In this document: positions 1-64,000 of the stretch, in pieces
Position numbering within the stretch: position 1 is the first letter of the stretch
How the letters are laid out: every line of letters begins with the position of its first letter
Origin: a virus
Lineage: Duplodnaviria > Heunggongvirae > Uroviricota > Caudoviricetes
Direction: 5' to 3' (one strand)
IMG/VR virus record: IMGVR_UViG_2737471993_000002
DNA: 64,000 nucleotides
Position numbers and translations under genes: made by a program
The notes under the pieces: generated by a model
Databases searched by the model: none
What the model saw: the letters and a program-made list of their open reading frames with translations, nothing else
What the model was told of the DNA's origin: nothing

Positions 1-1
1 C

Positions 2-3000
2 TTTGATTTCGTTGAAACGCCTAAATCCGTCAATATCCAGTTAAAAAAAACACATTATGTAACGGTTTCAATCGATAACGATGAAGCTGATCGGGTTCGT
101 GTCATCATGAAGTTTCCTTCTTTGCGAAGCATAGATAAAAAAACTGGTGACACGAACGGTACAACCGTTGAGTACAAGTTCCAGATAGCAAATGGCGACT
201 CAACATTTGTAGATGTGGTCGCGGAAGGTGAAAAAAGCGTTGGCATTAAGCTAACAGCAAAGAAGACCGGCGTTTATTACCGTAGCTACGAGCTGAAGCT
301 GCCTAAGCCTGGACGCGCATACAAGGTTCGTGTAGTCCGTATTACCGATGATAACAGTAGCCAGTATCTCTATAACGATACATGGGTGGATTCAATCGGG
401 GAAATTGTCGATACACCGATGAACTATCCAAACTCTGTTTTGGTTGGATTGAAGGTAAACTCTGAGCAATTCGGCAGCACCATGCCATCTCGCTCTTATC
501 TGGTGCGTGGCCTAAAAATTCGAGTACCTTCAAACTATAACGAGTCCAGTAACACTTACGCTGGGGTATGGGATGGCACTTTTAAGCTGTTGTCTTCTTC
601 GAACCCCGCGTGGATTCTCTTTGATTTGCTGACCAATGCTCGATATGGCCTTGGTCAGTATGTGTCGGAATCTATGATTGACCTTGGCCAGTTGTACCAG
701 ATTGGTCGATATTGTGACGAAGAGGTCGATGATGGCTTTGGTGGCAAAGAGAAACGCTTTGCAATCAATACGCAGATCACCAGTCGACAGGACGCATACC
801 GACTAATTCAGGATATTGCTGGAGCATTCCGCGGCATGGTGTTTTGGGCTGGTGGGATGGTTAACATCATGCAGGATAGCCCATCAGATCCGGTAATGAT
901 GTTTACCAACTCTAACGTCAAAGATGGATTGTTTACCTATAAAGGTTCTGCGCGTAAAGATCGCCCATCCGTTGCGCTCGTAACCTACAACAACAAGGAG
1001 GACGGTTATAAGCAAAACATCGAGTACGTTGAAGATCAGGACGCAATGCGCCGTTATGGTGAGCGTAAGACAGAAGTCGTAGCATTTGGCTGTACAAGCC
1101 GAGGGCAGGCTCACCGAGTTGGTTTATGGCTTTTATATACCGCCAGAATGGAGTCGGATGTAATTACATTTACTGCCGGCTTAGACGCGTCATTTCTGAT
1201 GCCTGGTGAAACCGTTCTGATTCAGAACAAATATCGCGCAGGCAAACGTAACTCAGGTCGAATTGTGGCGTTTACCAAAAACAGCGTCACACTCGATGCG
1301 CCTGTGTCGTTAGCCAAAGGCGGCTGCTTTATTCGAATACTGAATCAGGAAGGCAAAATCGTTGAACGCGATGTTCTTGAAACTGGCGAAAATATAACAA
1401 AAGTTACGTTTTCAAAAGCCCTGTCTTCGGCTGAAACGCCTGTTTTGAACGGCGTCTGGACTATTACAGAACCAGACCTCGAACCTATGCGCGTTCGCAT
1501 CGTTAACATCGCGCAGGGGGAAACGCCGGGTAGCTTTGACATCACCGCTGTTGAGAACAATCCGTCTAAATATGAGGCGATCGACAATGGTGCAACGCTT
1601 ATCCCGCAAAATACGACGGTATTGGACCCGACTTACTCCAAGCCGTCTAATTTGCAAATCACCGAAGGGACTTATCTCTCAAGCCCTGGCAACCTGTCAG
1701 TAAAACTGACTGCAACATGGGAAGGGAAATCTCCAGAGTATTGGATCAGTTGGCGACGTTCTGATGAAAACAATGTATCGAACTGGCAATCGGCGCGTGT
1801 AACCGAAGAGCAATACGAAATCGTTAATGTTGCGGAGAATGGACGCTACGACTTCCAGCTGTATGCGGTTTCATTCAACGGTAAAAAAACAGAGATTATC
1901 AGTACCGTTTATCAGGTGCTGGGCACAATGACACCGCCAGATGCCCCAACGTCATTAACGGCCGTTGGAGACTATCGTAATGTGATACTGAATTGGGTTA
2001 ATCCAGATTCGGTAGACCTTGATCACATTAATGTTTACGCGTCCCAGACCAATAATCTGGATACGGCGAAACTGATCGCAGAGTCTGCAAGCACCACCTT
2101 TACACATGCTGGTCTTGGGGATAGCGAAACGTGGTATTACTGGGTTCGAGCATCGAACAAGCGAGGTATGTTAAGTCCTCCGAACTCAAACTTGGGTACA
2201 GAGGCGACAACTCGCGATGTACTGTCGTTCCTGACTGGCAAAATTACATCTTCCGAGCTTGGTCAGGCTCTGCTTGAGGACATCAACAGCAAAGCCTCTC
2301 AAGAAGCCGTTGACGAGTTAAATGAGCATATCAACCAGAGCGTCGAATCTTTGGAGGGGGCGGTAAACGACGTTAAGGAAGATATAGCTGAATTAGATAA
2401 GCAGTTCAGCGATAACCTCGCGGATTTTGAAATAAAATTCAACGAGCGTAGCGATGCTTTGGAGAACGCACAAACCGAGCTTAAAGGTGAGGTTTCGGCA
2501 ACGATCGACAAGGTCAATGAAGCGTTTGAAAAAATTGATGCTACTGATGCTGCAATTGTTGAAATCGAAAATACCGTATCTGAACACGATAAAGCTCTCG
2601 CTAATACAGTCGAGGCAATAAAGGCTGCAAGAGATGAAGCGGCGGCTCTTATTGCTAAGGAAAGCGAGGCTCGTGTTGAAGGCGATGCTGCAAACGCTAA
2701 ACAACTGGAAGTGTTGCAGTCAACGGTAGAGGAAAGCTCCGCTGCCGTTGAAGAAATGAAAAAGACGGTTGCAGAGGTCGATCGTGCAAGTGCAGAACTG
2801 ACTACGAACATTGAGGCGTTAGCCAAAACAAATATTGACCTGGCTCTTCGTCAAGATGAAGACCAGCACAAGCAGATGGTCAATAACGCGAAGATCGCAA
2901 CAACACAGAAAACCTTTGCTGATGATATGTCTGCAATGGCTACGAAGGTTGAAGAAATTCGCGTAGAAATTGGCGAAGACATTAAGGCCAGTATTCTGGA

Positions 3001-4435
3001 AGAGTCCACCGCGCGTGCCGATGGCGATGAAGCGTTAGCAAAGCGTGTCACTCAGCTGCAATCTAAGTTTGAAGGAGATATCAGCGCGGCGATTAGTACA
3101 GAACAGGAGGCTCGTACATCTGCCGATGAAGCTTTGACGAAACAAATAACTCAGCTTGAGTCGAAAGTAAGCAACGATATTGTCGCAGCCATTAAGGAAG
3201 AGCAAGAAGCCCGAGCAACGGAAGATTCGGCTCTGGCAAGCCAGATCACCCAACTTCAGGCAAAAGTTGATGATGATATTTCTGCTGCAATACGCAGTGA
3301 GCAGGAGGCTCGTGCGAGCGGAGACTCTGCGTTAGCTAAACAAATAAACCAGCTTCAAGCAAAGGTTGACGGTGATATATCCGCCGCCATCACTCAGGAG
3401 CAGGAGGCCAGAGCAAGTGCTGACGAGGCGCTCTCACGAGAAATTAACAGCCTGCGGGCGCAGACCGGAACTGACATTGCCGCAGCCGTTGCTGTAGAGA
3501 CAAAGGCAAGGACTGATGCCGATAGTGCATTGTCTACCCAGATTACGTCTCTTACAGCAAAAGCTAATGATCTCGAGGCGTCTCTTGCCAGAGAAACAAC
3601 GGCTCGTGCTGATGGTGATACCGCTTTAACAAAAGAGGTTTCAAGTTTAAAAGCACAGACAGCGAAAGATATTAGTGCGGCCGTTGCAGTTGAAACGCAG
3701 GCTCGAACTGATGCTGACTCGGCGTTGTCGTCTCAGATCACCAAGCTGACCTCTCAATACAAAGAGGATATTAAAGCGGCTGTAGCAACCGAAACGAAAA
3801 CGCGTACAGAGCAAGATGCTGCATTGGCGACTCAAATCACAAACTTAGAGTCTCAAACGGCAGCCAACATTTCCGCGGCGGTAACAACTGAAACGACAGC
3901 GAGAACGCAGGCAGATAATGCTCTGAGTGGGCGAATCGATACTCTGAAAGCAGAGGTGGATGGAAATACCGCGACAATTCAACAGCAGGCAACAGCTATT
4001 GCTGATACCAACAAAAAAGTGTCAACCGCGTGGACGTTGAAAATGGAAACTTCAACGAGCGGAGGGCAGAAGTATGTTGCTGGTATTGCGCTTGGTATCG
4101 ACACCACTGGCCTTTCTCAGTTTTTGGTGCAGGCTGACAGGTTTGGTTTGGTCAACTCTGTTAACGGGAAGATCACCACGCCATTTGTTATCGAAAACAG
4201 TATCGCCTATATGAATGGTGCGTATATCAAGGATGGCACAATCACCAATGCAAAAGTAGGCGATCTGCAATCTACCAATTTTGTTAGCGGTAGATCTGGA
4301 TGGCGGTTCGGCAAAAATGGAACGCTTGAGATCAACGGTAATAGCGGGGGTAATGGGCGACTGGTCATAAATGGTCAGCGGATTGACGTTTATGACGATA
4401 ACAACGTCCTACGAGTAAGAATTGGCCTTCTGTAA
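2..4435 (+). CDS. Host-specificity / central tail tip protein (lambda gpJ-like), 5'-partial at window edge
   Basis: Reading frame is open from nt 2 with no upstream stop (first Met at 107), so the gene starts outside the window. N-terminal region resembles J-type tail tip proteins; central part carries ~30-aa tandem coiled-coil repeats (..ISAAI..EQEAR..AD.AL..QITQL..) over nt ~3060-3960. Confidence 0.75.
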   Translation, partial: FDFVETPKSVNIQLKKTHYVTVSIDNDEADRVRVIMKFPSLRSIDKKTGDTNGTTVEYKFQIANGDSTFVDVVAEGEKSVGIKLTAKKTGVYYRSYELKLPKPGRAYKVRVVRITDDNSSQYLYNDTWVDSIGEIVDTPMNYPNSVLVGLKVNSEQFGSTMPSRSYLVRGLKIRVPSNYNESSNTYAGVWDGTFKLLSSSNPAWILFDLLTNARYGLGQYVSESMIDLGQLYQIGRYCDEEVDDGFGGKEKRFAINTQITSRQDAYRLIQDIAGAFRGMVFWAGGMVNIMQDSPSDPVMMFTNSNVKDGLFTYKGSARKDRPSVALVTYNNKEDGYKQNIEYVEDQDAMRRYGERKTEVVAFGCTSRGQAHRVGLWLLYTARMESDVITFTAGLDASFLMPGETVLIQNKYRAGKRNSGRIVAFTKNSVTLDAPVSLAKGGCFIRILNQEGKIVERDVLETGENITKVTFSKALSSAETPVLNGVWTITEPDLEPMRVRIVNIAQGETPGSFDITAVENNPSKYEAIDNGATLIPQNTTVLDPTYSKPSNLQITEGTYLSSPGNLSVKLTATWEGKSPEYWISWRRSDENNVSNWQSARVTEEQYEIVNVAENGRYDFQLYAVSFNGKKTEIISTVYQVLGTMTPPDAPTSLTAVGDYRNVILNWVNPDSVDLDHINVYASQTNNLDTAKLIAESASTTFTHAGLGDSETWYYWVRASNKRGMLSPPNSNLGTEATTRDVLSFLTGKITSSELGQALLEDINSKASQEAVDELNEHINQSVESLEGAVNDVKEDIAELDKQFSDNLADFEIKFNERSDALENAQTELKGEVSATIDKVNEAFEKIDATDAAIVEIENTVSEHDKALANTVEAIKAARDEAAALIAKESEARVEGDAANAKQLEVLQSTVEESSAAVEEMKKTVAEVDRASAELTTNIEALAKTNIDLALRQDEDQHKQMVNNAKIATTQKTFADDMSAMATKVEEIRVEIGEDIKASILEESTARADGDEALAKRVTQLQSKFEGDISAAISTEQEARTSADEALTKQITQLESKVSNDIVAAIKEEQEARATEDSALASQITQLQAKVDDDISAAIRSEQEARASGDSALAKQINQLQAKVDGDISAAITQEQEARASADEALSREINSLRAQTGTDIAAAVAVETKARTDADSALSTQITSLTAKANDLEASLARETTARADGDTALTKEVSSLKAQTAKDISAAVAVETQARTDADSALSSQITKLTSQYKEDIKAAVATETKTRTEQDAALATQITNLESQTAANISAAVTTETTARTQADNALSGRIDTLKAEVDGNTATIQQQATAIADTNKKVSTAWTLKMETSTSGGQKYVAGIALGIDTTGLSQFLVQADRFGLVNSVNGKITTPFVIENSIAYMNGAYIKDGTITNAKVGDLQSTNFVSGRSGWRFGKNGTLEINGNSGGNGRLVINGQRIDVYDDNNVLRVRIGLL

Positions 4436-4527
4436 TGTAGAAAAAAATATTTATATCGGTAAAAATAAGTAGGTACATACTTAATGGTGGGCAAGGATAG
4501 CCCACCAAATCAAGGAGCATATTCAAC

Positions 4528-7500
4528 ATGTGGTACAGGGAAGGTACTATCACATTTACACAGGGCAGCAATACTCTGGTTGGGGCAGGGACAGCCTGGA
4601 ACGTAACAGCTAATGGTGTGTTGCCGGGGATGATCGTCATTGGCCCCGACAATAAGCTGTATGAGATCAAGCGCGTAACCAGTGATACGAACATTGTTCT
4701 CTCAGAACCTTATACCGGCGAAACTCAGTCTGAAGTTCCGTGCCGAATCATTACGACCTATGAAGGCGACTTAACACAGTTTAGCGCGCGCTTTACAGCA
4801 CTAATGTCGCGTATGTCGGCTGATTCCAAGTCCATGCGCAGTTGGTTGACTGCTCTGGATGAGGTGACAATCGAGCGTGAAGACGGTACAGAAGTGACCG
4901 TTAAGCCGCTAATGCAGATCGTCAACGAGCACAACGAAAACGTTGAGTGGTATAAAAATAACACTGACGCGATTGATGCTGCTGGCGACAAAGCTCGTGA
5001 GGCGGCGGCCAGTGCTGCCGCAGCAGCAGAAAGCGCCAATACCGCTGGAGAAAAAGCCTCTCAAGCGTCTCAAAGTGCATCCGCTGCAGAGTCCTCAAAA
5101 AGCGCGGCGGCCACCAGTGCCGGTGCCGCGAAAACGTCTGAAACGAATGCTGCAGCGTCACAAAAATCTGCAGCCACTTCTGCATCCACCGCGACCACGA
5201 AGGCGTCAGAAGCTGCCACCTCAGCCCGGGATGCGGCGGCCTCAAAAGAGGCAGCGAAATCATCAGAAACGAGCGCAGCCTCGAGCGCCAGTAATGCCGC
5301 TTCCTCGGCAACGGCGGCAGGAAATTCCGCGAAGGCGGCAAAAACGTCCGAGACGAACGCCAGGTCTTCTGAAACGGCAGCGGGACAGAGCGCCTCGGCT
5401 GCGGCAGGCTCAAAAACAGCGGCTGCGTCGTCTGCCAGTGCCGCGTCAACAAGTGCCGGGCAGGCCTCAGCCAGTGCCACCGCCGCCGGAAAATCGGCAG
5501 AAAGTGCCGCATCGTCTGCTTCAACAGCCACAACGAAGGCTGGCGAAGCCACTGAACAGGCCAGCGCAGCAGCGAGGTCTGCTTCCGCAGCGAAGACATC
5601 CGAAACGAACGCGAAAGCGTCGGAAACCCGTGCAGAATCCTCAAAAACGGCAGCCGCATCGTCCGCCAGTTCGGCAGCGTCATCGGCATCATCTGCGTCT
5701 GCTTCAAAAGATGAGGCGACCAGACAGGCGTCAGCAGCGAAGGGCAGCGCCACGACGGCATCCACGAAAGCAACAGAGGCGGCAGGCAGTGCGACGGCAG
5801 CATCTCAGAGCAAAACTGCTGCTGAATCCGCTGCGACCCGTGCGGAAGCTGCTGCTGATCGTGCTGAAGAGATTGCCGGTGCAGTTGCGATGGAAGACGC
5901 AAGCCTTACAACTAAAGGTGTTGTGAAACTTAGCAGTGCTGTCGACAGCACCAGTGAATCGCTGGCCGCAACGCCAAAAGCAGTTAAAGTAGTCAATGAC
6001 AATGCGAACAGCAGGGTGCCATCTAACCGAAAAATTAACGGGAAAGCACTGACTGCGGATATCACATTAACGCCGAAAGATATTGGTACTTTAAATTCAA
6101 TAACGATGTCTTTCTCTGGCGGGGCCGGGTGGTTCAAACTGGCTACTGTTACAATGCCACAAGCGAGTTCCATCGTTTACATCGCATTGATTGGTGGCGC
6201 TGGTTACAACGTCGGCTCCCCACATCAGGCAGGCATTTCAGAACTGGTTCTACGAGCAGGCAATGGAAACCCCAAAGGGATTACAGGTGCTTTGTGGAAG
6301 CGTACAGCTGTCGGATTAACGAATTTCGCCTGGATCAACACATCCGGCGATACATATGATATTTACGTTGAGATTGGCAATTATGCGACTCGTGTAAATA
6401 TCCATTGGGATTGTACTGCAAATGCGACAGTTTCTATTTATACATCGCCAACATATTCAGCGAGTAAGCCTTCCAGCGTTACCGATGGTGTTGTTTATAC
6501 GATGTATAGCACACATCAGAAACCGACGCCGTTAGATATTGGAGCACTGCCAACAACCGGAGGAACAGTTTCAGGTCAGTTGTCTGTTACTGGTGGGATC
6601 ACCGGAACATTAAATGGTAATGCAAGTACAGCAACGAAATTGCAGACGGCAAGATCTATCGGTGGAGTTGGTTTCGACGGTTCTGCAAATATCAACCTTC
6701 CAGGTGTAAATACTACGGGTAATCAGAACACCACTGGTAATGCTGCAACTGCTACAAAACTTCAGACGGCAAGAACTATCGGCGGCGTGAGCTTTGATGG
6801 TACTGCGAATATTAATTTGCCAGGTGTTAATACGGCTGGTAATCAGAATACAACGGGCAACGCGGCTACTGCTACGAAGTTGCAGACTGCGCGTACTATC
6901 AATGGGGTGTCGTTTGACGGCTCGGCAAATATTTCCTTGTCGCCAGCAAATATAGGTTGCCCGGCATCTCCTACTGGTTGGTTAACTACAGGAAGTAATG
7001 GCGGAGCAATAACAACAGCACAGTTAGTGACGTTATTGCAAAATAATGGAGCATTTAACACAAAGTCATGGATTGCTCGATGTGCGTGGGCCTATGCCAA
7101 TAGTGCAACCATACCAAATAGTGAAACTGGTTGTGGCGTTATTCCATTGGCAGGAGCTGTTATAGAGGTATTTAATAACGGTAGTAGCTCAAACAATTAT
7201 ACGATCCGTATAACAACGGCCACAACGACGAGTGTCTCTGGTGCTCTCACTAATGCGGAGTTTATCTATGTATTTAATGGCACATATTATTCTCCGGGAT
7301 GGCGAAGAGTATATAACACGAAAAACAAACCAACAGCCTCTGATGTCGGTGCATTACCTCTTACCGGTGGTACATTATCTGGAGGTTTGACATCTTCTGG
7401 CGAGATCATTTCAAAATATGCAAATGGTTTCCGCATTGCTTACGGTAGCTTTGGGTTCTTTATCCGTAATGATGGATCGAACACATATTTCATGCTAACA

Positions 7501-8556
7501 GCATCAGGAGACACATTAGGTTCATGGAACGGTTTGCGACCAATTACAATTAATAATACCAGCGGTGCTGTATCAATTGGTAATGGACTAAATGTGACTG
7601 GTGGCGTAAATGGTAGTTTGAACGGTAATGCTTCAACAGCTACGAAGTTGCAAACAGCGAGAAACATCAATGGTGTTAAGTTTGATGGCTCAGGCGATAT
7701 CAACATTAATACATTGGTATCTCGTGGCCGAGTTACGGCGTTAAGCGGCTCTACTCAAGGCACTGCTGGCATTCAAATGTACGAGGCGTACAACAATAGC
7801 TACCCGACCACGTATGGCAACGTATTGCACATGAAAGGTGCGAGTGCTGCTGGTGAGGGCGAGTTGCTTATTGGCTGGAGTGGTACGAGCGGTGCACATG
7901 CGCCAGTTTTCATTCGCTCACGAAGAGATACCACAGATGCGGCATGGTCAGCGTGGGCGCAGGTATATACTGCTAAGGATTCAATCCCTGGTGTGAATAC
8001 AACCGGTAATCAGAATACTACTGGTAATGCCGCAACAGCCACAAAATTGCAGACAGCAAGGAAAATTGCTGGTGTGGCGTTTGATGGCTCTGCCGATATT
8101 ACTTTGACTGCGGCTAACCTTAATGCCTATACGAAAACAGAGGTAACAAACCTTCTAAGTTCCTATGTGAAGAGCAGTGCTCTTCCAAGTATGACTGTGC
8201 GAACTTCCTCTGTTTCAGGTGGGGATATGGGCATGAGTTTGTCCACATTCATTAGCCACCTAAAATCAAATGGGGCGTTTAGCAAAAGTTATTGGATTGG
8301 CTTTGGCGATGCTATGGGATTCAATGCTGGCAGTATCAACAATATAACGGGATTTGGTGCTGTAGAATTAGCAGAATCTATAATCGAAGTTTTTAATCTA
8401 CCTAACGGTGATTATACAATTCGTTTAACAACGTCACATAAAGCTGACTACGGTGGAGTTACAAACGCAATCCTCGTTTATCACTACCGTAGTAATAGAA
8501 GTCCGTCAGGTCAATGGCTGAAATTTGCAGGTACTGTTGGGGCAACAAGTAACTGA
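4528..8556 (+). CDS. Side tail fibre protein (Stf-like) with Ala/Ser-rich region and C-terminal fibre repeats
   Basis: ATG at 4528 preceded by AAGGAG. Long Ala/Ser/Thr low-complexity segment with KTSETNA-type motifs typical of lambdoid side tail fibres; five copies of GNASTATKLQTAR.I.GV.FDG.ANI..PGVNTTGNQNTTGNAATATKLQTAR. Confidence 0.7.
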   Translation: MWYREGTITFTQGSNTLVGAGTAWNVTANGVLPGMIVIGPDNKLYEIKRVTSDTNIVLSEPYTGETQSEVPCRIITTYEGDLTQFSARFTALMSRMSADSKSMRSWLTALDEVTIEREDGTEVTVKPLMQIVNEHNENVEWYKNNTDAIDAAGDKAREAAASAAAAAESANTAGEKASQASQSASAAESSKSAAATSAGAAKTSETNAAASQKSAATSASTATTKASEAATSARDAAASKEAAKSSETSAASSASNAASSATAAGNSAKAAKTSETNARSSETAAGQSASAAAGSKTAAASSASAASTSAGQASASATAAGKSAESAASSASTATTKAGEATEQASAAARSASAAKTSETNAKASETRAESSKTAAASSASSAASSASSASASKDEATRQASAAKGSATTASTKATEAAGSATAASQSKTAAESAATRAEAAADRAEEIAGAVAMEDASLTTKGVVKLSSAVDSTSESLAATPKAVKVVNDNANSRVPSNRKINGKALTADITLTPKDIGTLNSITMSFSGGAGWFKLATVTMPQASSIVYIALIGGAGYNVGSPHQAGISELVLRAGNGNPKGITGALWKRTAVGLTNFAWINTSGDTYDIYVEIGNYATRVNIHWDCTANATVSIYTSPTYSASKPSSVTDGVVYTMYSTHQKPTPLDIGALPTTGGTVSGQLSVTGGITGTLNGNASTATKLQTARSIGGVGFDGSANINLPGVNTTGNQNTTGNAATATKLQTARTIGGVSFDGTANINLPGVNTAGNQNTTGNAATATKLQTARTINGVSFDGSANISLSPANIGCPASPTGWLTTGSNGGAITTAQLVTLLQNNGAFNTKSWIARCAWAYANSATIPNSETGCGVIPLAGAVIEVFNNGSSSNNYTIRITTATTTSVSGALTNAEFIYVFNGTYYSPGWRRVYNTKNKPTASDVGALPLTGGTLSGGLTSSGEIISKYANGFRIAYGSFGFFIRNDGSNTYFMLTASGDTLGSWNGLRPITINNTSGAVSIGNGLNVTGGVNGSLNGNASTATKLQTARNINGVKFDGSGDININTLVSRGRVTALSGSTQGTAGIQMYEAYNNSYPTTYGNVLHMKGASAAGEGELLIGWSGTSGAHAPVFIRSRRDTTDAAWSAWAQVYTAKDSIPGVNTTGNQNTTGNAATATKLQTARKIAGVAFDGSADITLTAANLNAYTKTEVTNLLSSYVKSSALPSMTVRTSSVSGGDMGMSLSTFISHLKSNGAFSKSYWIGFGDAMGFNAGSINNITGFGAVELAESIIEVFNLPNGDYTIRLTTSHKADYGGVTNAILVYHYRSNRSPSGQWLKFAGTVGATSN

Positions 8557-8758
8557 TTTAGACATTATTTATATGGCTGTGAGGTTTAAAATGCGATCTC
8601 ACAGCCGCAATCATAGGGATATATTAGTGAGTTACTAGATACGAATTTGAACAGCCGTTAAACGGTATATGCATAGGTAGGTAAGTATATACCTATAATT
8701 GAAAGGAGAAGTGTGATATAAATCCGCCATCCCGATTTGACTTTTCATGGAGGAAAAC

Positions 8759-9082
8759 ATGTCGAACGAGATGGCGGGCGTTACAACAGAGCAAGTTGAG
8801 CGTATTGCCGCGATCGTTGCTCGGGAGGTTGTTGGCAAATTAGGTAAAGAGCTACGTGAAGAAATTGGCCAGGAGGTCAATGATCAGCTGAAAACCTACT
8901 TTGGTGATATGACCCCGGCGCAACATAGTATTCAACACTCCAATCTGGACAAACTCCTTAACCGGTTAGATTCCATCTCAAGTGGGTTCTTTGGCGGCAT
9001 TGTTTCTAAAATAACGTCGTTCATTATTACCGCACTGCTTTTGGGGTTAGCCGCGTATGGCGTAAAAAGTGGACTGCAATAA
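8759..9082 (+). CDS. Small tail-anchored membrane protein (possible holin/antiholin)
   Basis: Internal ATG at 8759 with GGAGGA 4 nt upstream (track start 8747 also possible). Single C-terminal hydrophobic helix ITSFIITALLLGLAAYGV; sits directly upstream of the putative lysis genes. Confidence 0.25.
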   Translation: MSNEMAGVTTEQVERIAAIVAREVVGKLGKELREEIGQEVNDQLKTYFGDMTPAQHSIQHSNLDKLLNRLDSISSGFFGGIVSKITSFIITALLLGLAAYGVKSGLQ

Positions 9083-9095
9083 CAGGAGATCAAGG

Positions 9096-9788
9096 ATGAA
9101 GACTCCGAGAGGCATTCGTAATAATAACCCCGGTAATCTTGATAAAGGATCACCGTGGCAAGGTCTGGTTGCGAATCCAGACGAACCGCGCTTTTGCACG
9201 TTTAAAGACCCTGTTTGGGGGATTCGTGCGCTGGCGGTGACTCTAATTACCTACCACGACAAACGTCGCGCAAAAGACGGCTCAAGTATCGATACCATTC
9301 GTGAAGTTATTGAACGTTGGGCACCGCCGAATGAAAACAACACTGACGCCTACATTAATGAGGTGTCTAAAGCCGTTGGTGTAACCGCAGACATGATCAT
9401 CGATCTGCATGATTACGACATCCTTCGACCTTTGGTTGAGGCAATCATTCGCCACGAGAATGGTCGAGGTCCACTAAAAACGCTGAACACCTGGTATGCG
9501 GCAGAAGTTATTGAGGAAGGTCTGCGTCGAGCTGGCGTCGTTAAGCCGGTGAAAACCGTGAAGGCTGTTCCTGTAACTAAAGAAACCGCTGGCGCAACTG
9601 TTACAGCAGGTATTGGTCTGGCGCAGCTGGCCGATGTTATGCCGCAGGTTTCCGCTGCTATGGATAAAGCACAAGGTCATATCTCTAGCGGGGATACAGT
9701 ACGCATCATCTTCGGTATTGCCACTATTGTTGTGGCTGGATTTATCGCCTGGTCGCAGGTAAGAAGACACCAGAAAGGGATGGTCTAA
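9096..9788 (+). CDS. Putative cell-wall hydrolase / endolysin-like protein (uncertain)
   Basis: ATG at 9096 with AGGAG upstream (track start 9069 is GTG). N-terminal GIRNNNPGNL motif recalled from muramidase-like phage proteins; position between membrane protein and spanin-like genes. C-terminal hydrophobic segment is atypical for an endolysin. Confidence 0.3.
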   Translation: MKTPRGIRNNNPGNLDKGSPWQGLVANPDEPRFCTFKDPVWGIRALAVTLITYHDKRRAKDGSSIDTIREVIERWAPPNENNTDAYINEVSKAVGVTADMIIDLHDYDILRPLVEAIIRHENGRGPLKTLNTWYAAEVIEEGLRRAGVVKPVKTVKAVPVTKETAGATVTAGIGLAQLADVMPQVSAAMDKAQGHISSGDTVRIIFGIATIVVAGFIAWSQVRRHQKGMV

Positions 9789-9789
9789 T

Positions 9790-10041
9790 ATGCTAGGCAG
9801 CCTGATGACAAAGCTAAAAGTTGCTTTGATTACGCTGGCTGCCGTTCTTTTCGTTCTTGTCGGCGCTTACACGATGGGCGGAAATGCGGCGCGACGAGCA
9901 ATGGAAGAGAAGGCAAAACAGGAAGACAGAAAACGACTTCAAAGCACAGTGGATGTCAAAAATGAAACGGTTAATGAAGTGCGGCAAAAAGATGCCTCTG
10001 GTGTTCATCGCGAGCTGCTTGATAAATGGGTGCGTGATTAA
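9790..10041 (+). CDS. i-spanin (Rz-like) candidate
   Basis: N-terminal transmembrane helix (KVALITLAAVLFVLVGAY) followed by charged coiled-coil periplasmic region; start overlaps preceding stop (TAATATG). Confidence 0.35.
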   Translation: MLGSLMTKLKVALITLAAVLFVLVGAYTMGGNAARRAMEEKAKQEDRKRLQSTVDVKNETVNEVRQKDASGVHRELLDKWVRD

Positions 10042-10189
10042 GACGCAGGCTCCAGGCGTGCTATTCTGCGATGCTGCAAATCCTATCTATGTGAGTAGAG
10101 AGGATTTTATGACTGAGGAAACGGAGCGACAGTTGCTTATCCACAATACGATAGGTGAAAGGCTGTGTGAGTGGGGGCACCTGAACTGA
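9953..10189 (+). CDS. o-spanin (Rz1-like) lipoprotein candidate, overlapping the i-spanin in the +1 frame
   Basis: Internal Met of track ORF 9857-10189 gives MSKMKRLMKCGKKMPLVFIAS-C with lipobox-like IASC; starts inside the Rz-like gene in another frame and extends beyond it. Confidence 0.3.
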   Translation: MSKMKRLMKCGKKMPLVFIASCLINGCVIKTQAPGVLFCDAANPIYVSREDFMTEETERQLLIHNTIGERLCEWGHLN

Positions 10190-10413
10190 GGCGATGATTG
10201 ATGAGTGGTCTCAGTTTACCTTTTATCCTAAAGATGGCATCTTCACTCATATACACGCCTGTTCACTCAAGCTCATGTTGAATCATTTAGTAATTTGATG
10301 TAGATTTATTAGGCATCCACGTAAGTGGGCACATACAGGCTACGCATCCTCGTAGCCTTCAACCCCGAGAGGGGTGCCGCAATGACACTTGTGTTAACGG
10401 CTAAGGTGGACAC

Positions 10414-10797
10414 ATGCTGAACGAGAAACGTTCTATACAAACTATTCGCGATTGCACGAGTATTATCGAGACTCATGTGCTGAATCAGCACAAGCTTGAA
10501 GTACGTAAGCTCAATAATGACGCTATTGAACCGGAAGACTCACGCTTCATCGTTACCTTCAAAGACGATGTTGAGCGCGCTGGTGCAAGCGTGAAGCCAT
10601 TAGCTGAAGCAATTTACCTGAATGGTCGTGTTCGTTTTGTAGTCAAGCCAGCTAAACAGTACCCTGAGCTGTCTCGTTTTATCGAGGCTTTTTCGGAGGT
10701 TATTGAACATTCTATTCGCCGCTTCTTACGCAATCATGGTAGCATTGTCAGCACGGTTAAGGCTGATGATTCTGCTACAAAATGGCTCCTACACTAG
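10414..10797 (+). CDS. Hypothetical protein
   Basis: ATG with AAGGTGGA Shine-Dalgarno; 127 aa; no recognisable motif. Confidence 0.5.
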   Translation: MLNEKRSIQTIRDCTSIIETHVLNQHKLEVRKLNNDAIEPEDSRFIVTFKDDVERAGASVKPLAEAIYLNGRVRFVVKPAKQYPELSRFIEAFSEVIEHSIRRFLRNHGSIVSTVKADDSATKWLLH

Positions 10798-11534
10798 ATA
10801 GCGCATATTCAAAAGATCTAAGCGAGTTTCCTCATAAAGGGGAGACTCGTGTTGTTCGTTTTGGCTTTCTTATCAATGAAGCCTCCCTCTATAAAATCTC
10901 AGAAATTGAAATCATTGAACCAGAAGATGACATTTGCCTGTATGTCTCTATGGAACGTGTAGGTGCGCGCAACCAAGGCGACCTGAGCGAATTCATCTTA
11001 GATCGAGCGGATGAAGATGCCCCTGAAGAAGAGATTATCAAAGAGGTGCTCCAGTCCGGGCTTCTGGACGAAAACAAAAATACGATCGCTGGTAGGATAG
11101 CTCTGCGTGAATATAGTTTTGTTGAAGACGGTAATGAGATCGAATGTTACCAGGTAGCTGGTGTCGAAACTGTCAGAGAGCGTCGTCAGCGAGGATTGTG
11201 TCACCGTACCTATCTCTTTCTTCTTCATTGGTATGAGCATTTAGTCTGCGACGATACACAAACCATTCCTGGTGCTAAGATCTGGGCAGGGCCTCTCATG
11301 CGAACCGGCGATGTGCGTATATACAATGCCAAAACAGAAACGTTCGAAGATGTGTTAGGTGAGTACGGGATGGGGAAAGAAACCGGATTTTTGCCGTGGA
11401 ACAGAGGATTGTTGCTTGATGCAGAGTTAAGCTCTTGGCTCCCAAACAAAGTGCAAGTTAACGTTCAGAAATTTATCGTACTTATCATCTCCCGCAAAAC
11501 AAGAACTCCAGTAGGTTTATACCTAAAAGATTAA
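10782..11534 (+). CDS. Hypothetical protein
   Basis: 250-aa ORF overlapping upstream gene end; followed by a clear terminator. Confidence 0.5.
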   Translation: MAPTLDSAYSKDLSEFPHKGETRVVRFGFLINEASLYKISEIEIIEPEDDICLYVSMERVGARNQGDLSEFILDRADEDAPEEEIIKEVLQSGLLDENKNTIAGRIALREYSFVEDGNEIECYQVAGVETVRERRQRGLCHRTYLFLLHWYEHLVCDDTQTIPGAKIWAGPLMRTGDVRIYNAKTETFEDVLGEYGMGKETGFLPWNRGLLLDAELSSWLPNKVQVNVQKFIVLIISRKTRTPVGLYLKD

Positions 11535-11538
11535 AAAT

Positions 11539-11563
11539 CAGGCGACTTTGGTCGCCTTTTTTG
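11539..11563 (+). terminator. Rho-independent terminator
   Basis: GGCGAC-TTTG-GTCGCC hairpin followed by TTTTTT immediately after stop at 11534. Confidence 0.7.
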
Positions 11564-11660
11564 TTAACAGCCATTAATTCTCGCCTAAAAATTCTAAGGC
11601 AGCACCTACCATTTAACCTTTACACCACAGCCGTAGGCATTTAGGCTATATCACATATAA

Positions 11661-11678
11661 GAAAACAAGTTGTTTCAG
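11661..11678. promoter_or_regulatory. AAACAAgtTGTTT palindrome upstream of parA-like gene
   Basis: Palindrome GAAAACAAGTTGTTTCAG; same half-site (AAACAAnTTGTTTAAA) recurs upstream of genes at 15447, 43155 and 54608. Confidence 0.4.
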
Positions 11679-11710
11679 ACGATAATTATATACGCAAAGG
11701 GAACTCTCCA

Positions 11711-12379
11711 ATGACCAAGATCTTTGTGGTTGGCGGCACAAAGGGCGGGCCTGGCAAATCCACCGTTGCCCAGCAAATTGCCGTTTGCCTGAAAGTCAAA
11801 AAGAAGAAGAAGGTTTATATTACCGATATAGATATTCAGCGCACGACAACGAGCTGGTGTGAAGACCGTCGACAGAACGAAGACCTTGAGCTGATTCCTT
11901 TTGCATACGTTCAGGATGACATCATTAAGCACCTAAAATCGCTTCAGGGTAGAGCTGAGTTTGTAGTGGTAGATGCTGGTGGCTTCGACTCCGAAATTCA
12001 GCGACAAGCGATGCTGATGGCTGACGTTATCATTATCCCGCTGCGTCCTAAGCGTCGTGATTTGAAATCTTTACGTGACATCGATCCTATTATCGACAAT
12101 GTTCGCAATGTAAACGATAAAGTGAAGGTCCGCGCGGTCATGAACCAGTGCCCGGCTTTGCCATCACAAGTGTCTCGCATTCTGGCGGCTAAAGAGATTG
12201 TTGAGACGTTTGGCATCGAGTCTGCGCCAGTCAATCTATATAACCGCAACGTCTATGATGATGCGGAAGAGTCTGGTCGTTCTATCTTTGAAATGACCGG
12301 TAGCGAGCGCGACAAAAAGGCGGAAGCCGAGTTTGAAGAATTTGTAGATTATCTGTTGAGTCTGGAGGAAGAAGAATAA
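11711..12379 (+). CDS. parA: ParA-like partition ATPase (small ParA/ParF type)
   Basis: Deviant Walker A GGTKGGPGKST near N-terminus; 222 aa; followed by overlapping small basic gene (TAATG). Confidence 0.7.
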   Translation: MTKIFVVGGTKGGPGKSTVAQQIAVCLKVKKKKKVYITDIDIQRTTTSWCEDRRQNEDLELIPFAYVQDDIIKHLKSLQGRAEFVVVDAGGFDSEIQRQAMLMADVIIIPLRPKRRDLKSLRDIDPIIDNVRNVNDKVKVRAVMNQCPALPSQVSRILAAKEIVETFGIESAPVNLYNRNVYDDAEESGRSIFEMTGSERDKKAEAEFEEFVDYLLSLEEEE

Positions 12380-12738
12380 TGTCCATGAAAATGGGTGACC
12401 TAGCAAAGCGCAAAGAGCCTGATGCACCGGCTAAGAACACAACTCCTTTGCGCCAACCAGTCAGACCACAGGGACGCCCGACTCGTGGCAAAGAGAAAAT
12501 TAAAAGCCGCACAATGTCACTGGAAGACGAATACTTCGAACTGCTGGAGATGATGAAGTTCATCCCTCGCTTCGAGAAGTTCACTCGTTCTGACGTGATT
12601 CGAGCAGCCATTTTCCATCTGGCAGAGAAGTCACCGCAGGAAATCGAGGACATCGTGAAGCTTAACGAGGCGATCACAGCTGCCGACGTTACGATGCGTA
12701 CCGATGAAATTAAACGAGAGTTGATGAAGAAAGGTTGA
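12379..12738 (+). CDS. Small basic DNA-binding partner of ParA (ParG/ParB-like, ribbon-helix-helix candidate)
   Basis: 119 aa, Lys/Arg-rich disordered N-terminus, C-terminal SDVIRAAIFHLAE-type RHH-like segment; translationally coupled to the ParA-like gene. Confidence 0.4.
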   Translation: MSMKMGDLAKRKEPDAPAKNTTPLRQPVRPQGRPTRGKEKIKSRTMSLEDEYFELLEMMKFIPRFEKFTRSDVIRAAIFHLAEKSPQEIEDIVKLNEAITAADVTMRTDEIKRELMKKG

Positions 12739-12789
12739 TTATATTGGGCGTTTGTTACGCCCAATATATGAATTAAAGGATTGATACTA

Positions 12790-14484
12790 ATGGAATCGAT
12801 AGAATCATTTCTAAAAAATTTTCTAGTTTCAGATCATCGGGTTGCCGTCATAAAAGGAGATTGGGGCGTTGGTAAAACTCATTATTGGAATAGTTTTTAT
12901 ACTAAGCATTCTGAAGGATTAGATTTTAATGCATATTCGTATGTTTCTTTGTTTGGGGTTAACTCTATTGGTGATATTAAAAAAGCTCTTTATCATTGTG
13001 CCACACCAATTAATGAAAAGAAATATAAAGAACTAATTTTATCTGAAACGGATCGAACTATGATTCGTTATAGAAATGGGTTTTTGGGATGGTTGAAATA
13101 CAACTCCTTGTCAAAATTTTTAATACATTTCGGAAAGAACGATTTTTTTGGGTTCAAAACAGATAACCTGCTGTCATCTCTTGAGTATAAATTTGTTAAT
13201 AATTATTTGGTTTGTATTGATGATGTTGAAAGAAAAGGTAATTCGCTAGAAGTTAAAGAAATTATGGGGGTAATTGATGAATTGGCAAGAAGAAAAGGCT
13301 GCAAAGTTGTTCTAATTTTAAATGAAGATAATTTACATGATGAAACTGCAAAAAAACAGTTTTTAGAGTACAGAGAAAAAGTAATTGATGTCGAAATAAA
13401 ATATGATCCTACGCCTGAGAAGAACTTACGTAAAGTTTTTTATGAAACTGATTCTGATTTTCTTTTGTTAAAAGTCTTAGCAAATGACTTAGGCATTAAA
13501 AATATCCGTATATTAAATAAAATAAAAACATCTCTGGTTAATCTTAGGAATGAGCTAAGCTTGGCAGAGGATAAGGTTAGAGAAAGTTTTATCAATAGAT
13601 TGGTTCTGTTTTCAGTGGTTTACTATTCTGGTGTTCCAGGTGTTGATTATGCCTTGTTTAAAGAATCAATTAAAAACATACATGTATTTGATTACATGTT
13701 AGATGATAAAAAGGATGATTCTGTATATTCATTTATTAATAGTCTTGATATTATTTATGAACGAGCGGAAATTGCTTTCGATGATGACATAGATTTTTAT
13801 CTCAAGAATGGTTATCTTTCTACTGAAAGCAATATTCGAGGTATAATAGAAGAAAAAAATAAACAATATAAAGAACACAAGGCTTTATGTGAGGTTAACA
13901 ATGTTTGGGATATTTTTAGTGACTCATTCAAGGACAATGAATCTGAGTTTATTTCTAAGATAAAATGTGTAATTAACGACAATCTTTCACACATACCTGT
14001 TGCTCACTTCATAGGCTTGATTGATATCTTAAATAGATTGGAGATTGATTGTGATAGTTATATAGAGGCATATGCAGATGCCTTTGTTAGCCAAGATGAT
14101 GCTTATACTGCTTTTCGGAATTTGTATGTAGAGATATTTGGTAACGAAAAGTTAGGTCTGCTAATTCAAAAAAAATTGATGGATAAGAAGCCTGAAGAGA
14201 CTAATTTAGAGAATGTTTTATACAAAATAATTGAAGGCAAATTTAATCATAGTGACATAGCATATCTTAACAGTTTCTCTGAAGATGATTATTTAAAGTG
14301 GATATTATCCCGCAATCAGGATGCTTTGGATTTAGTGAGAAAGGGGTTGCTCAGATTCAAAAGTATGCAAGAACTAACAGAAGAACAGCAAAAAATCACG
14401 AATAAAGCAATAGGTGCATTAACGAAACTGGCCTCTAGATCAAGTCTTAACAAACTACGTGTGAGCAGATTGCTTAATAATTAA
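12790..14484 (+). CDS. KAP-family P-loop NTPase (accessory gene, candidate defence function)
   Basis: ATG at 12790 with AAAGGA 9 nt upstream (track start 12781 is TTG). Walker A GDWGVGKTHYW (GxWGxGKT hallmark of KAP NTPases) at aa ~24-34, Walker B-like LVCIDDVE. Very AT-rich relative to neighbours. Confidence 0.55.
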   Translation: MESIESFLKNFLVSDHRVAVIKGDWGVGKTHYWNSFYTKHSEGLDFNAYSYVSLFGVNSIGDIKKALYHCATPINEKKYKELILSETDRTMIRYRNGFLGWLKYNSLSKFLIHFGKNDFFGFKTDNLLSSLEYKFVNNYLVCIDDVERKGNSLEVKEIMGVIDELARRKGCKVVLILNEDNLHDETAKKQFLEYREKVIDVEIKYDPTPEKNLRKVFYETDSDFLLLKVLANDLGIKNIRILNKIKTSLVNLRNELSLAEDKVRESFINRLVLFSVVYYSGVPGVDYALFKESIKNIHVFDYMLDDKKDDSVYSFINSLDIIYERAEIAFDDDIDFYLKNGYLSTESNIRGIIEEKNKQYKEHKALCEVNNVWDIFSDSFKDNESEFISKIKCVINDNLSHIPVAHFIGLIDILNRLEIDCDSYIEAYADAFVSQDDAYTAFRNLYVEIFGNEKLGLLIQKKLMDKKPEETNLENVLYKIIEGKFNHSDIAYLNSFSEDDYLKWILSRNQDALDLVRKGLLRFKSMQELTEEQQKITNKAIGALTKLASRSSLNKLRVSRLLNN

Positions 14485-14494
14485 GTATTCATGA

Positions 14495-14545
14495 CCTGTT
14501 TCTGTATATAAATAATAAGTAACTTATTAAATATACGGAAGCAGG
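14495..14545. repeat. Copy A of duplicated long hairpin module (CCTGYTTCTGTATAT...ATATACGGAAGCAGG)
   Basis: 15-bp inverted arms around an AT-rich loop, directly after stop of the KAP NTPase gene; near-identical element at 62321-62385; downstream ~40 nt later a shared CCA(C/-)NAGAAC..CTCCCTTCC block. Confidence 0.6.
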
Positions 14546-14662
14546 TCTTTCAAAAGATACCCACCAGAACAACTCCCTTCCGTTTCCACTTCCAAAAACT
14601 GCCACCAATCGCTATCATCAGCTCATTGTGATAAGTAAGTAACTACCTACCAGGTGAGCCAC

Positions 14663-15403
14663 ATGAGCCAAATCTTTTTCGACACCATCGACAACGACCA
14701 GTACGACTTCATGACAGAGTGGAATACCGCTGTTATGGATAAGTGGGTTGCTGAAAACATTGGTTTGTCGCGCTGCAAAGACGAGGCTGAACTCTTCGAT
14801 ACGAAGTGGTTTGATTACCGCGACATGCATCCTCTTATGGCCACCTGTCTGTTTACGGAGGCATACAAACGTCAGTACTCAAATATCATGCTGACGCACG
14901 GTCGCGAACACTTTGAAACAGCTCCGTTCACCACCGGGTTAAAACGCCTGCCTTATCAGGAGTTGTCGACTGCCAATAAAACGTCGCTATGGAAAGCACG
15001 CCAGTTTGCTGACCGCTATTGCTGCTCATACGACTACTTTATCTCCACCGTTCTTTCCGCAGCTGCACGACGTCTGTGGGACAAGCTGCCTCGCCCACAG
15101 CATTTGTGGCAGCCAGAACTGATTGAGATATTTGAAGAGAAATTAGCCAGACGCGCAACAACCCGTCTGGATGACTCTCTGGTTAGCTTTAAGCATATAG
15201 GAGACATGCAGTTCAACCCGATCCAGGAAAGCTATTTTGAGTGGATTCTGGAGCGTTTACGCACCATCCCCCGCAGCAAGCGCATACGCGCAATTTTCTC
15301 CGCTATCTGGCTAATGGAAATCGTTCCAGAGCGCCTTATTTCCGCCCACTTTCCAGAAGAACTGGAAGAAGCACGGCGGTTTATTGATCCCCTATCTAAT
15401 TAA
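14663..15403 (+). CDS. Hypothetical protein
   Basis: ATG at 14663 with AGGTGA upstream (track start 14654 is GTG); 246 aa; immediately upstream of helicase gene. Confidence 0.5.
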   Translation: MSQIFFDTIDNDQYDFMTEWNTAVMDKWVAENIGLSRCKDEAELFDTKWFDYRDMHPLMATCLFTEAYKRQYSNIMLTHGREHFETAPFTTGLKRLPYQELSTANKTSLWKARQFADRYCCSYDYFISTVLSAAARRLWDKLPRPQHLWQPELIEIFEEKLARRATTRLDDSLVSFKHIGDMQFNPIQESYFEWILERLRTIPRSKRIRAIFSAIWLMEIVPERLISAHFPEELEEARRFIDPLSN

Positions 15404-15411
15404 CTAATACT

Positions 15412-15432
15412 AGAAAACAATTTGTTTAAAAA
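15412..15432. promoter_or_regulatory. AAACAATTTGTTTAAA palindrome upstream of helicase gene
   Basis: AGAAAACAATTTGTTTAAAAAAC; member of the recurring AAACAAnTTGTTT motif family. Confidence 0.4.
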
Positions 15433-15446
15433 ACAAAGGAAAGCAC

Positions 15447-16787
15447 ATGACCGAACTTTGCCATACAGGACGCGGGCTGTCCGAAGAGTTTGATGAAGAT
15501 TTCCAGAACAGACTGACGGCATATTTTTGTCGTGATCACGAGTTTCTTACTCGTGCGGGAGATCTGGTTGTGCCTAGCCAATTTGCCAATGCGGCCAATG
15601 CCATATTGGTTAATATGGTTTCGGGCTATTACCGTATGTACAAGAGCGCGCCCTCTTCATCTGCAATTCTGGATATGCTTAAGCGTGCGAAACGCGATAA
15701 GACTATCCGTGAGGAACTATTCGCCGATGTTGTTGCTGCGTTTAAGCGCATCCTTGCAGAAAAATTGTCCGATACCTCGTACATGGTTGACCAGGTATCA
15801 ACCTTCGCAAAAAGCGTAGCGTTTGATGATGCTCTGATTAAGGCTGCTGAACTGAAAGAGAAAGGCGACTTTCAGGGGGCGATGGCAATCATGGCCAAGG
15901 TTCAGCAGATTGGATCGAACGAAGCGACCGGAATCTATGACTACTACACCTCCGCAAGTGAGCGATTGAAAGCGCGTGAATATGAGGCTTCAGAGGAGTA
16001 TGTACCAAACAGTATTACAACAGGACTCCCTCTTCTCGATAGGTTGCTGTACCAAAAAGGCTGGGCAAAGCGCGAAATGGTGCTTTTCATGGGGTTCGCT
16101 AAATCCGGTAAATCGACCGCAATGGGTGAGTTTTCCATAAACGCAACGCTTGCTGGCTACAATGTTCTGTATCTCTCGCTGGAGGTTCACACCAACATTT
16201 TGTCCGACCGCTTTGATGCAAGATTGTCGGAGACGGAAATGTCCAAGCTGGTGGAACGGCGCGATGAAGTTCATCGTAAGTTGGCAGAGTTGGGAGCCAC
16301 TAAGGGGATTGGTAGTTTGTGGGTTGTTGAGCGTCCGTCAGGAAGTATGTCACCGGCAGATCTGGACCGTATGCTTAACAGCATGAAAGCCAATGGCATG
16401 GTGCCTGACATGCTTGTTGTCGACTACGCAGATTTGATGCGTGCCAGTTATGACCTTCGTGATGATCGCGCCAACATTCGTAGTATCTACACCGATTTAC
16501 GTGCTCTTTATGACAAACACAACGTTGCTGGTATCACAGCATCGCAAACAAACCGTGAAGGTGGCGCGTCAGAAGTTGCCACAATGATGCACGCTGCCGA
16601 CAACATCGAAAAAGTACGTATTGCTGACCTGGTAATAACGATCAACAAAACCGAAGAAGAAGAAGCGAAAGGAGAGGCTCGTCTCTACTTTGCTGGTTCG
16701 CGTAACCAGCAGGGAGGGATCAGCATTCGCGTTAAACAAAACCTCGAACAAATGCGCTTCATTGAGCGAATCTTAGACGTTACCTAA
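15447..16787 (+). CDS. Replicative DNA helicase (DnaB-like)
   Basis: Walker A GFAKSGKST, DnaB-type C-terminal RecA-fold motifs (LYLSLEV, VVDYADLM, ITASQTNRE); 446 aa. Confidence 0.8.
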   Translation: MTELCHTGRGLSEEFDEDFQNRLTAYFCRDHEFLTRAGDLVVPSQFANAANAILVNMVSGYYRMYKSAPSSSAILDMLKRAKRDKTIREELFADVVAAFKRILAEKLSDTSYMVDQVSTFAKSVAFDDALIKAAELKEKGDFQGAMAIMAKVQQIGSNEATGIYDYYTSASERLKAREYEASEEYVPNSITTGLPLLDRLLYQKGWAKREMVLFMGFAKSGKSTAMGEFSINATLAGYNVLYLSLEVHTNILSDRFDARLSETEMSKLVERRDEVHRKLAELGATKGIGSLWVVERPSGSMSPADLDRMLNSMKANGMVPDMLVVDYADLMRASYDLRDDRANIRSIYTDLRALYDKHNVAGITASQTNREGGASEVATMMHAADNIEKVRIADLVITINKTEEEEAKGEARLYFAGSRNQQGGISIRVKQNLEQMRFIERILDVT

Positions 16788-16868
16788 AAAATAAGCGTGG
16801 AGAACACCTCCACGCTTGATTCATTGGTGAAACAACTTTTCTTTTGCCAAACCACAAAAGAAAAACAC

Positions 16869-18050
16869 ATGAGCCTTTATGTTATATCAACATTTAGGTT
16901 GGTCACAATATTGCCTGTTAAAAGTGGAATTATCGTGAGCGAGCTGAAAGAGCTAATTGCCGAATTAGATTTTGAACAATGGTTGGATACTGAAGGTATC
17001 GTTTATCGACGTGGAGGCGTGAGTGCTCGCGGTCGTGAAGTGAATATCAAAGAGTGTCCGGTATGCGGCAGCTCCAACTGGAAGGTATATTTCAATCTGA
17101 CCAGTGGCGTCGGTAAATGCTTCGCTGGTGATCATCCCGAAGAGATTCAGTTCAATAAGCTGGTCTTCCTCAAGCACTACAGCGGCAAATCACGACGACA
17201 GTTCGAGGAATATGTGCAGAACGCCCTTCTTTCCCAGGGGTGGGCACCAAAGAAAGAAGAGCTAGTGCTTGCAAGCACAGTCGAGTTAGAGGGGCCAGTT
17301 GCACTCCCTCGTCATTACGAGCTTCCTATAGATGGCCGTCTTCCAGACTATCTGGTTGAACGAAACATATCACCTGAAATGGCAAAGTATTTTGACCTAC
17401 GATACTGCGTCGAAGGCAAGCACGCTTATGTAGATCCGTATACAGATCAGGTAAAAGGGCAGATATTCGATATGCGAATACTGATACCGGTTTACGATCT
17501 GGATGGGGTAATGAAGACATTTCAGGGACGAGACATTACCGGTACAGCAGAACGCCGCTACCTCTTTCCTATGCAGCTTCCAGCTTCAGGTAAGTTTCTC
17601 TACAACGGCCATAATGCAGTCGGCAAACAGACTGTAGTTGTCTGTGAGGGGGCGTTCGATGTTATGGGGGTTAAACGAGCTATTTTTGACGAAGAAACAT
17701 TACGTGATTACGTGGAACCAATAGGAACGTTCGGGATGCATCTATCTGGTAACACCACTCAGGATGCAGAAGATCAGTTAGGCGCGTTCCTGACGCTCAA
17801 GGCGCGTGGGTTACGTAATGTGATCATGATGTGGGATAGTGAAAAGCAAGCTATACGCAACACTATGGCCGCAGCCAGGCGACTGAGCAGTATTGGTCTT
17901 AATGTGAAAATTGCATGTTTGGGCGAGGAAGGACTCGACCCCGGCGATGCGACCCCGGGGCAGATTATCAAAGCCTACTATTGCGCAAAACCTTACTCAC
18001 GACAGCTTGAACTCTTAAGCAAGGTGAAAGGCATTGCAGCACTAGTTTGA
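16869..18050 (+). CDS. DNA primase (zinc-binding + TOPRIM)
   Basis: ATG at 16869 in the conserved AAAGAAAAACACATG initiation context (track start 16797 lies inside an intergenic hairpin). CPVCGSS..C zinc motif and TOPRIM-like VVCEGAFDVM. Confidence 0.65.
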   Translation: MSLYVISTFRLVTILPVKSGIIVSELKELIAELDFEQWLDTEGIVYRRGGVSARGREVNIKECPVCGSSNWKVYFNLTSGVGKCFAGDHPEEIQFNKLVFLKHYSGKSRRQFEEYVQNALLSQGWAPKKEELVLASTVELEGPVALPRHYELPIDGRLPDYLVERNISPEMAKYFDLRYCVEGKHAYVDPYTDQVKGQIFDMRILIPVYDLDGVMKTFQGRDITGTAERRYLFPMQLPASGKFLYNGHNAVGKQTVVVCEGAFDVMGVKRAIFDEETLRDYVEPIGTFGMHLSGNTTQDAEDQLGAFLTLKARGLRNVIMMWDSEKQAIRNTMAAARRLSSIGLNVKIACLGEEGLDPGDATPGQIIKAYYCAKPYSRQLELLSKVKGIAALV

Positions 18051-19187
18051 ACCAGTATTAGTCACATACACATTGACCGAAAATGATTTAACTTCTGTAT
18101 TGAAGTTGTCAGTCATTACCGCGAGGTAGGCATTCTTGGTATCTCTGAATTGCTTCAGGATGATTTGAACGTTATCGGTGCAAACAAACGAGGTAGCCAG
18201 ATTGCCTCCTTTCTCTGAAAAATCCTTCAGGAAGGTGCAGTCAACTTTGCCATCATTAGCGGTGAAGGTAGCATCATCACCCTGCCAGGTAAATGTAGCG
18301 TTAACGCCCTTATCAATGGATTTAGCAATAAGTCGCTGGGTGGCGGATTTTGTTTTGGCTTTGGAAGCCGGCGCTCGATATTTGCCGCTTTCTTTCAGTT
18401 CTGCAATGTAATCGCAGCCTCTTTTTTCTCCTTTATCGCAAGCAGTCTGATAAAGGTCGGCTGCTTTTTTATAGTCCTTTTTTACACCTTCCCCATTCTC
18501 ATACATAATGCCAAGATTGGTTATGGCGTCGGCGTTTCCAAGTTCCGCTGCCTTTTTATACCACTTAACTGCTTCTGCATCATTGCGTTTAACGCCTAAC
18601 CCATCATCGTATAGTATTCCTAATCCTATCATAGCTTCTGAACTGCCTTGGTCTGCCGCCTTTTTGTAATAAGTAAAAGCCTTTTTATAATTCTTTTTAA
18701 CGCCTTTACCATATTGGTAATACGCCCCAAGAACTGAAGTTGCTTTAACATACCCGGCATCAGAGGCTAGTTTGAAGTATTTAATGGCGAGTGCATGATC
18801 TACTTTACCAAGCATCCCCTTTTGATAAATAGCACCAAGATTGTTGTAGGCTCTACCTTCACGAGCATCCCCCGCAAGTTTGTAGTACTCAACAGCTTTA
18901 TTTAGGTCTTTATCTACACCCTCGCCAAATGTGTACATAACTCCAAGTGCATAATATGCTACTTTATCTCCCTTTTCTGCAGCTAGATCAATCCACTTCT
19001 TGGCCTCAACTACATCCTTATCAAAACCATTGACACCATCAAAATAATTTGTACCTAACTCACTTTGTGCTGCGGTATCCCCTGCGGTAGCGGCTTCTAT
19101 CAGCGTTTGTTTATTGTCTGCGTTAACGAATCCAGAGTTAAAAAGCAAAGTTAATGCCAGCAACGATGAAGATTTTATGTATTTCAT
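18042..19187 (-). CDS. Secreted Sel1-repeat (SLR/TPR-like) protein
   Basis: Start at internal Met (MKYIKSSSLLALTLLFNSGFVNA signal peptide); at least 8 tandem ~36-aa Sel1-type repeats (A..YY.KAA..G...A...LG.MY..G.GV.KD); ~110-aa non-repeat C-terminal domain. Confidence 0.7.
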   Translation of the reverse strand: MKYIKSSSLLALTLLFNSGFVNADNKQTLIEAATAGDTAAQSELGTNYFDGVNGFDKDVVEAKKWIDLAAEKGDKVAYYALGVMYTFGEGVDKDLNKAVEYYKLAGDAREGRAYNNLGAIYQKGMLGKVDHALAIKYFKLASDAGYVKATSVLGAYYQYGKGVKKNYKKAFTYYKKAADQGSSEAMIGLGILYDDGLGVKRNDAEAVKWYKKAAELGNADAITNLGIMYENGEGVKKDYKKAADLYQTACDKGEKRGCDYIAELKESGKYRAPASKAKTKSATQRLIAKSIDKGVNATFTWQGDDATFTANDGKVDCTFLKDFSEKGGNLATSFVCTDNVQIILKQFRDTKNAYLAVMTDNFNTEVKSFSVNVYVTNTGSN

Positions 19188-19419
19188 GTTTTTTTTCTGT
19201 TGATATAGGATGAACAGTTTAGACGCGGCAAGCGTCAAGTGTGCGAAAAAGGGTACTTAAATTTAGTTAATATGTCAGCTTTGTTGATTTAGTTTATGGT
19301 CGGTAAAGTTACTGGGAAACTAATAACCATAAGAAATAGTACGCCATTTAATTATTGTGGCACTGCTCGTGTTTTGATTAACTAATACCTGCGATAAATA
19401 TAAATAAAGGGAAGCCAAC

Positions 19420-19833
19420 ATGAGCAAAAATAAGCTGATTTTAACAGGAGCTTTATTGTCTTTGTTTGCTTTAGTGGGGTGTAAGCCTACAGACGAGAAG
19501 GCTATTGCTCTGGGCCAACAAGCAATTGCGGATGATATGAAAGATCCCACGTCGGTGATGTTTAGGAAAGATAAGTTTGTCAGGACTGATCATGACGATG
19601 GGAGTGTGACAGGCTTTGTGTGTGGTGAATTAAACGCCAAAAATGGCTTTGGTGCATACGTGGGCTATCACTCATATGTTGTTGAACTCGAAATGAAGCC
19701 AAAGGGCATGTTTTCAAAAGGGGTGGTATACAAAATCCTATCGAAGTCGTTGGCACCTAATGATCCTCATGATTTACAGCGTTATAAGCAGGTCTACAGA
19801 AAGATGTGCAACAGTGAGGCTGTAGCTCATTAA
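19420..19833 (+). CDS. Lipoprotein
   Basis: Signal peptide with lipobox LVG-C (MSKNKLILTGALLSLFALVGC); 137 aa. Confidence 0.55.
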   Translation: MSKNKLILTGALLSLFALVGCKPTDEKAIALGQQAIADDMKDPTSVMFRKDKFVRTDHDDGSVTGFVCGELNAKNGFGAYVGYHSYVVELEMKPKGMFSKGVVYKILSKSLAPNDPHDLQRYKQVYRKMCNSEAVAH

Positions 19834-19896
19834 AGGTGAATGCTGGGCTGAGGATATGCCCGGCATCTTAGTATAAACAACTATTGCACCTAAAAT

Positions 19897-19918
19897 GATA
19901 AGTAGATACATACTTAAG
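19897..19918. promoter_or_regulatory. Palindromic operator-like motif (GATAAGTAGATACATACTTAAG)
   Basis: TAAGTA..TACTTA inverted half-sites ~40 nt upstream of start at 19959; member of a motif family seen upstream of at least 14 genes. Confidence 0.45.
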
Positions 19919-19958
19919 TTTTTGTAAGAATACTTTCATCCGTTAGCTAGGAGTTGGT

Positions 19959-20741
19959 ATGAAAGAAGAAATTAAGAGATTAGCCTGCAACATCATTGAT
20001 AAAACTGGTTTAGAAATCAGCGAGAGCAATCGGCTAGACATCATTGAAAAAGCCGTCAATACGGCAATGGATCATATCGCCACTCGTTTGGTCGAGATCC
20101 CTCTACCGGGGCTACCTTATCTGAAGGTTAAGTTGTGCGTATGGGGCGAACCTGCACATGCACGACGTTCTGCATTAGTTGTTTTTGTACGCAAAGAAAA
20201 CTTACGAACTCTAAAAGTGCAGGTTGGGGCGTGGTTTGATGGCAGAGTCATCTATACAGATACCATTATCTGTCCTCCAGGTGACGAACATATTGAAGCC
20301 GTTATTCGAGAATCAATTCGAGCTATGCGTAGTTTAGCTTTGCTGGAAGACAAGCAAAACTTTGAAGATTACTTGCTGTCGGTAAAAGCTGAACCAACAT
20401 TGTCTCTGAAAGCCGATTTCGTCACCCCGACAAATCTGTTGGAGGTTTTGATTAATAAAGGGGCTAATGATGCTGTAAACCTAATCAGGGAGAGCGAATA
20501 TTCGACTCTTTGGGACATGTGCAAAAGCCAGTTGGATCTTGTGCATATCATTGTTGATGCGGGTAAGGCGTGTGATGGCGTAATGGCGGAATTTGCTGGG
20601 AAGATGGTCAGGATTGCTAACGAATTACCGATGATAGAGCAAGAGGCCAAATCATACGCCACCAATCATGTCACAGAGCTTCTTGCCCCCTATCGCTTAG
20701 AAAGCGATCAGCGCAAGATGATTAGCTGGGGAAGTTGGTAA
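19959..20741 (+). CDS. Hypothetical protein
   Basis: 260-aa ORF, no recognisable motif. Confidence 0.5.
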   Translation: MKEEIKRLACNIIDKTGLEISESNRLDIIEKAVNTAMDHIATRLVEIPLPGLPYLKVKLCVWGEPAHARRSALVVFVRKENLRTLKVQVGAWFDGRVIYTDTIICPPGDEHIEAVIRESIRAMRSLALLEDKQNFEDYLLSVKAEPTLSLKADFVTPTNLLEVLINKGANDAVNLIRESEYSTLWDMCKSQLDLVHIIVDAGKACDGVMAEFAGKMVRIANELPMIEQEAKSYATNHVTELLAPYRLESDQRKMISWGSW

Positions 20742-20808
20742 GCTCTCTGTGTGTCGTTTTTTACGCAAATAATGATAGGTAAGCACAAGATTATTTCTGG
20801 CGGTAATT

Positions 20809-21279
20809 GTGAAAGCTGATTTGTCAAAAGTCCCTTCTATTTCAGGAAATAACGGTTATTCACTTCGTTGTGAGGAAGTAAAGATAAACGGTGAGTCGGC
20901 ATATTGCAGCTACTCCGTTTGCCAGCACACCATTCTTGCCTTCAAAGAAAACCGTCTTCCTCGAACGTCTTTCCAGTCGTGCGCAACCGCTATTAAAGCA
21001 GGCAAATGCAAGGCGTTAAAAATGATGGTTGAAGAGATTCGTAAAGGAGAATCTCTGTATTTCGAAGATATGACCGCACTCATTAAGGAGGTTGAAGAAC
21101 GGAATAAACAAGCCAGAACTATAAAACGAAAACGTGACAGTGTAACGATTAATAGCATGGTTAAGAAGAGCGCCACATCACAAACAGCGATCACTGACGT
21201 GTATGCGGCGTTGATTGAAGAAACAACAAAAGAAACACATGAGCAAATCGATCAACATATGGAGGCAAAACAACAATGA
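20809..21279 (+). CDS. Hypothetical Cys-containing protein (start uncertain)
   Basis: 156-aa ORF ending in overlap with ligase start; track start is probably a non-ATG codon. Confidence 0.4.
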   Translation: MKADLSKVPSISGNNGYSLRCEEVKINGESAYCSYSVCQHTILAFKENRLPRTSFQSCATAIKAGKCKALKMMVEEIRKGESLYFEDMTALIKEVEERNKQARTIKRKRDSVTINSMVKKSATSQTAITDVYAALIEETTKETHEQIDQHMEAKQQ

Positions 21280-22598
21280 AAAAGTTGATCGCACTTAAGC
21301 ATAAGCTGGACGAAATGAAAGCTATGGGAACCAATGCAAAAAAAGAGGCATTGGCCAACATGGATGACTTTGAACAAAGCATGGTTTCATTGATGCTCAA
21401 CCCTTTCATCCGTTTTGGGGTAAAGAAATACAAAGTGGCAGAGCCGCTTAGTGAGTCCGTCCCAAGTGACGAAAAAGCCATTGATGTACTGAATAAGCTG
21501 GCCTCTCGCGAGCTGACGGGGAACGCAGCAATAGCTGCTGTTGAGTCTATCGTGGCGTCAATGTGCGCCGATGGGCAGGACGTGTTCCGTCGTTTCCTCT
21601 TAAAAGACCCGAAAGCGGGTGTTGGGATTAGCCTATGCAACAAGGTTTTTGAAAATCCCATTCCGAAATTCGAGGTGCAGCTGGCGTCACCGTATAAAGA
21701 AAAAGGCGACAAATACCCCTTCAAGCCAAACCCTAAAGCAAAATGGCCGATGATTGGCAGTCTTAAGCTCGATGGTTTGCGAGTAATTTGCGAGGTTATT
21801 GTTGACGAGGAAGAGGTTAACTTCCTTTCTCGTACTGGTAATCCAATCACGTCTCTCGATCACCTAAAGCCAGCAATGCTCGAATTAGGCAAACTTTCAG
21901 GCCACAAACACATCTTCTTCGATGGTGAAGGAACAGCCGGTTCATTTAACCAGTCCGTATCTGCATTGCGCAAAAAGAACGTGCAGGCAATTGGCGCTAT
22001 TTATCATGTTTTCGACTTCTTCCTACCGGAATGGCGAGCACAGGCTAAATCCAAAGAGTATGCAAAGACATGTATGAAGCTGAAAGAGCGCCTGGCTATG
22101 CTCGTGGCGTTGTTCAAAAACGATCGCAGTGAAGGCTACGCACAAGACATTCACCTGCATCCGTTCTACATCATCCATAGCCACGAAGACTTCATCGAAC
22201 GCTTCATGAAACGCCTGGACGATAACGAAGAAGGGGAGATGGGCAAAGATCCGAACTCTGTTTACGAGTTTAAACGTACCCGCAGCTGGTGGAAGTTAAA
22301 AGACGAAGATTCAGAAGATGGTGAAATTATCGATTTTGAGCCGGGCGACCCGGACTCTGGTTTTGCCAACACGCTTGGAAAAATTGTTATTCGTCTTGAA
22401 AACGGCGTCATCGTTCGTGCGAGCGGCATTAAGCATAAATATCTGGACGAGATCTGGAACAACAAAGAGAAGTACCGTGGTCGTATTGTCGAGGTTCATT
22501 GTCACGAGAAAACACCGGACGGCAGCTTACGCCACCCACGACTGAAATGGCCGCGTTGCTTACGCGATACAGAAGATCGAATCGGAGATAAAGAATGA
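21276..22598 (+). CDS. ATP-dependent DNA ligase
   Basis: Adenylation motif I KLDGLR (K-x-DG), 440 aa, nucleotidyltransferase-type layout. Confidence 0.8.
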   Translation: MKKLIALKHKLDEMKAMGTNAKKEALANMDDFEQSMVSLMLNPFIRFGVKKYKVAEPLSESVPSDEKAIDVLNKLASRELTGNAAIAAVESIVASMCADGQDVFRRFLLKDPKAGVGISLCNKVFENPIPKFEVQLASPYKEKGDKYPFKPNPKAKWPMIGSLKLDGLRVICEVIVDEEEVNFLSRTGNPITSLDHLKPAMLELGKLSGHKHIFFDGEGTAGSFNQSVSALRKKNVQAIGAIYHVFDFFLPEWRAQAKSKEYAKTCMKLKERLAMLVALFKNDRSEGYAQDIHLHPFYIIHSHEDFIERFMKRLDDNEEGEMGKDPNSVYEFKRTRSWWKLKDEDSEDGEIIDFEPGDPDSGFANTLGKIVIRLENGVIVRASGIKHKYLDEIWNNKEKYRGRIVEVHCHEKTPDGSLRHPRLKWPRCLRDTEDRIGDKE

Positions 22599-22774
22599 TG
22601 CTCGGCTGGATGATTGCATTTTTAGCGGTTGGTTTTTTAATCGGTATTGTGGTGATGTCCAGTTGCATCAATGACTACATTAAAAGCGGTGTTATAGAAC
22701 GACGCGGTCGTATTTATCGCATTGTAGAAATAACCCACACAGTGAAGGAGATTAAGGATGATCGTATTAAGTAA
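22595..22774 (+). CDS. Small membrane peptide (59 aa), paralog 1
   Basis: Not in ORF track (below 60 aa). ATG overlaps ligase stop (ATGA). N-terminal TM helix then RRGRIYRIVE motif shared with the two following small proteins. Confidence 0.4.
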   Translation: MMLGWMIAFLAVGFLIGIVVMSSCINDYIKSGVIERRGRIYRIVEITHTVKEIKDDRIK

Positions 22775-22973
22775 GCGGGAGAAGGAAACGCTTCATGAAA
22801 TCAGTAAGTGGTCAGAGTTCCCTGAGTACTGGAAGCCTAAAACGCGGGCTAAGTTAGAGCGGTTAGGGTTGGTTGCAAACGTTTCTGAAACGAAGTGTTC
22901 GGCCAACTACCAGTTAACTGATAAAGGGAAAGTATTGCTACAGCAATTAGTAGAATCAGGAGTGTTAAAATGA
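22758..22973 (+). CDS. Small protein, possible winged-helix DNA-binding
   Basis: 71 aa; YQLTDKGKVLLQQL resembles wHTH recognition regions; embedded between the small membrane peptides. Confidence 0.4.
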   Translation: MIVLSKREKETLHEISKWSEFPEYWKPKTRAKLERLGLVANVSETKCSANYQLTDKGKVLLQQLVESGVLK

Positions 22974-23122
22974 TTCCATACATCTCATTAGCTTTTATGA
23001 GTGGCTTCCTTATCGGCTTCGGCATCTGTCGTGATTTAATTAAGCAGGAACTTAAAACCAAAACACTGTGCATCGGAAAGCGTGTGTATCGGGTAGTTCA
23101 TGAAACAAAGGTTAGAAAATGA
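22970..23122 (+). CDS. Small membrane peptide (50 aa), paralog 2
   Basis: Not in ORF track. ATGA overlaps on both ends; N-terminal TM helix (FMSGFLIGFGI) and GKRVYRVVHE motif. Confidence 0.4.
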   Translation: MIPYISLAFMSGFLIGFGICRDLIKQELKTKTLCIGKRVYRVVHETKVRK

Positions 23123-23409
23123 GCAATTTAACTTCTTGGGACTGGTGGTTGGCCACCTATTGCTTAGCGGCCGGAGTCGCATTCGCCTTTTACGTAGGTC
23201 AGTTAGTCGTAAAACTGTTGCTGATTAAATTTGCTAGTCATAAACGTATCGATGATGGTCTGTGGCGTCTTGGCACCCTGGTGGAAACTCGCTACGGGCA
23301 ACTTAAGGAGAACGAAACCATTACTATCCAAGCGAAACGATTCACTGCCACCATCACAAGAACACCTAGTCGTAGAGTGGCCTTGATCAAAAAAGTCACA
23401 ACCGAATAA
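23119..23409 (+). CDS. Small membrane protein (96 aa), paralog 3
   Basis: N-terminal TM helix and LWRLGTLVETRYG motif related to the two preceding peptides. Confidence 0.5.
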   Translation: MSNLTSWDWWLATYCLAAGVAFAFYVGQLVVKLLLIKFASHKRIDDGLWRLGTLVETRYGQLKENETITIQAKRFTATITRTPSRRVALIKKVTTE

Positions 23410-23420
23410 AAACACAATAA

Positions 23421-23439
23421 TAAGTATTTACTTACTTAT
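23421..23439. promoter_or_regulatory. Palindromic operator-like motif (TAAGTATTTACTTACTTAT)
   Basis: Same half-sites as the recurring motif family; lies just after the stop at 23409. Confidence 0.35.
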
Positions 23440-24187
23440 CTTTTATGTATAAGATGACTTTGTTTTCGTTGAGACGCGACTGTTTGAACTTAAATACAAG
23501 TGCAAACGAAGAAGTCTATCTGGCAGTAGCCTAATAAGCCAAACACCAGCGAGGTCAGTTTCCAGCCTCGTTACCGAAATGGGACACACTGAGCGAGTGT
23601 GATTGCAGAACGCAGGAGGGAACATGAGTGTTCCCTCCGATGAAGTAACAGAATGGGCGGTCGGTATATTTTCAACTCCATATGACTCCCGGATTCTTAG
23701 CCTCTGACCGCCCATCCTGTTACGTCATTTTGTTCAATTATGTCGTTTATACTGGGTTAAAAAGCGGCGACGTAGCCCGGCTGGTATGGTTAGCCAGCAC
23801 ACAACGTTGAGGCCATTACATTTTTATCAATTCTAAGGTTCTATTCACAGAGATACCGGCGAGCGTTGATATGTAACATGTTGGGCAAACATTCAATCGG
23901 AGTAGTGGCCTCAACGTTGTGAAGACAGGATTGTTGTGTAGGTTTAACCACTGTTGCCATTGGTGCCTGTTTTCACAACAAATGATTCCATACATCACAT
24001 TGTATAAATTACAAAGTAGGTGCTGTCCTCAGAAACATCATCTACTTAAAGATTTTGCCTTCTACTATTGAGCGAAGTCGAAAGCGTCTGGCACTAACGA
24101 AAAGTGCAAGTAGCGGTGCGTTTCCTGGCAGAAACTAAACCGTCGCGATTGGCACTGTTGAGTAATAAATACTGGCAGTGCCGAATT

Positions 24188-24262
24188 GATGGTGTAGCTC
24201 AGCGGTAGAGCAGTTGGCTGTTAACCAACTGGTCGGTGGTTCGAATCCACCCACCATCGCCA
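24188..24262 (+). tRNA. tRNA-Asn (anticodon GTT)
   Basis: Acceptor stem GATGGTG/CACCATC, anticodon loop CTGTTAA, T-arm GGTGG-TTCGAAT-CCACC, discriminator G and encoded CCA. Confidence 0.8.
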
Positions 24263-24267
24263 ATTTA

Positions 24268-24354
24268 GGGGAGTTAGTCCGTAGAGGTAGCGGTGTAGAC
24301 TGTAAATCTACTGTCATTGCGACTCGGGTGGTTCGACTCCATCACTCCCCACCA
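24268..24354 (+). tRNA. tRNA-Tyr (anticodon GTA), long variable arm
   Basis: Acceptor GGGGAGT/ACTCCCC, anticodon loop CTGTAAA, long variable arm, T-loop GGTTCGACTCC, encoded CCA. Confidence 0.75.
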
Positions 24355-24358
24355 AATT

Positions 24359-24434
24359 GCCGGTTTAGCTCAGTTGGTAGAGCGCCTGCCTTGTAAGCAG
24401 GATGTCAGCGGTTCGAGTCCGTTAACCGGCACCA
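24359..24434 (+). tRNA. tRNA-Thr (anticodon TGT)
   Basis: Acceptor GCCGGTT/AACCGGC, D-arm GCTCAGTTGGTAGAGC, anticodon loop CTTGTAA, T-loop GGTTCGAGTCC, encoded CCA. Confidence 0.8.
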
Positions 24435-24658
24435 ATACAACGATAAGATCATTACGGTTAATCGTCGTTCATGTGCACAATGACTGGTCGAAAGGTAGTG
24501 ATCTTACCGTTGTGGTGGATTCGCAGACTGATGCGATAGCTTTCTTGGATGTTAGGGAAATGCGGCCGCAAATCTTCCCTTTCGCGAGCGGTGATCGTCC
24601 GTAGTCCTAATTGGCTGCACCGTATGCCGGAGATTCAGTACCGGCCACCACAATGGCC

Positions 24659-24745
24659 GGAGAGTAGGGAGCATGGTGCTCAAGCGGTCTTGAAAACCGT
24701 CCCATTGCGCAAGCGATGATGGTTCGATTCCATTACTCTCCGCCA
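24659..24745 (+). tRNA. tRNA-Ser (anticodon TGA), long variable arm
   Basis: Acceptor GGAGAGT/ACTCTCC, anticodon loop CTTGAAA, long variable arm, T-loop GGTTCGATTCC, discriminator G plus CCA; D-arm is atypical. Confidence 0.6.
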
Positions 24746-24747
24746 GA

Positions 24748-24825
24748 CACAGCGTTGAGCGGTTTGGCCTTTTAATCAACCAGATTAAGACTCCGCTAAC
24801 ATAAACCAGACCGCTCAACGCTGTG
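24748..24825. repeat. Long inverted repeat immediately 3' of tRNA-Ser
   Basis: 20-bp arms CACAGCGTTGAGCGGTTTGG / CCAGACCGCTCAACGCTGTG around a ~38-nt loop; arm sequence is related to the inverted repeat at 23798-23921. Confidence 0.6.
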
Positions 24826-24900
24826 ATAGACAATTACGGCAGACGTACTTAACCATAGCTTGCTAACATCCTAGCAACACTTTTTTTCAGCGCAAAATTC

Positions 24901-24924
24901 AAAGGGGCTTCGGCCCCTTTTTTG
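24901..24924. terminator. Bidirectional rho-independent terminator
   Basis: GGGGC-TTCG-GCCCC hairpin flanked by A-run upstream and T-run downstream; between tRNA cluster and convergent minus-strand gene. Confidence 0.75.
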
Positions 24925-24940
24925 AAAGCAATGGGCAAGT

Positions 24941-26275
24941 TCATGCCAAATTATCCAGATTTCTTTTCTTTTTTTCAATTATATTTCTCGCGCCAGAAAA
25001 AATTTTACTCAAAATAATTGGTTTGCTTGCTCTATTATTAAGATGTAACAACGCGCTATAAAATACATAGTTATCTATTTTACTATTTAAGGTATTCCCA
25101 AGCTTCCCGTTATATGTGCTATTAATAGTATTAAAATATACATGTTCAGGACCTATATTACAAATACCCCTATCAACTCGCTTTAAATAATGTTTAACTA
25201 AAGAAATAGCATCTTCCTTATCATTAATAACATAAAGTCCTGAGCGTTTACCTAGCTTGCTGTCCGAGAATAATTTATAACCAATAAGTTCATTTAACGT
25301 ATTATCCACTTTTGTCAACTCTTTGTTGGCAATCTCCAGATAATACTCAATCTCTTTCTCCATATTACTTATTAAAGAGTTAAATTCTGCTCGTAACAAA
25401 TCACCACCAGGTGATTTATAACTCCATAAAATTGAATTGGTAATACGTACTACGTCAGATATTTCTGGTTTCTCTGAATAGTTTTTGTATCTAGTGCAAA
25501 TAATGCTGTGCTTTATATATTCTCTAACTAATGATCGATAATCCCTTTCGAAAAGGTTTTTGACATCTAGTCTTCCATTGCTTGTTGTTATTAGGGTGGT
25601 GTTTAAAACTGGGTCGCCTTCAAAAAAATTATATTTATTTAGTAATCGTTTTAGCTTGTGTGAATTATGTGATGTTTCGCCATAATAATTTATCCCAAAA
25701 ATAGCAATTATTAGCATAACATCAGGAGTGATGAAATGTCGTAATTGCTCGGCATAAACTTTTTTCTCTTCGATTTTCGAAGATGGAGAGTAAAAACCTT
25801 TGTCTATATATTCTAATATTGAAACAATATTACTAACATAACGTATAAAAACTTGATTCATTACAACGGAATCATAAACCTGATGCAAATAATCTACTCT
25901 CAAGTTGTTTTTTATTTTTTCCCCTGTACTAGATGATAACTCTTCTTTTACCTGCCCAAGTAGCTTTTCGTGGTGCTCCAGCAATGTTTTAAACCATTGT
26001 TCAAATGATGATTTTCTTGCCTCAGTTAATGAATCTGATGTTATCTGGACAGCTTTCATAGCTGCTTTCGCACTTTTCTTTGCTTCATAAGCGTTCCATG
26101 CTGTAGCACAAAAAGCTGCCGCCGTGATGCAACTGGTAAAAATAGAAATCCTATCTGCAACATTCAAGCTCCAGAACCAATCAGACGATGAAATCAAAAC
26201 CACAGATATTACGGGAACAATGAAAATCAAAACAGGCATGTATGTACTCGCTCTAATAGTTATTAGTCGAGGCAA
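24941..26275 (-). CDS. AT-rich membrane-anchored protein of unknown function (candidate accessory/defence gene)
   Basis: 444 aa (alternative start at Met13); two N-terminal TM helices then large soluble domain; AT content far above the flanks; next to tRNA cluster and recombinase. Confidence 0.5.
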   Translation of the reverse strand: MPRLITIRASTYMPVLIFIVPVISVVLISSSDWFWSLNVADRISIFTSCITAAAFCATAWNAYEAKKSAKAAMKAVQITSDSLTEARKSSFEQWFKTLLEHHEKLLGQVKEELSSSTGEKIKNNLRVDYLHQVYDSVVMNQVFIRYVSNIVSILEYIDKGFYSPSSKIEEKKVYAEQLRHFITPDVMLIIAIFGINYYGETSHNSHKLKRLLNKYNFFEGDPVLNTTLITTSNGRLDVKNLFERDYRSLVREYIKHSIICTRYKNYSEKPEISDVVRITNSILWSYKSPGGDLLRAEFNSLISNMEKEIEYYLEIANKELTKVDNTLNELIGYKLFSDSKLGKRSGLYVINDKEDAISLVKHYLKRVDRGICNIGPEHVYFNTINSTYNGKLGNTLNSKIDNYVFYSALLHLNNRASKPIILSKIFSGARNIIEKKKRNLDNLA

Positions 26276-26332
26276 ATATTATATAAATCTCGTTATGATT
26301 TACAGACATGTATACGTATTGCTAATTATCAC

Positions 26333-26370
26333 CAACAAATGATAGGTGTGTACATATCTATCATTTGTTG
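26333..26370. promoter_or_regulatory. Perfect 13-bp inverted repeat (operator-like) upstream of glutaredoxin gene
   Basis: CAACAAATGATAG-n12-CTATCATTTGTTG; half-site shares TGATAG/CTATCA with the motif at 38448. Confidence 0.5.
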
Positions 26371-26417
26371 TAAAATTAATGTATACGCTATGAATACACT
26401 AATAATATGAGGTAATC

Positions 26418-26663
26418 ATGACTATCGTTATCTACGGACGAGATAACTGCTCATACTGCAAACGTGCGGTCGAGCTGGCGAAGCAACTAAAGGGACATGG
26501 CTACGGTGATTATGAGTACATCGACATCACTACTGCCGGTATCGATAAGGAAAAACTTAGCGAAATTGTTGGTAAACCTGTAGAGACTATCCCCCAGGTA
26601 TTGATCGATGGCCAACCGATTGGCGGATACACAGAACTGGCTGCATACGTCAGCACCCTCTGA
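26418..26663 (+). CDS. Glutaredoxin (NrdC/NrdH-like redoxin)
   Basis: 81 aa with CSYC active-site motif near N-terminus and glutaredoxin-like fold signature (TIPQVLIDGQPIGGY). Confidence 0.8.
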   Translation: MTIVIYGRDNCSYCKRAVELAKQLKGHGYGDYEYIDITTAGIDKEKLSEIVGKPVETIPQVLIDGQPIGGYTELAAYVSTL

Positions 26664-26667
26664 TTTT

Positions 26668-26692
26668 AACGGCTCACAGGAGCCGTTTTTTA
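26668..26692 (+). terminator. Rho-independent terminator
   Basis: AACGGCTC-ACAG-GAGCCGTT hairpin followed by TTTTT directly after the glutaredoxin stop. Confidence 0.7.
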
Positions 26693-26874
26693 TTCCCACC
26701 AAACTCACTCCTGTTTCCCTTAAAATTCAAAAAACAACAGCTAAATGATTCCATACCTACTATGTATGGAATCATTGCTGAAAATGAGTTACTTTTACTC
26801 TTGATCCTATAAGAATCTATGCCTAATATACTGTTTACTTATACAGTGAATCGGCGTAACTCGGTGATTGTCAT

Positions 26875-27978
26875 ATGAAAAATAGCTTTGACAGAGCACG
26901 CGCTGCGGAGAACACCTCAAAAGAGGCGATTGAGTATCTCGAAAGAGCATCTCAAATGCAGGCCGTTATGATCTCGCAGGTTAGCAATGATATGAGATTC
27001 TCGGACGCATTCATGTTATTCACTCGCTTATCTCTGCTGATAACCAGACGTCGGCCAGAGATCGCTGTTCATTGTATTTTGATACATGTTTTGCCGCACA
27101 TTGCTGATGTAAAAGTAAGTGACATTAATAGGTTCATGGTGAACCAACTGGTCAACCCTCTAATATTGGATGGCAAAATTGTTATGGGCCGCCGCGTTTT
27201 CTCTCTGATGAAGCAGTTCCTTAGCTGGTGCGCCTTCCAGGGGATGATAGACGTGTCACCGCTAAACGATATGTCACTAAACAAAGTTGCCGGTGGCGCA
27301 AAGCCCACACCTCGCGAGCGGAAGCTGACCGACGCAGAGGTATGGGTGTTCTGGAATATATGGGACTACTTCAATGTGTGTGCTGGTACAAAATGGGCGG
27401 CCAGGCTATGTCTTGTATCCGCAAGACGACCTGACGAAGTACTGCGGGCTAAAAAAAGTGAGTTCAATCTTAAGCGTGGGGTTTGGAATCAAGGCAAGAG
27501 GAACAAATCTGCCCGTGAGCATTCTCTGCCTTTAAGCTCATTAATGCGCACTTGTATTGAAGAGTTGTTCGAATATGGTAAAGACAGCCAGTGGCTCGTG
27601 CCTTCGAATAAAAAAATCGGGAAAGACCTTCCTATGTCTAAAGTGGCAATAGCCCAGGCATTACGTCGTATTCTGGAACGACCAGAACTGATGGAGCTTG
27701 AGCCATTTACACCCCGAGATTTGCGCCGTACTGCGCGTAGTTACTTCCCAGCATTAGGCATAAGCCAGGAGGTATCACGTAAAATCATGAACCACAGTCT
27801 TGAGGGGATAGATCGGGTCTACGACCGGCACGATTATATGGACGAGATGCGAGACGCCTTAGAAAGTTTCTCGACGTACATCGCATCAATCGTAGAGCAA
27901 CCGGATTTAGACGAAATTGACCACAAATTTAAGGGAGATCGTCTATCAACAGAGCTTATTCGTGTAAATTTTTCATAG
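26875..27978 (+). CDS. Tyrosine recombinase / integrase
   Basis: Conserved boxes ARRPDEVLRA (R..E), RDLRRTARSYF (box II R), MNHSLEGIDRVYDRHDY (H...Y catalytic region); 367 aa. Confidence 0.7.
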   Translation: MKNSFDRARAAENTSKEAIEYLERASQMQAVMISQVSNDMRFSDAFMLFTRLSLLITRRRPEIAVHCILIHVLPHIADVKVSDINRFMVNQLVNPLILDGKIVMGRRVFSLMKQFLSWCAFQGMIDVSPLNDMSLNKVAGGAKPTPRERKLTDAEVWVFWNIWDYFNVCAGTKWAARLCLVSARRPDEVLRAKKSEFNLKRGVWNQGKRNKSAREHSLPLSSLMRTCIEELFEYGKDSQWLVPSNKKIGKDLPMSKVAIAQALRRILERPELMELEPFTPRDLRRTARSYFPALGISQEVSRKIMNHSLEGIDRVYDRHDYMDEMRDALESFSTYIASIVEQPDLDEIDHKFKGDRLSTELIRVNFS

Positions 27979-28359
27979 AGACTTTATGGCCTCAACAACC
28001 TTTTGTGATGCGCCTTTCTCTTTACCGAATCGCTCGTTATATGCAGCAAGAACCTGTTTTTCGTCCTCGTTAAGAGGAGCAGTGCCTTCTTTGTATAAAA
28101 ATGCTGCGAGTTCGGGTTGGCGTTCTTCCAGCACCATCATCATAAGACGACTTGGCTCAATGCCCAGTGCCAGCGCCAGCGGACGAACCTTATCGATAGG
28201 CAAAGGAATTTTGCCGCTTTTAATTAAAGAAAGGTTGTTGGCGTTTTTATACCCAATTGTTTTGGCTATCTGGGCCTGGCTCATAGGTGAGGATTCAATC
28301 AACCCTGCGATAAAAGCAGCGTAGCGACTTTCTATAAATTCAATCTTGTTATCAGACAT
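27973..28359 (-). CDS. HTH transcriptional regulator (Cro/CI-XRE type)
   Basis: MSQAQIAKTIGYKNANNLSLIKSGK helix-turn-helix; convergent with recombinase; divergent AT-rich promoter region at 28360-28610. Confidence 0.6.
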   Translation of the reverse strand: MSDNKIEFIESRYAAFIAGLIESSPMSQAQIAKTIGYKNANNLSLIKSGKIPLPIDKVRPLALALGIEPSRLMMMVLEERQPELAAFLYKEGTAPLNEDEKQVLAAYNERFGKEKGASQKVVEAIKSL

Positions 28360-28610
28360 GGTTACAACCTTTGCGCGTTCAATTCTCTCTGGTAAGTGCT
28401 TACCGATATTACATCAAAGGTTAGGGTTGTAAAGCTATTATCATTTTTTTCGATAGGCACTTAAAAGACCGGTTAAAGGCCATTGCACGGAGAAAAATTA
28501 GCCCAAAACAGGTAAGAAAATCAACTTGCATATGATATGAATGTATTCAGTATTGATACAAATTTTAGTAGTATTCCTTACCATAGTATAAGTTAGAATG
28601 GATTGATTGA

Positions 28611-28823
28611 ATGAACACCACTATTTCCAGCCTAATCGCTCTTGAGATCGGACACGTACAGAAATTAGCTGATGAGTGTGTAGCTGACATCCTCACCGAT
28701 CTACCGAATGAGCAGATTCAGGTTGGTGTGAATGACACAACTGGCTTTATATTCGAACTTAACAACAAACGCTTCACGCTTCTCAATACCGGCTCCTGGT
28801 CTTTAGCCGTCAGAATCTGTTAA
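28611..28823 (+). CDS. Hypothetical small protein
   Basis: 70-aa ORF in divergent region; weak support. Confidence 0.3.
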   Translation: MNTTISSLIALEIGHVQKLADECVADILTDLPNEQIQVGVNDTTGFIFELNNKRFTLLNTGSWSLAVRIC

Positions 28824-28921
28824 CCCCTCTTCTCCCTGCGCGAATGGCTTAGTTCCCTGTTCGCGCAGTGCTACATTAAACACACTAGTAAATAATTTGT
28901 TTTCATAACAAAGGATTAGCC

Positions 28922-31030
28922 ATGTCTAAAAAACGTTCCATCAAAGAGGTTCAGGACTTCCGTGACAGTGTAAAACGAGTAGTCGCTCTCCTTTCAGGTA
29001 AAAACATCCCTGTTGCAGAACGAGGGGACGACGCTTATGTACGCTATAACGATGATGGAGAGCCAATTCTCGTAAACATCCCATCAATCCCGGATAACGC
29101 AACACCGGCATTGATGAATGCTGTGCGCGGATTTCTCGATCATGAGGTTGCTCACATTTTGTTTACCGATATTCGTGTGTCCAACAAAATGAGAGAAAAA
29201 GGACGCGTTCCTTCCTGGTCGCTATGGAATGCCTTAGAAGACGTGTTCATCGAGCGAAAAATGGGTCAGGTCTTTAACGGAACAAGACGTAATCTGATGG
29301 CAACTCAGCGCCTTATAATCGAAAAAGTCTTTAAACCAAAGGCTTCAGAGGCTATTGCTTATTGTGGCAAAGATCAGCGCGCGCTTTTTCTAAACTTCTT
29401 TCTCTGTCCGGTTGTAAGAGCCTGGGATGGCCAAGCACCGTTCGTAGATTTCATGGATGAATATTGGCCTGTCATTGAGAAACCAATTTCATTATTAAAA
29501 GAACATGGTATCGATGTGGCCGTGCGTAACATGTCTTGCACCGAGGATTGTGTAAAGGTGGCTGCGACCATAGCTAAGATCCTCAAAGACACTGAAAGTG
29601 AAAGCAAAGGTAAGGAGTCAGCTCCGGGAAAAACTTCCGATCCTTCAGACGCTGACCAGACGGATGCCTCTGGAGAAAACAATGAAGACAACGAAGATCA
29701 TGAGACACCCTCAGCGTTAGATAATCACAAATCTATCAAATCAGAATCACACAGTAAGCACAAACATGATAATAACGACAGTGATGATTCAGATAATTCT
29801 GAATCATCAGAAACAATATTCGATGATACAGAAAATGATAAAGAGGTATCAGATTCTGGTGCTTCTGATAACGCGGCGTCAGAATCATTTACCACTGACC
29901 ACGAAAAAAGAAAATCGACAGAAGACGGCTCTTCAGACATTCCAACTCCGTCAAAAATGAGTCTGGAAGAGGCTTTAGAGGAGTTGGATAGCATGGAAGA
30001 TGAAGTCGGAGGCATGACAGAAGATGCGCTATCCGAAACGATTAAAAGCGAGTTAACAGAAAGCTCGAAAAGCGAATACAGGCCATACAATCGCTCATAC
30101 GACTTCATCGGCTCGATTGATCAGGCAGAAGCCCATATCAAACGGCTTATTAAAACATTCTCCGATATTGATTTAGGTGGATATCCAATCAGCCGTTATC
30201 GCATCGTTCCTGAAGGCAACCAACTCTTCGACAAATATATTGAAAAGCACCTTTCGTCAGGTGTTTCGTCGACGCTGGCAAAAGACCTGGAACGTGCAAT
30301 AGCAAGCAGAAACAGAGTTCAGTTTATACCTGGCCAGCGTCGGGGGCGCATTCATGGTTCAAGTATCTACAGATTAACAATGAATGATGATCGCGTGTTT
30401 CGTAAAAAAGAAGAATCTAAAGCCGTTAACGCCTGTGTTCAACAAGTGATTGATTTATCGGGTTCAATGAGTGGCGAAACGATAAAACTAGCTCTTGCAA
30501 GTGCATATACCATCGCCGATGCACTTGATCGAATAAATGTTCCCAACATTATCACCGGCTTCACTACATTTGGTAGTCATATGGCGGCAGGAGAACTTAA
30601 GGCTGTCAAGTATGAGTTCTCTCGCTTTGAATCTTTAATGCTACCTATCATCAAAAATTGGAATGAAAAGGTAAATTCTCGCGAAGTTCGCTCACGTATG
30701 GGGTGCGTAGGCTACACATTCCCACTTCTTAATAACGTGGATGGTGAAAGCATAGCCAGCCTTGCATCGTTATTTTCCGGTCGCATGGAGGACAGGAAGA
30801 TCATGCTTGTTCTGAGTGATGGCGCGCCGTGGGCTGTTGGGAGAGGTTTTGACGCTCATTTGCGTTCAGTTGCGAAGCAAATTGAAACGCAGACTGATAT
30901 TGATTTGATGGCAATTGGCATCATGACTGACGCACCGGAGAGATTTTACTCAAATCATGCCCTGGTAACGAGCGTTGATAGTCTTGGTTCATCTGTAGTT
31001 ACTGAACTATCTCGTATCATTTTAAAGTGA
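28922..31030 (+). CDS. vWA-domain protein (CobT-like) with acidic Ser/Asp-rich disordered insert
   Basis: C-terminal von Willebrand A MIDAS motif DLSGSMSG; central ~150-aa highly acidic S/D/E-rich region; paired with downstream AAA ATPase. Confidence 0.65.
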   Translation: MSKKRSIKEVQDFRDSVKRVVALLSGKNIPVAERGDDAYVRYNDDGEPILVNIPSIPDNATPALMNAVRGFLDHEVAHILFTDIRVSNKMREKGRVPSWSLWNALEDVFIERKMGQVFNGTRRNLMATQRLIIEKVFKPKASEAIAYCGKDQRALFLNFFLCPVVRAWDGQAPFVDFMDEYWPVIEKPISLLKEHGIDVAVRNMSCTEDCVKVAATIAKILKDTESESKGKESAPGKTSDPSDADQTDASGENNEDNEDHETPSALDNHKSIKSESHSKHKHDNNDSDDSDNSESSETIFDDTENDKEVSDSGASDNAASESFTTDHEKRKSTEDGSSDIPTPSKMSLEEALEELDSMEDEVGGMTEDALSETIKSELTESSKSEYRPYNRSYDFIGSIDQAEAHIKRLIKTFSDIDLGGYPISRYRIVPEGNQLFDKYIEKHLSSGVSSTLAKDLERAIASRNRVQFIPGQRRGRIHGSSIYRLTMNDDRVFRKKEESKAVNACVQQVIDLSGSMSGETIKLALASAYTIADALDRINVPNIITGFTTFGSHMAAGELKAVKYEFSRFESLMLPIIKNWNEKVNSREVRSRMGCVGYTFPLLNNVDGESIASLASLFSGRMEDRKIMLVLSDGAPWAVGRGFDAHLRSVAKQIETQTDIDLMAIGIMTDAPERFYSNHALVTSVDSLGSSVVTELSRIILK

Positions 31031-31045
31031 ACAAAACAGCCTTAA

Positions 31046-31068
31046 CGATAAGTAACCACTTACGATAG
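31046..31068. promoter_or_regulatory. Palindromic operator-like motif (CGATAAGTAACCACTTACGATAG)
   Basis: Motif-family member ~57 nt upstream of start at 31126. Confidence 0.4.
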
Positions 31069-31125
31069 ATAATGATATATTTATATAAGAAGTTGAACGC
31101 TCATTAGAAAACAAAGGAAAAACGC

Positions 31126-32361
31126 ATGACTACTACTGCACTGCAAAATGAAAAAAATCCTTCTGATTACCTTGTTTGCAAGTGGTGCGGAAAATCATTT
31201 CACTATTTTAAGTCCCATGTAGCCAATGGTAATTGCGAGGGCATTCCTGAGTCAGTAAAAGATGCCGATCCTGACACCGTACTGAAAATGTACACAACAC
31301 AGTTTCCAGATGAGCCAACGCTATCGAAAAAGGCACTTGATGCAATTCAAGCTAAACGTGCCGAGCAAAAAAGCGAAATGGCCAAATCATCTGGCGTGAC
31401 CAGTAGCCCAGGCTACACAGGCACAGTTGAGTACAAGACAGATCTGGTCGCAGCTCACGAACTGCTAAATGTAACGGTGAAAGAACTCGGAACAAAACGT
31501 GGGACGCCGCTCATGGTTAGCGTCAACGTCAATACGCCGTTTCCAGAGTTCGTTCCAGAAGTGAAGAAGGGATACGTATATGGCGACTTCGAACTGATCA
31601 AAGACATTTTCATGATGCTTGAACTTGGCATACCTGGCTATTTGTGGGGTCATGCAGGAACAGGCAAATCTTCATTGCCTACACAACTATGTGCTTTGCT
31701 CAATCGTCCGTTAATCCGTGCCCAACATACAGCATCAATGGAAGAGGCTCATGTTACGGGACAAATTCTGGCGCGTGATGGCTCTACGTATTTCGAGCCT
31801 GGCTTGCTTGCGCTCGCAATGAAGCATGGCTGGGTTTACCTCGCGGATGAATACGACTTTGCGTTTCCACAGATTCTTGGCGTGTATCAGCCAGTGCTGG
31901 AAGGTGAAGCGTTGGTCATCAAAGAGGCGACTCCAGAATGGCGTCGCATTACTCCGCATGAACGGTTTGCTTTCATTGGCACTGGCAACACGAACGGATC
32001 TGGTGATGAAACCGGCTTGTACCAGGGTACAAACATCCAGAACGCCGCGAACTTTTCGCGTTTTGGCATCGTTTCGAATGTGAAATACATGAGCAAAGAG
32101 GCAGAGATCAACATGTTGATAAATGCCGGTATCGTGGATGAATACGCAGAAAAGATGGTTAAGTTTGCCGGTATCGTTCGCGATGGATACGAAGAACACC
32201 TTATCAGTCAGCCAATTGGCCCTCGTGAACTTTTGTTGTCGGCCAAGATTGGAATGATGCGAGGCGACTTTGTGACAGGTATTGAGCGTTCTTTCATTAA
32301 CAAACTCCCTTCAGCTTCTGCACAAGCGGCTCGTGAAGTTGTTCAAAAAATATTTGGTTAA
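31126..32361 (+). CDS. AAA+ ATPase (CobS/MoxR-like) with N-terminal Cys-rich zinc-ribbon-like extension
   Basis: Walker A GHAGTGKSS, Walker B VYLADEYDF; N-terminal CKWCGKSFHYFKSHVANGNC. Confidence 0.65.
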   Translation: MTTTALQNEKNPSDYLVCKWCGKSFHYFKSHVANGNCEGIPESVKDADPDTVLKMYTTQFPDEPTLSKKALDAIQAKRAEQKSEMAKSSGVTSSPGYTGTVEYKTDLVAAHELLNVTVKELGTKRGTPLMVSVNVNTPFPEFVPEVKKGYVYGDFELIKDIFMMLELGIPGYLWGHAGTGKSSLPTQLCALLNRPLIRAQHTASMEEAHVTGQILARDGSTYFEPGLLALAMKHGWVYLADEYDFAFPQILGVYQPVLEGEALVIKEATPEWRRITPHERFAFIGTGNTNGSGDETGLYQGTNIQNAANFSRFGIVSNVKYMSKEAEINMLINAGIVDEYAEKMVKFAGIVRDGYEEHLISQPIGPRELLLSAKIGMMRGDFVTGIERSFINKLPSASAQAAREVVQKIFG

Positions 32362-32541
32362 TCGTGCGTAAAGGATGTTTCGGCTCTCTTATCGCTGCTT
32401 CTGAAACTGGTAAGGCTTGTCTGGTGTGTCCAGACAAGCCCGATTGTCACCAATCAGCAAAAGAAGTTGCGATTTCGATGCATGGGAAGTTCGTAGGCTT
32501 CCCCAATGACAAAATCAAAAAAACCAGAAAGGTAAAAACAC

Positions 32542-35500
32542 ATGAAGGCACTGATGGTTCGAACTGACTTCTCACTTGGGGAGTCGGCTCTAAAAGCAGA
32601 AAACGCGGTGAAGATTGCCAGAGAAGCTGGCTACACCGCTGTAATTTCAGCAGATAGCATGAATATTGCGAGCGTTATTCCACTACAACGTGCCGCTGGT
32701 GACGACATGGCGGTTATTTGTGGTGTGAAACTAAACATTGTTGATGATCCCACATACGAGCACCGGGCTAAACTTGCTAAAGAATCTATGAGATGTATGG
32801 AATCATTAGAGCGGGGACGTAACTACTCGTTTACCGCTCTAATTAAAAATGAGCAAGGATATCGCGACATCTGCGAACTAATGACGGCGGCCAACACACG
32901 AGAACAGTTCTACTTTGTACCGCGTCTCTCGCTCGAACAGTTGGTTTCTACATATGCCAAAGGCAACATCATCCTGCTTACTTCCGACATCGGTAGCGTG
33001 TTCCAACGCAACGATTTTGCAAAAATCATAAGCACACTGATTACAGCGGGTGGAAAAGACAACTTCTATAGTGTGGTTTATCCGCACCCTACCCCATTCT
33101 ACGACCAGATTAACGTCCGGGCGATGAAAGTCGCCAGCGCATTGAAAATAGAGCCAGTGGCGTTCTATCCCGCTTATTACGAATCGATCGACGATGCAGA
33201 CATTAAAGACATTGCGCACATGGTTACGAACAACATCAAAATCGACCAGCCGCATCGTCTGCGTATCCCCCACCAGCGAGATAACGCCGTCAATGGTCGC
33301 CGCCATCTCCTTGAGGCGCTTAAAGCCTTCTCCGTTCGCATGGATGTGCCGGTAACAGCTGCAATGGCCTCAACAACGCAGGATACCATTATCGATGCCT
33401 GCACATGGCGCTGGCATGAATTGCCGCCAGCACTGCCAAAGATGGCAGACGACGAGCCTGCAACGCTTATGAAACTGGCTGTTGCAGGGCTGCGTAAACG
33501 TCTTACCACAAAAGAGTTTGGCTACACACCACCTGCTTCTGAGAACAGGGTTTATGTTGAGCGGCTAAAGTACGAAATGGACACGCTGACTCGCCTGGGA
33601 TTTTGTGGTTACTTCCTGATGGTACGCGATCTGATGAATCATAGTCGTGAAACTGGCATTCCCGTTGGGCCTGGTCGTGGTTCCTCTGCCGGTTCTCTGG
33701 TGGCGTGGTGCATAGGCATAACCAACGTCGACCCAATCCGTCACGGTCTTCTGTTTGAGCGTTTCATCAACCCTGAGCGTCTCGACTTGCCGGATGCGGA
33801 CTTGGACTTCAGCCAGGCACGTCGCCATGAGGTGATCGAGTATCTGAATGAACGCTACGGCGAAGATTACGTTGCGGGTATTCCGAACTTCACCTACCTG
33901 GGCGCAGCCTCTGCACTACGTGATACCGCTCGTATTTATGGTGTGGAGTCCGCAGATATGGCGGTATCAAAAGAACTGAAGAACGTCGAGGATGATAGCC
34001 TTCCATTGGAAGAGCTGCGCGAACAACTGGCAAGTCTCGACAAATACGCAACAAAATATCCTGATGCATTCAATGCAGCCTGCAAGTTACAAAGCCTTAT
34101 GCGTGGCTTTGGTAGACATGCGGCAGGGATGATCGTAGCAGGTGTTCCTCTGACAGAACGTACACCGGTTGAGCGCCGTGGTGACGCGCGTTGTATCGCA
34201 TTTGACAAGCGTTACTGCGAGGCTATGGGCCTAATTAAGCTGGACGTGCTTGGCCTGGCAACTCTCGATTTGCTCGATAGTGCAAAACGCTACATAAAAG
34301 AGAACACAGGTGAAGATATCAATCTTGATGCCATTTCTCTTGAAGATCGCAAGGTGCTGGATGGTTTTGCTGCTGGGTACACTCAAGGTGTTTTCCAGCT
34401 TGAATCAGGCCCAATGCGCAAGCTGCTTAAAGATTTAGGTGGTGGAATTGAGCCAATGAGCTTTAAAACGGTCGTCGCTACAACTGCGCTCTTCCGGCCG
34501 GGGCCAATTCAATCAGGCATGTTGGATGACTATGTTTCTGTCGCCAAAGGCTTTATGACGCCGGAATCATTACACCCCGTTCTTGATGAACTTACCGCGG
34601 AAACAAATGGCGTGATTCTCTATCAGGAACAGACGATGAACGCGACTCGATTGCTTGCCGGCTTCACAATGGCTGAAGCTGACGCTGTGCGTTCCGCAAT
34701 CGGTAAGAAGAACATGGAAAAAATGAAGAGCATGGGCGAGAAGTTCATCGTTCAGGCTCAAGCTGGCTGGATAGACGTTGAGCTGGAAGATGGCACTACA
34801 CAGCGCATTCACCGTGCGGAACATTTTAAATGCGAAGACGGAACTCTGAAAACTGTCGAAGAGGCACTTGAGCACGGCGCAAAACTACCTATAAACGCAG
34901 TACGCGTTACAGCGTCACATCCAGGGCTATCAGAGATGAAAGCGAAGGAGATCTGGACCGCATTTGAGAAAAACGGAGCCTATCAGTTCAATAAATCACA
35001 CTCCGTTGCTTATTCTTTAATCAGTTATCAGTCTATGTGGCTAAAGACGCACTACCCTGCTGAGTTCTTCGCAGCTGCGCTCACCATTCTGGGCGAGGAT
35101 AAGCATCAGGGGCTGGTGAAGGATGCGCTGACCTATGGCATTCGCGTATTGCCACCAGACGTTAATGTGTCATCTAACCGAATTGAGATCCGCACACTCG
35201 AAGACGGCAGTCAGGCACTGTATGCGCCATTCTCTGCTGTGAAAGGCTGTTCTGAAAATGGTTGTCAGGCAATTATGCGTGCGCGTGAGAAAGTTGGTGG
35301 CAAATTCGAGTCAGTGGCACAATTCGATGAAGCGGTCGAGAAGCGTGCATGTAACAGTCGTGTACGCGAGTCGCTTCATAAAGTAGGGGCTTTTGCGTCA
35401 ATTGAGCCAGGCAGTCTGCCAGCAACTGATCCTGAACGACTGCGCGACCAGGCTGAGCTGATGGGCAATCTCATCATTGACGCTGTTAAAGCATCACGTC

Positions 35501-36060
35501 CGTTCGAAATGAATCCTAAGCGTTCTGCCGAAATCAACGTACTTATGACACGTATGGCGGCTGAAATGGGCTTGGGTGAGGAGTTGATACGCCCGACTAT
35601 TGGTATTAAACCCAAAATCATGATCATTCTGGACAATGCGAACGGCAATGACGCTCGTACCGGCTACTTCATGGAGAACGGATACGACGACTTTAAGGCA
35701 AAACTACTGACAGTTGGAGATCTGCGCATGGGCGATCTTTATGTCACGGGTGTTTGTAAGAAGGTTAAGGACAAAGAGAAAGACTATACCAAAGACGAGA
35801 TAGGCCAGTTCACAGACTTTATGCGGGAAGAAATTAATCTTGTACGACCAACCTACATTTTGACGTGTGGTAGTCGTTCAACCGCACTATTTAACAATAA
35901 GAGTAAACCATCAGATCTGATTGGTCGTAAGGAGTACTTCCCAGAGCTTGATGCAACCGTCTTCTACGGATTTAACCCGAATATCCTGTACTTCCGACCG
36001 GAAGAAGGAGAGCGACTGGAGGCCATTCTGGCTGATATCGCGGAGACAATAAATAAGTAA
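32542..36060 (+). CDS. dnaE: DNA polymerase III alpha-type replicative polymerase (DnaE-like, with PHP domain)
   Basis: 1172 aa; Pol-beta-like palm motifs GPGRGSSAGSLVAWCIGITNVDP and LPDADLDF; N-terminal PHP-like region. Confidence 0.85.
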   Translation: MKALMVRTDFSLGESALKAENAVKIAREAGYTAVISADSMNIASVIPLQRAAGDDMAVICGVKLNIVDDPTYEHRAKLAKESMRCMESLERGRNYSFTALIKNEQGYRDICELMTAANTREQFYFVPRLSLEQLVSTYAKGNIILLTSDIGSVFQRNDFAKIISTLITAGGKDNFYSVVYPHPTPFYDQINVRAMKVASALKIEPVAFYPAYYESIDDADIKDIAHMVTNNIKIDQPHRLRIPHQRDNAVNGRRHLLEALKAFSVRMDVPVTAAMASTTQDTIIDACTWRWHELPPALPKMADDEPATLMKLAVAGLRKRLTTKEFGYTPPASENRVYVERLKYEMDTLTRLGFCGYFLMVRDLMNHSRETGIPVGPGRGSSAGSLVAWCIGITNVDPIRHGLLFERFINPERLDLPDADLDFSQARRHEVIEYLNERYGEDYVAGIPNFTYLGAASALRDTARIYGVESADMAVSKELKNVEDDSLPLEELREQLASLDKYATKYPDAFNAACKLQSLMRGFGRHAAGMIVAGVPLTERTPVERRGDARCIAFDKRYCEAMGLIKLDVLGLATLDLLDSAKRYIKENTGEDINLDAISLEDRKVLDGFAAGYTQGVFQLESGPMRKLLKDLGGGIEPMSFKTVVATTALFRPGPIQSGMLDDYVSVAKGFMTPESLHPVLDELTAETNGVILYQEQTMNATRLLAGFTMAEADAVRSAIGKKNMEKMKSMGEKFIVQAQAGWIDVELEDGTTQRIHRAEHFKCEDGTLKTVEEALEHGAKLPINAVRVTASHPGLSEMKAKEIWTAFEKNGAYQFNKSHSVAYSLISYQSMWLKTHYPAEFFAAALTILGEDKHQGLVKDALTYGIRVLPPDVNVSSNRIEIRTLEDGSQALYAPFSAVKGCSENGCQAIMRAREKVGGKFESVAQFDEAVEKRACNSRVRESLHKVGAFASIEPGSLPATDPERLRDQAELMGNLIIDAVKASRPFEMNPKRSAEINVLMTRMAAEMGLGEELIRPTIGIKPKIMIILDNANGNDARTGYFMENGYDDFKAKLLTVGDLRMGDLYVTGVCKKVKDKEKDYTKDEIGQFTDFMREEINLVRPTYILTCGSRSTALFNNKSKPSDLIGRKEYFPELDATVFYGFNPNILYFRPEEGERLEAILADIAETINK

Positions 36061-36066
36061 TAAAGA

Positions 36067-36090
36067 AAACCCGCCTGTTGGCGGGTTTAT
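36067..36090 (+). terminator. Rho-independent terminator
   Basis: AAACCCGCC-TGTT-GGCGGGTTT immediately after the polymerase stop. Confidence 0.7.
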
Positions 36091-36363
36091 AAAGAATTAT
36101 GGCGCTTGTTGAGGAAGTCACTCCTCTTACGCACTTTGTTTTGCCATGCCGGCAGTTAGCTTCTGCCTTTGACTATTCATGCGGCAACCCCGCATTTCGC
36201 CACAATGGGCAATTCACTTTTATGGAATAAACTGGCCGTTGTGTCGATTTAATTAGCATGGCCTTACCATGCTAATTTATTCAACTTGTACAATCCTACA
36301 AATCTATCCACTCAGGCTTACACCGTCTTCGTTATTGTAGAAATGAGGATCATCAGCGTTGAA

Positions 36364-36579
36364 TCAGCTTAGAGCAACGACATTTGCTGCTGCTGGGCCT
36401 TTAGCCCCATTCTCGATAGAGAATTCGACCTGCTGGCCTTCTTCCAAAGTGCGGAAATTATTACTCTGAATTGCCGAAAAATGTACAAAAACATCTTTAC
36501 TGCCATCAGCAGGAGAAATAAAGCCAAAGCCTTTATCAGAGTTAAACCATTTTACTAAACCAGTCATTTTATTAGACAT
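36364..36579 (-). CDS. Cold-shock protein (CspA family)
   Basis: Start at internal Met ([23 protein letters not shown]..); RNP1/RNP2 motifs KGFGFI and VFVHF; 71 aa; ~270-bp upstream noncoding leader. Confidence 0.85.
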
Positions 36580-36908
36580 AGATATTACCTTCTTAATTTT
36601 GTGAGCCACATAGTGCGGCGAGAATTTGATCTGTATAGATTGGGACTTACTTAGGCACTTAAGGAGGAGACTCACGAAGAAGGGAAATCAGAAGATAACA
36701 CTGAACTGAGACTGCTTTACTAAAACTGCTTACATAAGGTCTGTCTTGCAAACCAACGATGCTATTAACGCATACCCCTTCTTTTCATGCAACCTTTATT
36801 TTTCAAAGATAACTAATTTTTGTCACCATTGGTTTAGTAAACGTTAACGAACCAGACGATGCCAGACACCTTTACAGAGAACAGATGCCCGCCAATTGGC
36901 GGGCATCA

Positions 36909-37472
36909 TTATGCGCATTTCGCAATATCTTTGCGGCGTTTAATCAGTTTCTCCGCAATTTGCTCTATTTCGTTGAAATCTTTCGAGACGCTGTTTCGAA
37001 GCGCCAGATTCCATTTACTCAAAGTTCGGGCATTTTGGACAATTTGATCGCCCTCTTTAAGTCGTCCGTTATTCATGAGCCATTCAGCCACATCAGCCCA
37101 ATCCCAGAGAGGAGACTGGCCTTTTATGCGTTGTACAGGGCAAGGGAAGTCGCCGCTTCCGCGCTTACCGTCTTTGAGCAACGCCACCGCCTGGCGAGAC
37201 AGGTCTGTCAGTTCCGCGATATCGCTTAAGCCCACAAGAGCCGAGTCGACGGATTCAACAATTGCACCGATACCGGCTGATTCAATATTGTCGACCGCAG
37301 ATGCGATAGCTGCATCAAGTGATTGTGCTTCGCGGTCAAATTCTACATAGACGGAGTTTCCATATGCGCAAATTAGCGCATCGTCACAGCCGTTTTGGTA
37401 CAGCGCGTCTTCCAGTCCTTCCGTCTCATACGATACGCCTGAGAGCGTCAGAGTGAAGTTATAAAGCGCCAT
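36909..37472 (-). CDS. Two-domain protein with C-terminal AlpA-like HTH (candidate antitoxin/regulator)
   Basis: C-terminal LTDLSRQAVALLKDGKRGSGDFPCPVQRIKGQSPLWDWADVAEWL resembles AlpA-type HTH; sits directly downstream of a small HicA-like ORF on the same strand. Confidence 0.4.
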   Translation of the reverse strand: MALYNFTLTLSGVSYETEGLEDALYQNGCDDALICAYGNSVYVEFDREAQSLDAAIASAVDNIESAGIGAIVESVDSALVGLSDIAELTDLSRQAVALLKDGKRGSGDFPCPVQRIKGQSPLWDWADVAEWLMNNGRLKEGDQIVQNARTLSKWNLALRNSVSKDFNEIEQIAEKLIKRRKDIAKCA

Positions 37473-37532
37473 AGTTTTCCTTTGAAGATAGTTGGACAGT
37501 TTCTGCAAAAGGCGGCTAATGCCGCCTTGAAA

Positions 37533-37757
37533 TCATTTACAACGATCAACCATTCGTTTGATCTGTTTGGCATGGTTTTCGGGATTACCCGGAGTCGACC
37601 ATACGCTCATTTGGTGAGTTTTGTGTTCACCTTCTGGATTACCGCATCGCAGTCTGCAAAAACAATGTGCAGCACCACCAGCTGCTACCCAGATCCAGCC
37701 TTTACTTAATGCATAGTCAATGGCTGCTTGAATATGCTTATTCGGATGTTGCTTCAT
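37533..37757 (-). CDS. Small HicA-like protein (candidate toxin)
   Basis: 74 aa; KGWIWVAAGGAAH and HKTHQMSVWSTP..ENHAKQIKRMV loosely match HicA/YcfA pattern (GW...GSHH ... vP.H). Weak. Confidence 0.3.
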   Translation of the reverse strand: MKQHPNKHIQAAIDYALSKGWIWVAAGGAAHCFCRLRCGNPEGEHKTHQMSVWSTPGNPENHAKQIKRMVDRCK

Positions 37758-37967
37758 TCGCCTCCGATAATAGTATTCTATTCACAGTGTTGACATCTGT
37801 CAACGGCGACTGAATTTCATCCGTTCATGCCACACCCCCATCCATCTCATGTATGTGACCTAAAGATGGTCAGCACAGCTTACCAAAATAAGACAACTAA
37901 TTATCTTCGGTGATCTCAATATTTTCCCCTGAACAAAGTTGACATGACGCCATAAACCCGTTCTCTG

Positions 37968-37980
37968 TTTGATATAATTG
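37968..37980 (+). promoter_or_regulatory. Extended -10 promoter element (TGaTATAAT)
   Basis: Perfect TGnTATAAT ~35 nt upstream of start at 38012; palindromic motif TATAAGTAGGAACCTATTA (37991-38009) lies between. Confidence 0.4.
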
Positions 37981-38011
37981 ATACAGATTTTATAAGTAGG
38001 AACCTATTAGA

Positions 38012-38443
38012 GTGAACACTGATATTTTTTCTAAAATCATGGCCGATCTGGAGTTCGACCGCGACAACCTTGAGGAAGTATGGCGTAAACAGCCACGGCT
38101 TTTAATGGAGTATGGGTCAAAACTAGCGCAGGCAGATCGAGATGTCGCAGAGGCAAAACTTAACCTTGAAGCTGTTGAAGCAAAGCTATACGACACAGAG
38201 CGTAAGAACTTGAGTATGAACGGCATTAAGTTCAACGAGTCTGTACTGGACGCTAAGGTTAAAACAAACCCACAGTATCTGTCTAAACGGCAGAAGTTGG
38301 ATGAAGCACGGCACATCGCAGACATATACAAACATGCTGTCGCCGCCTTTTCGCATCGCCGAGACATGATCGTTCAGGCGTCAAAGATGGCCATCGTTGA
38401 ATTAGAGCGATTAGGCTCTGAACGCTTTATTACTCCCCGTTGA
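38012..38443 (+). CDS. Hypothetical coiled-coil protein
   Basis: 143 aa (GTG start per track; ATG alternative at 38039). Confidence 0.45.
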   Translation: MNTDIFSKIMADLEFDRDNLEEVWRKQPRLLMEYGSKLAQADRDVAEAKLNLEAVEAKLYDTERKNLSMNGIKFNESVLDAKVKTNPQYLSKRQKLDEARHIADIYKHAVAAFSHRRDMIVQASKMAIVELERLGSERFITPR

Positions 38444-38447
38444 TTTT

Positions 38448-38478
38448 TGATAGATAATAAGTAAGTACTGATCTATCA
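38448..38478. promoter_or_regulatory. Palindromic operator-like motif (TGATAGATAATAAGTAAGTACTGATCTATCA)
   Basis: Outer arms TGATAGAT/ATCTATCA enclosing TAAGTA..TACT core; upstream of SSB gene. Confidence 0.45.
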
Positions 38479-38560
38479 TTTAACAGCTCGAAAGAGCCAC
38501 GAATGAACGAAAGCCCAACGCGCATAGCGCCATCGGCCAAATCACAACAAGGAGAAACAC

Positions 38561-39589
38561 ATGTCTAAGACATTACTTGATTTGCTTAACAAAACTCGTG
38601 AAGACATTGCCGCCAAACGTGGCAACAACGTTGATCTGACTCGCTTAAAAGACGGCGTCAACTATATCCGCATCTTCCCGAATAAAGACGACCCAAACGG
38701 TAAGTTCTTCCAGACTTTCGGTATGCACTACGTTAAGTATCAGAACGAGGAAGGTAAAGAAGCAACCAACGCTTATATTTGTGAGCAACATACTCACGGT
38801 CGCGCTTGTCAGCTATGCGAAATGGTTATGGAAGGTCGCGCTCGTCACAAGGGTAACAAAGCAATGGAAGAACGCATCGGTCAAATGCGTGCCACTCCTC
38901 GCTACCTGGTCAACGGCATTCTTTCTGCTCGTGAGGATTTCGCAGATGCTGAGAAATGCCAGTTAATCGAGCTGCCGTCTACTGTATTCGATGATATCTG
39001 CAAAGCAATCACCGAAGACATCGCTGATGATATCGGCAATCCACTGAGCAAAGAGGAAGGCTACGCATTCCTGATTAAACGTACTGGCTCTGGTCGCGAT
39101 ACCAAATATGACGTCTCGCCTAAGCGTAAAGTCTACAAAGGCGATATCGAAGATAAATTCTGGAACACCCAGCATGATCTGATCGCATACGCAAATCAGG
39201 CTGATGAAACTCGTCTTCTGTCGACAGTTCGCACTATGGGTCGTCTGATTGGCATCGCTGCACCAACTGCCGCAGCATCTGCACCAGCAATTTCCTCAAC
39301 CGCGAAAACATCGGCTGCGGCACTACCTGGATTTGGCTCTGTCACTGGTCATACAGAAGGAGCGACGGCTGTAGCAACCGCGCACACACCGGCTTCTGAA
39401 CCAACCAGTCTGGTTGATGAAGAAATCCTCCGTGCCGTTGAAACTGAATTTAAACCAGAGGCAAGTTCCGCTGCCGTTGCCGTATCAGTCAAAGAGTCTG
39501 AAGCAGTCGCAGCGACATCTGTAGCAACCGCATCTGCGACGGAAGATGAAGGTCTGGATGACCTACTGAGAGAGCTGGACTCTCTGTAA
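38561..39589 (+). CDS. Single-stranded DNA-binding protein (T4 gp32-like) with acidic C-terminal tail
   Basis: N-terminal basic region, IRIFPNKDDPNGKFF, zinc-ligand pattern C-x2-H-x4-C-x2-C (CEQHTHGRACQLC), Ala/Ser linker and acidic C-terminus EDEGLDDLLRELDSL. Confidence 0.6.
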   Translation: MSKTLLDLLNKTREDIAAKRGNNVDLTRLKDGVNYIRIFPNKDDPNGKFFQTFGMHYVKYQNEEGKEATNAYICEQHTHGRACQLCEMVMEGRARHKGNKAMEERIGQMRATPRYLVNGILSAREDFADAEKCQLIELPSTVFDDICKAITEDIADDIGNPLSKEEGYAFLIKRTGSGRDTKYDVSPKRKVYKGDIEDKFWNTQHDLIAYANQADETRLLSTVRTMGRLIGIAAPTAAASAPAISSTAKTSAAALPGFGSVTGHTEGATAVATAHTPASEPTSLVDEEILRAVETEFKPEASSAAVAVSVKESEAVAATSVATASATEDEGLDDLLRELDSL

Positions 39590-39605
39590 TCCCATTACGT
39601 GACCA

Positions 39606-39635
39606 GTAAGGCGTCTACGGACGCCTTACTTTTTG
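39606..39635 (+). terminator. Rho-independent terminator after SSB gene
   Basis: GTAAGGCGTC-TACG-GACGCCTTAC followed by TTTTT. Confidence 0.65.
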
Positions 39636-39649
39636 GAAGGAATGTACCG

Positions 39650-40594
39650 GTGAATTATCTCTTCGTAGATGGCAATAGCCTGGGTTATTACCATCAACAA
39701 TCTGACAAATTGCACAACGGCGAAATGGAAGTACAGGCTGCTTTCGGCTTTGTTAAGAACGTCCGTCGTTATGCCTCCATCCTCCATGCCCGACCTATGA
39801 TTCTTTGGGATGGATTTAGTGACAAGCGTCGCGACTTTTACCCGGACTACAAAGCAAATCGCGACGACGATCCTGATATGAAAAAGATGAAGGAAGGCTT
39901 TGCTATCCAGAAGCCATACATCCTCAAAATGATGACCGCGCTTGGAGTTACCCAACTCATTGCAAAAGATGCAGAAGCGGATGATCTGGCCGGGCTGCTG
40001 GTATCCCGCATGGCACCGCAGCCAACCGTTGAACACATCTATCTGTTAACAGGCGATAGCGACTGGCTTCAGTTAGTTCGTGAAAACGTAAGCTGGGTAA
40101 GCCTGCGTGAAGACGCCAAAAACAAGCAGGTTAATTTTGAGCAATTTGCGGAGCTGACAGGATTCGCCACGCCTCGCGCATTTTTGGAAGCAAAAGCATT
40201 ACAAGGCGATAACTCGGACAACATTAGCGGTGTTGGTGGCATTGGTGCTGGCGGTGCGAAAGAGCTGCTGCATGAATGGGGAAGTGTCGCAACGATGGTA
40301 CGCGGCATCAACGACGGCTCAATCGTGGTTAATAAAGGGCGTCATAAGACCGCCTTCAACAAACTAGCGAAGAATGCCTTCAACGAGAAAACAGGCTGTC
40401 GAATGCTCGAAGCGTTCAAGAGAAACATCACGCTAATGAACCTGATTGAGACGAAGTTTCCGCCTACCGAAATCGAAACAATCAAAGGCAATCGTGACGT
40501 GAAAGCATTCGAGCAACTGTGCTACGAGCTGAATTTCCGTTCGTTCCTTGAAGACCTTGAAGTGTTTGTTCTTCCATTCGAAAGGTATTTCTAA
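39650..40594 (+). CDS. 5'-3' exonuclease / flap endonuclease (FEN, RNase H-like)
   Basis: Start moved to in-frame GTG at 39650 because the track start lies inside the terminator hairpin. N-terminal LFVDGNSLGYY, acidic clusters, H3TH motif GDNSDNISGVGGIGAGGAKELL. Confidence 0.7.
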   Translation: MNYLFVDGNSLGYYHQQSDKLHNGEMEVQAAFGFVKNVRRYASILHARPMILWDGFSDKRRDFYPDYKANRDDDPDMKKMKEGFAIQKPYILKMMTALGVTQLIAKDAEADDLAGLLVSRMAPQPTVEHIYLLTGDSDWLQLVRENVSWVSLREDAKNKQVNFEQFAELTGFATPRAFLEAKALQGDNSDNISGVGGIGAGGAKELLHEWGSVATMVRGINDGSIVVNKGRHKTAFNKLAKNAFNEKTGCRMLEAFKRNITLMNLIETKFPPTEIETIKGNRDVKAFEQLCYELNFRSFLEDLEVFVLPFERYF

Positions 40595-40860
40595 TGCTTA
40601 AATCGATTATCAATGGCGCTACAACCACCCCTGCCCAACTGGCAAAAGAGATTGTCTTTTATCACGGTGAGTACGCTGTCATCGCACTGCCGTCAATTCT
40701 AGGCGCTGCCGGAATGAAAGCGACAGATCGCGAGTTTGGATTAGTCAGCGAGCAGGTCGTAAAAATCCTCGCTCGTGTATCCAGACTCCTTAACCACGAT
40801 GCGATTGTATTCGATGAATCCGCCGCTTTAAAACGAATCAACGAAACAAAAGGAGCCTGA
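40594..40860 (+). CDS. Hypothetical protein
   Basis: 88-aa ORF coupled to neighbours. Confidence 0.4.
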   Translation: MLKSIINGATTTPAQLAKEIVFYHGEYAVIALPSILGAAGMKATDREFGLVSEQVVKILARVSRLLNHDAIVFDESAALKRINETKGA

Positions 40861-40862
40861 TC

Positions 40863-41936
40863 ATGGCAAAAGGAAAATCCGCACTGGCACTTGCTCTGAA
40901 AAAGAAAATCGGTAGCAACGACGAAATTCAGAAAGTAACTCATTGGATTGATACAGGCTTTCCACCGTTAAACAAAGCTATTTCTGGTCGTTACGATGGC
41001 GGCTTCCCATGTGGTCGTATCGTCGAAGTATTCGGTCCTCCAAGTGCAGGGAAAACGTTCCTTGCAACAGCAGCGATGATCTCCGCTCAAAAACAAGATG
41101 GTCTGGCGGTATTCCTCGATCATGAAAACAGTTTTGACGTTGGCCTGGCTGTCGCCAATGGCCTGAACGCAGATGAGGATGACGGTCAGTGGGTATACAA
41201 GCAGCCAGATACCTTCGAAGACTCTGTAGAGTTGATCGGCACAATACTTAAATTGGTTCGTGATGAAGAGCTTATCCCCGAATCAGCACCAATCTGTATC
41301 GTGGCTGACTCTCTTGCGTCTATGGTTCCGAACTCCAAAGCCGAGAAGTTCGAAAAGATGGCTGAAGGCACTGCCAAAGACAAAGATCAGCTAAACATGA
41401 ACGACAATACGGCACTGGCTCGTGCGACGAGTGCGAACTTCCCTACTCTGGCTTTGTGGGCACGCAAATACAACGCCTGCATCATCTTCTTGAATCAGGT
41501 TCGCACAAAAATCGGTGTAATGTTTGGCGACCCTACTACGTCGCCAGGTGGAGATTCACCGAAGTTCTACGCTTCTGTACGTATCCGTCTTGGTGCATCG
41601 GTGATGAAGGATGGTAAAGAGAAGATCGGCCAGGACGTAGGCGCAGAATGCATCAAAAACAAAGTTGCACCACCGTATGGCAAATGCACCTGGAAATTCT
41701 ACTTCGATCCTACTCGTGGCCTCGACGTTATCGAATCGCTCGTCGAGTACATGCTGGAAGAAGGATACCTGCCAAAGAACGCCAGCGGGCGAGTTGAAAT
41801 TGGTGACAAGAAATACACCAAATCGCAGATCGTCGAGATGTATCGGGAGAAGCCACTGGCTGAAATCATTGCGGCTTTGCAGGCAATCGACGACCGAAGA
41901 GCAAAAGACAACCCCACCGAGTCAGTAGAAGAGTAA
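40863..41936 (+). CDS. RecA-like recombinase
   Basis: Walker A GPPSAGKT in RecA context (GRIVEVFGPPSAGKTFLATAAMISAQKQDGLAVFLDHENSFD), Walker B ICIVADSLASM; 357 aa. Confidence 0.8.
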   Translation: MAKGKSALALALKKKIGSNDEIQKVTHWIDTGFPPLNKAISGRYDGGFPCGRIVEVFGPPSAGKTFLATAAMISAQKQDGLAVFLDHENSFDVGLAVANGLNADEDDGQWVYKQPDTFEDSVELIGTILKLVRDEELIPESAPICIVADSLASMVPNSKAEKFEKMAEGTAKDKDQLNMNDNTALARATSANFPTLALWARKYNACIIFLNQVRTKIGVMFGDPTTSPGGDSPKFYASVRIRLGASVMKDGKEKIGQDVGAECIKNKVAPPYGKCTWKFYFDPTRGLDVIESLVEYMLEEGYLPKNASGRVEIGDKKYTKSQIVEMYREKPLAEIIAALQAIDDRRAKDNPTESVEE

Positions 41937-41941
41937 ACACA

Positions 41942-41966
41942 AGGCGTCCACAGGACGCCTTTTTTA
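41942..41966 (+). terminator. Rho-independent terminator
   Basis: AGGCGTCC-ACAG-GACGCCT followed by TTTTTT. Confidence 0.7.
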
Positions 41967-42028
41967 TCTCTTGAAAATATATAAGCACTTACTTATTATT
42001 TTCGCATAACAACCACATAGGAAAACAC

Positions 42029-42229
42029 ATGATCAAAATCTATCTATTGGCAGTAGCCACAGGCCTTTCAGTGGCTCTCATCTACGGTTTACTGGTTCCG
42101 TCGCTGATTTCTACCAAGAGTGATTTAGCCGTCATGTTTGGAGTTATCGTTGGTTTTGGTGCTCCTGTAATCGGTCTTATTGCTGGTCGTAAGTTTATCA
42201 ACTCATTAATCAAAGCAAAGGGGAAATAA
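42029..42229 (+). CDS. Small two-TM membrane protein
   Basis: 66 aa, two hydrophobic helices; directly upstream of SPFH lipoprotein gene. Confidence 0.5.
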   Translation: MIKIYLLAVATGLSVALIYGLLVPSLISTKSDLAVMFGVIVGFGAPVIGLIAGRKFINSLIKAKGK

Positions 42230-42232
42230 GTA

Positions 42233-43063
42233 ATGAAGAAAGGTTTACTTGCAGTTGCTCTGGCGGCTATTTGCACAATGGGTCTTACTGGCTGTGATCG
42301 CGTGGAGCCTGGATACGTTGGCATCAAAGTAAACAAATTAGGTGAAGACAAAGGGATTGGTGAAGTGGTTGGCGTTGGTCGCCAATGGACAGGTCTTAAC
42401 ACCGAACTTTACGTATTCCCGACCTTCAAACAAATGAAGACCTACGACGAGCCGTTCACATTCCAGATGAGTGACGGTACTGCTATTGGTCACAAAATTG
42501 GCGTTGCGTATCTGGTTAATCGTGACAAGGTAACGACGGTGTTCCAGACCTATCGCAAAGGCGTAGACGATATCACCGAATCAGATCTGCGTCAGAAAAT
42601 TGCCGACTCTCTAAACCGTTTGGCCAGCCGTATGACCACTGACTCATTTATCGACGGTGGTAAGGCACAATTGCTGGACAACGCACTGAAAGATATTCAG
42701 AAAGAGATGTCTCCGGTTGGTATTGAGGTACTGAGCCTGTCATGGGTTGGAAAGCCTGATTACCCAAAAACTGTCATTGAATCTATTAACGCCAAAGTAA
42801 CGGCTAACCAGCGTACTCTGCAACGTCAGCAGGAAGTTGAACAACGTAAAGCTGAGGCGAATATGCTACGTGAACAGGCTAATGGTGAAGCTGATGCTAT
42901 CCGTGCTCGTGCGCAAGCAGAAGCAGACGCCATTCGTCTGCGCGGTGAAGCTCTGCGTCAAAACCCGAACGTTATGGAACTGGAAGCCATCAATAAATGG
43001 AATGGCCAGTTACCGCAGTACATGACTCAAGGGGCTAACACTCCTTTCATTACAGTGAAATAA
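42233..43063 (+). CDS. SPFH/band-7 (prohibitin-like) lipoprotein
   Basis: Lipobox LTG-C signal; SPFH-like core followed by Ala/Glu/Arg-rich coiled coil (QRKAEANMLREQANGEADAIRARAQAEADAIRLRGEALRQ). Confidence 0.6.
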   Translation: MKKGLLAVALAAICTMGLTGCDRVEPGYVGIKVNKLGEDKGIGEVVGVGRQWTGLNTELYVFPTFKQMKTYDEPFTFQMSDGTAIGHKIGVAYLVNRDKVTTVFQTYRKGVDDITESDLRQKIADSLNRLASRMTTDSFIDGGKAQLLDNALKDIQKEMSPVGIEVLSLSWVGKPDYPKTVIESINAKVTANQRTLQRQQEVEQRKAEANMLREQANGEADAIRARAQAEADAIRLRGEALRQNPNVMELEAINKWNGQLPQYMTQGANTPFITVK

Positions 43064-43079
43064 CTCCCCTAAAAAGTTC

Positions 43080-43105
43080 AGGCGTCCAGTTGGACGCCTT
43101 TTTTA
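43080..43105 (+). terminator. Rho-independent terminator
   Basis: AGGCGTCC-AGTT-GGACGCCT followed by TTTTT. Confidence 0.7.
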
Positions 43106-43154
43106 TCGCAATTATCTTATTAAGAAAACAATTTGTTTAAAAGGATAAGAAAAC

Positions 43155-43580
43155 ATGACAGCTATTAAGAAACTCTACGATGCCGCAAACGTGGCTCTGG
43201 ATGTTATTGATGATGAAGCAGCAAAAGGCTTTCCTGAACCTGATTGGGCGCATCAGCTACGAAACGCTATCGCCGAAATGAATCCACCAGATCCGACCAC
43301 CGACGAGACAGACTGGCAGCGATTTATCCGTATGTACGCTCAGGAAATAGGTCCAACGCCAACGGCAGAGCAAGCAATGCTGCTGAAATACTTCAAAGAG
43401 GCGGGAGAGGATTTACCAATTGATGACTCAGCATATTGGTTCCACTGCGCATGGCGTAAGTATGACGTGATATTCACACAAGGCATGGGGAGCAAAGATA
43501 TGGTTGTGTGGCATCTACTCCATATAGACACAGCCGTTGACAGAGTTATTGAACAGTTTTTCCCTAAACAAGAAGATTGA
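43155..43580 (+). CDS. Hypothetical protein
   Basis: 141 aa; preceded by the AAACAATTTGTTTAAA palindrome (43122-43141). Confidence 0.5.
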   Translation: MTAIKKLYDAANVALDVIDDEAAKGFPEPDWAHQLRNAIAEMNPPDPTTDETDWQRFIRMYAQEIGPTPTAEQAMLLKYFKEAGEDLPIDDSAYWFHCAWRKYDVIFTQGMGSKDMVVWHLLHIDTAVDRVIEQFFPKQED

Positions 43581-43635
43581 TCGCCTATTCATAACTAACA
43601 AAATAAGTAAACACTAACCACAAAAGGAAAAACAC

Positions 43636-43911
43636 ATGAGAGTTTTAGTTCGAATCGTTACCAGCACTGTCTATGACGTGTTTCCGCTTTTTATGGTCAA
43701 AGCCGATGGCCTTAACGACGAAGAAACTGACGCGCTGATCCAGCGTATTCTCGTTGAATATACAGGTCATGACGCTGATTCAGTGATGGTTGATGATGAT
43801 GGTGTTTGTTGGCATAACGGCAACTGTTGGTACGTAGAAGAGACTCAACAAATCAGTGATGAAGATGCCGCACATCTTGAGCGTATTTTAAGCATCAGCA
43901 CTTTTGAGTGA
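43636..43911 (+). CDS. Hypothetical protein
   Basis: 91 aa; conserved AAAGGAAAAACACATG initiation context. Confidence 0.45.
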   Translation: MRVLVRIVTSTVYDVFPLFMVKADGLNDEETDALIQRILVEYTGHDADSVMVDDDGVCWHNGNCWYVEETQQISDEDAAHLERILSISTFE

Positions 43912-43950
43912 GTTTACAGTAAAATTTATATAAGTTAGTGTCTACCTATC

Positions 43951-44130
43951 ATGAAGATTTTTATTGAATACTTGTTACTCATCGTTTCAATAGCTTTTGT
44001 CATCGACTGCATTTTCACCGGTGTCATTCGTAAAGTCTTTTCCCCGGTGAACGACGTAGTCATAAACGCTTTGGCTATCGTGCTCGTATTTAATTCAGCA
44101 TTTGATGTAATCAAAGAGGTGGCAGCATGA
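43951..44130 (+). CDS. Small membrane protein (59 aa), not in ORF track
   Basis: ATG at 43951; two hydrophobic segments; stop overlaps next ATG (ATGA). Confidence 0.4.
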   Translation: MKIFIEYLLLIVSIAFVIDCIFTGVIRKVFSPVNDVVINALAIVLVFNSAFDVIKEVAA

Positions 44131-44462
44131 AGGCCATCCCATTCGCGCTGTTGTTCCTTTCTTCGATCGTTGTGGCCGACACCACTGTTTATCAGTGTGA
44201 AATGTCTGTAGCCGACGTTAAGAATGGCGCTCTTACCGACGTCATAAAAGCACCATATGGAGCGATGGTCGTAGACAGCGGCGACCAGTTCTATGTTGTG
44301 CGTGACGATCGAGTGTTGTCATCCCCATATCTCACAAATCGTAATGGCAAATTAACCGGCGTCGGAGAAGACCACTTCGTATACAACAAATACAAGGGCT
44401 TCTATGGTGTTCACGCTTCTCAGCAAAGCTACCTTTTCGATGACTGCAAGGAGGTTGGATAA
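44127..44462 (+). CDS. Secreted small protein
   Basis: Signal peptide MKAIPFALLFLSSIVVA; 111 aa. Confidence 0.5.
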   Translation: MKAIPFALLFLSSIVVADTTVYQCEMSVADVKNGALTDVIKAPYGAMVVDSGDQFYVVRDDRVLSSPYLTNRNGKLTGVGEDHFVYNKYKGFYGVHASQQSYLFDDCKEVG

Positions 44463-44674
44463 TGGCATTAACACTGGCAGGTCTGGAAATCGAGAAAACA
44501 AGCGGCTACTGGCGTGCTAAGGGTTTCAAGCAGCCTGGCATTCTTGAGCGTCTGGAACGTGAAGATGGGTATATCGTCCACCAGCGGCGTGAATGGCGTA
44601 TGTACGATCCAGAAACAGGAAAACTGACTACAAAAGCCGGAACACTTTGGGGTCTGTTAAAGAAAATACACTAA
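44462..44674 (+). CDS. Hypothetical small protein
   Basis: 70 aa, translationally coupled to upstream gene. Confidence 0.4.
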   Translation: MALTLAGLEIEKTSGYWRAKGFKQPGILERLEREDGYIVHQRREWRMYDPETGKLTTKAGTLWGLLKKIH

Positions 44675-44721
44675 ATGCAAACTGACTGCGGCACGTTCCG
44701 CAGTCATATTTCATAGTCGTC

Positions 44722-45254
44722 ACCGCTGACAGCATACACAATCAACTACCGCTGATAGCATATCGAGAGTCTATCTCACCGCTCACAGCATACTTTACTC
44801 GATTTTTTACCGCTGACAGCATACTTAAGACATTGCATGAATAATGTGTACCGGTATGGGTATAACCAGAACAAAATTACCGCTGGCAGCATACGAAGGT
44901 CTGACATATACCATTAATTACCGCTGATAGCATATCCAAACAAAAATTCCTCAATAAAACACCGCTGACAGCATACGTTCTATCAGGGAGCAGCAGGCAA
45001 TAAATGCCTTTCACTACAAGCAATCAGCGCAATAGCAATAGAATGTTAGTGAGCGCAAACCTATATGGAATGCACTCTTCGAGGTTAGTAACCACTGGGG
45101 AGGTATGACAGAGCATTGAGTGGTGATAGATGATTTACCGCCCACAGCATACGTTCATCTCACTATACCGCTGGTAGCATATATTTAACCGTTTACAGCA
45201 TACTTTTCAGAAAAATAGCCGCTGATAGCATACATTTCACCGCTGACAGCATAT
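44722..45254. repeat. Iteron array (12 copies of ~16-bp ACCGCTGACAGCATAC) downstream of repA
   Basis: Copies at ~44722, 44748, 44778, 44809, 44879, 44920, 44961, then 45137, 45167, 45188, 45218, 45239; minor variants (GATAGCATAT, CACAGCATAC). Two clusters separated by ~160 bp. Confidence 0.85.
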
Positions 45255-46348
45255 CAAAGCAGTTTGAGACTATTGGAAAGGATCTCAATCATCTTGATAT
45301 TTTCAGGCGTCAAATTCTGCGAAAGTTCGGTTATCTTGTTGATAATGTTCTGTTTGGCATCAATTTCCCCAGCTTTCTCATCTAGTTTTTTGGGTTCGAT
45401 GTCTTCAGGTTTTGGCGGTGCGACTTTGAGTTTTGGATTGCGGCTGTGAATCTGGATATAGATCGACCGCCCTCGCTTAATCTCGCTGTATTCGAGATAA
45501 CCCAAATCTTGGAGAGCTTTTAAGCCGTTGCGTATAGTCTGATTCTGCGAGCTGACATTCCTGCTACTCAAATTGAGTCGCGCACGCAATCGAGCAAGCG
45601 ATACCGGCGCAGGCTTGGTTGGAAGACTTTCGATGAAGGTGTACAGAGCCTGTGCTGTTTCTTTGCGTGGTAGCTTATTGATAACCTTTAACTGCAAAAG
45701 AACCTTATGGTCAAAGCGATATAGTTCGGCCAGCTTCGGTTCTGCATAGAACACCACCGTATCTTTCTGCTCGTTGTAGTCCACGCTATTGATGAGGTGC
45801 ACCATCAGAAGCGAGATCTTGTTAGAGCCGTCGACGTTCTTTTCTTCATACGTTCTCTGGAAAGACAGAGTTGTACGCATGATCTTCAAAAGACTGTTTG
45901 TAAGCCGGTCGCGGAGTGTTTTGCGGATCTGTGACGATGGATAGCCACAAAACTTCGCAAATTTCGTGATGCTTAACTCGACACGACCGTTAGGTTCGCC
46001 GTATTCTGCCAGCGAACGCACAACGCCCACCCACGTTTTGAAATCATGATCCATGTCGAGACGAGGACCGGTTATCTTGATATCGGAATAGCCTTCAGAA
46101 CGGGCTACTTCGAGCTGAACAAGCTCCTTTGAAGCATCGATCTCATTTGGCTTGTTACGCTTGCTGTATTTTGTCCCCTTGAGCGTGGGCACGAACAATC
46201 CCAGCCGCATCAACGCAATTGGTTGGACTGTATTGTTGCTATTAGGGACAAGTTCCCCTGTGTACAATTCAAGGGAACCTTCTTCAAAGTTGTCGAGATT
46301 ATCTTCTACTTCTTTGTTATTTTTACCTTTTTTATTTTTTGTGGACAT
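45254..46348 (-). CDS. repA: Plasmid replication initiator RepA (RepFIB / P1 RepA-like)
   Basis: Start at internal ATG 46348 with AAGGTG SD (the longer track ORF would run through the upstream iterons). Motifs NTVQPIALMRLGLFVPTLK, ITGPRLDMDHDFKTWVG, QALYTFIESLP, PVSLARLRARLNL recalled as RepFIB-type signatures. Confidence 0.85.
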   Translation of the reverse strand: MSTKNKKGKNNKEVEDNLDNFEEGSLELYTGELVPNSNNTVQPIALMRLGLFVPTLKGTKYSKRNKPNEIDASKELVQLEVARSEGYSDIKITGPRLDMDHDFKTWVGVVRSLAEYGEPNGRVELSITKFAKFCGYPSSQIRKTLRDRLTNSLLKIMRTTLSFQRTYEEKNVDGSNKISLLMVHLINSVDYNEQKDTVVFYAEPKLAELYRFDHKVLLQLKVINKLPRKETAQALYTFIESLPTKPAPVSLARLRARLNLSSRNVSSQNQTIRNGLKALQDLGYLEYSEIKRGRSIYIQIHSRNPKLKVAPPKPEDIEPKKLDEKAGEIDAKQNIINKITELSQNLTPENIKMIEILSNSLKLL

Positions 46349-46368
46349 GTGGACACCTTTGTCATTCA

Positions 46369-46470
46369 ACCGCTGACAGCATACTTGATTTGCCGCTGAC
46401 AGAATACCAAAAACAGTTGGCAGCATACGGTGAACCGCTGACAGACTATCAATTACCGCTGACAGCATAC
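46369..46470. repeat. Iteron array upstream of repA (origin-side, ~5 copies)
   Basis: ACCGCTGACAGCATAC-type repeats at ~46369, 46392, 46417 (partial), 46434, 46455. Confidence 0.8.
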
Positions 46471-46669
46471 ATGAACATGGCTTCAGACCAGTCGTGGCGC
46501 GGCTTACAGCGATCGGGGATCTTATTTGATCTATACAAGGATCTATCTATGGATCTCTTTATTAGGATCTATCCTGTGGATATGTGAATAATTAAAACAG
46601 GCATTTACTACCTTCGGCGCACCTGGTGGGTTATCGTTGCCTCGGCTAACAATCACAGAAAAATGACAT

Positions 46670-47314
46670 ATGGATCTAAAACGTACGCGCTGGGTTCGTC
46701 GTCTTGAAGACGGCTCCTACACTATCGAATCAAATTCCAACCTGAATAAGCAGAAGTTGCTTTGTGACATCTGCGGTATAGCGGCGAAGTGCCCGATCTA
46801 CGAAACCAGAATTAAACTTGATAAGGCTGGTGTGAATTTTCATTTAAACAGTTGCATCAGGTACGTTCCATTACTCGCATTTCGTAAACCGATCATCGGA
46901 TTGGATGCTCCCTACTTCAACACACTCCGTTCAGGTGTGACGTGGCGAGATCGTTTATCACCAGACAAGCTGATTTGCCTCGTATCCGCAGACACAGGGA
47001 AAATCATCCGTTTTGGGAAAGTAGACAAGGTTTACTCAGGCCCAGTAGACGAAATGTTGCGGAAACACAGCCGGTTTAATCATCTCTGTATGGGTGGTGA
47101 GAAAATCGAGAAAGTAGAAGAAGTGATCCGCAAATCCTACGGACACTTTCTGACCAAAGATAGCCTGCTCACCGCAATCTACATCAGACATGTAAAACGT
47201 GAGTTCGACCTCGAATACCACAGCGAAGAAGAGCTTAACCTTGTTGACCCACGTCCAAAAGCTGGCGTCATAAGCATAAACGCAGCGCGTAAAAAGCCCA
47301 CTGACGCGCTGTAA
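46670..47314 (+). CDS. Hypothetical protein
   Basis: 214-aa ORF. Confidence 0.5.
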   Translation: MDLKRTRWVRRLEDGSYTIESNSNLNKQKLLCDICGIAAKCPIYETRIKLDKAGVNFHLNSCIRYVPLLAFRKPIIGLDAPYFNTLRSGVTWRDRLSPDKLICLVSADTGKIIRFGKVDKVYSGPVDEMLRKHSRFNHLCMGGEKIEKVEEVIRKSYGHFLTKDSLLTAIYIRHVKREFDLEYHSEEELNLVDPRPKAGVISINAARKKPTDAL

Positions 47315-47432
47315 CCCTCCAGATCGTATATTGGCGTAGATAGAATCTACGCCCCCTCAAAATAGCTCTCATAGCGTTCTACAGTGATCCTGTCTTATTT
47401 TTAGTCATACAGACAAGCAAAGTTGCGCCACG

Positions 47433-47456
47433 ATAAATAGGTATATACTTACTTAT
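47433..47456. promoter_or_regulatory. Palindromic operator-like motif (ATAAATAGGTATATACTTACTTAT)
   Basis: Motif-family member upstream of the Mre11-like gene. Confidence 0.4.
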
Positions 47457-47568
47457 AAATTTTGTATATTAAGGCGCTCGTTTCATTCCTAACATACCGT
47501 TATGCATAGTTGTTTACCTCCTCATTGCTCTTAGAATTTGTATCAAAATAACCACAAAGGAAAAATAC

Positions 47569-48654
47569 ATGACTTTGCCATACGGCGTCATTTCTGACTG
47601 CCACTACCACAAATGGGATGCGTTCTCCACGACGAACGCTGAGGGGCTTAACTCCAGACTTGAAATACAGTTGGAAGCAACGAAAGAAGCAGCCATCGCC
47701 ATGAAGAAGGCCGGTTGTAAGTACATGTTGGTTGCCGGTGATACATTTCACGTCCGAGGAACTGTGTCCCCTTCTGTTTTGCATTACGTAACTGAAACGT
47801 ACAAGTGGATTATCAACGAGCTTGATCTGACAGTAGTAATGCTGGCCGGTAATCACGATCTTGAAACCAACGATTCAGTATATAGCGCCAACGCAGCAGC
47901 ATCGCTGAGTTCTATCGGCGTGGTAATCGTATGTGGCAAGCGCCCACACTCAATAAAAATTGGTGATGTGACTGTCCACCTGATTAGCTGGCGTAACAAT
48001 CATGCGGAGCTTATCAGCGATCTGAAAGCATTACGTAAGAGCGTAGAAGGTGATAATCATGACGTTGTTATCCATACATCCATTAACAAAGCCATTCCAA
48101 CAATGCCTGACGTCGGTATCGATGCGCAGGAGTTAAAGGATATCGGCTTTCGTCTCGTGCTTAGTGGGCATTACCACAACCACAAAGAGGTCATTCCTGG
48201 AGTTATCAGTGTCGGTGCACTGACTCATCAAAATTGGGGAGATGTTGGATCTCTGGCTGGCTACATGATCGTAAACCCGGACGGCAGTTTCAGTCACTAC
48301 GAAACCAGTGCGCCTAAATTCATTAACCTGGAAGATGATGTTGCTGATGACCAAATTCGCGGCAACTACGTGCGTTTCCGCGCCGTAATTGAGAACGATG
48401 AAGAAGGCATTAAGTACCAGAACATCCTCAAAACAATGGGTGCAAAAGGTGTCGTGTGCAACTTCATCCGTAAGTCATCAATGATGGAAGGGACAGCCAG
48501 CACAACTGAAACCAGCAAAATCGATAGCCTGGGAGAGTCGGTATCTGCTTATTGCAAGATTGTCCACGATACTGACGGCGGATTTGATCTGAGCAAATTG
48601 GATATTTTGTGTCAGGAAATCCTCACCGAAGCGGAGAGTTCGGAGGCTGTGTGA
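47569..48654 (+). CDS. Mre11/SbcD-like nuclease (calcineurin-like phosphoesterase)
   Basis: Metallophosphatase motifs VISDCHYH, VAGDTFH, LAGNHD, GHYH. Confidence 0.75.
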   Translation: MTLPYGVISDCHYHKWDAFSTTNAEGLNSRLEIQLEATKEAAIAMKKAGCKYMLVAGDTFHVRGTVSPSVLHYVTETYKWIINELDLTVVMLAGNHDLETNDSVYSANAAASLSSIGVVIVCGKRPHSIKIGDVTVHLISWRNNHAELISDLKALRKSVEGDNHDVVIHTSINKAIPTMPDVGIDAQELKDIGFRLVLSGHYHNHKEVIPGVISVGALTHQNWGDVGSLAGYMIVNPDGSFSHYETSAPKFINLEDDVADDQIRGNYVRFRAVIENDEEGIKYQNILKTMGAKGVVCNFIRKSSMMEGTASTTETSKIDSLGESVSAYCKIVHDTDGGFDLSKLDILCQEILTEAESSEAV

Positions 48655-48695
48655 AGCAAAGTCGTTATGGGAGCTTTCGAGACTTTGCCATCACG

Positions 48696-48887
48696 ATGAA
48701 AAGACTTGAACGAGGCCAGACGGTGATGTTTCACAAGCCCTACCCGCCACAAGGAAATCCCGTAGCGTTTTATCTTGGAAGGTTAACAAGAAAAGGCGTA
48801 TTGAGGCGCAGATCCTTCCCGGCGCATACGGAGTTCAGATTGAAAGAAGGCCAAAAGCTAACACACGGTATCAGAGGTGTTATATGA
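48696..48887 (+). CDS. Small basic protein between nuclease and ATPase genes (uncertain)
   Basis: Internal Met of track ORF 48609-48887; stop overlaps sbcC-like start (ATGA). Confidence 0.25.
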   Translation: MKRLERGQTVMFHKPYPPQGNPVAFYLGRLTRKGVLRRRSFPAHTEFRLKEGQKLTHGIRGVI

Positions 48888-50800
48888 AGTTTTTAAAGCT
48901 CCAGGTTGAGAATTTTATGGCTATCGCCAGCGCGGAGGTCGAGTTAGATCAGCGTGGTTTAGTGCTTATTCAGGGTGTTAATAGTGATGATAGTTCCGCA
49001 TCAAGTAATGGCTCTGGAAAGTCAACTCTAATGAATAGCCTGATGTGGTGTCTTTATGGCGAAACAGCTCATGGTGTGAAGGGTGACGATGTGTTGTCTA
49101 CCGACCATGAAAAGAACTGTCGTGTTGCAGTAACCATCGAGGATGAAGGCAAGAGATACGCAATCATTCGTCACCGTAAACACAAAGAGTTCAAAAATCG
49201 TCTTATCGTTCGTGGTGAAGATGGCGATATGACGAAAGGCAAAGATGCGCTGACGCAGGAGTTCGTCGAGCGTCTGATCGGTGCATCTAAAGAGGTTTTC
49301 ATGGCTTCCATCTATGCGAGCCAAGAAGCTATGCCAGATTTACCTGGAATGTCCGACAAAAACCTCAAAACCATCGTAGAAGAAGCCGCTGGCGTTGACA
49401 GACTGACACGCGCCTACGCTATTGCTCGTGAGCGAGCTAATGCAGCTGCCGCACGTATGGATGTGGTTAAAACCAAATTGGAGTCGACAATCTCGACCAT
49501 TGAGGCAACACAGTCAGAAATTGAGTCAGCGAAAGCCTCCTCTGAATCATGGGAGCAAGAGCGTTCTAAACGTTATGACGATGCCCTGGCTGGGCTGGCC
49601 AGTGCCGAAGTTGAGTTAACGGAAGTTGAACTTGAGATCCGCACTCTTCCCGAACAGATACGTGATACCGAGAAGGCAATCGAAAGTGAGCGCAAAAAGT
49701 TAGCCTCAAAAGAAGAACATGACGCCAAGTTGCTCAAAGTTCGTGGTGCGATAACTGATATTCGGGCAAGCATCAAAGCTACAGAAAATAGTCAGGCTGA
49801 TGCAATGAGCCGCGCGCGCAATTTTAAGACCAAAGCAGAAGAGGTTGGTACTAAAGTAGGATCACCATGCCCTACTTGTGGCAAAGCCTACTGCGAAGAA
49901 GATCTATCAACGGTGAAGGAGAATTTCATTGAACAAGCACGTCAGGAAATTGGTCAGGCGAAGACACTTGCAGAGGCAATGGCTAAACACAAAACGAATC
50001 TTGAGAAAGCGTTAAGCATTGAGTCTGCCCTTGTTAAAACGACACCTGATGTAACGGCTATCATTGCCCGGATTGAAGAGCTTACGAAACAACTCTCATC
50101 TTTGCGTCATCGTGAGAAGGAGGTTGTTGCTATTGAGTCTCTTGTGACTCGTGCTCGTACTGAGGTCGATCGTATATCAAAAGAGATTAATCCGTTTATT
50201 GCTCTTATCGCCAGACACGAAGATAACTTGGTATCCAGTAAGTCTACCTTCAAGTCCTTAAAAGATGAGTTGAAGGCTATTCAGGAACAAACGTTGCTAT
50301 TGGAAAAAGCTCGTCAGGTCTACTCTCCTGCCGGGGTGCGTTCTCATATTTTGACGTCTGTTACGCCTTTCCTGAATACACGCACTGCCGAGTATCTCAA
50401 TACGTTGTCTGACGGGAATATTACTGCTGAGTGGTCGACGATGGATGTCACTAAAAAAGGTGAGTATCGCGACAAATTCAACATTAGTGTGCAGAAGAAA
50501 GGTTCAAGTAAGTCGTTCCAGACCCTCTCTGGTGGTGAGAAGCGGAAGGTTCGCATTGCGTGTTCTTTGGCATTGCAGGATCTGGTTAGTAACCGGGCGA
50601 GTAAAAACATCGATTTGTTTATCGGCGACGAAATTGACGATGCACTCGATACAGCCGGTCTTGAACGCCTCATGGGTATTCTGGAGTCCAAAGCTCGCGA
50701 GCGAGGTACTGTGCTGATTATCTCCCATAAAGAGATGAAGTCATGGTTCCGGGAAACTATTACGCTGGAAGTTAAAGAGGGGCGCAGCTATGTCGTTTAA
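48884..50800 (+). CDS. Rad50/SbcC-like ATPase
   Basis: N-terminal Walker A GSGKSTLMNS, long coiled coil with zinc hook CPTCGK, C-terminal ABC signature LSGGEKRK and Walker B/D-loop LFIGDEIDDALD. Confidence 0.8.
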   Translation: MKFLKLQVENFMAIASAEVELDQRGLVLIQGVNSDDSSASSNGSGKSTLMNSLMWCLYGETAHGVKGDDVLSTDHEKNCRVAVTIEDEGKRYAIIRHRKHKEFKNRLIVRGEDGDMTKGKDALTQEFVERLIGASKEVFMASIYASQEAMPDLPGMSDKNLKTIVEEAAGVDRLTRAYAIARERANAAAARMDVVKTKLESTISTIEATQSEIESAKASSESWEQERSKRYDDALAGLASAEVELTEVELEIRTLPEQIRDTEKAIESERKKLASKEEHDAKLLKVRGAITDIRASIKATENSQADAMSRARNFKTKAEEVGTKVGSPCPTCGKAYCEEDLSTVKENFIEQARQEIGQAKTLAEAMAKHKTNLEKALSIESALVKTTPDVTAIIARIEELTKQLSSLRHREKEVVAIESLVTRARTEVDRISKEINPFIALIARHEDNLVSSKSTFKSLKDELKAIQEQTLLLEKARQVYSPAGVRSHILTSVTPFLNTRTAEYLNTLSDGNITAEWSTMDVTKKGEYRDKFNISVQKKGSSKSFQTLSGGEKRKVRIACSLALQDLVSNRASKNIDLFIGDEIDDALDTAGLERLMGILESKARERGTVLIISHKEMKSWFRETITLEVKEGRSYVV

Positions 50801-51533
50801 ATTAAGCCGCTCGCAGTTTTTGCAGGTATTTGCAGTGATGCAGTCGATAAAACTGATCAATGGGCATACTTCCAATGGTGCGGCTCCACGTATTCTGTGG
50901 GGCAGCAACAATATTGACGGAGTACAATTCGCCGCGTTGCTTGGTCTAATATCCGAGACGCCATTGATGCAAAGTTTGAAATCACTACCACCTGGATGTA
51001 TTGCGCCGATCCTGATTAATCCTTTTGTTGAGGGGGGATATCTTCCCAACGTCGGGCCTGGGTTTATTGCATCCCATGAAACTGAAGATCTTAACATTAA
51101 TAGCGAAGGGTTCTTTGGGGGAATGGGTGCGCATCACTGTATGGCTTTCACGAACCTTATTCGACTTGCCAATAAGCGGGTGGATAGTTTGGCATCGCCA
51201 GGTGATGCTTTTACTGGTTTCCTTATCCAAAGGAGGGATAAAAAGTACAGTGCGGACAAACTACAGTTTGTTGGTAAGTATGGAGAAATGGTAGAAATCG
51301 AACTTCAGCTCCCTCATGTTTTAGCAAACGATAGTGCAGACAGTCGGAGGCTATTGGGCATCATGCGTCATTTCATAGCAAGTGGTGTTAAACATGCCGC
51401 AGATAAACGTGTCACGCAGGAAAATGAGTATTCAGACTTTGCAAACTATCCCCAACCAACGTTGCAAACGGCAATAGTAGCCAATTCGTTGGAGGCGAGA
51501 TTATTGGAAAACCCTATATGGGGAACATGGTAA
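50790..51533 (+). CDS. Hypothetical protein
   Basis: 247-aa ORF. Confidence 0.45.
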   Translation: MSFKLSRSQFLQVFAVMQSIKLINGHTSNGAAPRILWGSNNIDGVQFAALLGLISETPLMQSLKSLPPGCIAPILINPFVEGGYLPNVGPGFIASHETEDLNINSEGFFGGMGAHHCMAFTNLIRLANKRVDSLASPGDAFTGFLIQRRDKKYSADKLQFVGKYGEMVEIELQLPHVLANDSADSRRLLGIMRHFIASGVKHAADKRVTQENEYSDFANYPQPTLQTAIVANSLEARLLENPIWGTW

Positions 51534-51542
51534 GGAGACTAT

Positions 51543-52112
51543 ATGAGTAAAAAAATCAGCGTAGTTGGTGTTGATCCCTCAATGAGCAACTTTGGGCTTG
51601 CTGTGGGCACTTTAGACCTTGAGACGGACGAACTTGAGATTCACGGCCTTACTATTGTTGAGACTAAAGCGGGGAGTAACAAAAAGACCGTTCGTGTGAA
51701 CAGTGACGATCTGCGCCGCGCCAGTGAAATATGGCGTGTTGCGAAGCCAATCATTGATAAGGCAAATATGGTTTTTTGTGAGCTACCGGTTGGGAGCCAA
51801 AACTCTCGTTCGCAGACGTCTTACGGTATTTGTATCGGTGTACTTGCGTGTGTGGATAAGCCATTGATCCAGGTTACTCCAAACGAAATCAAGCATTTTG
51901 TCGGCAATAAACTTACTACATCGAAAGAAGAGATTATCCAGTGGGCTACGAAAAAACACCCTAAAGCACCGTGGCTGCGTCGTAAGCAATCTGGACAGGA
52001 TGTTCTCGTGAACAAAAACGAACATTTGGCTGATGCGGTGGCTGCCATCCATACCGGTATGCAAACAGATCAGTTCCGCCAGGTGCGCGATGTTCTTAAG
52101 TCTCTCATTTGA
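51543..52112 (+). CDS. RuvC-like Holliday junction resolvase
   Basis: N-terminal VVGVDPSMSNFGLAV matches RuvC-fold first catalytic motif; 189 aa. Confidence 0.55.
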   Translation: MSKKISVVGVDPSMSNFGLAVGTLDLETDELEIHGLTIVETKAGSNKKTVRVNSDDLRRASEIWRVAKPIIDKANMVFCELPVGSQNSRSQTSYGICIGVLACVDKPLIQVTPNEIKHFVGNKLTTSKEEIIQWATKKHPKAPWLRRKQSGQDVLVNKNEHLADAVAAIHTGMQTDQFRQVRDVLKSLI

Positions 52113-52118
52113 TTTCAT

Positions 52119-52139
52119 TGATAGGTAAGTGCTTATCTA
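52119..52139. promoter_or_regulatory. Palindromic operator-like motif (TGATAGGTAAGTGCTTATCTA)
   Basis: Motif-family member ~45 nt upstream of nrdA; followed by hairpin/terminator. Confidence 0.45.
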
Positions 52140-52146
52140 TTAACAT

Positions 52147-52177
52147 GGGCCACTATATTTAGTGGCCCTCTTTATTT
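52147..52177 (+). terminator. Rho-independent terminator / attenuator upstream of nrdA
   Basis: GGGCCACT-ATATTT-AGTGGCCC followed by T-rich tract. Confidence 0.6.
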
Positions 52178-52185
52178 GGTGATAC

Positions 52186-54501
52186 ATGATAAGCATCGTA
52201 AAACGTAACGGCCAAACAGAGCCGTTATCCGAAGAAAAATACAACCGCGTCGTAATGTATGGCGTAGAAGGCATTCGTGGTGTAAGCGCATCCGCTGTAG
52301 CAATGGGAGCTGCGGCCAGCATTTTTGATGGGATTACCACCAGCCAGTTGCATGAGGCTTTGGTTAAATCTGCCGCTGATTTGATCTCACCAGAAGCACC
52401 AAATTACTCACAGGTGGCTGCCCGCCTGAACATTTTTAAAATCCGCAAAGATGCCTTCGGTCGTTACGACTATCCGAACTTCTACCAACACATTGTCAAG
52501 AACGTTAACAAGGGCGTTTATGACAAGGATTTGCTGACACATTATTCGTTTGAAGAGATCGAAGAACTCGGCAATTACATTAAGCCGAAACGTGACGATC
52601 TTTTTGGCTATGCAGCTACGGTGCAGTTGCAAAGCAAATACCTCGTTCAAAACCGTGTTACTGGTGAGATTCATGAGGGGCCGCAACATATCTATATGCT
52701 GGTAGGCATGTGTCTGTTCCAGAATTGGGAAGACGACTGCGCTGGCAAAACACGTATGGAGATGGTCAAAGGTTTCTATGACGTTACAAGTACGTTCAAA
52801 CTGTCTCTGCCCACACCAATCATGGCCGGCGTCCGTACTCCAACCCGTCAGTTCTCCAGTTGTGTGCTGATTGAGTCTGGCGATAGTCTGAAAGGGATTA
52901 GTGCAGCTTCAGCCGCAATTATCGACTACGTTTCACGTCGTGCTGGAATTGGTATTGGTTTTGGCCGTATCCGTGCGCTGGGCAGCGAGATCCGCAATGG
53001 TGAAGCCACCCATACCGGAGTTATTCCATTCCTGAAGCATTTCCAGACGGCTGTTAAATCTTGTTCGCAAGGTGGTGTTCGTGGTGGCGCAGCAACAGCG
53101 TTTTACCCGATCTGGCATCTTGAAGTTGAAAGTCTGCTGGTGGTGAAAAATAACCGTGGTATTGATGAAAACCGCGTTCGCCATCTTGATTACGGCGTCA
53201 TGAGTAACCGTCTAATGTACCGTCGACTCGTCAGAAGCGAGAACATCACTCTGTTCAGCCCGCATGATGTGCCTGATATGTACGAAGCCTTCTTCACAGA
53301 CCAGGAGCTGTTTGAAAAGCTGTACCATAAATACGAAGCCGATGATTCAATTCGCAAGAAGCCAGTACCTGCCATTGAGCTGTTCTCATCTCTGATGCAG
53401 GAACGAGCGTCCACGGGCCGAATTTATATTGCGAACGTAGATCATATTAACGAGCATGGCGCTTTCATTCCTGCTCTTGCACCTGTTCGCCAGTCAAACC
53501 TGTGCATGGAGATCACTCTACCCACTCGTCCACTGGCATTTACCGACGACCCGAACGGTGAGATCGCGCTATGCACTTTATCCGCTTTTAACCTCGGAGC
53601 CATCCGTTCACTGGAGTCTCTTAAAGAGGTGGCGTTCTATGCCGTTGCTGCACTGGATTCGTTACTGGATTATCAAGACTATCCGATGGAGGCAGCCGAA
53701 GTGCCTGCCAAAGCTCGTCGTAGCTTGGGAATTGGTGTAACCAACTTTGCTTATTACCTGGCAAAGAATGGCGTTCGTTATTCTGATACCGCTGGCAATA
53801 AACTGGTGCATGAAACGTTCGAAGCTATCCAGTATTACCTTCTTGATGCCAGCTGCCGACTTGCTGAAGCAAAAGGTGAGTGTGACTGGTTTGAGCAGAC
53901 CAAGTACGCAATTGGTCAGTTGCCGATCGACCATTACCGTTCTTCATTAGACGAAAGTGGCGAAACCAACTTTGAGTTAAAGATGCCGTGGGAAGAACTG
54001 CGTGAACGTATTGCAAAATACGGCCTTCGCAACTCCACACTGACGGCACAAATGCCATGCGAGACTTCCAGCCAGATCACTAATTCCACCAACGGCATCG
54101 AACCGCCTCGTGGCCCGGTGTCGGTGAAATCTTCTAAGGACGGCATCGTTAAGATGGTCGTGCCTGAGTTTGAAAAACTGAAGGAACAGTATGAATACCT
54201 GTGGGATATGCCGGACAACCGCGGCTATCTGACAAAGGTGGCGATCATCCAGAAGTTCTTTGACCAGGCTATTTCAGCCAATACCAACTATGACCCTTCT
54301 CGCTTTGAAGGCGATAAAGTCCCAATGATGACGCTACTGTCAGATTTGCTTCTCGCCTACAAGATGGGAGTTAAAACGCTTTACTACCACAACACCAGAG
54401 ATGGGGCAGGAAAGCGTGATGACGACGAACCGCAGAATCCACTGACGCAAGCTGTAGCCGTCGAGCCAGAAGATGAGTGCGACGGAGCCTGCAAAATCTG
54501 A
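52186..54501 (+). CDS. nrdA: Ribonucleotide reductase class Ia large subunit
   Basis: 771 aa, N-terminal ATP-cone, active-site region SNLCMEITLP, C-terminal Cys pair (CDGACKI). Confidence 0.9.
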   Translation: MISIVKRNGQTEPLSEEKYNRVVMYGVEGIRGVSASAVAMGAAASIFDGITTSQLHEALVKSAADLISPEAPNYSQVAARLNIFKIRKDAFGRYDYPNFYQHIVKNVNKGVYDKDLLTHYSFEEIEELGNYIKPKRDDLFGYAATVQLQSKYLVQNRVTGEIHEGPQHIYMLVGMCLFQNWEDDCAGKTRMEMVKGFYDVTSTFKLSLPTPIMAGVRTPTRQFSSCVLIESGDSLKGISAASAAIIDYVSRRAGIGIGFGRIRALGSEIRNGEATHTGVIPFLKHFQTAVKSCSQGGVRGGAATAFYPIWHLEVESLLVVKNNRGIDENRVRHLDYGVMSNRLMYRRLVRSENITLFSPHDVPDMYEAFFTDQELFEKLYHKYEADDSIRKKPVPAIELFSSLMQERASTGRIYIANVDHINEHGAFIPALAPVRQSNLCMEITLPTRPLAFTDDPNGEIALCTLSAFNLGAIRSLESLKEVAFYAVAALDSLLDYQDYPMEAAEVPAKARRSLGIGVTNFAYYLAKNGVRYSDTAGNKLVHETFEAIQYYLLDASCRLAEAKGECDWFEQTKYAIGQLPIDHYRSSLDESGETNFELKMPWEELRERIAKYGLRNSTLTAQMPCETSSQITNSTNGIEPPRGPVSVKSSKDGIVKMVVPEFEKLKEQYEYLWDMPDNRGYLTKVAIIQKFFDQAISANTNYDPSRFEGDKVPMMTLLSDLLLAYKMGVKTLYYHNTRDGAGKRDDDEPQNPLTQAVAVEPEDECDGACKI

Positions 54502-54607
54502 CATATGGTGGGGGATATCCCCACCTTCTCTTTGATTTGTAAGCCTTGTTTAAACACATAAGATAACAACTTGTTTAAACGCACCAAAAAAGAAAAAGGA
54601 AAAACAC

Positions 54608-55750
54608 ATGTCATATTCAACGTTCCGTTTGGGTGCTAATGATGCAACCAAAGAGCCTATGTTCCTCGGACAATCTGTCAACGTGGCACGTTACGATCAG
54701 CAAAAATACCGTGATTTTGAAAAGTTGATTGAACGTCAATTGTCTTTCTTCTGGCGGCCGGAAGAAGTTGATATTTCGAGCGATCGTATCGACTTCAACA
54801 CGAAGCTGCGGGACCACGAACGTCACATTTTTCTGAGCAATCTCCGTTATCAAACGTTACTCGATTCAGTTCAGGGACGTAGCCCAAATGCAACGCTGCT
54901 GCCGCTTATCTCTATTCCTGAACTGGAAACGTGGGTTGAAACATGGTCTTTCTCTGAGACTATCCATAGCCGCAGCTACACCCACATTATTCGTGGCATG
55001 GTGGACGATCCGAGCATTGTTTTTGACGGTATTGTTACGGATGAAGAAATCATCAACCGAGCGATCAGTATCTCTGCTGAATATGACAGGCTTTATGGGA
55101 TGACCTGCGAGCGCCAGTCGTTAGGTGAGAAAGAGTTTGAACGTCTGTACGTAAATGAATATGGCTGGGAGCCATACCCTTTGCATCGTCAGCTTTTCCG
55201 CACGTTGGTGTCCATTAATGCGCTTGAGGCGATCCGTTTCTATGTAAGTTTTGCATGTACGTTTGCCTTTGGCGAACGGAAGTTGCTTGAGGGTAACACC
55301 AAAATTATGCGCTTTATTGCCCGTGATGAAGCTCTGCATTGCGAAGGAACTGAACGCATGATCCGCTTCATGCGTACCGGTCGCGAAGGTTTATTGTGGA
55401 AAGAGATTGCTGCTGATGAAGAAAACGTCATTTACGACACCATGAAATCAGTCGCCGAACAAGAAATGAACTGGGCAGACTATCTCTTCAAAGACGGTTC
55501 GATGATTGGTTTAAACGCGGATATTCTGAAGACCTATGTAAAATACCGAACCAATCTGGCTATGAATCGTCTTGGCCTGAAGGCTTTATTTCCAGAAGTT
55601 ACCACTGATCCGCTGGTCTGGATGAACAAGTGGTTGTTAACCGACACACTGCAAATTGCACCACAAGAGGCAGAGCAAAGCACATATCTGGTAGGTCAGA
55701 TCGATTCTACCGTGGATAAGGCTTCTCTAAGCCAGTTTGCAGACCTGTAA
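54608..55750 (+). CDS. nrdB: Ribonucleotide reductase class Ia small subunit
   Basis: 380 aa; di-iron ligand motifs ([17 protein letters not shown]) and C-terminal tail typical of NrdB. Confidence 0.9.
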
Positions 55751-55827
55751 ACCGATACAAAGCATTATGTGGCCTGGCAACGCTGGGCCACAATGGATCA
55801 CAAGAATTAAGAAGGAACAAAACTAGC

Positions 55828-56697
55828 ATGAACTTTACCAAACTGACTGACCACCTGAAACTTGCCACCGATCGACTCATTGGATTTAAGCCAGAACCAT
55901 ATGAGTTGCATGAAGGCCATGGTGTAGCCACTGAAAGTATTTACAAGATGGTCGATCAGTTTCATGAACTCTTCCAGCATCCGAGACGCGTTATGCCGAC
56001 ACCAGAGCTGCTTCGTCTCCGTGCAAGCCTGATTCATGAAGAAGCTGTAGTGGAAGGTATTCCAGCTGCAATGAATGGGGATATTGAGCAACTGCTGGAT
56101 GCAATGGCCGACTTTTTATACGTTGGTGTTGGTACGATGGTCGCCATCAAAGGTGGTATTTCTACCGGCATGACCTATTACACGCAGGAACAGAGCATTG
56201 ATCGCTTTATGCAGACAATTTTTGTGCCCGGTAACACTGTTTTCGATGATATGGCAATGCCATTTCAGGAAGCTCGTGAGGCGTCATGTATGCTCGAAGA
56301 GCTGGCAGATAAACTTGAGAACAAGACTGTTAAGGATTCTGAGCTGATTCAGGAACTGCGCCGTGTCATGAACAAAATCTATGTGGCGTGCATGATGACC
56401 TATCGACTGGCTGATTTCCTCGGTATCAATGTAGTCGAGCTGGTTGGCGAAATTCATCGGTCTAACATGACAAAATTATGGCCTGCTGATGTAGAGGAAC
56501 GTCGCCAGGCTGTGGCCAACTGCAAATACGACTCTTCAGACCTGGGATTTCGCCATGCTGATGGTACCGATAAGATGATCGGTTTTCGAATTTCCGATGG
56601 AAAGATTCTGAAGTCTCCAACCTATAGTGATGTCGATTTATCCTCCTTTGTTGAGCAAGCTAAAGCCTCAGCAATGTACGGAATGATCAAAAAATAA
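55828..56697 (+). CDS. MazG-like / all-alpha NTP pyrophosphohydrolase-like protein (uncertain)
   Basis: EEAVVEGIPAAMNGDIEQLLDAMADFLYV resembles the EExxE...E..D MazG metal-binding helices; lies in nucleotide-metabolism block. Confidence 0.4.
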   Translation: MNFTKLTDHLKLATDRLIGFKPEPYELHEGHGVATESIYKMVDQFHELFQHPRRVMPTPELLRLRASLIHEEAVVEGIPAAMNGDIEQLLDAMADFLYVGVGTMVAIKGGISTGMTYYTQEQSIDRFMQTIFVPGNTVFDDMAMPFQEAREASCMLEELADKLENKTVKDSELIQELRRVMNKIYVACMMTYRLADFLGINVVELVGEIHRSNMTKLWPADVEERRQAVANCKYDSSDLGFRHADGTDKMIGFRISDGKILKSPTYSDVDLSSFVEQAKASAMYGMIKK

Positions 56698-56836
56698 TTG
56701 TAGGTAGTTATCTATCTATGTATATTGTGTTGGCGCGTTAAATTCCTGAAACAACTATTCGTTTTTGGTGGCCTATGGCCACCATTTTTTTATCTATCTG
56801 GCCTTGTTCTCTCAATAAATGTAAACTCACGTAATG

Positions 56837-56854
56837 AATAAGTGGTTACTTATC
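56837..56854. promoter_or_regulatory. Palindromic operator-like motif (AATAAGTGGTTACTTATC)
   Basis: Motif-family member immediately upstream of thyA; track's GTG start at 56842 falls inside it. Confidence 0.4.
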
Positions 56855-56868
56855 TTTGTGAGGTTTTT

Positions 56869-57972
56869 GTGTCACTCCTTTTGAATCGTGAGCATACGAA
56901 CGGTCAGGTAACAAACGCATCGTATGCAAAAGTTATTGAGACGGTGCTTAAAAGCGGCGTGCAGGCTGATGATCGCACAGGCACTGGTACTTTAAGCACC
57001 TGCTACGTTCCCTCTTACTACATGCTTACTGGTGGGACTGTGCCGCTTATTTCTGGAAAGGCGGTAAATCTTAAGCCACTGCTTGTCGAACTTGAGTGGT
57101 ATCTGAAAGGCACGGGCAACATCCAATTTCTCAAGGATAACGGCGTTAAGATTTGGGATGCATGGGCCGATGAGAATGGCGATTTGGGGCCGGTTTACGG
57201 TAAGCAGTGGCGTCGATGGGAAGATACCCGCATCGTGAGCCATAGTGAATATCTGAGCAAGATCGCTACTTTCCGTGAACGCGGGTACAAAGTCGAGGGA
57301 TACCTGGGTATCAGTGAAGATCGCGTAGTGCTGTCCCGTGAAATCGATCAGCTACAGCGTATTGTCGATACACTGCGCACGAACCCTACCGATCGTCGCA
57401 TCATGCTTAACGCATGGAACGTAGGCGAGCTTGAGGATATGAAACTGCCACCTTGCCACTTTGTCTTCTCTTTGTGGAGTCGTGAGCTGGATTTTGAAAC
57501 CCGTTTAACGATGGCAACTGACATTGGTCTTCAACACAGTCGCCTCGGTTACGAGTCTATCTACACCAAGATGCTATACGATCTGGAGATGGACGGCAGT
57601 GTTACTGAAGCTGAACTGGATGAACTTGGAATCCCCAAACGCATCCTCAACTCCTGCCTCGTACAGCGTAGCGTAGACACTTTTGTTGGTATGCCATTCA
57701 ATATTGCTGGCTATGGCATTCTCACTCATTTTCTCGCGAAGATTACGGGTCACATGGCCGGTGCATTTGTGCATTTTGGCTTTGACGTGCATTTGTACAA
57801 CAACCACATGGAAGGTGTGTGTGAGCTAATGAAACGACAGGCTCCAGAGCATTCAGATCCGGTCGTTATTTTCCCTCATGAATGGTCAGAGTTGGATGAT
57901 TTCAAATGGGACGAGGTTTTAATTCTTGGCTATGACCCTCTATCGTGGATCAAGGTTCCAGTGGCGGTGTGA
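56869..57972 (+). CDS. thyA: Thymidylate synthase (ThyA) with two in-frame insertions
   Basis: Start set at GTG 56869 (GAGG SD 5 nt upstream). Motifs DRTGTGT, GDLGPVYGKQWRRW, LPPCH, MPFNIA; insertions after QWRRW and after PPCH compared with E. coli ThyA as recalled. Confidence 0.85.
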   Translation: MSLLLNREHTNGQVTNASYAKVIETVLKSGVQADDRTGTGTLSTCYVPSYYMLTGGTVPLISGKAVNLKPLLVELEWYLKGTGNIQFLKDNGVKIWDAWADENGDLGPVYGKQWRRWEDTRIVSHSEYLSKIATFRERGYKVEGYLGISEDRVVLSREIDQLQRIVDTLRTNPTDRRIMLNAWNVGELEDMKLPPCHFVFSLWSRELDFETRLTMATDIGLQHSRLGYESIYTKMLYDLEMDGSVTEAELDELGIPKRILNSCLVQRSVDTFVGMPFNIAGYGILTHFLAKITGHMAGAFVHFGFDVHLYNNHMEGVCELMKRQAPEHSDPVVIFPHEWSELDDFKWDEVLILGYDPLSWIKVPVAV

Positions 57973-57973
57973 T

Positions 57974-58387
57974 ATGGCAAGAGGTATGTATGTCTTATGC
58001 GAAATTGAAGGTGTGCTGGCAAATGCCAGCCATCGTAAATCAGTATCTGACGCGGATGCAGGCCAGCTCATTGCCGGTGATGAACTCATTTTCCCCACCA
58101 GCCGTATGTTGCGTGGTTTTGCTCGCTCAGGGGCTGAAGTGGTGCTTATCAGTAGCCGCTCTGAAACTCTTGAAGCGCCAACTAAACGATGGCTGAAAGA
58201 TTTTGGCGTTGATTATGACTGGCTTCATCTCGTACCGAATGGCACCAGTTATGAGAAGCATATTAAGCGCACATTAGCGGAGCATAAAGGCGATCTGCTT
58301 ATCGCTGCGCTGGTGCACGATCCTCGACTCCGTGCCGCTTTAGCCGACTCTCACCATCGACCGGTCATCTATGAGGTGAGCAAATGA
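57974..58387 (+). CDS. Hypothetical protein, possible HAD-type 5'(3')-deoxyribonucleotidase-like
   Basis: ATG at 57974 immediately after thyA stop; N-terminal VLCEIEGVLAN loosely resembles the DMDGVL motif of NT5C-type nucleotidases with Asp replaced by Glu. Confidence 0.3.
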   Translation: MARGMYVLCEIEGVLANASHRKSVSDADAGQLIAGDELIFPTSRMLRGFARSGAEVVLISSRSETLEAPTKRWLKDFGVDYDWLHLVPNGTSYEKHIKRTLAEHKGDLLIAALVHDPRLRAALADSHHRPVIYEVSK

Positions 58388-58860
58388 AGATGATCGCTGC
58401 TGTTGGCCGTAACTATGAGATCGGCATAGCGAATGAACTCCCCTGGCGTTGTTCTACCGATCTGAAGCTATTTAAGAGACTCACCAAAAACGCCACTGTC
58501 GTTATGGGGCGTAAAACGATGGAAAGTCTCAAACGCCCTCTTCCAGAGCGTCATAACCTCGTTTTGACGCGCTCTCATGGCTTTGTACCAAATGGATTCT
58601 ACCCTGCTGGTGTGGATGATGTGTTGCGATTACCAGAGCCTGTGTGGGTGATTGGCGGGGAACAAATTTACTCGCTATTCATGCCGCATGTTGAAGAGAT
58701 TTGGCTCTCCCACATCGGCGTTGATGTGCCAAACGCCGATGCATTCTTCCCGGCAAGCATGATGCGTAATTTAGGCTTTGTGCCTGTTGAAACAGCTTAT
58801 ACCCAACGAGCCAGCGAGGAAGAGCCTGGCTTTTCGCAGATCGTATACAGAAGGTCGTAA
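58384..58860 (+). CDS. folA: Dihydrofolate reductase
   Basis: MIAAVGRNYEIGIANELPW...VVMGRKT..S...PLP.R.N.VLT matches DHFR N-terminal signature; 158 aa. Confidence 0.8.
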   Translation: MKMIAAVGRNYEIGIANELPWRCSTDLKLFKRLTKNATVVMGRKTMESLKRPLPERHNLVLTRSHGFVPNGFYPAGVDDVLRLPEPVWVIGGEQIYSLFMPHVEEIWLSHIGVDVPNADAFFPASMMRNLGFVPVETAYTQRASEEEPGFSQIVYRRS

Positions 58861-59504
58861 TGGATTACCGGATTGGGATCACTGGTGCTCAGGGCAGTGG
58901 GAAAACAACCCTGGCTAAATATATCGACAAACATTACGGAATCCCTTACGTGGATGCTGGTGTCGGAAGTTTGATGAGCCGCCTCGGTGTTCGAGTAGGT
59001 GATTCTATGCCTCTATATGAGCGGCTTCAGATTCAAATGGAAATAGCAAAGCATATAGAGCTACTTACGCGTGGTGTTGAAGGCTTTGTTATCGATCGCA
59101 CACCTGCTGATGTTATGGCCTACACGTTGGATTTGGTCGGCCATACAAATGAAGATCGGTGTATTGAGTTAGCCCTCGATATCGAAAAGTTTTGCCACAA
59201 AACTGCTATTTCAAACTTTAACGCCATTGCTGGCTTACGCCCGGGAGTCGCTCTCTCAGAGCGAGATTACTTGCGATCACAACGAGCATCATTAGACCGT
59301 CTGTATGTCGCTCGTATTGATGCGTTGATGTGCGGGGAACTGACAAAAATTCACCTGCATCCGCAAAGGGGAGATCTGCAAACCTTCGTCGTTTCCAACC
59401 GATATCGCACGGTTGAAGCAAGAGCCAGATCAGTGATGAGAATGCTAGATAACGCTGTAGAAAAGATAGAAAACCGGTTCTGTGGCCGAGTGACCGTTCA
59501 TTAG
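58860..59504 (+). CDS. P-loop nucleotide kinase (deoxynucleoside monophosphate kinase-like)
   Basis: Walker A GITGAQGSGKTT at N-terminus; 214 aa; in nucleotide-metabolism block. Confidence 0.45.
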   Translation: MDYRIGITGAQGSGKTTLAKYIDKHYGIPYVDAGVGSLMSRLGVRVGDSMPLYERLQIQMEIAKHIELLTRGVEGFVIDRTPADVMAYTLDLVGHTNEDRCIELALDIEKFCHKTAISNFNAIAGLRPGVALSERDYLRSQRASLDRLYVARIDALMCGELTKIHLHPQRGDLQTFVVSNRYRTVEARARSVMRMLDNAVEKIENRFCGRVTVH

Positions 59505-59565
59505 AAATTGTTCGCCTCTTCGACATTGCGACAATAAAACTCTCAAAATGGGTTAAGGATAAAAA

Positions 59566-59985
59566 ATGTTTAGTGAAATGTTGCTTGAAGATGAACTGGA
59601 TCGGAAAACAACAGAGGCTTTGATTCGTGTAGCGGACGAACATTCCCGGTCGCTTATGAGCGATCGAGAGGCTCGTCTGGCTATTCGTGCCATATTCGAA
59701 ACTGCGCAGGGGCTTGTTGGTACACAAGTGGGTGAAGCCATTAACATCGCCATGTCTCAGTTCAGTGAAGGCAGTAAAAAGCCTCTGTTTCCTATGCATT
59801 TGATGCTGGCTGGTGGCACGGTGCTTTATATCTCTGTTTGTCTGGATAGCAACCAAATCAATATTCTCAACACTGTGTCAGGTAAGTGGAAAGATCCGAT
59901 TGTCTGTGAAACCAGTGAAGAAACTTTGAAAAAAGCGGCTCAATTTGTACGTAGCGCACTACTTAAGGGCGCTAAGAAGTTGTAA
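59566..59985 (+). CDS. Hypothetical protein
   Basis: 139-aa ORF. Confidence 0.45.
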   Translation: MFSEMLLEDELDRKTTEALIRVADEHSRSLMSDREARLAIRAIFETAQGLVGTQVGEAINIAMSQFSEGSKKPLFPMHLMLAGGTVLYISVCLDSNQINILNTVSGKWKDPIVCETSEETLKKAAQFVRSALLKGAKKL

Positions 59986-59994
59986 GGAGTTCTG

Positions 59995-60552
59995 ATGACA
60001 ACGATTGTTGCAGGCATCGATATCGAGTCTACGGGACTGGATTTCCTTGCTGGTCATAAAATTATTGAAATCGCAATTACCCGCTATGAACTGGAGACAC
60101 AGAGACATATTGATAGTCTGGAGATGCGTTTTAACCCTCGCAGAAACATAGATCCGAAAGCTCAAGCCGTTCATGGCATTTCATTGGAACAGCTCGCAGC
60201 TGAACCTTTGTTGTCAAATCATGCCAGCGAAATTGGCGCTTATATGGGGGCATGTAGTGTGTGGGTTGCTCATAACGGCGAAGCATTTGATATACCATTT
60301 ATTCGACACGAGTTTTCAGGGTATGGAGTAAGACTGCCAGAAGTTCCTGTTATAGATACTATGTTATCGGGATTGTGGGCCACAGAAGACGGTAAACGTC
60401 CCCGCCTTGAAGAGTTGGCCTTCTCTCTTGGCTTTATATACGATCATGCCAAAGCACATAGTGCCTTATATGACACAAACTTAATGATGCAATGCTTCTT
60501 TAAGGCACGTAATAAGTACGGATTTTTTAAATTACCCTCTGAAATTGTGTAA
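59995..60552 (+). CDS. DnaQ-like 3'-5' exonuclease (DEDDh, epsilon-like)
   Basis: Exo I GIDIESTG, Exo II HNGEAFDIPF, Exo III HSALYDTNL; 185 aa. Confidence 0.75.
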   Translation: MTTIVAGIDIESTGLDFLAGHKIIEIAITRYELETQRHIDSLEMRFNPRRNIDPKAQAVHGISLEQLAAEPLLSNHASEIGAYMGACSVWVAHNGEAFDIPFIRHEFSGYGVRLPEVPVIDTMLSGLWATEDGKRPRLEELAFSLGFIYDHAKAHSALYDTNLMMQCFFKARNKYGFFKLPSEIV

Positions 60553-60556
60553 AACA

Positions 60557-60595
60557 AAAGCCTACTTTAAAAAGTTTAAAGTAGGCTTTCTTTTA
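60557..60595. terminator. Bidirectional hairpin terminator
   Basis: AGCCTACTTTA-n7-TAAAGTAGGCT with A-run before and T-run after. Confidence 0.65.
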
Positions 60596-60710
60596 AAGAA
60601 CAGTCGCCTTTCAATCATTTCCTGCCTGTATTTAATACTTTTCCGCCTGATAGGTTTAGTCAAAATGTAGCCATCGAAACGCAAATGTAACCAAACAGAA
60701 GGAGACTTAC

Positions 60711-61520
60711 ATGAGTTCGGTTGAAAATGTAATGACAAATGATGATCTGGACGAGCTGGCAGCCATGTTGCAATCACTTGATGAACCAGTAAAAAAAGCT
60801 GCACAGGTTGAAAATACTGATGATATTGACGATCTGCTGCTCGGCCTAGATGCTGGCGTAGCCATGAGTTCTGATGATGTTGCCGAAGAACTGTTCAATG
60901 AAGAAAAAGCAGGTGATTTCAGCTCAGCTTTAAATGAGTTGGAGTTAGCGCATGAGCCTATAAACGTAATTAACGCTGAAAGTGGTGAAGCTGCCGAAAA
61001 CGAACCAGAACAGTTGGGGATCATCGAGGTTGAAGGGTGTGTTGAGATTAATGATGAATTAAAAGTTCAACAGTCAAATGATAGCAACACAAATAAAAAA
61101 GCGCGTACTGCAAGAGGTCCTCGTTTTGCTCTAAGTGATAAAGATGATGCGTTTTTCAATAAAGCGGGTTTAGAGAAAGATATTTTTTTAGACGCTTACG
61201 ATAACGCGCCTGTCAAAGCAAAGGATAAGATATTAAACCTTCTTAATTGGTTTAGCGGAGGTCCAGATATTAGTGTTTACACGGTAATTTCCATGAGACA
61301 CCTTCTCACAGAAAAGAAGGCTACAAGTAATAGTATTAAGATTGCTTTAATGAGCAATCCAGAAAAACCGTATCCGCTTAACACTGCGTCAACTCAGGCT
61401 GGGCAAATGATGGCTGTATTTCCAGCGACAGGAATTGCCGTTAGAGACGGTGGAAATCTAACATTGAACGAAGAATCACCGATCGTTAAGAAGTTTGTCG
61501 CGGAGTACACTATTGGATGA
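60711..61520 (+). CDS. Acidic hypothetical protein
   Basis: 269 aa, Asp/Glu-rich N-terminal half; preceded by direct repeats AAATGTARCCA. Confidence 0.5.
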   Translation: MSSVENVMTNDDLDELAAMLQSLDEPVKKAAQVENTDDIDDLLLGLDAGVAMSSDDVAEELFNEEKAGDFSSALNELELAHEPINVINAESGEAAENEPEQLGIIEVEGCVEINDELKVQQSNDSNTNKKARTARGPRFALSDKDDAFFNKAGLEKDIFLDAYDNAPVKAKDKILNLLNWFSGGPDISVYTVISMRHLLTEKKATSNSIKIALMSNPEKPYPLNTASTQAGQMMAVFPATGIAVRDGGNLTLNEESPIVKKFVAEYTIG

Positions 61521-61560
61521 CGTTCCCCTACTGAAAATAAAGCCCATAGAGAGCTTTATA

Positions 61561-61645
61561 GTGCTGGGTAAGCCAATCACATACCCAGCACCACAAAAAC
61601 GCGCCAGAGAGCTTCTCGTTTGCATTTCTGGCGCGTTTTATTTGA
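61561..61645. terminator. Two consecutive hairpins after the 60711 gene
   Basis: GTGCTGGGTA...TACCCAGCAC (61561-61591) and AAAACGCGCCAGA-n19-TCTGGCGCGTTTT followed by T-rich tract (61598-61645). Confidence 0.55.
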
Positions 61646-61671
61646 TTGCCAGACATAAAATCAAATGCAAA

Positions 61672-61694
61672 AATAGGTATTTACTTACCTATCG
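61672..61694. promoter_or_regulatory. Palindromic operator-like motif (AATAGGTATTTACTTACCTATCG)
   Basis: ATAGGTA..TACCTAT arms, 10 nt upstream of methyltransferase start. Confidence 0.45.
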
Positions 61695-61703
61695 AGAAAG
61701 AAG

Positions 61704-62297
61704 ATGATTGCAGCCGAAAAAATCAAACAGCGAAAGCGCGACAACTCTCTTCGTGACCTCTGGAGAACACCTGACTGGCTGTTTTCTGCCATTCAACGTT
61801 ATCTTGGAGTGACATTTGATGTTGACGTTGCCTGCAACAAGGACAATGCAAAGCTGCCTAATTTCATAGGCGTTGAGCGTGATGCTTTGAAATCTGAATG
61901 GGGACAGCCAGGTACAATTGCCTTCCTCAATCCACCCTACTCCAAAATCTCCCCCTGGATTGATGCGGCTATACGTGAGCAGGCTCGCGGAGTTACAACA
62001 GTGATGCTAATTCCTCAATCCCTAGATACAAAGTGGTATGAGCGTGCAACAGAGTGTGCGAATGAGACGATTATTCTGTCTGGTGGCCGCGTAGCGTTTG
62101 TCGAGCCTGACGTCAATCTGGGTCAGGTAGAAGTAAACATCAACCCAGGTGGCAGTATGCTCGTTGTTTTTCGAGGATTCTGTCAGGACGCTGGGCACTC
62201 TATAAGCAAGATCCCTTTGGACGTCATGAAAAGTCTGGGAGGGTATGATCCTGCGAATGTGATCAGGAAAAAAAGACCATCAAAGAAGGCTGCTTAG
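61704..62297 (+). CDS. DNA N6-adenine methyltransferase (phage Dam-like)
   Basis: RTPDWLFSAIQRYLGVTFDVDVA and catalytic FLNPPYS motif; 197 aa. Confidence 0.75.
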   Translation: MIAAEKIKQRKRDNSLRDLWRTPDWLFSAIQRYLGVTFDVDVACNKDNAKLPNFIGVERDALKSEWGQPGTIAFLNPPYSKISPWIDAAIREQARGVTTVMLIPQSLDTKWYERATECANETIILSGGRVAFVEPDVNLGQVEVNINPGGSMLVVFRGFCQDAGHSISKIPLDVMKSLGGYDPANVIRKKRPSKKAA

Positions 62298-62320
62298 TTT
62301 GTTCTGGCGTCTGTAATTAG

Positions 62321-62385
62321 CCTGCTTCTGTATATATAAATAACTACATATTAATTATTAATATACGGAAGCAGGCTGTTTTGTA
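62321..62385. repeat. Copy B of duplicated long hairpin module
   Basis: CCTGCTTCTGTATAT...ATATACGGAAGCAGG directly after methyltransferase stop; 3' arm identical to copy A, 5' arm differs by one base that converts a G-U wobble into a Watson-Crick pair. Confidence 0.6.
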
Positions 62386-62482
62386 TCAGAGACTCCAGAC
62401 CTGAACATCACTACAGAATCCACTAGAACCCCTTCCCAGACGCTTTAAAATCGATTTTATGAACCACTTTAAGGAAACCAAC

Positions 62483-62713
62483 ATGTCATACCCGACTAAT
62501 GTCGTTGCGCTCGTAGAGAGCGATTTTCTGGCCCAGGCTCGTGAAATGATGAAAGATCGTGAGCAGGCTTTCAACTTGTACGAATGGGCAATTAAGTGCT
62601 TGCATCTTGGCGAGCATCGCGAACTTGTTGAACAGCTTTTAGGTGAGTTGATCAATGAGGTGTTTGCCTTGAATGTTCAACTACATGGTAGAGAAAATAA
62701 TCAATCACAATGA
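62483..62713 (+). CDS. Hypothetical small protein
   Basis: ATG at 62483 with AGGAA SD; 76 aa. Confidence 0.45.
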   Translation: MSYPTNVVALVESDFLAQAREMMKDREQAFNLYEWAIKCLHLGEHRELVEQLLGELINEVFALNVQLHGRENNQSQ

Positions 62714-63298
62714 TAGATAAGTACAAACTATTCATAAGGTGAATTGTAAGTGCTAAGATCTGATAGTTTCCAGTCGTAGACTGGAGACTCGACCTGATGG
62801 GTGGGGGTAAGCGTCACTGGCGTCAGGTTTAAAAAAGCTCACTACCAGCGTAGAACTGGTGCCGTTTAGGTGTCGGGGAAGGGGGAACCAAAGTGAGCGG
62901 AGACAAGGGTCACTTTATGATTGTCGAGTCTGGGGTGTTTCGAGAGGTTGAATCCAGTACTCCCCTTCATAAAGTGTGGGAAGATCTCGGTTCTGGGGTG
63001 CTGTCATCCATAACTTCCCAAGTCTAAGCTGGCAGTAGACTTAGACCATAACTTTTCAGGTTATGAAACGACCAGGTTGGTGAGGGATTTTTATACTCAC
63101 CTCCCTGGGAGAGTATTACCTGAAAAGACAACCTCTCACTTCGTTCGAGGTGAACTTCACTCACTTCGTTCGTTCAGTTCAGGTTTATAAAAACCTGTTC
63201 TGGGAAGTAATTTGTTTATTTTAATAATTATTAACACGCACGCGTGTGCGCACGCGCGAGGAAAAAAAATCGGCGCGGCGCTTGATTCAGGAGTTTAT

Positions 63299-63892
63299 AT
63301 GACGACGAAGACACCAGCCCGATCGCAAGAAAAAACTCGCAAAAAAGCCAAAAACAAAAATTCTCCCCGCACCAATTCCACAACGCCTGTCGTAGAGTTC
63401 AATCCCCAGCTTAAAACCGTGAAAATCTTCAGTGATGGCTCTTGCCTTAAAAATCCGGGTGGCCCGGGCGGTTACGGTATAGTTCTCCAGTATCGTGGTG
63501 AGGAACGCGAGTTCTCAGATGGTTTTCATAGCACCACCAATAACCGCATGGAGATGATGGGGGCACTTATCGGGCTGGAGCGTTTGAAATATCCATGCAA
63601 CGTTATTTTGCACTCTGATAGCCAGTATCTGAAAAACGGCATGACACAGTGGATGAAATGGTGGAAACGCAATGGATGGGTGACTTCTGACAAAAAACCG
63701 GTAAAGAATGTTGATCTGTGGAAGCGTCTGGATGAGGCTGCAAGTCGACATAATGTTCGCTGGAAGTGGGTTAAAGGTCACGCCGGGCATCGTGAAAATG
63801 AAATATGTGATCGACTCGCGAAGATCGCAGCTTTTTCCGCAGCAGATATGCCTCACAAGAAAGATATTGGTTTTGTTTACAACAAGCAGTAA
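63299..63892 (+). CDS. rnhA: Ribonuclease HI
   Basis: ATG at 63299 with CAGGAG SD (track start upstream is unlikely). Basic N-terminal extension then RNase H motifs [40 protein letters not shown]. Confidence 0.85.
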
Positions 63893-64000
63893 GTAAGTGT
63901 TTACCTATCATTTTAAATCATGTATCTTATCGGCGTCAGGATGACAATGTGTCGGTAAGACACAGTTCCAGGATGGAACGAGAAAGGCGGCTGGCAATCG

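Follow-up and report, generated by a model that had tools for sequence, protein, structure and literature searches.

The DNA that follows the RecA gene in the 64,000-nucleotide stretch analyzed (hereafter the window), part of an SSU5-type phage-plasmid of E. coli, is probably a self-contained accessory cassette of two genes, made up by a promoter, a small gene, a translationally coupled lipoprotein gene and a terminator, and encoding a periplasm-facing SPFH scaffold of two subunits. The position of each element is reported in Table 1.

Table 1. Elements of the two-gene cassette and their positions in the window
Element	Position	Strand	Evidence
Left terminator hairpin, GGCGTCC-ACA-GGACGCC + T-run	41941..41968	+	Terminator scan (hairpin proper 41941-41961); junction alignment with SSU5 and Klebsiella empty site
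Sigma-70-like promoter, TTGAAA-17-TATTAT, 10/12 matches	41971..41999	+	Promoter scan; function inferred
Inverted repeat ATAAG-N6-CTTAT, overlapping the -10 hexamer	41981-41996
Small partner, 66 aa, two-TM hairpin	42029..42229	+	ORF, hydropathy, phrog_1130 E 2.1e-25
Codons of the invariant P-x-L-[IV]-S motif, residues 24-28 of the small partner	42098..42112	+	Homologue alignment
SPFH/Band-7 lipoprotein precursor, 276 aa	42233..43063	+	Pfam Band_7, phrog_200 E 3e-108, AlphaFold2 model, Foldseek
Lipoprotein signal peptide, lipobox L-T-G-C21	42233..42295	+	Sequence; lipidation and sorting inferred
SPFH domain, residues 23-209	42299..42859	+	Pfam envelope, model secondary structure
Long Ala/Glu/Arg/Gln-rich helix (179-243) and short helix (245-254), SPFH-cage coiled-coil wall element	42767..42994	+	Model, fold matches
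C-terminal K-W-N-G-x-L-P motif	42995..43015	+	Two family alignments
Right terminator hairpin, GGCGTCC-AGTT-GGACGCC + T-run	43080..43107	+	Terminator scan (hairpin proper 43080-43099); right cassette edge

The initial annotation had described the two genes as bracketed by terminators. A hairpin was found by terminator scan on either side, but the upstream one serves to terminate the RecA gene that comes before, and the cassette proper therefore starts just past it. The pattern common to both hairpins, GGCGTCC-N3/4-GGACGCCTTTTTTATC, occurs just twice in the window, each time at a border of the cassette, none being expected by chance, and the left hairpin shares an exact direct repeat of 16 nt with residues 43092-43107 of the right one. 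Terminator-like sites in the scanned region amount to 6, vs. 1.8 +/- 1.6 in shuffled sequences. A 14-nt inverted repeat (42126-42139 / 43151-43164) was judged to be a chance match and discarded. The promoter element is kept in SSU5, though the flanks are only ~79% identical. Klebsiella phage ST13-OXA48phi12.3 has no cassette and a single hairpin, whose left flank matches the upstream junction of the window, and right flank the downstream junction; the RecA gene is likewise present without the cassette in hundreds of SSU5-type Klebsiella plasmids. A promoter-like site, two terminators, and the absence of the cassette between its neighbours in a related phage and in plasmids give the locus the structure of a moron. 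The pair resides within early operons, and lacks terminators of its own, in P1-like, P2-like and lambdoid phages, and the notion of an autonomous cassette thus fits the SSU5 context only. As originally annotated, the ATG of the lipoprotein gene starts 4 nt past the last base of the small-gene stop, leaving a 3-nt spacer (TAA-gta-ATG), and the ribosome-binding site of the lipoprotein gene (AAGGGG) is found inside the 3' end of the small gene.

The SPFH-like core initially assigned to the larger protein is borne out by profile search. Pfam Band_7 (PF01145) is matched at 106.2 bits (gathering cut-off 23.6; E 2.6e-30) over profile positions 2-176 of 176, and a weak Flotillin match (Pfam) covers residues 208-266. 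In the AlphaFold2 monomer model (mean pLDDT 76) confidence is 82-95 over residues 61-210 and is moderate in the N-terminal third (55-65, residues 11-60). An SPFH alpha/beta core is followed by a long helix and a C-terminal segment, and the Ala/Glu/Arg-rich stretch, correctly taken for a long coiled coil, is modelled as one helix of 65 residues (179-243). Full-length Foldseek matches include erlin1/2, HflK/C, prohibitin, stomatin, flotillin and QmcA-YbbJ (E 1e-12 to 1e-6). W256, in the C-terminal KWNGxLP segment, is one of just two invariant residues among 66 diverse family members (alignment A2), and the segment may help close a cage, by analogy to SPFH cages of solved structure.

The N-terminus of the protein, MKKGLLAVALAAICTMGLTG-C21-D22, has the organization of a lipoprotein signal, M-KK-GLLAVALAAICTMG-LTG-C21, with a basic n-region, a hydrophobic h-region, the lipobox LTGC near residue 20, and Asp at position +2. 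Across 30 enterobacterial homologues, conservation is 90% or higher at C21, D22 and R23. A lipobox Cys (pattern [LVI][ASTVI][GAS]C) was found in 100 of the 125 unfused, and in all 18 fused, family representatives. Asp at +2 is the Lol-avoidance signal of Enterobacterales, by which lipoproteins are retained in the inner membrane; followed by Arg, it is perhaps weaker than Asp-Asp or Asp-Glu. Both genes are genuine, and match PHROG groups (phrog_200, lipoprotein; phrog_1130, membrane protein). Neither group carries an experimentally based function.

The product of the small gene, read from the start as a 66-aa protein with two TM segments, does contain two hydrophobic segments (residues ~1-23 and ~31-53), followed by a basic C-terminal tail. 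The predicted topology is N-in/C-in, with a short periplasmic turn (P24-S-L-I-S28-T-K-S-D) and the tail in the cytoplasm. All 73 distinct homologues have P24 and S28, and 70 of them G38; the P-x-L-[IV]-S motif recurs in natural fusion proteins, within their N-terminal domain. No named family was retrieved with the small partner from Pfam, NCBIfam, PADLOC, a PDB profile search and a word-indexed homologue search, and 20 diverse partners run against Pfam gave scattered chance matches only, none to NfeD. A relationship to NfeD proteins was rejected, as neither NfeD or other Pfam matches, nor YbbJ or other relatives in the PDB profile search, were obtained.

The two genes differ in rate of change. 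The small proteins of the window and SSU5 are 59% identical, the SPFH proteins 94%; between phiP27 and RCS47 the figures are 32% and 92%. dN is ~7-fold higher in the small gene than in the SPFH gene. The latter is under strong purifying selection (dN 0.043, dS 1.74, omega 0.025 against the SSU5 copy). Positive selection on the small partner is unsupported, since omega, measured against the related locus L047, is ~0.2, a value denoting purifying selection. Compared with the window, L047 is 98-100% identical in RecA up to position 41840, 65-88% identical from 41840 to 42260, where promoter and small gene are located, and 100% identical in the SPFH gene. This divergent patch, set between near-identical sequences, represents allele exchange.

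A small two-TM ORF was found upstream of the SPFH gene in all the phage loci read (82/82). The co-occurrence of the two genes, suggested as a check in the initial annotation, extends to genome loci of many phyla, the partner being located upstream of the SPFH gene, or fused to it, in about 73 of 79-80 loci (70 of 80 by partner profile, with exactly one match per locus, directly upstream or fused; three more by eye). In-frame fusions of partner and lipoprotein account for 18 of 150 cluster representatives, are scattered among unfused relatives, and one was confirmed on three independent contigs. In the fusions an N-in/C-in hairpin and a third, in-to-out helix precede the SPFH domain, which accordingly should lie on the inner membrane, facing the periplasm. 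All fusions retain an internal lipobox, and may thus be polyproteins, cut into two subunits by signal peptidase II. The use of a natural fusion as a stand-in for modelling the complex was dropped, as the nearest relatives of the fusion considered (P0157) are all unfused, and in the MAFFT alignment the small partners fell midway within the SPFH domain. From the sequence comparisons, the small partner appears to be a genuine second subunit, perhaps assembled 1:1 with the lipoprotein. The partner is missing in the most distant relatives (Ignavibacteria/Kapaibacteria, Cytophagales) and in some phages, such as Erwinia M7, so that the SPFH protein must be able to act alone.

Sequence and model together suggest the following arrangement. 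The lipoprotein would be exported, lipid-modified at Cys21, and kept in the outer leaflet of the inner membrane, where it would oligomerise through the long helix and the C-terminal KWNGxLP tail, to form a ring or cage enclosing a patch of membrane, as does every SPFH protein solved so far. The 66-aa hairpin would be the integral-membrane subunit, with the P-x-L-[IV]-S turn emerging at the membrane surface on the periplasmic side, near the SPFH domain; it would supply a bilayer-spanning fence, for which HflK/C and QmcA use their own N-terminal helices. Oligomeric cage, lipidation, inner-membrane location and contact between the partners are thus predicted features.

Genomes were scanned for the family with a 12-sequence alignment (A3), the 66-sequence alignment A2 being too diverse as a seed. 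The family comprises 195 clusters at 50% identity (E <= 1e-30). It is present in 373 records of phages of very different kinds and in 737 of 5,426 complete E. coli genomes, about one in seven. The slots occupied in temperate phages are accessory, and vary: downstream of RecA in SSU5-types, in the early regions of the P2-like P88 and of the lambdoid phiP27, and at the tciABC position in P1-types. In RCS47 and other P1-like phage-plasmids the pair is located between upl and a tRNA gene upstream of ban. The tciA-tciB-tciC genes of P1 (annotated as involved in tellurite/colicin resistance or cell-division inhibition), which reside in the same slot, are, as the pair, envelope-related accessory genes; their products are unrelated to the pair (TciA is TerB-like), and the likeness is positional only. 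Strictly virulent carriers comprise N4-like, Vequintavirinae, Ounavirinae, Bruynoghevirus, phiCbK-like, crAss-like and Lak phages, the partner being often present too. Plasmids of the Yersinia pestis pMT1 type carry the cassette as well. Environmental bacteria are rich in members of the family, as are the virulent phages that infect non-pathogens such as Caulobacter, Myxococcus and Erwinia. In Dyella and other Rhodanobacteraceae the locus is chromosomal and conserved, adjoins nrdAB, and is flanked by nrdAB and a BlaI-type repressor in more than 20 genomes. The module is presumably an old cellular one, acquired by many temperate and virulent phages. No functional study of the pair was found in the literature searched (SPFH with prophage, lipoprotein, exclusion, defence, SSU5 or periplasm), and why phages carry it is regarded as unclear in a recent phage paper (PMC13239085). 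In proteomics work on E. coli B, SPFH appears in the reference lists only. Among phage-borne SPFH proteins, the same search gave a reported phenotype for PM0222 of Pasteurella alone.

Expression data are available for the close relative Cyrano, the SPFH protein of which is 100% identical to that of the window (tblastn). In RNA-seq data, given as log2(fpkm+5), CYRAN_56 rises from 2.32/2.32 in LB to 7.61/7.70 in macrophages at 6 h, and CYRAN_57 from 4.30/3.02 to 7.25/7.42, while the neighbours are flat, RecA at 3.1-4.1 and CYRAN_58 at 2.3-4.2 (PMC9928086, S1 Table). The induction of the pair in macrophages over LB, calculated from these values, is 13- to 40-fold. The pair is missing from the list of morons drawn up by the authors, as it did not qualify as one in LB (PMC9928086). 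In Cyrano, the pair is silent in LB and induced in macrophages, and seems to be transcribed independently of RecA and of the other neighbours.

The cassette resembles known SPFH systems in part. QmcA faces the cytoplasm, whereas the SPFH protein of the cassette is predicted to be exported. The SPFH-NfeD operons (QmcA-YbbJ, PDB 8Z5G; stomatin/NfeD) are similarly made up by two genes, one for an SPFH and one for a small polytopic membrane protein, and match in fold (Foldseek rank 37). Their partner carries an NfeD domain, however, while that of the cassette is a bare two-helix hairpin with an invariant motif of its own. E. coli HflK/HflC-FtsH (PDB 7VHP, 7VHQ, 7WI3, 9CZ2) share with the cassette protein the SPFH1/2 core, the long wall helix, the C-terminal cap segment and the predicted periplasmic orientation, but HflK and HflC are two paralogues, each with an N-terminal TM helix; the cassette has one SPFH gene, a cleavable lipoprotein signal with a predicted lipid anchor, and a 66-aa partner devoid of an SPFH domain. 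Over the full length, the fold is matched best by the eukaryotic proteins erlin1/2, prohibitin1/2, stomatin and flotillin (Foldseek E 1e-12 to 1e-7, TM-score ~0.5-0.58), at an identity of just 14-18%. All of them assemble into closed rings or cages that cover a patch of membrane, a shape which is likely for the cassette protein on the basis of this likeness and of the conserved KWNGxLP segment; their anchor is a hairpin, a TM helix or acylation, cytoplasmic or lumenal in location, and none has a comparable small partner. A spanin-like lysis pair, i.e. an inner-membrane protein plus a coiled-coil lipoprotein, was also considered and rejected: the lipoprotein has an SPFH fold, its Asp at +2 speaks against outer-membrane sorting, and the pair was never found in a lysis cassette.

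What the phage gains from the cassette can be read in different ways. We lean, tentatively, towards a role in conditioning or insulating the host inner membrane during infection or stress, and rank it above the tuning of FtsH and lysogeny, the link raised in the initial annotation. According to the latter, a phage cage would, in the manner of HflK/C, capture host FtsH by its periplasmic and transmembrane part, or compete for that part, and shift the turnover of FtsH substrates (CII/CIII-type regulators, LpxC, RpoH), and hence lysis-lysogeny or host physiology. HflK/C are the only E. coli SPFH proteins known to have periplasm-facing SPFH domains, and the cassette protein has the same predicted orientation, which keeps FtsH among the possible clients. 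HflK/HflC are also its best sequence relatives among named families and solved structures, though weak ones (TIGR01932 E 2e-7; 7vhq_E E 0.007), and HflK/C-FtsH complexes are among the top fold matches; yet erlin and prohibitin match equally well, and the scores are far from those of an orthologue (30.2 bits for hflC TIGR01932, cut-off 134.4; 18.7 bits for hflK TIGR01933, cut-off 159.4). Further differences are the single SPFH gene, the predicted lipid anchor and a partner without relatives in the HflK/C system. In phiP27 and Stx2 phages the early-region position of the gene is towards int/xis, the side on which cIII is located in lambda, but many carriers are strictly virulent and make no lysogeny decision, and no CII/FtsH switch is known in the P1-like, P2-like and SSU5-like hosts of the cassette. 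A role confined to lysogeny and FtsH is hard to reconcile with the spread over virulent phages, E. coli genomes and the conserved chromosomal locus of Dyella and other Rhodanobacteraceae. An FtsH modulator is therefore improbable, and the link to lysogeny is unlikely as the general role of the cassette.

The pair may alternatively serve superinfection exclusion or a similar conflict, the cage sequestering or blocking an inner-membrane component needed by incoming phage DNA, a colicin or an abortive-infection effector, and the fast-evolving partner acting as the specificity element. Such a role, which we consider rather unlikely, would suit the variable accessory slots in unrelated temperate phages, the presence of the genes in virulent phages too, the allele exchange at promoter and small gene in L047, and the far faster divergence of the small gene. 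The small gene is still under purifying selection, however, and fast divergence of the partner alone is no proof of conflict, since lipid-facing TM residues tolerate change. Early-made membrane proteins and lipoproteins which exclude other phages are known, as T4 Imm and Sp and T5 Llp, small proteins acting at the envelope; the analogy to the cassette is functional only, with no relation in sequence or fold. Neither protein of the pair matched PADLOC-DB 2.0 (E <= 0.1), no exclusion phenotype was found in the literature, and the conserved housekeeping surroundings of the genes in Dyella do not resemble a defence island. A lipoprotein cage built on the periplasmic side of the inner membrane could further be imagined as a programmable periplasmic corral, in which the hypervariable, exchangeable partner picks the protein to be trapped, be it a rival-phage DNA-entry channel, an abortive-infection pore or FtsH. 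This is a long shot; if true, it would define an unrecognised class of phage exclusion or counter-defence devices, common to virulent and temperate phages. Least probable by far is a lipoprotein that reaches the outer membrane or leaves the cell in vesicles, and from this exposed position contributes to virulence or immune stimulation in the animal host, instead of organising membranes. The inner membrane is favoured instead by the +2 Asp and by the fusions in which the protein is joined to an inner-membrane hairpin, and the family is common in environmental bacteria and in phages of non-pathogens. The macrophage induction of the Cyrano copy and the occurrence on Yersinia pestis pMT1-type plasmids would fit an action on the animal host, as would PM0222 (Pmorf0222) of Pasteurella multocida, a possibly related protein of 25-35 kDa, which is HflK/C-like and prophage-encoded, as the cassette protein is phage-borne, but differs in being reported in outer-membrane vesicles, a finding that counts against the inner-membrane reading; PM0222 signals via TLR1/2, a receptor pair that recognises triacylated lipoproteins, and its loss by deletion makes the bacteria less virulent (PMC9872710). 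P0154, taken as a family representative linked to Pasteurella PM0222, was rejected, being from Serratia.

SPFH proteins build cages which fence off membrane patches, the known bacterial examples being HflK/C with FtsH and QmcA with an NfeD partner. The cassette described here represents a third arrangement, in which an SPFH protein, predicted to be lipid-anchored and to face the periplasm, is coupled to a minimal two-helix partner of no curated family. The tight pairing, the repeated fusions and the macrophage-specific induction in Cyrano offer concrete and cheap entry points for experiments, and a phenotype would explain an accessory gene widespread among the phages and phage-plasmids of clinical Enterobacterales.

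The element is an SSU5-type phage-plasmid, 95-99% identical in the cassette region to the Escherichia phages CMS-2020a, PhiR41_1 and Cyrano and to E. coli plasmids of 100-114 kb. A 5'-3' exonuclease, an 88-aa ORF and a RecA/UvsX-type recombinase are encoded 5' of the cassette, a DUF7238 protein 3' of it. The anatomy given in the initial annotation, a 66-aa two-TM protein next to a lipoprotein with an SPFH core and a long helix, bracketed by terminators, is correct, and SPFH similarity is found on profile search, the Pfam Band_7 domain spanning residues 23-209 (106 bits vs. a threshold of 23.6, E 2.6e-30). The identity of the gene was already known, public records listing an SPFH-domain protein; for 'serine protease', a frequent annotation, no basis was found in the sequence. 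In the AlphaFold2 model (mean pLDDT 76, >80 over residues 61-210) the SPFH core continues into one helix (179-243) and then a short one (245-254), and nearly the full chain matches solved SPFH cage subunits in Foldseek (erlin1/2, HflK, HflC, prohibitin1/2, stomatin, flotillin and QmcA, E 1e-12 to 1e-6). The N-terminus, MKKGLLAVALAAICTMGLTG-C-D, reads as the signal peptide of a lipoprotein, with LTGC as lipobox; Asp at +2 is an inner-membrane retention signal in Enterobacterales lipoproteins.

Features of the SPFH cassette, in window positions
Feature	Position	Strand	Source or remark
Left terminator hairpin, strong	41941-41961	+	terminator scan
Sigma-70-like site TTGAAA-17-TATTAT	41971-41999	+	promoter scan; conserved in SSU5
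Perfect inverted repeat ATAAG-N6-CTTAT	41981-41996		starts after the -35 hexamer, overlaps the -10 of the promoter-like site
Small partner ORF, 66 aa	42029-42229	+	ORF reading
SPFH lipoprotein ORF	42233-43063	+	ORF reading, Pfam Band_7
Right terminator hairpin, strong	43080-43099	+	terminator scan

In the small partner two hydrophobic segments precede a basic tail, GRKFINSLIKAKGK, from which the positive-inside rule predicts that both ends are cytoplasmic, with a short periplasmic turn (PSLISTKSD) in between. The SPFH gene starts 3 nt past the stop of the small gene, and its ribosome-binding site (AAGGGG) sits within the end of the latter, so that the two are probably translationally coupled. 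No relative of the small partner was found in Pfam, NCBIfam, PADLOC or PDB, and its assignment to NfeD proteins was rejected on the Pfam, NCBIfam and PDB results.

A small two-TM ORF lies directly 5' of the SPFH gene in all 82 phage loci read, including those of phiP27, RCS47 and the P2-like phage P88; the gene is unannotated in the RefSeq records of RCS47 (locus L166, 3738-3974) and phiP27 (locus L165, 4762-4950). A profile built from the small partners of phage loci and the N-termini of fused proteins was used to scan 80 loci, one genome being sampled per species. Co-occurrence of the partner, a check suggested in the initial annotation, is borne out, exactly one match per locus being found in 70 of the 80, either fused or immediately 5' of the SPFH gene in the same orientation. 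When the unmatched loci were read, a fusion and two Sutterella partners came to light; by profile and locus reading the partner is absent from six scanned loci (Ignavibacteria, Kapaibacteria, Cytophagales, one MAG). Loci with a partner span Enterobacterales, Xanthomonadales, Burkholderiales, Leptospira, Bacteroidota, Chloroflexota and others. All 73 distinct partner sequences have Pro24 and Ser28, and nearly all have Gly38, a conservation to be read with some circularity, as the sequences were chosen with the profile; the signature P-x-L-[IV]-S falls at the predicted periplasmic end of the first helix. The two genes are not always strictly adjacent: in the Vequintavirinae member Salmonella phage NINP13076 (L171, 2142-2493) a 54-aa non-membrane ORF intervenes. 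In two prophage copies on Shigella flexneri and E. coli chromosomes (L087 2997-4001 and L088 2988-4001) the genes are separated by ~770 bp without obvious ORF, and the partner C-terminus is altered; the spacer looks like an insertion splitting the pair.

Among the best 150 relatives from 1.84 billion cluster representatives, searched exhaustively, 18 are single-polypeptide fusions. In all 18 a motif-bearing domain comes first, then a basic linker, then a third hydrophobic helix with the lipobox Cys at its end, and last the SPFH protein. The fusions are dispersed among unfused relatives, and all 120 closest listed relatives of one of them (P0157, recovered from three independent contigs, its gene lying behind a PDDEXK exonuclease gene in what resembles a phage early region) are unfused; fusion has thus arisen repeatedly. 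Recurrent gene fusion is classic evidence that two proteins function together, and the small partner and the SPFH protein are on this ground taken to do so. The fusions combine an N-in/C-in hairpin with a third helix running from in to out, which predicts an SPFH domain facing the periplasm at the inner membrane. The lipobox Cys is retained in 18/18 fusions vs. 100/125 unfused representatives; because P0157, P0167, P0168 and the 15 other fusions all keep it after the third helix, with the basic linker before, signal peptidase II may possibly cut them internally, yielding a three-helix fragment and a mature lipoprotein.

The two genes evolve differently. Compared with SSU5, the SPFH gene has dN 0.043, dS 1.74 and omega 0.025, similar to the omega of the neighbouring recombinase (0.019); for the small gene, dN is 0.31, synonymous sites are saturated, and omega is ~0.2 against a closer allele. 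Closely similar SPFH proteins can adjoin strongly divergent partners: those of phiP27 and RCS47 are 92% identical, their partners 32%, and those of P88 and RCS47 93.5%, their partners 46%. Comparison locus L047 is 98-100% identical to the window across RecA to 41840 and 100% across the SPFH gene, but the patch at 41840-42260 (hairpin, promoter, small gene) only 65-88%, which by its alignment is a recombinational allele swap. Partner divergence beside a conserved SPFH protein, and the L047 patch, suggest that the partner is constrained at the motif, otherwise variable, and exchanged as a unit. The window recombinase (40863-41936) has 357 aa vs. the annotated 779-aa CDS of Cyrano (L001, 3672-6011), its residues 65-357 matching positions 487-779 of phrog_9666; annotations of its PLSDB relatives read 'intein-containing recombinase RecA' or 'LAGLIDADG family homing endonuclease', and the window appears to hold an intein-free allele of a gene bearing an intein in close relatives.

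Both terminator hairpins are copies of one sequence, GGCGTCC-N3/4-GGACGCCTTTTTTATC, a pattern occurring only twice within the 64-kb window, with none expected by chance. In the SSU5-like Klebsiella phage ST13-OXA48phi12.3 the recombinase gene is followed by a single copy, without the SPFH pair; sequences left of this hairpin align with the upstream junction of the window, those right of it with the downstream junctions of the window and SSU5. Read from these flanks, the unit between hairpin copies is made up by the promoter-like site, the small gene, the lipoprotein gene and the second hairpin, and was either inserted, or lost from the Klebsiella phage through recombination between hairpin repeats. 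In PLSDB the whole query region is present in 343 plasmid records, the recombinase end only in hundreds of Klebsiella SSU5-type plasmids.

Expression of Cyrano genes in E. coli LF82, log2(fpkm+5), two values each (PMC9928086, S1 Table)
Gene	LB stationary phase	THP1 macrophages, 6 h
RecA, upstream	3.56 / 3.12	4.06 / 4.05
CYRAN_56, small gene	2.32 / 2.32	7.61 / 7.70
CYRAN_57, SPFH gene	4.30 / 3.02	7.25 / 7.42
CYRAN_58, downstream	2.69 / 2.32	4.20 / 3.94

In these RNA-seq data, which concern the relative Cyrano and not the element of the window, the pair rises in macrophages unlike RecA and CYRAN_58, and is therefore a separate, regulated transcription unit, in agreement with the promoter and terminators. 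The LB values indicate that it is not constitutively on in the Cyrano lysogen; the inverted repeat, kept in SSU5 as ATAAGTACTTACTTAT, may be the operator for whatever silences the pair in LB. The pair is absent from the authors' moron list (PMC9928086). Another small envelope pair consists of a hydrophobic protein of 59 aa (43951-44130) and one of 111 aa whose N-terminus resembles a signal sequence (44127-44462). Its counterparts by position and length in Cyrano, CYRAN_60/61, rise more strongly than the SPFH pair (2.3-2.8 in LB, 8.3-8.8 in macrophages); same-length ORFs are retained in the Klebsiella phage lacking the SPFH cassette.

The SPFH family numbers 2,816 cluster representatives at E <= 1e-3 (195 at E <= 1e-30), with members in 373 of 50,697 phage records. 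Carriers are temperate (SSU5-types, P1-types, P2-like P88, phiP27, Stx2 phages, Klebsiella prophages, Burkholderia phi1026b) as well as strictly virulent (N4-like Erwinia S6, Vequintavirinae, Ounavirinae, Pseudomonas Bruynoghevirus, Caulobacter phiCbK-likes, Myxococcus Mx1), and include a crAss-like phage and Lak megaphages; the N4-like and Vequintavirinae copies come with the same partner (E ~1e-16). A copy resides in 737 of 5,426 complete E. coli genomes, roughly half chromosomal and half plasmid, and in Yersinia pestis pMT1-type plasmids, the recombinase-SPFH region being ~79% identical on plasmids of the pMT1 size class, including that of strain 91001 (NC_005815.1, 53655-56280), and present in 63 Yersinia plasmid records in all. 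In more than 20 Dyella/Rhodanobacteraceae genomes the pair lies in one conserved chromosomal context (nrdAB, BlaI-type repressor), and is thus an ordinary cellular gene there. P1-like phage-plasmids carry it between upl and the tRNA gene 5' of ban, downstream of C1-controlled ban promoters, in the slot held in P1 by tciABC (RCS47, L166 3738-4782 vs. P1 tciA-tciC, L176 12234-12930). It sits within the early operon of P88, in the cox to gene A interval, and at the xis/int side of the early region in phiP27.

While the lipoprotein/two-TM pair of the initial annotation stands, the modulation of FtsH and lysogeny proposed with it is not favoured. HflK/C share the predicted periplasmic orientation of the phage protein and, to our knowledge, are the only host SPFH proteins so oriented; yet the phage protein falls far short of the HflK and HflC equivalog models, erlin and prohibitin match it as well as HflK/C do, its anchor and partner differ from theirs, and virulent phages and bacterial chromosomes commonly carry the family. 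Accessory slots, early-operon positions and the exchangeable partner fit a possible role in exclusion or counter-defence, although PADLOC gave no match; cellular distribution and macrophage induction fit a general membrane-stabilising role.

The literature searched yielded only two pertinent statements: an SPFH protein of a Pasteurella prophage, a candidate relative only, is reported to be carried in vesicles, to act as a TLR1/2 agonist and to be a virulence factor (PMC9872710), and a phage paper calls it unclear why a phage genome should encode an SPFH lipoprotein (PMC13239085). Undescribed so far, it appears, are the near-obligate association with a two-helix partner that is no NfeD protein, the recurrence of fusions, the predicted lipid-anchored periplasmic arrangement and the breadth across virulent and temperate phages. 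Fold, anchor, pairing and fusions support a single mechanism, for which we infer oligomerization, lipidation, location and lipoprotein-partner contact: the lipoprotein would build an SPFH-type ring or cage at the periplasmic face of the inner membrane, and the hairpin protein would serve as the subunit that crosses the membrane, in place of the N-terminal helices that HflK/C and QmcA have of their own.

Follow-up and report, generated by a model that had tools for sequence, protein, structure and literature searches.

The locus raises the question of how the phage DNA that carries it is maintained: does a RepA-like gene set between two arrays of short repeats make this element a plasmid, and which known replicon does it resemble? 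An earlier note, based on the letters alone, had read it as a P1/RepFIB-style replicon. We analyzed the locus in its window, the whole 64-kb stretch of DNA from the virus record, and compared it with plasmid and phage-plasmid replicons. With high confidence, we conclude that an E. coli SSU5-like phage-plasmid uses this unit to replicate as a plasmid in its prophage state, and that the unit is a theta replicon under iteron control, each part of which has its homologue in P1 oriR-repA-incA. Such a unit would let a temperate phage of ~110 kb be maintained in E. coli as a plasmid at low copy number, and its carriers include lineages with blaCTX-M-15 (the pECOH89 family). Conceptually, nothing here goes beyond the P1/RepFIB paradigm. 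A base-level map nevertheless aids annotation (the PGAP call starts RepA inside the iterons), the design of mini-replicons and curing tools, and the understanding of how related phage-plasmids avoid incompatibility.

Iterons, repA and the origin region

A search for ACCGCTGACAGCATAC over the whole 64-kb window (≤3 mismatches) returned 18 matches against 0.43 expected, a number reached in 0 of 100 shuffled controls. Seventeen of the 18 fall within 44722–46470, all on the same strand (+), and information content is high across exactly 16 positions, with low values on either side. Five iterons lie upstream of repA (starts 46369, 46392, 46413, 46434, and 46455) and twelve downstream (44722–45254), matching the approximate numbers given in the earlier note. 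The twelve downstream copies are all direct. Five form a proximal cluster (45137–45254, annotated on the minus strand; starts 45137, 45167, 45188, 45218, and 45239) and seven a distal cluster (44722–44976, likewise minus; starts 44722, 44748, 44778, 44809, 44879, 44920, and 44961, spaced by 26, 30, 31, 70, 41, and 41 bp). An iteron-free gap of 160 bp (44977–45136) separates them, as the description of a split array had implied. The systematic variants noticed earlier are also real: GATAGCATAT occurs exactly at 44748 and 44920 and partially at 45167 and 45218, and is confined to the downstream array. Helical phasing, proposed as a check, held in part. Nearest-neighbour spacings of 21, 30–31, and 41 bp equal 2, 3, and 4 helical turns, but long-range phasing of the downstream array was not robust (R 0.68 at a 10.3-bp period, ≤0.28 at 10.4–10.6 bp); among the phasing results for this array, only the nearest-neighbour spacings are meaningful.

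Between the arrays, where the reading from the letters had proposed a RepA-like initiator, the minus strand encodes repA (45254–46348, 364 aa), a member of the Rep_3 family and its P1/RepFIB subfamily. Homology searches gave clear matches to both namesakes: 43.5% identity to P1 RepA across aa 32–309 (tblastn, E 2e-64) and 46.9% to the RepFIB RepA (repAFIB of pRSB225) over aa 24–339 (E 3e-83). Identity to the IncFIB(K)-type RepA was 47%, and the alignment contains the invariant blocks NNTVQPxALMRLG, RLDMDxDFKTW, and AQAxYTFIESLP. The protein also matched PHROG 775 (E 5e-133) and Pfam PF01051 Rep3_N (E 3.9e-9), the Rep_3 WH1 domain; of a two-winged-helix (WH1–WH2) fold, Pfam thus detects WH1. 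No NCBIfam model matched RepA or the neighbouring proteins, a PDB sequence search with RepA and a 6-sequence profile matched no solved structure, and a single-sequence AlphaFold2 model (pLDDT 38, pTM 0.26) was unusable and discarded. The longest open reading frame in the repA frame, identical to the PGAP call, spans 404 aa from 46468 and would start inside the iterons. Conservation of AAGGTG-N6-ATG at 46348 in 38 distinct relatives instead supports 46348 as the probable true start.

The origin (incC-like) array (46369–46470, minus strand), identified by repeat search, consists of five phased direct iterons that directly precede repA, as in P1-type replicons. Their spacing, read from 46455 towards 46369, is 21, 21, 21, and 23 bp, and those in the middle are degenerate. 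Because the last iteron ends only 20 nt short of the repA ATG, the repA promoter must overlap the array, and it is expected within it. A consensus promoter scan of the array on the minus strand found no sigma-70 site at threshold; a relaxed scan gave two weak candidates, TTGATA-19-TATGCT (9/12, spacer too long) and TTGGTA-18-AAGTAT (7/12, the positional equivalent of P1 PrepA).

Beyond the iterons lies a GC-rich spacer (46483–46510; GCCGCGCCACG..CTGG on the repA-sense strand) shared with P1, SSU5, Cyrano, and 38 distinct relatives. It is followed by a GATC-rich, AT-rich stretch (46511–46569), a candidate for DNA unwinding and for control by Dam/SeqA, in which six GATC sites (46511, 46518, 46528, 46540, 46552, and 46566) occur mostly as AGATCC repeats. 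This density, six per 59 bp, compares with 4.1 per kb window-wide, and in P1 oriR the aligned DNA carries five annotated Dam sites. An AT-rich unwinding element, which the earlier note had suggested looking for here, is indeed a plausible role: GC content is 0.29 at 46520–46599, and 46523–46562 is a local stability minimum, the second least stable 40-mer within 44.4–47.0 kb (−43.1; window mean −53.3, sd 4.0). The same check had named DnaA boxes, and a predicted tandem pair was found at the outer origin edge (46575–46591, minus strand): ATATCCACA at 46575–46583 and TTATTCACA at 46583–46591, each one mismatch from TTATCCACA. Across the window, such one-mismatch 9-mers occur at chance frequency; the putative boxes are significant not by frequency but because they are kept in 38 distinct relatives and line up with the DnaA-binding site annotated in P1 oriR. 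Overall, 46488–46602 shares 77% DNA identity with P1 oriR (E 4e-16). Single-strand folding of the origin revealed nothing beyond shuffled sequences (z −0.33).

Downstream of repA, the first iteron shares 1 nt with the stop codon. The gap between the clusters holds only short, unconserved open reading frames, and an Rfam search of 44300–46900 (E up to 1) matched no family, so neither the gap nor the leader contains a known RNA. A GC-rich hairpin of 9 bp (44683–44706), resembling a terminator on either strand, lies at the left replicon border.

Conservation, cassette borders and carriers

Conservation was assessed across 78 related loci whose RepA is 77–100% identical. All retain the replicon layout and an intact repA, and the five-slot, 86-bp origin array is laid out identically. 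The spacers drift, unlike the iteron cores, putative DnaA boxes, and AGATCC repeats, which are conserved. Nearly all of these relatives carry the iteron abutting the repA stop, and all have the gap between the downstream clusters (73–192 nt). Relatives have between 8 and 12 downstream iterons. In phage PhiR41_1, recombination between two identical iterons (at 44722 and 44809) has removed 87 bp, equivalent to three distal iterons. This natural loss fits an array that is dispensable and exerts dosage-type control.

E. coli phage Cyrano, which carries a pLF82/SSU5-type RepA, served as reference: sliding identity to it is ≥95% outside ~44670 and ~46680 and collapses inside. The cassette accordingly runs 2.0 kb from flanking gene to flanking gene (44675–46670), bounded on the left by the stop of a cra-like gene (44462–44674) and on the right by the start of a 214-aa open reading frame (46670–47314). 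Breaks in blastn alignments (46482/46510 and 44672/44691) had pointed to a divergent unit of iterons and repA alone, which sliding identity ruled out. The unit that diverges from SSU5/Cyrano is the whole intergenic-to-intergenic replicon, DnaA/GATC module included.

The replicon was found in 120 of 5,426 complete E. coli genomes, and all 185 occurrences were on plasmids, none chromosomal. Carriers are circular phage-plasmids of ~108–114 kb, one of them an isolated phage. Together with the P1-like parts in P1 order, this plasmid-only distribution supports the claim that the element replicates as a plasmid. Over the whole cassette, the 110,844-bp plasmid of strain 47258 is 98.7% identical, and it has been typed as IncFIB(H89-PhagePlasmid) (PMC12838234). 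The replicon is already catalogued under this PlasmidFinder name, real but ordinary. Strains EC47258 and EC48956 harbor co-resident IncFIB(AP001918) and IncFIB(H89-PhagePlasmid) plasmids (PMC12838234); because they share a host, the H89-type and F-type RepFIB replicons probably do not form one incompatibility group. The base-level map is of use for replicon typing as well: "RepFIB" or "IncFIB" here appears to be a homology label rather than a statement of incompatibility.

Proposed mechanism and alternatives

Replication of P1, known from the work of Chattoraj, Austin, Wickner, and colleagues and from the record of Lobocka et al., requires DnaA and Dam and involves autorepression, activation of RepA by chaperones, and handcuffing. 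By analogy, RepA monomers would bind the five phased origin iterons (46369–46470) and host DnaA the two tandem boxes (46575–46591). Together they would open the AT-rich six-GATC stretch (46511–46569) for loading of host DnaB. Methylation of the GATC sites, by host Dam or by the element's own Dam (61704–62297), may license the origin, and hemimethylation after firing may delay re-initiation. Origin-bound RepA would repress its own promoter inside the array. The twelve downstream iterons (44722–45254) are probably dispensable for initiation; they would lower copy number through RepA–RepA contacts that handcuff them to the origin and through RepA sequestration, and would make the element incompatible with plasmids that carry these iterons too. 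We infer handcuffing by this array, which the earlier note had also suggested, from homology to P1. The iteron–RepA pair may set a specificity distinct from those of P1, F-type RepFIB, and the pLF82/SSU5 type.

The replicon could work as described with a downstream array that does not handcuff but chiefly soaks up RepA passively or, as an auxiliary operator, makes autorepression tighter. The arrangement of the twelve iterons, which differs from P1 incA in being all direct and split into two clusters, would fit this reading, as would their variation between 8 and 12 copies among relatives, expected of a dosage device. Yet the downstream iteron cores are identical to those of the origin, so RepA-mediated bridging is physically expected, and RepA autoregulation would buffer titration. 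In P1, titration alone is insufficient and pairing has been demonstrated; that precedent in a homologous system counts further against a pure sink or operator, which we consider unlikely.

Far less probable is a role for part of the downstream array, such as the distal cluster (44722–44976), as a partition centromere or second origin. The 160-bp gap does split the array, distal spacing is wider (26–70 bp), and no parABS adjoins the replicon in the present element, so a centromere must lie somewhere. The repeats are nevertheless the same 16-mer as the origin iterons, the distal cluster has no adjacent DnaA boxes, GATC cluster, or AT-rich stretch, and a phage lacking three of the cluster's seven copies still propagates. 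In relatives, parA and parB are located elsewhere (PMC3999498). One candidate for ParA in the window, a 411-aa AAA ATPase (31126–32361), was rejected, as its sequence and its 702-aa neighbour read by eye as MoxR/vWA-like. It is equally improbable that the repA–iteron unit is an inactive relic and that the element is kept by phage-type replication genes (DnaB-like helicase, primase, DnaE) at another origin: the window does encode many replication proteins of its own, but repA is intact in 78 of 78 related loci, spacers have diverged around conserved iterons, DnaA boxes, and GATC repeats, and two alternative, equally complete cassettes occupy one locus with flanks ≥95% identical, which indicates selection on function.

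Returning to the iteron-controlled plasmid replicon, we put forward a more speculative extension, which we hold only tentatively. The 2.0-kb unit might be a discrete, exchangeable "incompatibility allele" that trades places with the pLF82/SSU5-type cassette at fixed gene borders, whereby related prophage-plasmids could co-reside or escape exclusion. The unusual control array (all direct, bipartite, 8–12 copies that grow or shrink in number through iteron–iteron recombination) might tune copy number with a pairing geometry unlike that of P1 incA, and the C-terminal tail of RepA, absent in P1, might provide an extra host or regulatory contact.

Comparison with P1, RepFIB and pLF82/SSU5 replicons

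Among the closest known systems is P1 (oriR/incC-repA-incA; IncY). The order of parts is the same: tandem DnaA boxes, an AT-rich stretch of AGATCC/GATC repeats, a GC-rich spacer, five iterons, repA, and a second iteron array downstream, albeit in a different orientation. Five incC iterons at 21–22 bp in P1 correspond to five at 21–23 bp here, the downstream iteron overlapping the repA stop corresponds to P1 incA copy 9, and the host-factor part of the origin is the stretch of 77% identical DNA. The iterons themselves differ (GTATGCTGTCAGCGGT here, GATGTGTGCTGGAGGGAAA in P1), with only the half GTRTGCTG in common. Twelve downstream iterons, all direct and in two clusters, contrast with nine in P1, of which 6/9 are inverted; six GATC sites contrast with five. 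P1 has DnaA boxes between incC and repA, which are absent here, and the present array is not followed by parABS. RepA is also longer (364 against 286 aa), with an N-terminal Lys-rich extension and a C-terminal tail of ~55 aa.

RepFIB replicons of the F/P307 type (example pRSB225, JX127248) share a homologous RepA with a common C-terminal tail motif, iterons on both sides of repA, and one iteron that abuts the repA stop. Their iterons are related (ATAAGCTGTAKTCAGTAA vs GTATGCTGTCAGCGGTAA), but about a third of the positions are unlike, which suggests that the two do not share one specificity. The downstream iterons of RepFIB are mostly inverted, and its carrier is a conjugative F plasmid rather than a phage-plasmid.

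With the pLF82/SSU5/pHCM2-type replicon (IncFIB(pLF82-PhagePlasmid)), the present one shares locus, flanking genes, and overall design; RepA is 48% identical, and in E. coli phage Cyrano the flanks are ≥95% identical. The iterons differ, those of that type having the ATCCACTRTAGAGAG form. We rejected the possibility that the SSU5 origin iterons are inverted relative to repA, as they are quasi-palindromic and, when aligned, have the same orientation as the RepFIB iteron. The pLF82/SSU5 origin module is tandemly duplicated and its downstream array runs in both orientations. Because the downstream iterons of P1, RepFIB, and SSU5 are partly inverted and those described here are all direct, pairing geometry may differ from all three. 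Compared with its pLF82/SSU5 counterpart, the 2.0-kb unit is a distinct allele throughout.

The RepA-iteron unit

The replicon belongs to the P1/RepFIB RepA-iteron family and is of a known type, IncFIB(H89-PhagePlasmid), that of a common E. coli phage-plasmid. We read the region 44400-47000 directly, scanned it for repeats, and searched the entire 64-kb window for the iteron pattern ACCGCTGACAGCATAC (≤3 mismatches), with expectations from dinucleotide-preserving shuffles. The window contained 18 matches versus 0.43 expected, and 17 of these, all on the + strand, fell within the interval for which an earlier note had described a RepA-like ORF with about five upstream iterons, about 12 downstream iterons in a split array, and systematic iteron variants. 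Every descriptive statement of that note was correct. A 364-aa ORF, repA (46348-45254, minus strand), lies between an origin array of five iterons (46369-46470; spacing 23, 21, 21, and 21 bp in ascending coordinates) and a downstream array of 12 (44722-45254), which comprises a distal cluster of seven (44722-44976) and a proximal cluster of five (45137-45254) separated by an iteron-free gap (44977-45136). Position-frequency analysis defined a conserved unit of exactly 16 bp, GTATGCTGTCAGCGGT on the repA-sense strand, usually followed by A/T-rich bases; the variant GATAGCATAT was confined to the downstream array. Only 20 nt separate the last origin iteron from the repA ATG, and the repA stop codon shares one base with the first downstream iteron. 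Promoter scans located no convincing repA promoter in the origin array. A promoter-like site in the downstream gap (45105-45134, + strand, ATGACA-18-GATGAT, 9/12) faces the proximal iterons, antisense to the repA 3' end, and was not above chance in a shuffle control.

RepA carries a Rep_3 WH1 domain (PF01051, E 3.9e-9), and a match to PHROG 775 (E 5e-133) covers its full core. The homologue search (tblastn) placed it in the same family as P1 and RepFIB RepA, with 43.5% identity to the P1 and P7 proteins (residues 32-309, E 2e-64), 46.9% to annotated RepFIB RepA (pRSB225), ~47-50% to IncFIB(K)-type and other enterobacterial RepAs, 48% to those of Salmonella phage SSU5 and E. coli phage Cyrano, and 85-88% to that of Klebsiella SSU5-like phage-plasmids. 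A six-way alignment revealed long invariant blocks across the core and a C-terminal tail of ~55 aa (aa 311-364, window 45254-45418) that is missing in P1 RepA, is partly common to SSU5-type (SSU5/Cyrano) and RepFIB proteins, and ends in the motif L-x-x-E-x-h-x-h-h-E-x-L. Sequence searches with the protein and with a profile detected no solved structure. The NCBI pipeline (RefSeq/PGAP) annotates a 404-aa RepA starting at 46468, whose ATG falls within the outermost origin iteron (extra stretch 46349-46468). This start is probably mis-annotated, in >100 records, because a Shine-Dalgarno sequence and ATG at 46348 (AAGGTG-N6-ATG) are conserved in 38 distinct relatives and the annotation of phage PhiR41_1 uses the 364-aa start.

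Origin architecture and proposed mechanism

Outward from repA, the five iterons are followed by a GC-rich block (GCCGCGCCACG..CTGG), then by a 59-bp stretch (46511-46569) with six GATC sites, mostly as AGATCC repeats, and then by two tandem DnaA-box-like 9-mers (46575-46591), each one mismatch from TTATCCACA. GATC averages 4.1 per kb across the window. The GATC stretch has 29% GC and is a local minimum of duplex stability. The segment 46488-46602 is 77% identical to P1 oriR (blastn, E 4e-16). Base by base, the boxes coincide with the annotated P1 DnaA-binding site, the GATC repeats with P1 Dam methylation sites 1-5, and the GC block with the spacer preceding incC; judged from these alignments, the likeness to P1 is more than mere analogy. 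With RepA at 43.5% identity to its P1 counterpart, the interpretation as a P1/RepFIB-type RepA-iteron replicon holds.

Sequence analysis and comparison show the identity of the parts, homology to P1, conservation in relatives, and the plasmid-only location of carriers; the steps of the proposed mechanism are inferred from the well-studied P1 system (field knowledge and the P1 record). By this analogy, RepA monomers would bind the origin iterons and DnaA the predicted boxes, after which the methylated GATC/AT-rich stretch would open and DnaB would be loaded. RepA would repress its own promoter, located within the iterons, and the downstream array would limit copy number through RepA-mediated pairing with the origin (handcuffing) and RepA sequestration. 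A phage-type Dam methyltransferase (61704-62297, + strand; PF05869, E 2.5e-38) is encoded ~15 kb from the origin and could keep the six GATC sites methylated without host Dam.

Conservation, carriers, and cassette borders

We counted iterons in 78 related loci, drawn from collections of viruses and of genomes, in which RepA is 77-100% identical. The five-slot upstream array, spanning 86 bp, was present in 78/78 loci, its middle slots often degenerate (>3 mismatches). The downstream array held 8-12 iterons (in the two loci that diverge most, four were detected at ≤3 mismatches), was bipartite throughout (gap 73-192 bp), and had every copy in the orientation of the origin iterons; in nearly all loci its first iteron abutted the stop codon. 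Alignment of 38 distinct upstream segments showed conserved DnaA boxes, AGATCC repeats, GC block, iteron cores, and ribosome-binding site, with drifting inter-iteron spacers and outer flank. PhiR41_1 has nine downstream iterons and lacks 87 bp (window 44738-44824), exactly three iterons. This deletion equals the interval between identical iterons at 44722 and 44809, indicating that array length changes via iteron-iteron recombination with viability kept.

The 2.1-kb region is 99.9% identical to NZ_CP027358.1, a 110-kb circular E. coli plasmid, 98-99% to >100 other non-mobilizable plasmids of ~108-114 kb, including p09EL50 (E. coli O104:H4), and 98.6% to the isolated phage PhiR41_1. The carrier plasmids belong to the pECOH89/p09EL50 type of SSU5-like phage-plasmid (PMC3999498; PMC7969092). 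The cassette was found in 120 of 5,426 complete E. coli genomes, and all 185 places were on plasmids (chromosome, 0), the best available indirect evidence that its carriers live as plasmids. The 110,844-bp plasmid of strain 47258 matches 100% of the cassette at 98.7% identity and has been typed IncFIB(H89-PhagePlasmid) (PMC12838234); the replicon thus already has a catalogue entry, based on its repA gene.

In the window, the replicon is surrounded by a phage DNA-metabolism module (DnaB-like helicase, primase, ligase, DnaE, gp32-like SSB, 5'-3' exonuclease, RecA, SbcCD, NrdAB, ThyA, DHFR, Dam, and RNase H). Its RecA-like gene (40863-41936, + strand) encodes 357 aa with a RecA domain only. In NZ_CP027358.1, PhiR41_1, and Cyrano the same gene encodes 779 aa and bears the annotation LAGLIDADG homing endonuclease/RecA; the window therefore has the intein-free form of a phage recA that an intein has invaded elsewhere. 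Directly upstream of dnaE, 28922-32361 (+ strand) encodes a 702-aa acidic vWA-like protein and then a 411-aa AAA ATPase (RefSeq label only 'AAA family ATPase'), rejected as ParA and MoxR-like by eye.

Cyrano carries a pLF82/SSU5-type RepA, 48% identical to that of the window. Sliding identity to Cyrano was ≥95% up to ~44670, the stop of a cra-like gene (44462-44674), and from ~46680, the start of a 214-aa ORF (46670-47314), and collapsed in between. At this fixed locus there are therefore at least two alleles, the complete replicon (44675-46670) being one of them; a cruder blast reading, with exchange limited to iterons and repA, was overturned by this analysis. Even the DnaA/GATC module, recognisably homologous, is only 57-82% identical, and the Cyrano/SSU5 iterons differ (ATCCACTRTAGAGAG type). 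Both flank genes (+ strand), a 70-aa homologue of P1 Cra (PHROG 804) on the left and a PHROG 2105 protein with an ASCH domain annotated in Cyrano on the right, are ≥95% conserved across the two alleles. SSU5 and Cyrano have a tandemly duplicated origin module (DnaA box, GATC-like repeats, five iterons) with copies ~375 bp apart (SSU5 locus L004, 1780-1999 and 2155-2400; Cyrano locus L086, 3782-4001 and 4155-4400), the GATC motifs of the repA-proximal copy being degenerate (AGAACC/AGACCC).

Comparison with reference replicons

No description of the iteron-level anatomy of the IncFIB(H89-PhagePlasmid) replicon was found in the literature searched. What is added here (the replicon map, the bipartite control array with every copy direct, and the borders of the cassette) is modest and does not amount to a new kind of system. 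The 'IncFIB' label stands for homology rather than shared incompatibility; H89-type phage-plasmids occur alongside F-type IncFIB plasmids in the same strains (PMC12838234). With P1, the replicon shares the order of parts, which runs from the DnaA boxes through the GATC/AT-rich stretch and five iterons spaced 21-23 bp to repA and the downstream array, and the one-base overlap of the first downstream iteron with the repA stop codon. By contrast, the P1 iteron (GATGTGTGCTGGAGGGAAA) has only its GTRTGCTG half in common with that of the window, additional DnaA boxes lie between incC and repA in P1 where the window has only 20 nt, and parABS follows P1 incA, whereas the neighbour here is the convergent cra-like gene behind a hairpin. 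No iteron of the H89 clade is inverted, whereas 6/9 iterons of P1 incA run opposite to those of the origin, five downstream copies in RepFIB (pRSB225) are inverted and one is direct, and SSU5 and Cyrano carry iterons in both orientations.

Follow-up and report, generated by a model that had tools for sequence, protein, structure and literature searches.

A hairpin repeated at the module junctions of SSU5/pHCM2-type phage-plasmids is a probable transcription terminator and recombination patch

Introduction

When a similar hairpin precedes two unrelated genes of one virus, it has to be asked whether only the hairpin is shared or a larger regulatory unit, and what the shared part might do. This question was raised by a 64,000-nt stretch of Caudoviricetes DNA (IMG/VR record IMGVR_UViG_2737471993_000002; hereafter, the window). 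The initial annotation, made from the sequence alone, had noticed a duplicated hairpin module near 14495 (hereafter, copy A) and at 62321-62430 (copy B), and suggested that both copies represent a shared regulatory unit, that is, a terminator plus a promoter or RNA leader. The replicons to which the window is related, phage-plasmids of the SSU5/pHCM2/pMT1 type, are common in clinical Enterobacteriaceae, and their transcriptional organisation has been little studied.

Results and discussion

The window matches SSU5/pHCM2-type phage-plasmids

Both window loci matched Escherichia phage CMS-2020a (99%), phage Cyrano (pLF82; 98% at the copy B locus and 96.6% at the copy A locus) and Salmonella phage SSU5 (77-82%), and the copy B locus also matched Klebsiella phage-plasmids (~76%). 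Because of these matches, the window is identified by similarity as part of an SSU5/pHCM2-type phage-plasmid of E. coli. In annotated relatives, copy B has a Dam-family methyltransferase gene on one side and a small hypothetical gene on the other, and copy A separates the partition/cargo region from a hypothetical gene, after which come the genes for DnaB helicase and primase. The Pfam and PHROGs results agree with this context, and the initial placement of copy B between a Dam-like methyltransferase gene and a 76-aa ORF was correct (Table 1). Directly upstream of copy A, the window encodes a 567-aa KAP-NTPase-like cargo ORF.

Only the hairpin is duplicated

The duplication noticed near 14495 and 62321 is real. 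The two hairpins share an exact 15-mer (ATATACGGAAGCAGG, at 14531 and 62361), and their local alignment scored 57, compared with 14.4 +/- 2.8 for shuffled sequences, none of 2,000 shuffles reaching 57. The inner hairpin is composed of 17 bp, a 3-nt bulge and 5-7 bp more, and the stem base is G+C-rich in both copies, (A)GCCTGC/GCAGGC(T). As + strand RNA, copy A folds at -28.7 kcal/mol (z = -7.4) and copy B at -30.4 kcal/mol (z = -6.0). The window was scanned, with filters off, by means of a covariance model derived from 36 diverse members of the hairpin family; the scan recovered copies A and B only (E about 1e-13), the next best match had an E value of 0.16, and no more diverged copy of the hairpin was detected in the window.

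The repeat is shorter than first described. The sequence 3' of copy B (62378-62430, compared over 100 nt) was not significantly similar to that 3' of copy A (score 18 vs 15.3 +/- 2.4, p = 0.16), and the upstream flanks of the two copies were not significantly alike either (local alignment vs shuffles, p = 0.56). The interval 62321-62430 thus over-extends the repeat, because only the hairpin is duplicated; the unit ends at 62377, or at 62386 if the T-run is counted. The distance from the preceding stop codon to the hairpin is about 8-10 nt at copy A and about 21-23 nt at copy B.

The hairpin had no match in Rfam at the gathering threshold, and the sub-threshold matches, which were to miRNA-precursor models only, were judged to be chance. 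A generic terminator scan of the window called neither hairpin, because its loop limit is 3-8 nt.

Table 1 Features of the copy A and copy B loci in the window.
Feature	Coordinates	Strand	Description
Copy A (site A) inner hairpin	14493..14547	+	17-bp lower stem with two G.U pairs; AT-rich apex
Interrupted T-run after copy A	14548..14556	+	Stem ends in TC, followed by TTTCAAAAG; TCTTTC breaks the U-tract
Leader after copy A	14557..14650	+	C-rich, G-poor; 33 C and 10 G in 103 nt (14548-14650, T-run included)
Gene upstream of copy B	61704..62297	+	Dam-family N6-adenine methyltransferase (Pfam Dam PF05869, E = 2.5e-38)
Left outer arm of copy B	62301..62313	+	Degenerate, GTTCTGGCGTCTG; in relatives GGTCTGGGAG
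Copy B (site B) inner hairpin	62319..62377	+	17-bp lower stem with one G.U pair; AT-rich, partly paired apex
Copy B 5' arm	62319-62335		AGCCTGCTTCTGTATAT
Copy B apex	62336-62360		AT-rich
Copy B 3' arm	62361-62377		ATATACGGAAGCAGGCT
T-run after copy B	62378..62386	+	GTTTTGTAT, directly 3' of the stem; putative U-tract, function presumed
Right outer arm of copy B	62387..62406	+	Degenerate, CAGAGACTCCAGACCTGAAC, beyond the T-run; in relatives CTCCCAGACC
C-rich distal motif	62420..62443	+	CCACTAGAACCCCTTCCCAGACGC; resembles 14561-14582 of copy A; the CCAGACGC part is conserved at site B
-10-like hexamer	62446..62451	+	TAAAAT, conserved, 32 nt before the ATG; TAGAAT in SSU5 and Klebsiella relatives
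76-aa ORF downstream of copy B	62483..62713	+	Conserved phage protein of unknown function (PHROG 5343)

Three copies occupy fixed module junctions across six genera

Beyond what the initial annotation had described, there is a third copy outside the window, and the hairpin is a lineage-wide mark of module junctions. The complete relative CP054387 carries exactly three copies. Site A follows parAB and the cargo genes, site B follows the Dam methyltransferase gene, and site C, outside the window, precedes terS-terL-portal and has an 88-aa ORF, for a DNA-binding protein, on its other side. The arcs between the three sites are about 31, 48 and 30 kb long; the ~31-kb arc contains the morphogenesis, cargo and partition genes, and the ~48-kb arc contains the replication genes, tRNAs and repA iterons, up to the methyltransferase gene. 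For an unbiased test of presence, loci were gathered via their flanking genes and not via the hairpin. The hairpin was present in 78 of the 80 site A loci (the other two are contig ends), in 70 of 80 at site B, and in all usable loci at site C. The three syntenic positions are kept across E. coli, Salmonella, Klebsiella, Enterobacter, Yersinia and Kluyvera, with a hairpin of about 55-60 nt. The hairpin can thereby serve as an annotation landmark for three module junctions of these replicons.

A pattern scan of IMG/VR detected the hairpin in at least 120 stretches, and a BLAST search of PLSDB matched 714 plasmids, nearly all of them ~100-113 kb and non-mobilizable, from Klebsiella, Escherichia, Enterobacter, Salmonella (including pHCM2) and Citrobacter. 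No feature was annotated over the hairpin itself in the 12 PLSDB records listed, and literature searches on SSU5, pHCM2 and pMT1 returned nothing relevant on this hairpin or on pHCM2 transcriptomes. The hairpin is apparently a lineage-wide element that has so far been neither annotated nor described.

Among 185,579 species-representative genomes, only eight matches were obtained. Seven were in assemblies of Yersinia pestis, Kluyvera and Buttiauxella, on contigs that range from 10 to 110 kb and include three of 108-109 kb, and the eighth was on a 29.6-kb contig of a Bacillota MAG. As none of the eight lay on a chromosome-sized contig, the hairpin is not a chromosomal interspersed repeat of the MITE/REP kind; the window, too, has two copies only, both in syntenic positions. 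The hairpin resembles REP/BIME, ERIC and MITEs in being a repeated imperfect palindrome in transcribed intergenic DNA, but differs from them in its location off chromosomes, its three syntenic copies and the lack of any sign of transposition.

Copy A borders a cargo hot-spot and the copies evolve in concert

In alignments with Cyrano, SSU5 and others, the window becomes homologous at 14487-14505, where copy A has its 5' base. In the site A set, at least 20 unrelated left flanks are opposed to one conserved right flank, and they meet at the hairpin base or the left outer arm. In cargo-free genomes, copy A starts ~35 nt past the parB stop codon. These junctions indicate that copy A is the fixed right edge of a cargo hot-spot, and it would give a precise right boundary for a region that exchanges defence, toxin and resistance genes.

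The copies within a genome can be 100% identical (A = C in two genomes, A = B in one), and one clade has a distinctive apex that is common to all three copies. Hybrid stems combine the alleles CTTCCG/CGGAAG and CGTCTG/CAGACG and look like crossovers inside the hairpin. The comparison indicates that the three copies evolve in concert. Because they are nearly identical, the copies may act as homology patches, through which they would homogenise one another and copy A would provide the exact swap point for unrelated cargo genes.

A similar arrangement is known from the PeSL (promoter-early stem-loop) cassettes of T4-type phages, in which a conserved stem-loop/terminator lies at the borders of variable genes (PMC2839356, PMC4122927). 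In both cases a stem-loop is repeated in one phage genome and forms an exchange point between otherwise unrelated sequences. PeSLs, however, include an early promoter that is conserved, and hyperplastic regions contain many copies of them, whereas the phage-plasmid hairpin has three copies at fixed module junctions and no common promoter.

The hairpin might also have no regulatory role of its own, and be a single-stranded DNA hairpin or cruciform for replication priming, or a self-propagating palindrome that marks recombination junctions and persists via template switching and gene conversion. The concerted evolution of the copies, the hybrid stems and the cargo junction exactly at the hairpin base all fit such an element, the palindrome extends almost to its centre, and helicase and primase genes adjoin copy A. 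We nevertheless consider this explanation very unlikely, given that the three syntenic positions are all straight after stop codons at module junctions and conserved across the six genera, that the hairpin has not spread to other sites or chromosomes, and that the T-run, the terminator replacement and the RNA-seq data described below point to a function in transcription. An integron attC or telomere-resolution site was likewise rejected, as no integrase or protelomerase context was found near the copies, and three such sites on one circle are expected to cause deletions or inversions.

Position, T-run and transcription support termination

The copies of the family start 10-35 nt past a stop codon and are oriented with the genes. 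In the 9 nt 3' of the stem, the sense strand has a mean of 5.5 T at site A and 5.1 T at site B (4.0 and 3.0, respectively, on the opposite strand), and the T-run is absent from site C (mean of 2.9 T in 9 nt). The tails after the CAGG stem core in relatives are typically TCTTTTAAAA, TCTTTTTCTA, CTGTTTTGTA and CTTTTTAAGA, and those at site A are mostly TCTTTTAAAA or TCTTTTTCTA. When distinct arm combinations are read on the sense strand, they contain 28 G.U pairs vs 9 A.C pairs.

Some relatives have replaced the hairpin at site B. In the clade L206-212 plus L215, whose methyltransferase is ~70% identical, the family hairpin is absent and a canonical terminator, AGAGATTCAGGCAC-loop-GTGCCTTAATCTCT followed by TTTTT, is found at this site. 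In L213 and L214 this position is taken by a long AT-rich hairpin whose sequence differs (CCTTGCTCCCATA...TATGGGAGCAAGG), and this amounts to a compensatory change.

Published RNA-seq data from a Cyrano lysogen cover the orthologue of copy A. The genes CYRAN_28-30 (parA, parB-like and a cargo gene) have log2(FPKM+5) values of 8.6-10.4 (PMC9928086, table S1), and CYRAN_31, which is located 193 nt past them, across the copy A orthologue, has values of 2.3-2.9 in LB/culture medium and <=4.2 inside macrophages (~0 FPKM; PMC9928086). Transcription at the gene level in this relative thus falls from >1000 FPKM to ~0, i.e., >100-fold, across the copy A orthologue (PMC9928086). The drop at site C in the same lysogen is only 3-5 fold, and both genes flanking copy B are silent (PMC9928086).

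With its 17-bp GC-based stem and the U-run that follows at sites A and B, the hairpin is therefore most likely a factor-independent terminator/insulator. On balance, we think it probable that the hairpin copies are a conserved terminator/insulator at the module junctions of SSU5/pHCM2/pMT1-type phage-plasmids and, in addition, a homology patch for recombination. The hairpin would separate two modules, being placed after the stop codon with which the last gene of the first module ends and ahead of the regulatory leader of the second, and the + strand RNA would form the 17-bp stem, with a GC-rich base and an AT-rich upper stem, directly followed by the U-run at sites A and B. RNA 3' ends would be expected to form at the T-run. 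At site A, the hairpin would block the lysogeny-expressed parA/parB/cargo transcript from entering the replication genes, and this would explain how lysogeny-expressed partition/cargo genes are kept separate from replication genes. We infer that copy B behaves like copy A, and it would then end the exonuclease-to-methyltransferase transcript ahead of the 76-aa ORF.

The hairpin combines known kinds of element and involves no new mechanism. It shares with intrinsic terminators the GC-rich base, the direct U-run on the coding strand, the start shortly past a stop codon and, at the copy A orthologue, the loss of downstream RNA in vivo. It differs from them in being far longer (17 bp plus the AT-rich upper stem, for a total of 55-59 nt) and in having a sequence that is conserved across genera and present in three paralogous copies; moreover, some copies (at site C and in a few clades) are without a U-run, and many lie inside a more extensive inverted repeat.

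The leaders downstream of the copies are site-specific

The leaders of sites A, B and C are each well conserved and mutually different. The conserved blocks at site A are CCCTTCCGTTTCCACTTCC, a weak TTCCAA-17 nt-TATCAT and a palindrome, ATAAGTAAGTAACTACCTAC, at 14631-14650, which adjoins the ribosome-binding site directly upstream. Those at site B are CCAGACGC and the -10-like hexamer TA(A/G)AAT, and the site C leader has two AAACAAGTTG repeats and a small terminator-like hairpin just before terS. The sole likeness downstream of the two window copies is a short C-rich motif, CCACYAGAAC..CCCTTCC (CCACTAGAAC..CCCTTCC after copy B and CCACCAGAAC..CCCTTCC after copy A).

A promoter scan found no + strand sigma-70-like site between either window hairpin and the next gene, and it also missed the TAAAAT hexamer of site B. 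To judge from its -10-like letters, TA(A/G)AAT is possibly a promoter element specific to this site. A genome-wide promoter/operator motif based on CCAGAC was tried and rejected: CYCCCAGAC, with <=1 mismatch, had 19 matches vs 13 expected, and the intergenic enrichment was modest.

As the leaders differ and neither window leader has a + strand promoter site, the shared 5' leader and the shared promoter that had been proposed for the two copies are not supported; the gene after copy A is, in addition, silent in the Cyrano lysogen. What stands of the proposed regulatory unit is the terminator, for which the stem, the T-run, the clade replacement and the Cyrano RNA-seq data argue.

The leader of site A may contribute to termination in its own way. 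Rho prefers C-rich, G-poor RNA. Across relatives, C makes up 37% and G 7% of the 50 nt 3' of copy A, so termination at this site may be strengthened by Rho, and the untranslated leader could add Rho-dependent termination to that of the hairpin.

Outer arms and a possible role in RNA processing

A larger imperfect palindrome encloses the hairpin in most relatives; it consists of GGTCTGGGAG, ~10 nt, the hairpin, 10-26 nt and CTCCCAGACC, and the outer arms are paired in most minimum-free-energy folds. The flanks of sites B and C are complementary across relatives, with a mean z of -2.5 and with 43-70% of the elements below z = -2. In the window, the pairing of the copy B flanks is weak (z = -1.57), and the copy A flanks do not pair; copy A is without a left outer arm because the 567-aa cargo ORF stops 8 nt upstream.

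Site C, L201-205 and L213/214 retain the hairpin although they have no T-run, and the hairpin is therefore conserved for a reason beyond classical termination. Such a reason could be RNA processing or stability, instead of or besides termination. The 17 bp and the 5-7 bp beyond the bulge could form a ~24-bp stack that is an RNase III substrate of the T7 type, and pairing of the outer arms would give a ~100-nt duplex, as in the lambda sib/tI retroregulator. As the T-run precedes the right outer arm, this long duplex would require a read-through transcript. In lambda sib, as apparently in most relatives, a terminator hairpin is located within a larger inverted repeat whose distal arm is beyond the U-run, and the intercistronic RNase III sites of T7 are similar long hairpins repeated between genes. 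Sib retroregulation is mentioned in PMC5300877.

The persistence of the hairpin without a T-run, its long inner stem and the flank complementarity at sites B and C favor processing, but the outer stem, weak or absent in the two window copies, sets them apart from the lambda and T7 sites, the outer arms show little clean covariation, and RNase III cleavage is putative here. Processing alone would also leave the >100-fold fall of downstream RNA unexplained, unless the downstream fragment is degraded. We regard such a role as unlikely.

Termination and processing could also be combined in a two-state junction element, to which we assign a low probability: termination in lysogeny and a read-through duplex after induction at all three junctions, plus a patch for module exchange. 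During lysogeny, the inner hairpin and the U-run would terminate transcription, so that genes for plasmid maintenance and cargo would be insulated from the lytic modules. Upon induction, transcription would read through, possibly with the help of a phage factor specific for the apex or for the invariant 3' arm, and the outer arms GTCTGGGAG/CTCCCAGAC would close the ~100-nt duplex, which would be processed as in lambda sib/RNase III. If this were true, one cassette would couple the lysis-lysogeny state to mRNA fate at three junctions, and recognition of the cassette by a phage factor or RNase III would give an entry point to the switch between plasmid and phage life.

Conservation of sequence and a possible DNA-level site

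The sequence of the stem is conserved beyond the needs of a terminator, above all in the near-invariant 3' arm TATACGGAAGCAGG, and the palindrome extends almost to its own centre; both features also fit a DNA-level site. Covariation within the family was not significant (95.2% of cells paired vs 94.5% in shuffles, with 43 of 500 shuffles as good), and the two sides of the most variable stem pair vary independently, which therefore leaves room for a palindrome that acts as DNA.

Such a site would be double-stranded and bound by a phage-plasmid protein, with or without the GTCTGGGAG/CTCCCAGAC arms. One candidate role is that of a dispersed centromere-like site to which the 119-aa RHH-type ParB-like protein would bind, and another is that of an operator; the fall of transcription at copy A would then reflect a protein roadblock or silencing. 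P1 parS and the N15 centromere sites are palindromic partition sites of phage-plasmids; N15 has four dispersed palindromic centromere sites, and the omega protein of pSM19035 binds three dispersed sites. The hairpin family is similar to N15/P1 parS in that several palindromes are scattered over the phage-plasmid, three per replicon, with one just downstream of the partition operon (copy A, ~35 nt past the parB stop codon in genomes without cargo). What is conserved is sequence and not pairing alone, and half-sites of a dispersed palindrome, ATARGTA-N6-TACYTAT, make up the apex in copies A and C. The ParB-like protein is as conserved as the hairpin, being 98% identical between the window and SSU5, and a comparison with SSU5 cannot separate the two for this reason. 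A classical repeat-array centromere upstream of parA was looked for and not found, which also favors a site of this kind.

The variable spacing of the arms, with element lengths of 51-57 nt and indels in the apex, however, is better suited to a hairpin than to a dimer site of rigid geometry, the T-run is strand-specific at sites A and B, and the excess of G.U over A.C pairs on the sense strand points to RNA. One clade carries a canonical RNA terminator instead, and a better candidate for a ParB operator exists upstream of parA, the palindrome AAACAAGTTGTTT, which is itself dispersed (5 matches vs 0.35 expected). Protein binding to the hairpin is putative, and a DNA-level site appears improbable to us as its main function, compared with the terminator/insulator.

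Dispersed palindromes other than the hairpin also occur, namely ATARGTA-N6-TACYTAT and AAACAANTTGTTT.

Dispersed palindromes

The 20-bp palindrome ATARGTA-N6-TACYTAT has 20 matches in the window with up to two mismatches, versus 0.53 expected. The majority of the clearest matches are intergenic, just 5′ of plus-strand gene starts. One site immediately precedes the ribosome-binding site of the gene following hairpin A, and one lies ~10 nt ahead of the start codon of the Dam-family methyltransferase gene upstream of hairpin B (A and B being near-identical stem-loops at module junctions). Half-sites of the palindrome (ATAAGTA/ACTTAT) make up the apex of hairpin copy A and of the third copy, which is located at site C, outside the window, before terS-terL-portal in the complete relative CP054387. 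The palindrome appears to serve a global regulator, either as a multi-copy operator or as a phage-specific promoter element. Another palindrome that is dispersed, AAACAANTTGTTT, was matched five times in the window (0.35 expected), once 5′ of parA, once 5′ of dnaB and at three other positions, and the site C leader ahead of terS holds two copies related to it. The RHH ParB-like protein may use AAACAANTTGTTT as its operator or as a centromere-like site.

Terminator-like hairpins

Three places in the window hold short, ordinary terminator-like hairpins bordered on both sides by A and T runs. Conventional terminators are therefore in use elsewhere on the phage-plasmid, and the long conserved three-copy hairpin thus stands out. 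The site C leader (CP054387; loci L297-L371) has a small conserved terminator-like hairpin, GAGCGC-N6-GCGCTC, 12 nt 5′ of the terS ribosome-binding site and followed by TGTGTGTTTT. A terminator placed immediately ahead of the late operon points to antitermination as the control on late-gene expression.

A gene-poor, probably lysogeny-expressed stretch

The 585 nt between the 76-aa ORF downstream of hairpin B and the RNase H gene (62714-63298) are gene-poor. The sole ORF annotated there in the related phage Cyrano, CYRAN_81 (44 aa), had no match when searched against PHROG. As its expression in the lysogen was 12-fold over the prophage background, the product of this stretch is probably a non-coding RNA or micro-protein expressed in lysogeny. 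Its motifs and structural elements are listed in the table.

Putative replication origin, cargo and RNA genes

Iteron-like repeats of ACCGCTGACAGCATAC (at least 20 copies) form two clusters. The region is interpreted as the origin of plasmid replication, and the gene for the initiator presumably lies between the clusters. Other repeats, with a 120-nt period, are contained in what is probably a tail-fibre gene. A 567-aa ORF matching KAP-family P-loop NTPases forms an insertion that separates parB from hairpin A. This ORF is cargo present in some relatives only (with 100% coverage in CP054387 alone) and may be a defence-type gene of the cargo hot-spot. Rfam matches in the window included a full-length cspA thermoregulator 5′ UTR and a cluster of three tRNA genes flanked by long hairpins.

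Coordinates of sequence features in the window
Feature	Position	Strand	Support
ATARGTA-N6-TACYTAT 20-bp sites	4465, 8677, 14631, 19898, 23420, 26342, 38457, 43930, 47437, 52121, 56834, 61673, 63889		
AAACAANTTGTTT palindrome sites	11663, 15415, 28890, 43126, 54564		
Short terminator-like hairpins	60552-60594, 61596-61639, 11540-11562		
CYRAN_81	62893-63027		
KTTCTGGGR motifs (three)	62926, 62990, 63197		
Very stable hairpin	63052-63127		z = -4.9
G+C-rich alternating purine-pyrimidine run	63237-63257		
ACCGCTGACAGCATAC repeats	44700-46470 (clusters ~44.7-45.3 kb and 46.4-46.5 kb)		
120-nt-period repeats	6580-8117		
KAP-family ORF	12781-14484		
cspA thermoregulator 5′ UTR	36339-36757	-	Rfam, 185.7 bits
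tRNA genes	24188-24431	+	Rfam
Long hairpins flanking tRNA cluster	23640-23728, 24432-24518, 24748-24825

Follow-up and report, generated by a model that had tools for sequence, protein, structure and literature searches.

Several large structured non-coding RNAs of bacteria and phages, namely ROOL, GOLLD (phage/prophage), OLE and raiA, are orphans. The locus described here very probably encodes, on its + strand, a non-coding RNA of ~460 nt that is highly structured and is like them in its length of several hundred nucleotides, its many covarying helices, its location on a mobile element, its high conservation and in having a function that cannot be inferred from its neighbours. RNA-primed replication provides a second set of precedents in ColE1 RNA II, the T4 and T7 origins and mitochondrial OriH. 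RNA-based prophage origins are also reported for mycobacteriophages (PMC7157519). The DNA analysed here is a stretch of 64,000 nucleotides (the window), recognised as part of an Escherichia coli SSU5-like phage-plasmid because the 1.1 kb around its ORF-free region is 98-99% identical to Escherichia phages CMS-2020a, PhiR41_1 and Cyrano and 80-83% identical to Salmonella phage SSU5 and Klebsiella SSU5-like elements.

An earlier note on this DNA had described positions 62714-63298 as free of ORFs, and the region indeed lies between the stop codon of the gene at 62483-62713 and the rnhA ATG at 63299, with ORFs of just 30-46 aa, whichever strand is read. A listed ORF of 226 aa, starting at TTG 63212, is an upstream-extended rnhA, whose true start is ATG 63299 with GGAG just upstream. 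The locus sits within a long run of + strand genes, co-directional with the early operon. In pHCM2 the gene order is sbcCD, nrdAB, thyA, dhfr, 3'-5' exonuclease, Dam-type methylase, 76-aa gene, non-coding stretch and rnhA, with genes for Rha, a DUF4942 protein and an HD-domain protein further downstream. The 76-aa gene precedes the RNA slot in 7/7 aligned loci, covering every lineage examined. An AF2 model of its product (single-sequence, shallow) had four helices with a pLDDT of 72.5 and no PDB fold match at E <= 0.001, none of the six weaker matches being Rop, and no Rop-like sequence match was found for the protein. On the other side, rnhA is the usual downstream neighbour in most elements carrying the RNA of the window (class A) or a second RNA (class B, described below). 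It is missing or replaced in L003, L007, L122 and L123, the cases comprising the Cronobacter clade, an Enterobacter element with betT cargo and two class B plasmids, and the RNA is conserved in all of them; rnhA is dispensable for retention of the RNA. The only tRNAs found by ARAGORN in the window form a cluster at 24 kb.

Table 1 Features of the RNA locus, with positions counted from the first nucleotide of the window
Feature	Position	Strand	Remarks
76-aa gene (phrog_5343)	62483..62713	+	no assigned function; upstream neighbour of the RNA slot
Degenerate palindrome copy, left half TAGATAAGT	62714..62734	.	copy of the intergenic palindrome TAGGTAAGTnnTTACCTATCA, recurrent before early genes
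Putative sigma-70 promoter	62731..62759	+	-35 TTCATA; 17-bp spacer containing TG; -10 TAAGAT
5' hairpin P1	62766..62788	+	sequence variable, pairing conserved; 5/7 pairs changed on both sides
Conserved core of the structured RNA	62788..63210	+	conservation and covariation
Long hairpin within core	62791-62829	+	
Junction domain within core	62837-62898	+	
Spurious 44-aa ORF (CYRAN_81 in the Cyrano annotation)	62893..63027	+	judged non-coding
Four-arm multibranch domain within core	closed by 62900-62910 with 63131-63137	+	
GGTGAG/CTCACC hairpin, tip of a long arm	63079..63101	+	part of helix 16; compensatory changes in the Cronobacter clade
Two 13-nt direct repeats	63135..63172	+	supply strands of helices 7, 17 and 18
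3' domain within core	63138-63208	+	
A/U-rich tail after the last helix	63209..63233	+	4% G+C; sequence varies by clade, always A/T-rich
Alternating purine/pyrimidine tract	63234..63258	.	GC-rich; overlapping palindromes CACGCGTG and GTGCGCAC
Predicted GC-rich hairpin with poly-A loop	63248-63281		fold no better than shuffled (z = -0.63)
Poly-A run	63262..63269	.	A5-A9 among nearly identical E. coli copies; loop of the predicted hairpin
rnhA (RNase HI with basic N-terminal extension)	63299..63892	+	Pfam RNase_H, 1.6e-44

The fold was derived from an alignment of 37 distinct copies, which came from plasmids, genomes and IMG/VR contigs and took in a divergent Cronobacter-like clade (~68% identity). 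RNAalifold gave -244 kcal/mol for the + strand of this alignment versus -208 for the - strand, and the + strand consensus fold, with P1 counted in, comprises 19 helices and 142 pairs. The alignment cells were paired in 97.1% of cases in this fold, versus 35-49% in controls. Compensatory substitutions of the kind that mark a structured non-coding RNA were found, with 32 of the 142 pairs changed on both sides versus 3-6 in controls whose 3' partners were slid by 1-3 columns; shuffled alignments gave 16.9 +/- 2.4 such pairs and 0/500 reached the observed value. The covariation score was 0.163, versus 0.024-0.055 in controls. Most of the both-sided changes fall between the main clade and the Cronobacter-like clade, plus their subclades, and therefore represent a modest number of independent events. 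No covariation pointing to extra helices or pseudoknots was found among the unpaired columns.

The + strand was taken as the folding strand because many invariant G-U pairs would become A-C mismatches on the opposite strand. The lower energy of the + strand, in the alignment and in the single sequence, points the same way. For the single sequence, the + strand reached -169 kcal/mol versus -139 for its complement, with z = -5.9 versus -4.8, and the structured character that the earlier note had proposed for the region is better than chance on the + strand (MFE -169.1 kcal/mol, z = -5.9). The hairpin it had singled out, GGTGAG at 63079-63084 with CTCACC at 63096-63101, is among the helices supported by covariation. 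Its direct repeats CTCACTTCGTTCG, 13 nt in length, were likewise recovered at 63135-63147 and 63160-63172. We consider these repeats structural, and not iterons, because they form helix strands and because the Cronobacter clade lacks 7 nt of the second copy. Two qualifiers apply to the earlier description, in that the direct repeats are strands of RNA helices and the alternating tract is not part of the conserved structured core.

The Rfam search that the earlier note had proposed uncovered no known RNA family covering the region. At the gathering score, Rfam 15 matched only cspA and tRNAs in the whole window, and at E <= 10 the interval 62250-63400 gave only sub-threshold miRNA, snoRNA and other unrelated models, mostly at an AT-rich hairpin at 62300-62400. 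No Rfam match was obtained for the class B, class C (see below) and Cronobacter loci, and the literature search found no paper describing the RNA.

In the comparison of the ~2-kb locus, conservation was higher in the RNA core than in the three protein genes flanking it. The core (62788-63210) was 95.0% identical in SSU5, 95.0% in pHCM2, 90.1% in a Klebsiella element and 95.5% in an Enterobacter element. In the same comparisons the coding sequences of dam, the small protein and rnhA were 74-80% identical, with 45-58% identity at third codon positions, and the 74 bp holding the promoter and the first hairpin were 46-58% identical. The non-coding block is thus under stronger constraint than the adjacent proteins, and a function at the level of its sequence is therefore needed.

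The RNA is specific to SSU5-like phage-plasmids. By blastn, the region was found in 12 phage records and in 687 PLSDB plasmids, hosted by Klebsiella, Escherichia, Enterobacter, Salmonella (including S. Typhi pHCM2) and Citrobacter, and positions 62788-63293 were 88-92% identical in Salmonella, Klebsiella, Enterobacter and Citrobacter elements. The RNA was carried by 232 of 5,426 complete E. coli genomes, at 232 plasmid and 2 chromosomal sites, and none of 233 E. coli RefSeq records had a PGAP annotation under it. Species-representative genomes scanned with the small protein yielded 5 loci, and a metagenome scan returned 57 true members, all from the same two clades. Beyond these two known clades, a gapped pattern scan of IMG/VR gave only chance matches. 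Thirteen environmental metagenome contigs were rejected as homologues, having only the 21-mer AACCTCTCACTNCGTTCGAGG in common with the locus, in unrelated contexts.

A putative sigma-70 promoter precedes the fold, with transcription predicted from its sequence to start near 62766, the first base of P1. Its 17-bp spacing is kept in four clades, as are the key bases TAnnAT of the -10 box, with -35 and -10 hexamers TTCATA and TAAGAT in the E. coli window, TTTAAA and TAAAAT in Salmonella (SSU5), TTTACG and TAGAAT in Klebsiella and TTTACC and TAACAT in Cronobacter; the spacer sequence differs, and a TG one base 5' of the -10 hexamer (the extended -10 position) is present in 3/4 clades. The promoter of the window scores 8/12, which falls below the threshold of a simple promoter scan and explains its absence from the list of that scan. 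Where the window has the degenerate palindrome copy of Table 1, SSU5 carries the perfect palindrome GGTAAGTACTTACC at the matching position. At the other end, the A/U-rich tail is probably a terminator U-tract or a spacer.

Expression could be examined in published RNA-seq data of E. coli LF82 carrying Cyrano, a 97%-identical phage-plasmid (PMC9928086), a data set with strand-resolved profiles listed in GEO as GSE154648. The S1 Table of that study gives per-feature counts, and the value for the RNA is that of the 135-nt annotated ORF CYRAN_81 in the relative Cyrano. In LB at stationary phase, normalised counts were 9.5 for the upstream gene CYRAN_80, 117 for CYRAN_81, inside the RNA, and 8.4 for CYRAN_82 (rnhA); in macrophages at 6 h the corresponding log2(fpkm+5) values were 5.2/5.0, 10.35/10.30 and 5.0/4.8 (PMC9928086). 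The CYRAN_81 signal thus exceeded that of both flanking genes 12-14x in LB and ~35-40x in macrophages, and it rose ~10-fold inside macrophages (PMC9928086). These per-feature counts in Cyrano suggest a discrete, abundant RNA in the plasmid-prophage state, bounded on both sides. A terminated leader would yield an identical RNA-seq picture.

Covariation, conservation above that of the flanking genes, a positionally conserved promoter and published RNA-seq together strongly support the structured RNA that the earlier note had listed among its candidate roles. As the best explanation of the whole we propose, with moderate confidence, a structured RNA gene with its own promoter and a favoured trans role in the plasmid-prophage state. 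The sigma-70 promoter would drive transcription from near 62766, and the transcript would fold into 19 helices with its 3' end in or just past the A/U-rich tail (~63210-63233), accumulating as a discrete transcript while the element resides as a plasmid prophage. The RNA may then act in trans during lysogeny, alone or as a ribonucleoprotein, as an effector of prophage maintenance or host interaction rather than as a leader of rnhA. Action in trans, to which we would give slightly under an even chance, is favoured because of the RNA's own promoter, its discrete abundance bounded on two sides, its persistence without rnhA, and a size and sequence constraint such as RNAs that have tertiary structure or bind protein partners typically show. 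In the ancestral layout of both class A and class B, the RNase HI gene lies directly downstream, an association that a generic trans role leaves unexplained.

A cis-acting function as a long 5' leader or attenuator of rnhA and the downstream early genes is an unlikely explanation that nonetheless deserves attention. Such a leader would mostly terminate at the 3' domain or the U-rich tail during lysogeny, with an antiterminator or another signal giving read-through. It would fit the co-directional location of the RNA inside a long early operon and the placing of the GC-rich hairpin and poly-A run just ahead of the ribosome-binding site of rnhA, after the RNA; a terminated leader likewise gives high counts over the leader and background counts downstream. 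The terminator-like hairpin of class B, followed by U7, also suggests alternative folds. The RNA is however 95% identical where unrelated cargo replaced rnhA and is also kept in the clade with another downstream gene, no terminator/antiterminator alternative is evident in class A, and ~460 nt with 19 helices is far larger than known attenuators.

We consider it improbable that the RNA primes a lytic origin, which would require the transcript to hybridise in the A/T-rich stretch as an R-loop, with the phage RNase HI trimming the primer. The idea stays alive because adjacency to rnhA recurs, the RNase HI gene following the RNA directly in both class A and class B, and because of the order of a promoter, a G-rich structured RNA (G 116, C 87), a 23-nt stretch of 4% G+C and a GC-rich tract. 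The locus also lies in a cluster of DNA-metabolism and replication genes, and the RNA-based prophage origins reported for mycobacteriophages (PMC7157519) offer a precedent. Against an R-loop origin, the RNA is already expressed without induction, in the plasmid state, in which a RepA/iteron replicon is the expected origin, and it persists without rnhA. Moreover, Rfam gave no RNAI match, and an antisense promoter conserved over the RNA was not found, the sole promoter-like site on the - strand (62772 to 62743) firing away from the RNA. The upstream small protein had no Rop-like or other fold match, no skew shift was seen, and covariation over the full length argues for an RNA that folds on itself.

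The replicon in question lies 16-18 kb from the RNA locus and consists of iterons ACCGCTGACAGCATAC, 12 of them at 44722-45254 and 5 at 46369-46470, flanking a Rep3-family RepA gene (Rep3_N). With this iteron/RepA replicon at 44.7-46.5 kb and no GC-skew turning point in the window, the replication origin suggested in the earlier note is not supported in the plasmid sense. Nor do the direct repeats stand as an origin signal, since both pair within the folded RNA and the Cronobacter clade has lost part of one. Nothing points to the packaging site that the earlier note had also listed. An iteron/Rep origin at the RNA locus was rejected, since it has only two 13-nt repeats, against the 17 iterons and RepA at 44722-46470.

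The alternating tract had also been correctly described, with ACACGCACGCGTGTGCGCACGCGCG present as a 25-nt purine/pyrimidine run at 63234-63258. No alternating run elsewhere in the 64-kb window is longer than 15 nt, and 0/200 shuffles reached 25 nt (maximum 23, typically 14-18). As a long uninterrupted run rich in CG and CA/TG steps it has the make-up of a Z-DNA-prone tract, from which adoption of Z-DNA follows only as a candidate property. The tract lies 3' of the A/U-rich tail, outside the covarying core, and is conserved in the main clade with indels; the pHCM2 copy is shorter by 9 nt and only CGCGCGAG remains in the Cronobacter clade. Together with the A-run, it stays with the RNA where rnhA was replaced. 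In our view the tract and the poly-A run belong to the RNA module, which they flank on its 3' side, and do not form the core of an origin; candidate roles of the tract are a terminator or attenuator hairpin, a protein site and Z-DNA. It is very improbable that the locus acts only as DNA, be it as a pac/cos site, a single-strand initiation signal or a Z-DNA/cruciform regulatory site, with transcription incidental. The statistically exceptional, palindromic tract speaks for such an element, and folded single-stranded DNA also tolerates G-T pairs. Yet the strongest conservation and all of the covariation reside in the core and not in the tract, which has indels, is shortened in pHCM2 and is nearly gone in the Cronobacter clade, and the promoter is conserved and the transcript abundant.

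The region is not protein-coding. That CYRAN_81 is a small protein gene behind the conservation and expression is extremely unlikely. It is annotated in Cyrano, and copies from E. coli, Salmonella and Enterobacter have an uninterrupted frame. In the Klebsiella clade, however, a 1-nt deletion shifts the frame, L054 has an in-frame stop, and the Cronobacter clade has neither a start codon nor related sequence, while the nucleotide structure is still kept and conservation runs 300 nt past the ORF. The RNA pairing is preserved in every copy with a broken frame, and the indels in the RNA region have lengths that are not multiples of three. A conserved short coding gene, which the earlier note had named as the finding that would speak against its reading, is therefore not provided by this 44-aa ORF, broken as it is in three clades.

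The slot between the 76-aa gene and rnhA is occupied in 30 Klebsiella plasmids by a different conserved non-coding sequence of ~480 nt (class B), carried by K. oxytoca and K. pneumoniae elements in which the small protein is ~50% identical. For the class B fold ~149 pairs are predicted, and although only 6 sequences were available, 14 of these pairs have compensatory changes; the start of the RNA is preceded by the same type of palindrome and -10 box as in class A. Internally, class B has a canonical terminator-like hairpin followed by U7, and alternative folds are suggested because this U-run can pair in a longer helix instead. In relatives from Moellerella and Xenorhabdus the small gene is followed by a further conserved non-coding block, which they share (possible class C). 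No nhmmer similarity was found between class A and the RNAs of the sister lineages, and a covariance model of the 62908-63048 domain recovered nothing in the class B or class C loci, its sole match being the Cronobacter-clade member, which was among the sequences used to train it. The abstract fold shapes of class A and the sister-lineage RNAs are loosely alike, which we did not count as evidence. It is conceivable, if rather doubtful, that SSU5-like phage-plasmids keep a dedicated RNA slot between the 76-aa gene and the RNase HI gene, filled in different lineages by unrelated but similarly intricate RNAs of ~450-480 nt that belong to a new functional class. Such slot RNAs might serve as effectors in lysogeny, by determining specificity or immunity or by acting on the host once induced in macrophages, or they might work through RNA-DNA hybrids together with the RNase HI encoded next to them.

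SSU5-like phage-plasmids are common in clinical Enterobacteriaceae and also spread resistance genes. None of the RefSeq E. coli records examined annotates the RNA, and Rfam does not include it. It adds an experimentally tractable case to the small set of large RNAs of unassigned function from bacteria and phages, and Cyrano in LF82, SSU5 and pHCM2 can all be obtained for experiments. The presence of unrelated large RNAs at one locus hints at a modular RNA function in the biology of phage-plasmids.

Among known systems, the type III toxin-antitoxin RNA antitoxins were rejected as a match, since the locus has no tandem array (two copies 25 nt apart, one of them truncated in the Cronobacter clade) and its neighbours encode a 76-aa protein and RNase HI, not an endoribonuclease toxin. 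With iteron origins (P1 oriR/incA, RepFIB) the locus shares direct repeats and an A/T-rich stretch, but there are only two 13-nt repeats, both of which are RNA helix strands, and the true arrays of 12 and 5 lie elsewhere. ColE1 RNA II is similar as a plasmid-encoded structured RNA of ~0.5 kb followed by an A/T-rich stretch and associated with RNase H; the present locus differs in having no RNAI match, conserved antisense promoter or Rop-like protein, in the presence of an iteron/RepA replicon and in keeping its RNA without rnhA. The P1/P7 c4 and P4 CI RNAs resemble it as plasmid-prophage RNAs that are expressed in lysogeny and whose place is taken by another RNA in sister lineages, in a heteroimmune-like manner. 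Those are, however, antisense regulators of ~70-80 nt with known targets, and the RNA described here is six times larger; it had no match to the Rfam family C4, and an antisense target search of the RNA against the rest of the 64-kb window gave nothing better than E = 0.1. From ROOL, GOLLD, OLE and raiA, the large orphan RNAs with which we began, it is set apart by the lack of an Rfam model match, by its Enterobacteriaceae phage-plasmid hosts, by its fixed slot between the 76-aa gene and rnhA and by its expression in the lysogenic state.

In 30 Klebsiella plasmids a different structured RNA (class B) of about 480 nt, backed by covariation, fills this same slot, with the small gene on one side and rnhA on the other; no homology between class B and the RNA of the window was detectable. 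The Moellerella and Xenorhabdus hominickii relatives share a conserved non-coding block 3' of the small-protein homologue. It shows 76-78% identity, has indels of lengths not divisible by three, and may represent a third RNA class. The class B gene begins after a palindrome of the TAGGTAAGTnnTTACCTATCA kind, and a degenerate copy of the same palindrome is found at position 62714 of the window. Seven further copies, all intergenic, occur in the window where chance would predict none, and the palindrome probably serves the early genes as a common operator or promoter element.

A 21-mer from the window's RNA, AACCTCTCACTNCGTTCGAGG, has exact copies in 13 unrelated environmental metagenome contigs from soil or peat (within L131-L195). 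In some of these its reverse strand forms a hairpin and a Shine-Dalgarno sequence ahead of an ATG, and in others it adjoins repeats of the GTCATTTCGAGCGAAGCGAGAAATC type. As a 21-mer match in unrelated contigs, these were rejected as homologues of the window's RNA.

Other elements were found near the RNA. The poly-A run a short way 5' of the rnhA ribosome-binding site is a slippage-prone homopolymer: E. coli copies that hardly differ elsewhere have runs of A5 to A9. Past rnhA, SSU5 carries GTACC-GGTTA-GGTAC in place of the GTGTC-GGTAA-GACAC hairpin of the window, a compensatory change suggesting that these transcripts commonly have structured 5' ends. The long AT-rich perfect hairpin upstream of the small gene is kept in relatives, drew weak matches to miRNA models and probably has a regulatory role or acts as a terminator.

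Coordinates of RNA, repeat and replicon features in the window and at equivalent loci
Feature	Location	Strand	Details
tRNA cluster	24188-24745		4 genes: Asn-GTT, Tyr-GTA, Thr-TGT, Ser-TGA
cspA thermoregulator RF01766	36339-36757	-	full-length match, 185.7 bits
Iteron array 1	44722-45254		12 copies of ACCGCTGACAGCATAC
404-aa ORF	45254-46468	-	Rep3_N WH1 domain
Iteron array 2	46369-46470		5 copies of ACCGCTGACAGCATAC
TAGGTAAGTnnTTACCTATCA palindrome	8678, 14629, 38458, 43931, 52119, 61671, 63890		each ~21 bp
AT-rich hairpin GCCTGCTTCTGTATATAT...ATATACGGAAGCAGGC	62319-62378		between methylase gene and small gene
Poly-A run	63262-63269
Hairpin GTGTC-GGTAA-GACAC	63949-63963		leader of the gene after rnhA
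Class B RNA	L093 2726-3295; L094 2726-3376		Klebsiella SSU5-like plasmids
Conserved non-coding block	L095 3393-3762; L119 3077-3456		Moellerella and Xenorhabdus hominickii relatives

The full-length match to RF01766 indicates that a cold-shock protein gene is present on the phage-plasmid together with its regulatory 5' UTR; the window also holds a tRNA cluster. In the relative Cyrano, CYRAN_43, listed as a 'hypothetical protein', is reported to be expressed 723-fold over prophage background in lysogeny (PMC9928086 Table 1) and could be another highly expressed small gene or RNA.

The segment at 44722-46470, in which the Rep3_N ORF is flanked on both sides by iteron arrays, is the plasmid replicon. 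Its arrangement is like that of P1/RepFIB, with an oriR and an incA-like array.
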